Source of the DNA: Candidatus Micrarchaeota archaeon
GTDB lineage: Archaea > B1Sed10-29
DNA length: 4,495 nt
Reading direction: 5' to 3'
Assembly (NCBI GenBank): GCA_964388265.1
Contig: CAYLXZ010000040.1
Span: 1 to 4,495 of the forward strand
The notes beneath the pieces were generated by a model. It saw only the letters and a program-made list of their open reading frames with translations. It was not told the origin of the DNA and searched no databases. This document shows, piece after piece, positions 1-4,495 of the stretch. Every line of letters starts with the position of its first letter. Within the stretch, counting starts at the first letter, position 1. A program made the position numbers and the translations under genes.

Positions 1-406
1 CTTTCTCTATTAAGTTTTTAGTGAAGTCTTTTTCCTTGAGTTCTATGTAGGCTAGGTATCTTCCGTAGCTTCCTTTCTCACCAGCTTCTGAATCGAAGAT
101 AAGAGTTATTTCTCGGTTTTCAAGGTTTTTCTGGGTGTAGTTGCTGGCTTTCTCACTCCATTTAACCAGACATGAATTGTTCCGTATTCCGGTGTATTCA
201 CCTGGATCGTGGTCTTTTTCATCAGATTCAGGTGTATCTACCCCTAACAGCCTTATACTCTCGTCGTAACCTTTTACTTCGATTGTGTCCCCATCTATAA
301 CTCTAGTTACAGTGGTTTCTTTAGCTCTTGGTTTGTTTGGGTTTAGGTAGAGGGCTGCTGCGGCTACTAGGCCGATTATGATTAGTGTCTTGGTTGTTTT
401 ACGCAA
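1..406 (-). CDS. Thermonuclease (staphylococcal nuclease/SNase family) with N-terminal signal/membrane anchor; 3'-truncated by the window edge
   Basis: Manual translation from TTG at 406 is open to position 2 (135 codons): MRKTTKTLIIIGLVAAAALYLNPNKPRAKETTVTRVIDGDTIEVKGYDESIRLLGVDTPESDEKDHDPGEYTGIRNNSCLVKWSEKASNYTQKNLENREITLIFDSEAGEKGSYGRYLAYIELKEKDFTKNLIEK... It has the SNase motifs V-I-D-G-D-T, R-L-L-G-V-D-T-P-E and Y-G-R-x-L-A-Y, a basic then hydrophobic N-terminus, and an AAGGA SD-like motif just upstream. The start lies 15 nt after the stop of the upstream gene. Confidence 0.92.
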   Translation of the reverse strand, partial: MRKTTKTLIIIGLVAAAALYLNPNKPRAKETTVTRVIDGDTIEVKGYDESIRLLGVDTPESDEKDHDPGEYTGIRNNSCLVKWSEKASNYTQKNLENREITLIFDSEAGEKGSYGRYLAYIELKEKDFTKNLIEK

Positions 407-421
407 ATCTATCCTTTTAAT

Positions 422-1168
422 TTAGAGGTCGTATTCCCAGTATCCTCTTTGTTCTTCAACTATCCTTATCGTGGTTTCTCTTGGGTCTTTGGATTCGTAA
501 ATGGTTTTCCCGATTACTTCGAAGTTGTTTTCCCTTTCCAGGCAGTCTCCTGGTGAGGCTTTTCCCTCCTCGAAGCCATTGCAGAATACGAGCATGTCTT
601 TCTTGGTTAATTCATTGGCTTTCTTCAGGTCTTCTAGATGGTTTCCTGCTATGTCCACTCCATCTACATCTAGTTGATTGGCTAGTTCCGCGGTTTCTTC
701 GAATGCGTTCTCCATGAACCTGCTTTTCTCTTCGTGTGGTAGGCTGAGTGTTAGGATTAGGCCTTGGTCTGGGTATTCGTCCTGTATTGCTTTTATTGGT
801 TCTTTATCTATGAATGCTGGTATCGTGATGGCTTCGAATCCTGCTTCGTAGAGTTCACTAGCCATCCATAGTACATTTCTGTCTACGTCACAGAGGTTGT
901 AGTCAGCTATGAATGGTACGTCGAACCTTTTTATGACTTCTTCTATTCCTAGTATTCCAACTGCATCTCCAAATGACCTGTTCACCATTACTCCTGCGAT
1001 TAAGTCGTCTATTTCTTCTATTGTATCTACCGCTGTCTGTATCATCGTGGATTGATCTATGTCTTCGTGTACGGGTAGTGCTATGTCTAGATTGAAGATT
1101 AGGCTGGTGTTCTTCTCCTGTGCCTGGTCCATTAGTCTGTGGTTGAACGGTGTTTTCCTTGTATTCAT
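422..1168 (-). CDS. Orotidine-5'-phosphate decarboxylase (PyrF/HUMPS family)-like TIM-barrel protein with degenerate active site
   Basis: 248 aa, with motif order matching archaeal PyrF: LIFNLD (cf. LILALD), IADYNLCDV (cf. IADFKxADI), GFEAITIPAF (cf. GADAIIVHGF), LSLPH (cf. EMSH), FCNGF (cf. ISPGV), VIGKTIYESKDP (cf. IVGRSIYxAxDP). Strong GAGGAG SD 5 nt upstream. No gene symbol given because catalytic residues are missing. Confidence 0.85.
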   Translation of the reverse strand: MNTRKTPFNHRLMDQAQEKNTSLIFNLDIALPVHEDIDQSTMIQTAVDTIEEIDDLIAGVMVNRSFGDAVGILGIEEVIKRFDVPFIADYNLCDVDRNVLWMASELYEAGFEAITIPAFIDKEPIKAIQDEYPDQGLILTLSLPHEEKSRFMENAFEETAELANQLDVDGVDIAGNHLEDLKKANELTKKDMLVFCNGFEEGKASPGDCLERENNFEVIGKTIYESKDPRETTIRIVEEQRGYWEYDL

Positions 1169-1173
1169 TCTAT

Positions 1174-1179
1174 CTCCTC
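1174..1179 (-). promoter_or_regulatory. Shine-Dalgarno sequence of the PyrF-like gene
   Basis: Minus strand reads GAGGAG-ataga-ATG(1168). Confidence 0.75.
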
Positions 1180-1213
1180 GGGTTCTTCTCTCAGTTCTTT
1201 ATGTGCTTGGGAA

Positions 1214-1226
1214 CATAAATATTTTG
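1214..1226 (-). promoter_or_regulatory. Putative archaeal BRE/TATA promoter for the PyrF-like + nuclease unit
   Basis: Minus strand CAAAATATTTATG: an A-rich BRE-like stretch followed by TTTATG, ~46-51 nt upstream of the ATG, which leaves room for a short leader carrying the SD. Pattern match only. Confidence 0.35.
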
Positions 1227-1245
1227 AATGGAATAAGAATCTAAT

Positions 1246-1261
1246 CGTAAGTGTTTTTAAA
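1246..1261 (+). promoter_or_regulatory. Putative archaeal BRE/TATA promoter for the FMN-binding lipoprotein gene
   Basis: CGTAAGTG-TTTTTAAA, with the T/A box at 1254-1261, 20-27 nt upstream of ATG 1281. This is compatible with a leaderless or short-leader transcript. Pattern match only. Confidence 0.4.
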
Positions 1262-1280
1262 GATAAGGAACTTGAGTTAA

Positions 1281-1990
1281 ATGGAATCAAATATGGATAA
1301 AATGATCATTGGAATAATCCTAGGCACAGTCCTAATGCTNNNNNNNNNNGTTGCCTGGGACCAGGAGCACCAAGTGAAGAAAAACCGGAGAACGTTTACT
1401 TAGGATACTCAGACGCTGATGAACATGGATACATGAAAGCTAAAGTAACTGTAGAGAATGGGGATATATCAAGCGTTAATTTAACTGAGATAGATGAAAC
1501 CGGTTCAGTTAAAGGCGAGGAATATCCTCATGACGCGTTCCACGAAGCTATGGATAAACTGCCAGGGCGTTTCGTGGAGGCAGATAGCCATGAAGTTGAA
1601 GCAGTAACAGGAGCAACAGGAACTTCTGACAAGGCAATGCAAGCTGTGAAGAGAGCTCTGGAGAAAAAAGAGAACCCTGATGCTGTTTTTAATGGCACTT
1701 TCTTCGGAGCATCGGACAGTGAAGGAGAATCCAGGAACGTTGCCTGGGTAACAGTGGAAGACGGAGAAATCACGGACGTGAAACTGGAAGAGTACAAAGA
1801 TGCTGAGGAAGAAGAATTAAAGGATGAAAATTATTCTCACGACGCGTTCCACGAAGCAAAGGATAAACTACCAAGCCGATTCATAGAAGCAAACAGCCAT
1901 GAAGTTGAAATAGTAACAGGAGCAACTGTTAGCTCTGAAAGATGGTCCGAAGCAGTTAAGAAAGCTCTTGAGAAAGCAGGAATATCCTGA
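1281..1990 (+). CDS. Lipoprotein with two tandem FMN-binding (covalent flavinylation) domains; N-terminus spans a sequencing gap
   Basis: The frame of ORF 1433..1990 extends upstream without stops to the gap: (x)GT TGC CTG GGA = G?-C-L-G-P-G-A-P-S-E-E-K-P-E-N-V-Y-L-G-Y-S-D-A-D-E-H-G-Y-M-K. Left of the gap, ATG 1281 (alternatives 1293, 1302) reads MESNMDKMIIGIILGTVLML, a signal-peptide h-region. Each domain has the FMN_bind pattern (Y/F)xGxS...VTVExGxIxxVxL...VExVTGATxxS...AVKxALEK. Confidence 0.88.
1340..1349. other. Assembly/scaffold gap (10 N)
   Basis: Run of 10 n inside the predicted signal peptide coding region; the flanking frames are out of register across it. Confidence 0.97.
1529..1927 (+). 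repeat. Intragenic direct repeat: 1529-1618 and 1838-1927 (309-nt offset), C-terminal halves of the two FMN-binding domains
   Basis: Hand alignment: 75/90 nt and 25/30 aa identical (HDAFHEAMDKLPGRFVEADSHEVEAVTGAT vs HDAFHEAKDKLPSRFIEANSHEVEIVTGAT). Confidence 0.93.
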
Positions 1991-1996
1991 TAACCT

Positions 1997-4447
1997 TTAT
2001 TTATAGGTGTTCCAGGACTCTGTTTTTTCTATTTCTCCATTTTCCCTAATGCAGATTCCTTCAGTTCCCGCGGATTCAAGTATCTTTAAGCCTTTTTCTG
2101 GGCCTGCGACGAATGCACCTGTGCTTAGTGCATCGGCTTCTAGCCCTGTTTCACTCACTACAGTTACACTCAGGTATCCCTCCGCGGGTTCTCCAGTCTT
2201 TGGATTTATTATATGGTGGACTTTTTCTTCTCCTATCAGGTGATATCTTCTGTAGTTACCAGAAGTTGATACAGCTTTATTTTTAATCTGGATCTTCTCT
2301 ATTATCTCTCCTTGGTTTTCAGGGTCGGAGATCCCTATCTCCCACGATTTCGGTCCTATTGCTCTGATCTCTCCTCCTATATCTATGATAGCGTCTTTTA
2401 TTCCTTTTTTCCTCAGGGTTTCCGCGGCTCTGTCAGCTGCGTATCCTTTTGCTATTCCTCCTAGAGATATCTTCATGTCTTTTTTCTTGAGCCTGGCTCT
2501 GTTGTCTTCTTCATCTATCTCTAGGTTATCTAGATCAACTAGTTTCTGGTGTTTCTCCAGCTCTTCTCCCTTTGGTATTGTTCCTTTTTCTTTTACTTCC
2601 TTCATCCAGAAGTCCACGAGCGGTTTAACCGTGATGTCAAAGGATCCGTTGGTTAGAGATCCGTATTGCTTTGATTTCTTTAGGATCATGGTGGTTTCAG
2701 GTGAAATTTCAACCCACTCGCCTCCGGGTTCTTGGTTTATCTTGTATACATCGCTCTCCGGGTTACTTTCATCCATCTTTTTCTCTATTCTACGTATTTC
2801 TTGGAATGCTTCTTCTATGGCTTCTTTCCCGGTTTCTTTGTTGTAGGTAAGGATTTTTATTGATGCAACGGTATCCATTATCATTGGATCGGTTTTCTGT
2901 ACCTTTGACTTTTCGTAGACTTTTAATCCGTTGTCTTTCTTTATTTTGTAGTAGTTTTCTCCGTCTCTAATCTCCCATGTCTCGTTATTTAAAGTGGAGA
3001 CGGATGCTTCTTTGGAGAGCGTTCTTCCTTTTTCCTGGAACTTTTTCATGGTAGCTGATCCTATCTTGCTGGAGTTAATTTCCTCGAGCACTTTCTGTGA
3101 TTCATCTTCTTCGATGGTGAAGACATGTCCTTCTTCCACGGATGTTCTTGGAGCAAAGATGTTCATAAGAGCCCCGGATAGTAGGGTTAGAAGGGCAAGG
3201 ATAGTGATTCCTGTTACTATTTTTCCCCGTAGCCCCGACCCGATGGTTCTTGAGAACAGGAATAAACCCGCTAAGAGACCTAGTTGAATAGATAACATGC
3301 TGAAGGCAAGTCCTGTGATCCCTATATCCATATAGAAAGTGGTTATTATCCCTATTATCCCTACTCCGAGTCCGAAGAACCTGGAAAGCAGAACTGTCCC
3401 TGCTTTTTCTTCTGAAAACAATTTAGAGGATTTTATCCTTGCTAGAGTAGCTGGGATCACGGCAAGAGCCATTACCCTAACCGCGTTCACCCCCTCGAGA
3501 AAACCTGGAAACACATGAGAAGTTATGTAAGGCGCTGAAAGGAAAACGATGAAAGCCAATATCACAGAGAAGATGATTCCCAGTCTCTCGGTTTTTCCTG
3601 TTTTGTTTCCACGGGCTTTTTCAGGTAGAAGAAAGAAGAACAGAGTGTTTGGAAGAACAGCTAATAGAGTGAATATCCTGTAGCTGAATTGGTAGATTCC
3701 TAGTATAGCCATGCCTGGGAATAGGATTCCTATGAGGATTTTATCCATGAAGTGCATGGAGACCTTTCCGATGTTCGCGACCCAGGCCTTGAAGGAGAAA
3801 ACAGCTTTTTGTCTTAATTCACTGAAATCAAGGTTTCTAGGTAAGTAACGTAGTATTAATCCTCCGAAGAGGAAGTAAGAGGCTGCTAGTCCTCCTATTA
3901 TCCCTGCTATTGAACCTAAAACAAAATAGAGAACTATTGGAAGAACCAAGGCGGTTGAACGTGTGCCTATCCAGATCCACATGTATCTCTTGTATCTTCT
4001 TTTACCTAGTTCTGTGTAGAAGGTAAGGGAGAACAGAGCCATGGCTATGACTAGAAAACCGATGAGCCATGGAAAGGAAGAATCAACATATAGAAATAAG
4101 GACAGCGCGGTTATAGCTCCGACCAGTATGCTTGATATCAGTACTAGTGCCACTGACCCGGTTATTAGTGCTTTATCTTCTTCTTTGGGGTAGTAAGTGG
4201 CTATTGTTTTTCCTAGACCCATTACCGCGACTGTTGAAACCAGTGTTGCGATGGATATCAGCCAGGTTAGGTGTCCGTAGGCTGTTGGATGTAGAACCAG
4301 GACTAGAGTTAGCCAGAATGCAGTTCCGAGTAAGGTGGCGGTGGTTTGACCTATTCCTACGTAGGTTAATCCTTTTTTATCAGGTTCTTTGGGTTCTTCT
4401 TTGATTTCTCCAGGGGTTGCCATGGGGTAAATAATGGTTTTATCCAT
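1997..4447 (-). CDS. apbE: Fusion protein: MOP-superfamily (Wzx/MATE-like) membrane exporter + FAD:protein FMN transferase (ApbE/Ftp)
   Basis: One uninterrupted 816-aa ORF (alternative start ATG 4423). Residues ~26-400 have ~12 hydrophobic helices with Wzx/MOP-like motifs LHPTAYG, GLGKTIATYYP and DKILIG...LGIYQFSYRI...LLP. Residues ~410-431 form an additional TM helix. Residues ~520-816 carry ApbE motifs MDT, SDVYKIN, TNGSFDITVKPLVDFW, LGGIAKGYAAD, DIGGEI, WEIGISDP, AVSTSGNYRR, HHIINPKTG, SVTV and ADALSTGAF. The symbol applies only to the C-terminal domain. Confidence 0.92.
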   Translation of the reverse strand: MDKTIIYPMATPGEIKEEPKEPDKKGLTYVGIGQTTATLLGTAFWLTLVLVLHPTAYGHLTWLISIATLVSTVAVMGLGKTIATYYPKEEDKALITGSVALVLISSILVGAITALSLFLYVDSSFPWLIGFLVIAMALFSLTFYTELGKRRYKRYMWIWIGTRSTALVLPIVLYFVLGSIAGIIGGLAASYFLFGGLILRYLPRNLDFSELRQKAVFSFKAWVANIGKVSMHFMDKILIGILFPGMAILGIYQFSYRIFTLLAVLPNTLFFFLLPEKARGNKTGKTERLGIIFSVILAFIVFLSAPYITSHVFPGFLEGVNAVRVMALAVIPATLARIKSSKLFSEEKAGTVLLSRFFGLGVGIIGIITTFYMDIGITGLAFSMLSIQLGLLAGLFLFSRTIGSGLRGKIVTGITILALLTLLSGALMNIFAPRTSVEEGHVFTIEEDESQKVLEEINSSKIGSATMKKFQEKGRTLSKEASVSTLNNETWEIRDGENYYKIKKDNGLKVYEKSKVQKTDPMIMDTVASIKILTYNKETGKEAIEEAFQEIRRIEKKMDESNPESDVYKINQEPGGEWVEISPETTMILKKSKQYGSLTNGSFDITVKPLVDFWMKEVKEKGTIPKGEELEKHQKLVDLDNLEIDEEDNRARLKKKDMKISLGGIAKGYAADRAAETLRKKGIKDAIIDIGGEIRAIGPKSWEIGISDPENQGEIIEKIQIKNKAVSTSGNYRRYHLIGEEKVHHIINPKTGEPAEGYLSVTVVSETGLEADALSTGAFVAGPEKGLKILESAGTEGICIRENGEIEKTESWNTYK

Positions 4448-4458
4448 TAAAAGATTTG
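4447..4458 (-). promoter_or_regulatory. Possible BRE/TATA element for a leaderless transcript starting at ATG 4423
   Basis: Minus strand CAAATC-TTTTAA; TTTTAA (4452-4447) lies -29 to -24 from the second ATG (4423). No obvious SD precedes either ATG. Confidence 0.3.
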
Positions 4459-4495
4459 AAGAACTTAATTCCCAGTAGTTTCAAGTTTTTTATAT

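Follow-up and report, generated by a model that had tools for sequence, protein, structure and literature searches.

A Wzx-type flippase domain fused to an ApbE flavin transferase, and its possible role in FAD export

In this paper we looked at a stretch of DNA of 4,495 nucleotides (the window, in its full length), in which a transporter of the flippase type and an ApbE flavin transferase are encoded as one protein. The analysis supports the view that this fused architecture is real, that it is conserved and that it is linked with flavinylation, not with glycan synthesis. Based on sequences and model structures, it is plausible, though unproven, that the transporter part exports FAD for the enzyme to which it is joined. 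No published description of a transporter–ApbE architecture was found in the literature searched, which agrees with an earlier note on this DNA that knew of no characterised protein of this kind. It may well be that a protein starting with 12 membrane helices was removed by filtering, and this could explain why the architecture went unremarked.

ApbE acts outside the cytoplasm, whilst its donor FAD is made inside. With FAD and Mg2+ it moves FMN onto the second threonine of TGAT motifs (in general form [S/T]GA[S/T]), and AMP is released outside by this chemistry. To our knowledge, only two routes of FAD export are known: the MATE proteins Bfe and YeeO, and the Listeria-type ECF system EetB-FmnA. 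The use of FAD as the ApbE donor is given in the available parts of a review and of Fang et al., and in the latter the source of FAD for ApbE was called an open issue (Fang et al., 2017). A transporter that is permanently fused to ApbE, that is the sole ApbE of its genome and that travels with rnf genes is a direct candidate for a third route.

The fused reading frame and its parts

The ORF at 1997..4447 on the reverse strand starts with ATG and encodes 816 amino acids with zero internal stops, which bears out the earlier reading of a single, uninterrupted transporter–ApbE frame (Table 1). A misassembly or chimera was ruled out by the recurrence of the fusion in independent assemblies: it is found in 38 of 41 database matches and in 22 genome loci, so that neither an assembly artefact nor a stop at the junction, the doubts raised before, explains it. 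This recurrence is a stronger argument than a Logan contig of 663 nt (run X1, record 4), which covers 2555-3217, from the ApbE start into helix 13, with zero indels and may share a sample with the window. Within 2900-3300, the range proposed earlier for a check of read coverage, the contig reaches 3217; none of the listed, fragmentary Logan pieces spans 3218-3346, where there is some depth. Three short database matches (P0039-P0041) were considered as true split forms and rejected, as their C-termini resemble frameshifted or truncated ApbE. Promoter and terminator scans gave no signal above shuffles.

Table 1. Coordinates of the fused gene, its domains and the neighbouring gene in the window
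Feature	Position	Strand	Description or basis
Whole fused ORF, 816 aa	1997..4447	(-)	Wzx-like MOP domain, helix 13, linker/insert and ApbE
12-helix MOP-fold core TM1-TM12, residues 24-401	3245..4378	(-)	AlphaFold2 model, WzxE match
Helix 13, residues 409-431	3155..3223	(-)	AlphaFold2 model; chain crosses from the cytoplasmic to the outer side
Linker with ~85-aa insert, residues 432-523	2879..3154	(-)	Alignment
ApbE (FAD:protein FMN transferase) domain, residues 524-793	2069..2878	(-)	Pfam PF02424
Probable substrate, two FMN_bind domains, secreted/lipid-anchored	1294..1990	(+)	Likely start ATG 1294
First TGAT flavinylation motif	1607..1618	(+)	Sequence reading
Second TGAT flavinylation motif	1916..1927	(+)	Sequence reading

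The AlphaFold2 model of residues 1-440 has a pLDDT of 90.4 and a pTM of 0.87, and its best structural match is WzxE (Foldseek E 4.1e-8, TM 0.70/0.75). Superposition on WzxE in VIA-align gave Z 33.4 with an rmsd of 3.1 Å over 373 residues, against Z 28.1 for MurJ and Z 18-27 for MATE structures (best MATE Z 26.9). The model and its matches show the two six-helix bundles of the MOP fold. At the level of sequence, identity to WzxE is only 14-16% and the PF01943 (Polysacc_synt) match of the window protein is sub-threshold (residues 25-268, 20.2 bits against a cut-off of 28.2). The family profile found zero MOP matches among PDB sequences at E ≤ 1; the kinship is visible only in the fold search. 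Several fused and stand-alone relatives do clear the cut-off of PF13440 (Polysacc_synt_3) or PF01943. The membrane family, with 465 representatives at E ≤ 0.001 among 1.84 billion, is short and of an archaeal type. In hhalign its profile gave E 0.045 against WzxE and E 0.69 (score 13.1) against E. coli YeeO, and MatE Pfam had no match in the window protein at E ≤ 0.1. Judged by profiles and models, the membrane domain is a member of the Wzx/PST branch and not of the MATE branch of Bfe and YeeO. The description of the transporter as MATE-like is therefore abandoned, and Bfe serves as a precedent at the superfamily level only. The earlier count of about 12 TM helices in a Wzx/MOP-like domain fits the Wzx-type core, but the helices total 13.

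The enzyme domain is clear. PF02424 matches residues 524-793 with E 3.7e-85 (286 bits against a cut-off of 25.6), and residues 516-816 match the solved ApbE proteins of T. maritima (1VRM, E 1.4e-49) and Listeria (FmnB, 7ESA, E 3.9e-40). The motifs LGGIAKGYA, GGEIR, TSGNY, HHIINP and ADALSTG align with these solved proteins, so an ApbE domain with intact motifs, as noted before, is confirmed. Against the NCBIfam equivalog PRK10461 the score is 138 bits, where the cut-off is 498, and the domain is therefore a member of the ApbE family rather than a PRK10461 equivalog.

With our helix boundaries, 26 Lys and Arg residues of the window protein fall in predicted cytoplasmic loops and 0 in outer loops, and over 40 fused homologues the mean is 19.5 inside and 0.9 outside. 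Such a bias, together with 13 helices, places the N-terminus inside and the ApbE domain, by prediction, on the outer face of the membrane. The product of the neighbouring gene, with its TGAT motifs and a signal/lipobox-type N-terminus, is predicted to reside on the same side. Stand-alone relatives do not have helix 13, and the cationic stretch after TM12 is kept in fused as in stand-alone forms. In the alignment the ~85-aa insert of the window protein recurs only in the two homologues closest to this protein, P0001 and P0002, and the region of about residues 431-523 gave no significant Pfam match. According to the available part of the review, the ApbEs that have been described occur as lipoproteins, as proteins with a single anchor or in the cytosol, and in trypanosomatids they are fused to their substrate. 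We tentatively regard the ApbE described here, at somewhat under an even chance, as a membrane-integral flavin transferase with a transporter of its own.

The earlier note had placed a flavinylation substrate next door, and such a gene is present, although it is convergent with the fused gene (its stop at 1990 faces the fused stop codon at 1997-1999). FMN_bind Pfam matches it in two stretches with E 2e-20, and an N-run at 1340-1349 breaks its reading frame. Homologues of the protein are 220-276 aa long with signal peptides and, in some, a lipobox Cys, and the GAT of both motifs is invariant in seven homologues. The other ORFs of the window are OMP-decarboxylase-like and SNase-like.

Distribution, conservation and genomic surroundings

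The 22 species genomes with a fused locus belong to Hadarchaeota, Dehalococcoidia, Synergistota, Acetothermia and one unclassified archaeon, and the loci span at least four phyla and both domains of life. In the 66 Hadarchaeota genomes searched, ApbE is fused in all 17 that have a strong ApbE match; fusion and RnfD occur together in 16 genomes, the fusion only in 1 (at a contig end), RnfD only in 1 and neither in 48. The 49 genomes without the fusion contain the membrane family once, as a strong stand-alone match (G042). A separate canonical PST flippase was found in three of the four fused Hadarchaeota genomes checked. In 5/5 genomes checked there is no ApbE besides the fused gene, and EetB, the ECF-type FAD-exporter subunit, was found in one of these five; both points suggest a need for an export route. 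In the bacterial samples the membrane family is found only in fused form (Synergistota 3/3, Bipolaricaulota 1/1 and Chloroflexota 1/1 matches). Ordinary ApbE is present in 64 of the 66 ApbE-bearing genomes of the Dehalococcoidia sample, so that FAD supply in general does not depend on the fusion.

In the tree, 25 fused rows and P0046 form one clade (SH-aLRT 99) with Hadarchaeota basal, and the AU test does not reject fused monophyly (p 0.136). As far as these sequences tell, the fusion has spread across the domains as one unit. It probably arose in archaea (Hadarchaeota), likely by read-through from an upstream flippase gene into an apbE gene, with the apbE signal anchor becoming helix 13, and the unit would later have moved to a few bacteria. 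The P0046 cluster, from Chloroflexota MAGs and with the proteins MBT9163224.1 and MBT9166153.1, is stand-alone but of the fused type; it is absent from a sample of 401 Chloroflexota genomes.

The mean pairwise identity of 33 non-redundant fused proteins is 56% in TM1-12, 60% in ApbE and 31% in helix 13, and by this comparison the 12-helix core is under selection like the enzyme domain. The core keeps family-wide motifs that are common to the stand-alone relatives (D235-K236, Y252 and P266/P275) and it has a signature of its own: the fused clade has R257 at a position that is Q in 82 of 83 distant stand-alone relatives and in 4 of 4 near ones, with H53, P170 and F271 as further gains. By the AlphaFold2 helix assignment, R257 belongs to the outer half of TM8, and H53 marks the turn between TM1 and TM2. 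In a local hhalign register that is weak (probability 1.2%), R257 is one helical turn from WzxE D262; a putative cavity position of R257 and H53 comes from the helix assignment and this weak alignment, not from coordinates. D262 is a member of the periplasmic pyrophosphate-binding triad, according to the available part of the WzxE paper.

The surroundings of fused and unfused genes differ. Pfam and NCBIfam searches of the ORFs found no glycosyltransferase in the window, and glycosyltransferase or sugar-nucleotide families account for 0 of the 149 neighbour ORFs in the 22 fused loci; the absence of glycan genes reported earlier for the window thus extends to its fused relatives. Instead, rnf genes adjoin the fused gene in 8 of the 22 loci and RnfD lies ~3.5 kb off in 2 more. 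Locus L005 has NrfD, 4Fe-4S and FMN_bind genes beside the fused gene, the last being a homologue of the FMN_bind gene in the window. No FMN riboswitch was found near the fused gene in the window or in 19 loci. Among unfused relatives, P0045 and L035 are the nearest, with 45-47% identity to the membrane domain encoded in the window. They adjoin GT2, GT4, DegT or UDP-GlcNAc 2-epimerase genes in 4/4 loci with readable downstream sequence, and no apbE was found beside them in these 4 informative loci. The unfused metagenome loci came from alignment A5, which gave five; among them, L037 breaks off within the gene's own stretch and L040 is too short. Close homologs that sit in glycan loci and never with apbE had been named as evidence against a role in flavin export; this pattern is seen in the unfused sisters (4/4) but not in the fused genes (0/149).

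What the membrane domain may carry

A mechanism that fits these data is that residues 24-401 are a Wzx-type flippase most likely repurposed for the export of cytoplasmic FAD, which carries pyrophosphate as a flippase substrate does. FAD would be let out beside the tethered ApbE, so that export and attachment would be coupled in one polypeptide. The likely client in the window is the neighbouring two-domain FMN_bind (lipo)protein, and in relatives the clients are probably RnfG and RnfD. That the fused protein works as a coupled export-and-flavinylation unit, with its own transporter as the putative FAD exporter, is a possibility that we put not far below even, based on sequence, models and analogy. 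The fuller proposal, to which we give slightly less credence, is that a Wzx-type flippase became a dedicated FAD exporter, possibly a FAD-out/AMP-in exchanger, and was welded to ApbE as an export-and-attach machine for the maturation of Rnf and of other flavoproteins that face outward, with an origin in Hadarchaeota and passage to bacteria as a self-sufficient module.

The FAD-exporter reading is favoured because the core is conserved almost as the enzyme is, has its own clade signature and spread as a unit, because the genes lie in a flavinylation context (rnf, FMN_bind) and not among glycans, and because the membrane family is only fused in the bacterial samples. The other canonical PST flippase in three of four fused Hadarchaeota checked also favours it, as does the precedent of Bfe and YeeO, which export flavins within the MOP superfamily, and of eetB, which colocalises with apbE. 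It is weakened because the known substrates of the Wzx/PST branch are lipid-linked glycans, and an identity of 45-47% to sisters in glycan loci means that the sequence has diverged little for a switch between a lipid-linked and a soluble cargo. The lack of an FMN riboswitch in the window and the 19 loci, the convergent rather than co-transcribed putative substrate gene and the fact that most ApbE-bearing organisms do without the fusion also weaken it.

One other explanation is that transport was lost and the core became an anchor or assembly scaffold that holds ApbE and docks on RnfD/E/A or NrfD-type subunits for flavinylation during assembly, with FAD coming by another route. The rnf clusters in or next to which the gene lies in 8 of 22 loci and the co-occurrence with RnfD in Hadarchaeota would fit such docking, and protein contacts could explain the strong conservation of the membrane helices. 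Moreover, going by the available source text, a lipid or single-helix anchor suffices for ordinary ApbE, so fusion to a neighbour's membrane domain could be tolerated. A mere anchor, however, should drift like helix 13 (31%), whereas the core keeps 56% and retains the family-wide motifs D235-K236, Y252 and P266/P275. Neither in the window nor in L005 is the adjacent client Rnf; in both cases it is a soluble (lipo)protein. The unit also works in hosts of both domains with differing partners, and we consider the scaffold unlikely. Somewhat more doubtful is an unchanged glycan flippase, in which the domain still flips lipid-linked oligosaccharide, presumably like its sisters, and the ApbE join is a neutral read-through with no functional coupling. 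WzxE is the best structural match, the sister clade (45-47% identical) lies in glycan loci in 4/4 cases, and the cationic stretch after TM12 is kept, which can be compared with the C-terminal arginine cluster that is vital for activity in the available part of the WzxE paper. Against this stand the 0/149 glycan genes beside fused genes and the Hadarchaeota family that tracks ApbE and Rnf (17 genomes) and appears once among the 49 others (G042). The additional canonical PST flippase in 3/4 fused genomes checked, the intact passage of the fusion between archaea and bacteria as a unit and the change of an otherwise invariant Q to R in the fused clade also speak against it.

A transporter that is coupled to ApbE could also have another substrate or mode, such as export of FMN or riboflavin, a FAD-out/AMP-in exchange that recycles the AMP of ApbE, or the supply of Mg2+ or another ion. 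The evidence for coupling (rnf context, RnfD co-occurrence, core conservation and signature) is identical to that for FAD, and the AMP that ApbE chemistry releases outside would suit an exchanger. Yet no evidence singles out an alternative cargo, and FAD is the simplest one because it is the donor of ApbE in the available sources, so we hold these variants to be quite improbable. If the FAD-exporter reading is correct, the fusion would represent an independent, third way to export FAD and give the PST branch its first soluble-cofactor substrate; it would mean that flippases of the Wzx type can come to accept a soluble substrate with a pyrophosphate in place of a lipid-linked one, and it would offer a compact two-in-one part for putting covalent flavins on surface proteins. 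Such a rare fusion design may show how some microbes move FAD across the membrane.

Comparison with known systems

Components of extracytosolic flavinylation are reported, in the available part of the literature, from ~15,000 bacterial genomes, and EetB homologues from 4,214 of 31,910 genomes. Compared with ApbE/Ftp/FmnB, the C-terminal 300 residues of the fused protein are a typical ApbE, predicted to be extracytoplasmic and with FMN_bind or Rnf clients nearby, but here ApbE follows a 12-helix transporter domain and one extra helix. With WzxE and the Wzx/PST flippases the protein shares the fold (Z 33.4), weak Polysacc_synt and Polysacc_synt_3 signals and a sister clade in glycan loci, whereas it is 14-16% identical to WzxE, is joined to ApbE, has R257 and H53 and is without glycan genes beside it in the 22 loci. 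Bfe of Shewanella and YeeO of E. coli, MATE proteins of the MOP superfamily that export FAD or flavins according to the available sources (YeeO is annotated as 'FMN/FAD exporter'), have the superfamily fold (MATE Z 18-27) and, should the hypothesis hold, share the function of the fused protein, but they are of the MATE family, stand alone and are not linked to ApbE. The EetB-FmnA-EcfA/A' system of Listeria has an unrelated fold and is ATP-driven, and EetB is present in only one of five fused-gene genomes. Flavinylation in Listeria eetB mutants is reported to fail unless FAD is supplied from outside. Yet, as far as the available part of the source describes it, this system is a dedicated FAD exporter with genes that colocalise with apbE and subunits that occur in fused form, and its coupling logic is the same as the one that we propose for the fused protein.

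The fused protein and its predicted topology

The earlier note described one continuous reading frame joining a transporter to an ApbE domain, and this is what we find: a single, unbroken ORF encodes 816 amino acids, of which residues 524-793 match Pfam PF02424 (E 3.7e-85), an ApbE flavin transferase of the ordinary type. Comparison of residues 516-816 with solved ApbE proteins gives E 1.4e-49 for 1VRM and E 3.9e-40 for Listeria FmnB (7ESA), and the family motifs align. It is near-certain that the ApbE half is, as predicted, an outward-facing FMN transferase. Its predicted clients are Rnf subunits in the relatives and, in the window, a two-domain FMN_bind (lipo)protein. Public annotation labels the fused proteins merely 'FAD:protein FMN transferase'.

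The membrane domain is weakly recognized by sequence: Pfam Polysacc_synt matches its N-terminal part with 20.2 bits, under the 28.2 cut-off, and the family profile matched no solved MOP protein among PDB sequences at E ≤ 1. The AlphaFold2 model of residues 1-440, based on an alignment of 90 sequences, has a pLDDT of 90.4 and a pTM of 0.87. Among solved structures it is most like WzxE, a Wzx flippase (Foldseek E 4.1e-8, TM 0.70/0.75; VIA-align Z 33.4, rmsd 3.1 Å over 373 residues), followed in VIA-align by MurJ (Z 28.1) and then by MATE transporters (Z 18-27). Oligosaccharide flippase clusters are its protein-language-model neighbours.

The model contains 13 long membrane helices, and relatives without the fusion stop after helix 12. 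With helix boundaries set by us, the loops of the window protein carry 26 Lys and Arg residues on the predicted cytoplasmic side and none on the outer side; averaged across 40 fused homologues, these counts come to 19.5 and 0.9. Due to this bias, the N-terminus is predicted to lie inside, helix 13 to cross outward and ApbE to be located outside. This topology fits an origin in which a 12-helix flippase gene stood upstream of apbE and the signal anchor of apbE would have become helix 13. The spacer between helix 13 and ApbE is about 10-20 residues in most homologues. The window protein and its two closest homologues, P0001 and P0002, are alone in having a long insert here, for which the window protein gave no significant Pfam match.

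Features of the window and of loci that carry the fused gene
Feature	Location	Strand	Basis	Remark
Fused membrane domain-ApbE gene	window 1997..4447	-		
Insert, ~85 aa	window 2879-3154 (residues 432-523)	-	alignment	between helix 13 and ApbE
Two-domain FMN_bind gene	window ORF 1433..1990	+	Pfam	likely true start ATG 1294
Ten-N run	window 1340-1349			
OMP-decarboxylase/HUMPS-family protein	window 422-1168	-		
Spermine/spermidine-synthase-domain protein	L011:6787-9204; L019:7535-9892; L020:7595-9898; L021:7595-9892			beside fused gene
TPP riboswitch	L005:12891-12988	+		~700 bases downstream of fused gene

Occurrence and ancestry of the fusion

An assembly artefact can be ruled out. A Logan contig, possibly from the window's own sample, bridges 2555-3217 without indels; 38 of 41 database relatives are fused, at about 600-800 aa; and a scan of 185,579 species genomes gave 22 loci, which belong to Dehalococcoidia, Hadarchaeota, Synergistota, Acetothermia and one unclassified archaeon and are all fused wherever the contig permits. 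The three short database relatives were rejected as split forms, as they appear to be truncated copies or copies with a frameshift. The architecture is real, rare and conserved.

In Hadarchaeota, a strong ApbE match is found in 17/66 genomes, and in 17/17 of these it shares its frame or place with the membrane domain; this count leaves out one genome with a marginal ApbE score and 16 with sub-threshold matches. In these 16 genomes (e.g., G018:C10 and G010:C50), which are without the fused gene, the weak matches to ApbE have E-values of 1e-4 to 1e-6 and lie in frames that span about 252-334 aa, mostly ~255; they may belong to a distant ApbE-like family. The membrane-domain match has one in-frame TGA in two Hadarchaeota MAGs (G001:C51 and G008:C25), and G063 has a TAA; these stops could be due to sequencing error, to a broken copy or to recoding. 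In bacteria the fusion is sporadic: it occurs in 2 of 66 ApbE-bearing Dehalococcoidia genomes (from a sample of 301, the 66 including the unpublished G313), 3/251 Synergistota, 1/184 Bipolaricaulota and 1/401 Chloroflexota, and every membrane-family match in the bacterial samples was fused. The fused gene is the sole ApbE in all five genomes checked.

When 1.84 billion representatives were searched exhaustively with HMMER, only 465 relatives of the membrane domain appeared at E ≤ 0.001, comprising the fused proteins and a stand-alone family of about 375-400 aa (25-35% identity), whose members match Polysacc_synt weakly and are labelled 'O-antigen/teichoic acid export'. In a 46-row tree, 25 fused rows and the stand-alone P0046 form one clade (SH-aLRT 99) with Hadarchaeota basal, in which the window protein clusters with P0001 and P0002; a FastTree of 198 rows concurs in placing all fused rows in one clade, and the AU test did not reject fused monophyly (p 0.136). 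Directly outside the clade stand the stand-alone P0045 and L035, with the P0047 cluster next. The genes after L035, in a Hadarchaeota genome that lacks both ApbE and RnfD, encode GT2, GT4, two DegT aminotransferases and a GFO_IDH oxidoreductase; among metagenome loci of this group, L038 is followed by GT2, L039 by GT2 and GT4, and L036 by UDP-GlcNAc 2-epimerase. Since the loci of these nearest stand-alone relatives carry glycan genes, the ancestor of the fused membrane domain was almost certainly a glycan flippase.

The P0046 cluster (P0046, P0251-P0253; Chloroflexota MAGs) encodes a stand-alone membrane protein of 387/461 aa. P0046 shares H53, R257 and F271 with the fused clade, and by sequence its cluster may be a candidate split form. 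Five members of the distant stand-alone family (P0117, P0176, P0143, P0132 and P0141) have long extensions (629-1671 aa in total) without Pfam family matches, and this short flippase family seems prone to fusions.

Genomic neighbourhoods

The FMN_bind gene beside the fused gene in the window encodes a TGAT motif in each of its two domains, and the upstream ATG gives it a hydrophobic N-terminus. Its frame is interrupted in the signal-peptide region by the ten-N run, whose true length cannot be 10, since the frames of the ATG and of the downstream ORF are one base apart. Its homologues are proteins of 220-276 aa with signal peptides and, in some, a lipobox Cys, so it is predicted to be a plausible external ApbE client. 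The two genes are convergent and not co-transcribed. In the Dehalococcoidia locus L005, its homologue P0208 is encoded just upstream of the fused gene, after NrfD-like and 4Fe-4S genes. The window's OMP-decarboxylase/HUMPS-family protein scores 72 bits against the 208 PyrF equivalog cut-off and has only six database relatives.

RnfD is also found in 17/66 Hadarchaeota: 16 genomes have both fusion and RnfD, one is fused-only (G035, whose contig stops inside rnf), one RnfD-only, and 48 have neither. As read from coordinates, RnfD lies on the same contig within about 4 kb of the fusion in at least 11 Hadarchaeota genomes. Across the 22 loci of the genome scan, rnf genes adjoin the fused gene in eight, RnfD is ~3.5 kb away in two more, and an FMN_bind/NrfD set adjoins it in one; no flavin-related genes were seen in the remaining 11, several of which are short. 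Of the 149 crude ORFs that lie no more than 3.6 kb from these 22 fused genes, none matched glycosyltransferase or sugar-nucleotide families at E ≤ 1e-5. The earlier note would have taken close homologues placed in glycan loci, and never with apbE or FMN-binding genes, as refuting flavin export; part of this holds, in that glycan loci were found for the unfused relatives (L035, L036, L038 and L039) and not for the fused.

Other neighbours recur. Four loci, drawn from three phyla, have a protein of 765-805 aa with a spermine/spermidine-synthase domain beside the fused gene, together with radical-SAM genes in L011, L020 and L021. In Dehalococcoidia, PsiE follows the fused gene in L001, L003 and L006, and an Mrp/Mbh-type antiporter cluster in L001, L003 and L007; in L001 and L003, genes for TatC and an AMP-binding enzyme stand before it and after RnfD, with TatA and RnfC also in L001. 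The TPP riboswitch of L005 scores 71.7 bits.

Possible roles of the membrane domain

One possible option, to which we give somewhat less than even confidence, is that the membrane half is a Wzx-type transporter, repurposed, that would export FAD and deliver it to the tethered ApbE outside the membrane. On indirect, comparative grounds FAD export is the best single explanation, yet it is unproven. Mean identity among 33 non-redundant fused proteins is 56% in the 12-helix core, 60% in the ApbE domain and 31% in helix 13, so the core is not drifting like a passive anchor; a docking or assembly scaffold is an unlikely reading. The fused clade also has near-invariant residues not found in stand-alone relatives (R257, H53, P170 and F271), and position 257 is Q in 82/83 distant and 4/4 near stand-alone relatives. 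In the model, R257 falls within the outer half of TM8, and H53 is at the turn between TM1 and TM2. According to the available text of the WzxE paper, TM1-2 and TM7-8 make up most of the WzxE cavity, and R44, R239 and D262 form a periplasmic triad to which the substrate pyrophosphate may bind. R257 is three residues away from D262 in the local hhalign register of an alignment that is weak overall; this proximity may serve as a lead, not a result.

Another hypothesis, rather doubtful to us, is that an unchanged glycan flippase was joined to ApbE by neutral read-through; it agrees with the ancestry of the domain, and it has to be set beside the glycan-free surroundings of the fused genes and the canonical PST flippase present elsewhere in 3/4 fused Hadarchaeota genomes checked. 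A coupled transporter that carries something else or works in another way, for instance by FAD/AMP exchange, would share the conserved core and its clade-specific residues and seems improbable. Regarding FAD export by the fused protein, EetB, which marks the known FAD exporter of the ECF type, was detected in 1/5 fused-gene genomes, which are incomplete MAGs.

A transporter-ApbE fusion is not mentioned in the available text of the eLife 2021 flavinylation survey, the 2025 ApbE review or the 2024 flavinylated-systems preprint. Full-text searches gave nothing relevant joining ApbE or flavinylation to a flippase and no flavin transferase fused with a flavin exporter, and among the matches listed none combined ApbE with Wzx, MurJ or MOP, or with Hadarchaeota. 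The architecture is apparently undescribed in the literature searched. In the accessible parts of their sources, the MATE proteins Bfe (Shewanella) and YeeO (E. coli) are described as exporters of FAD or flavins. The window domain, in contrast, is not a MATE protein: of the 'MOP/MATE-like' description in the earlier note the MOP fold stands, given the match to WzxE, whereas the MATE part falls, as there is no MatE Pfam match and the hhalign E-value of the family profile is 0.69 for YeeO, compared with 0.045 for WzxE. The closest functional analogue of the proposed exporter is the Listeria ECF exporter EetB-FmnA, structurally unrelated to the window domain, which, as far as its source was available, is colocalized with apbE and also exists as a fusion with its partner subunit.
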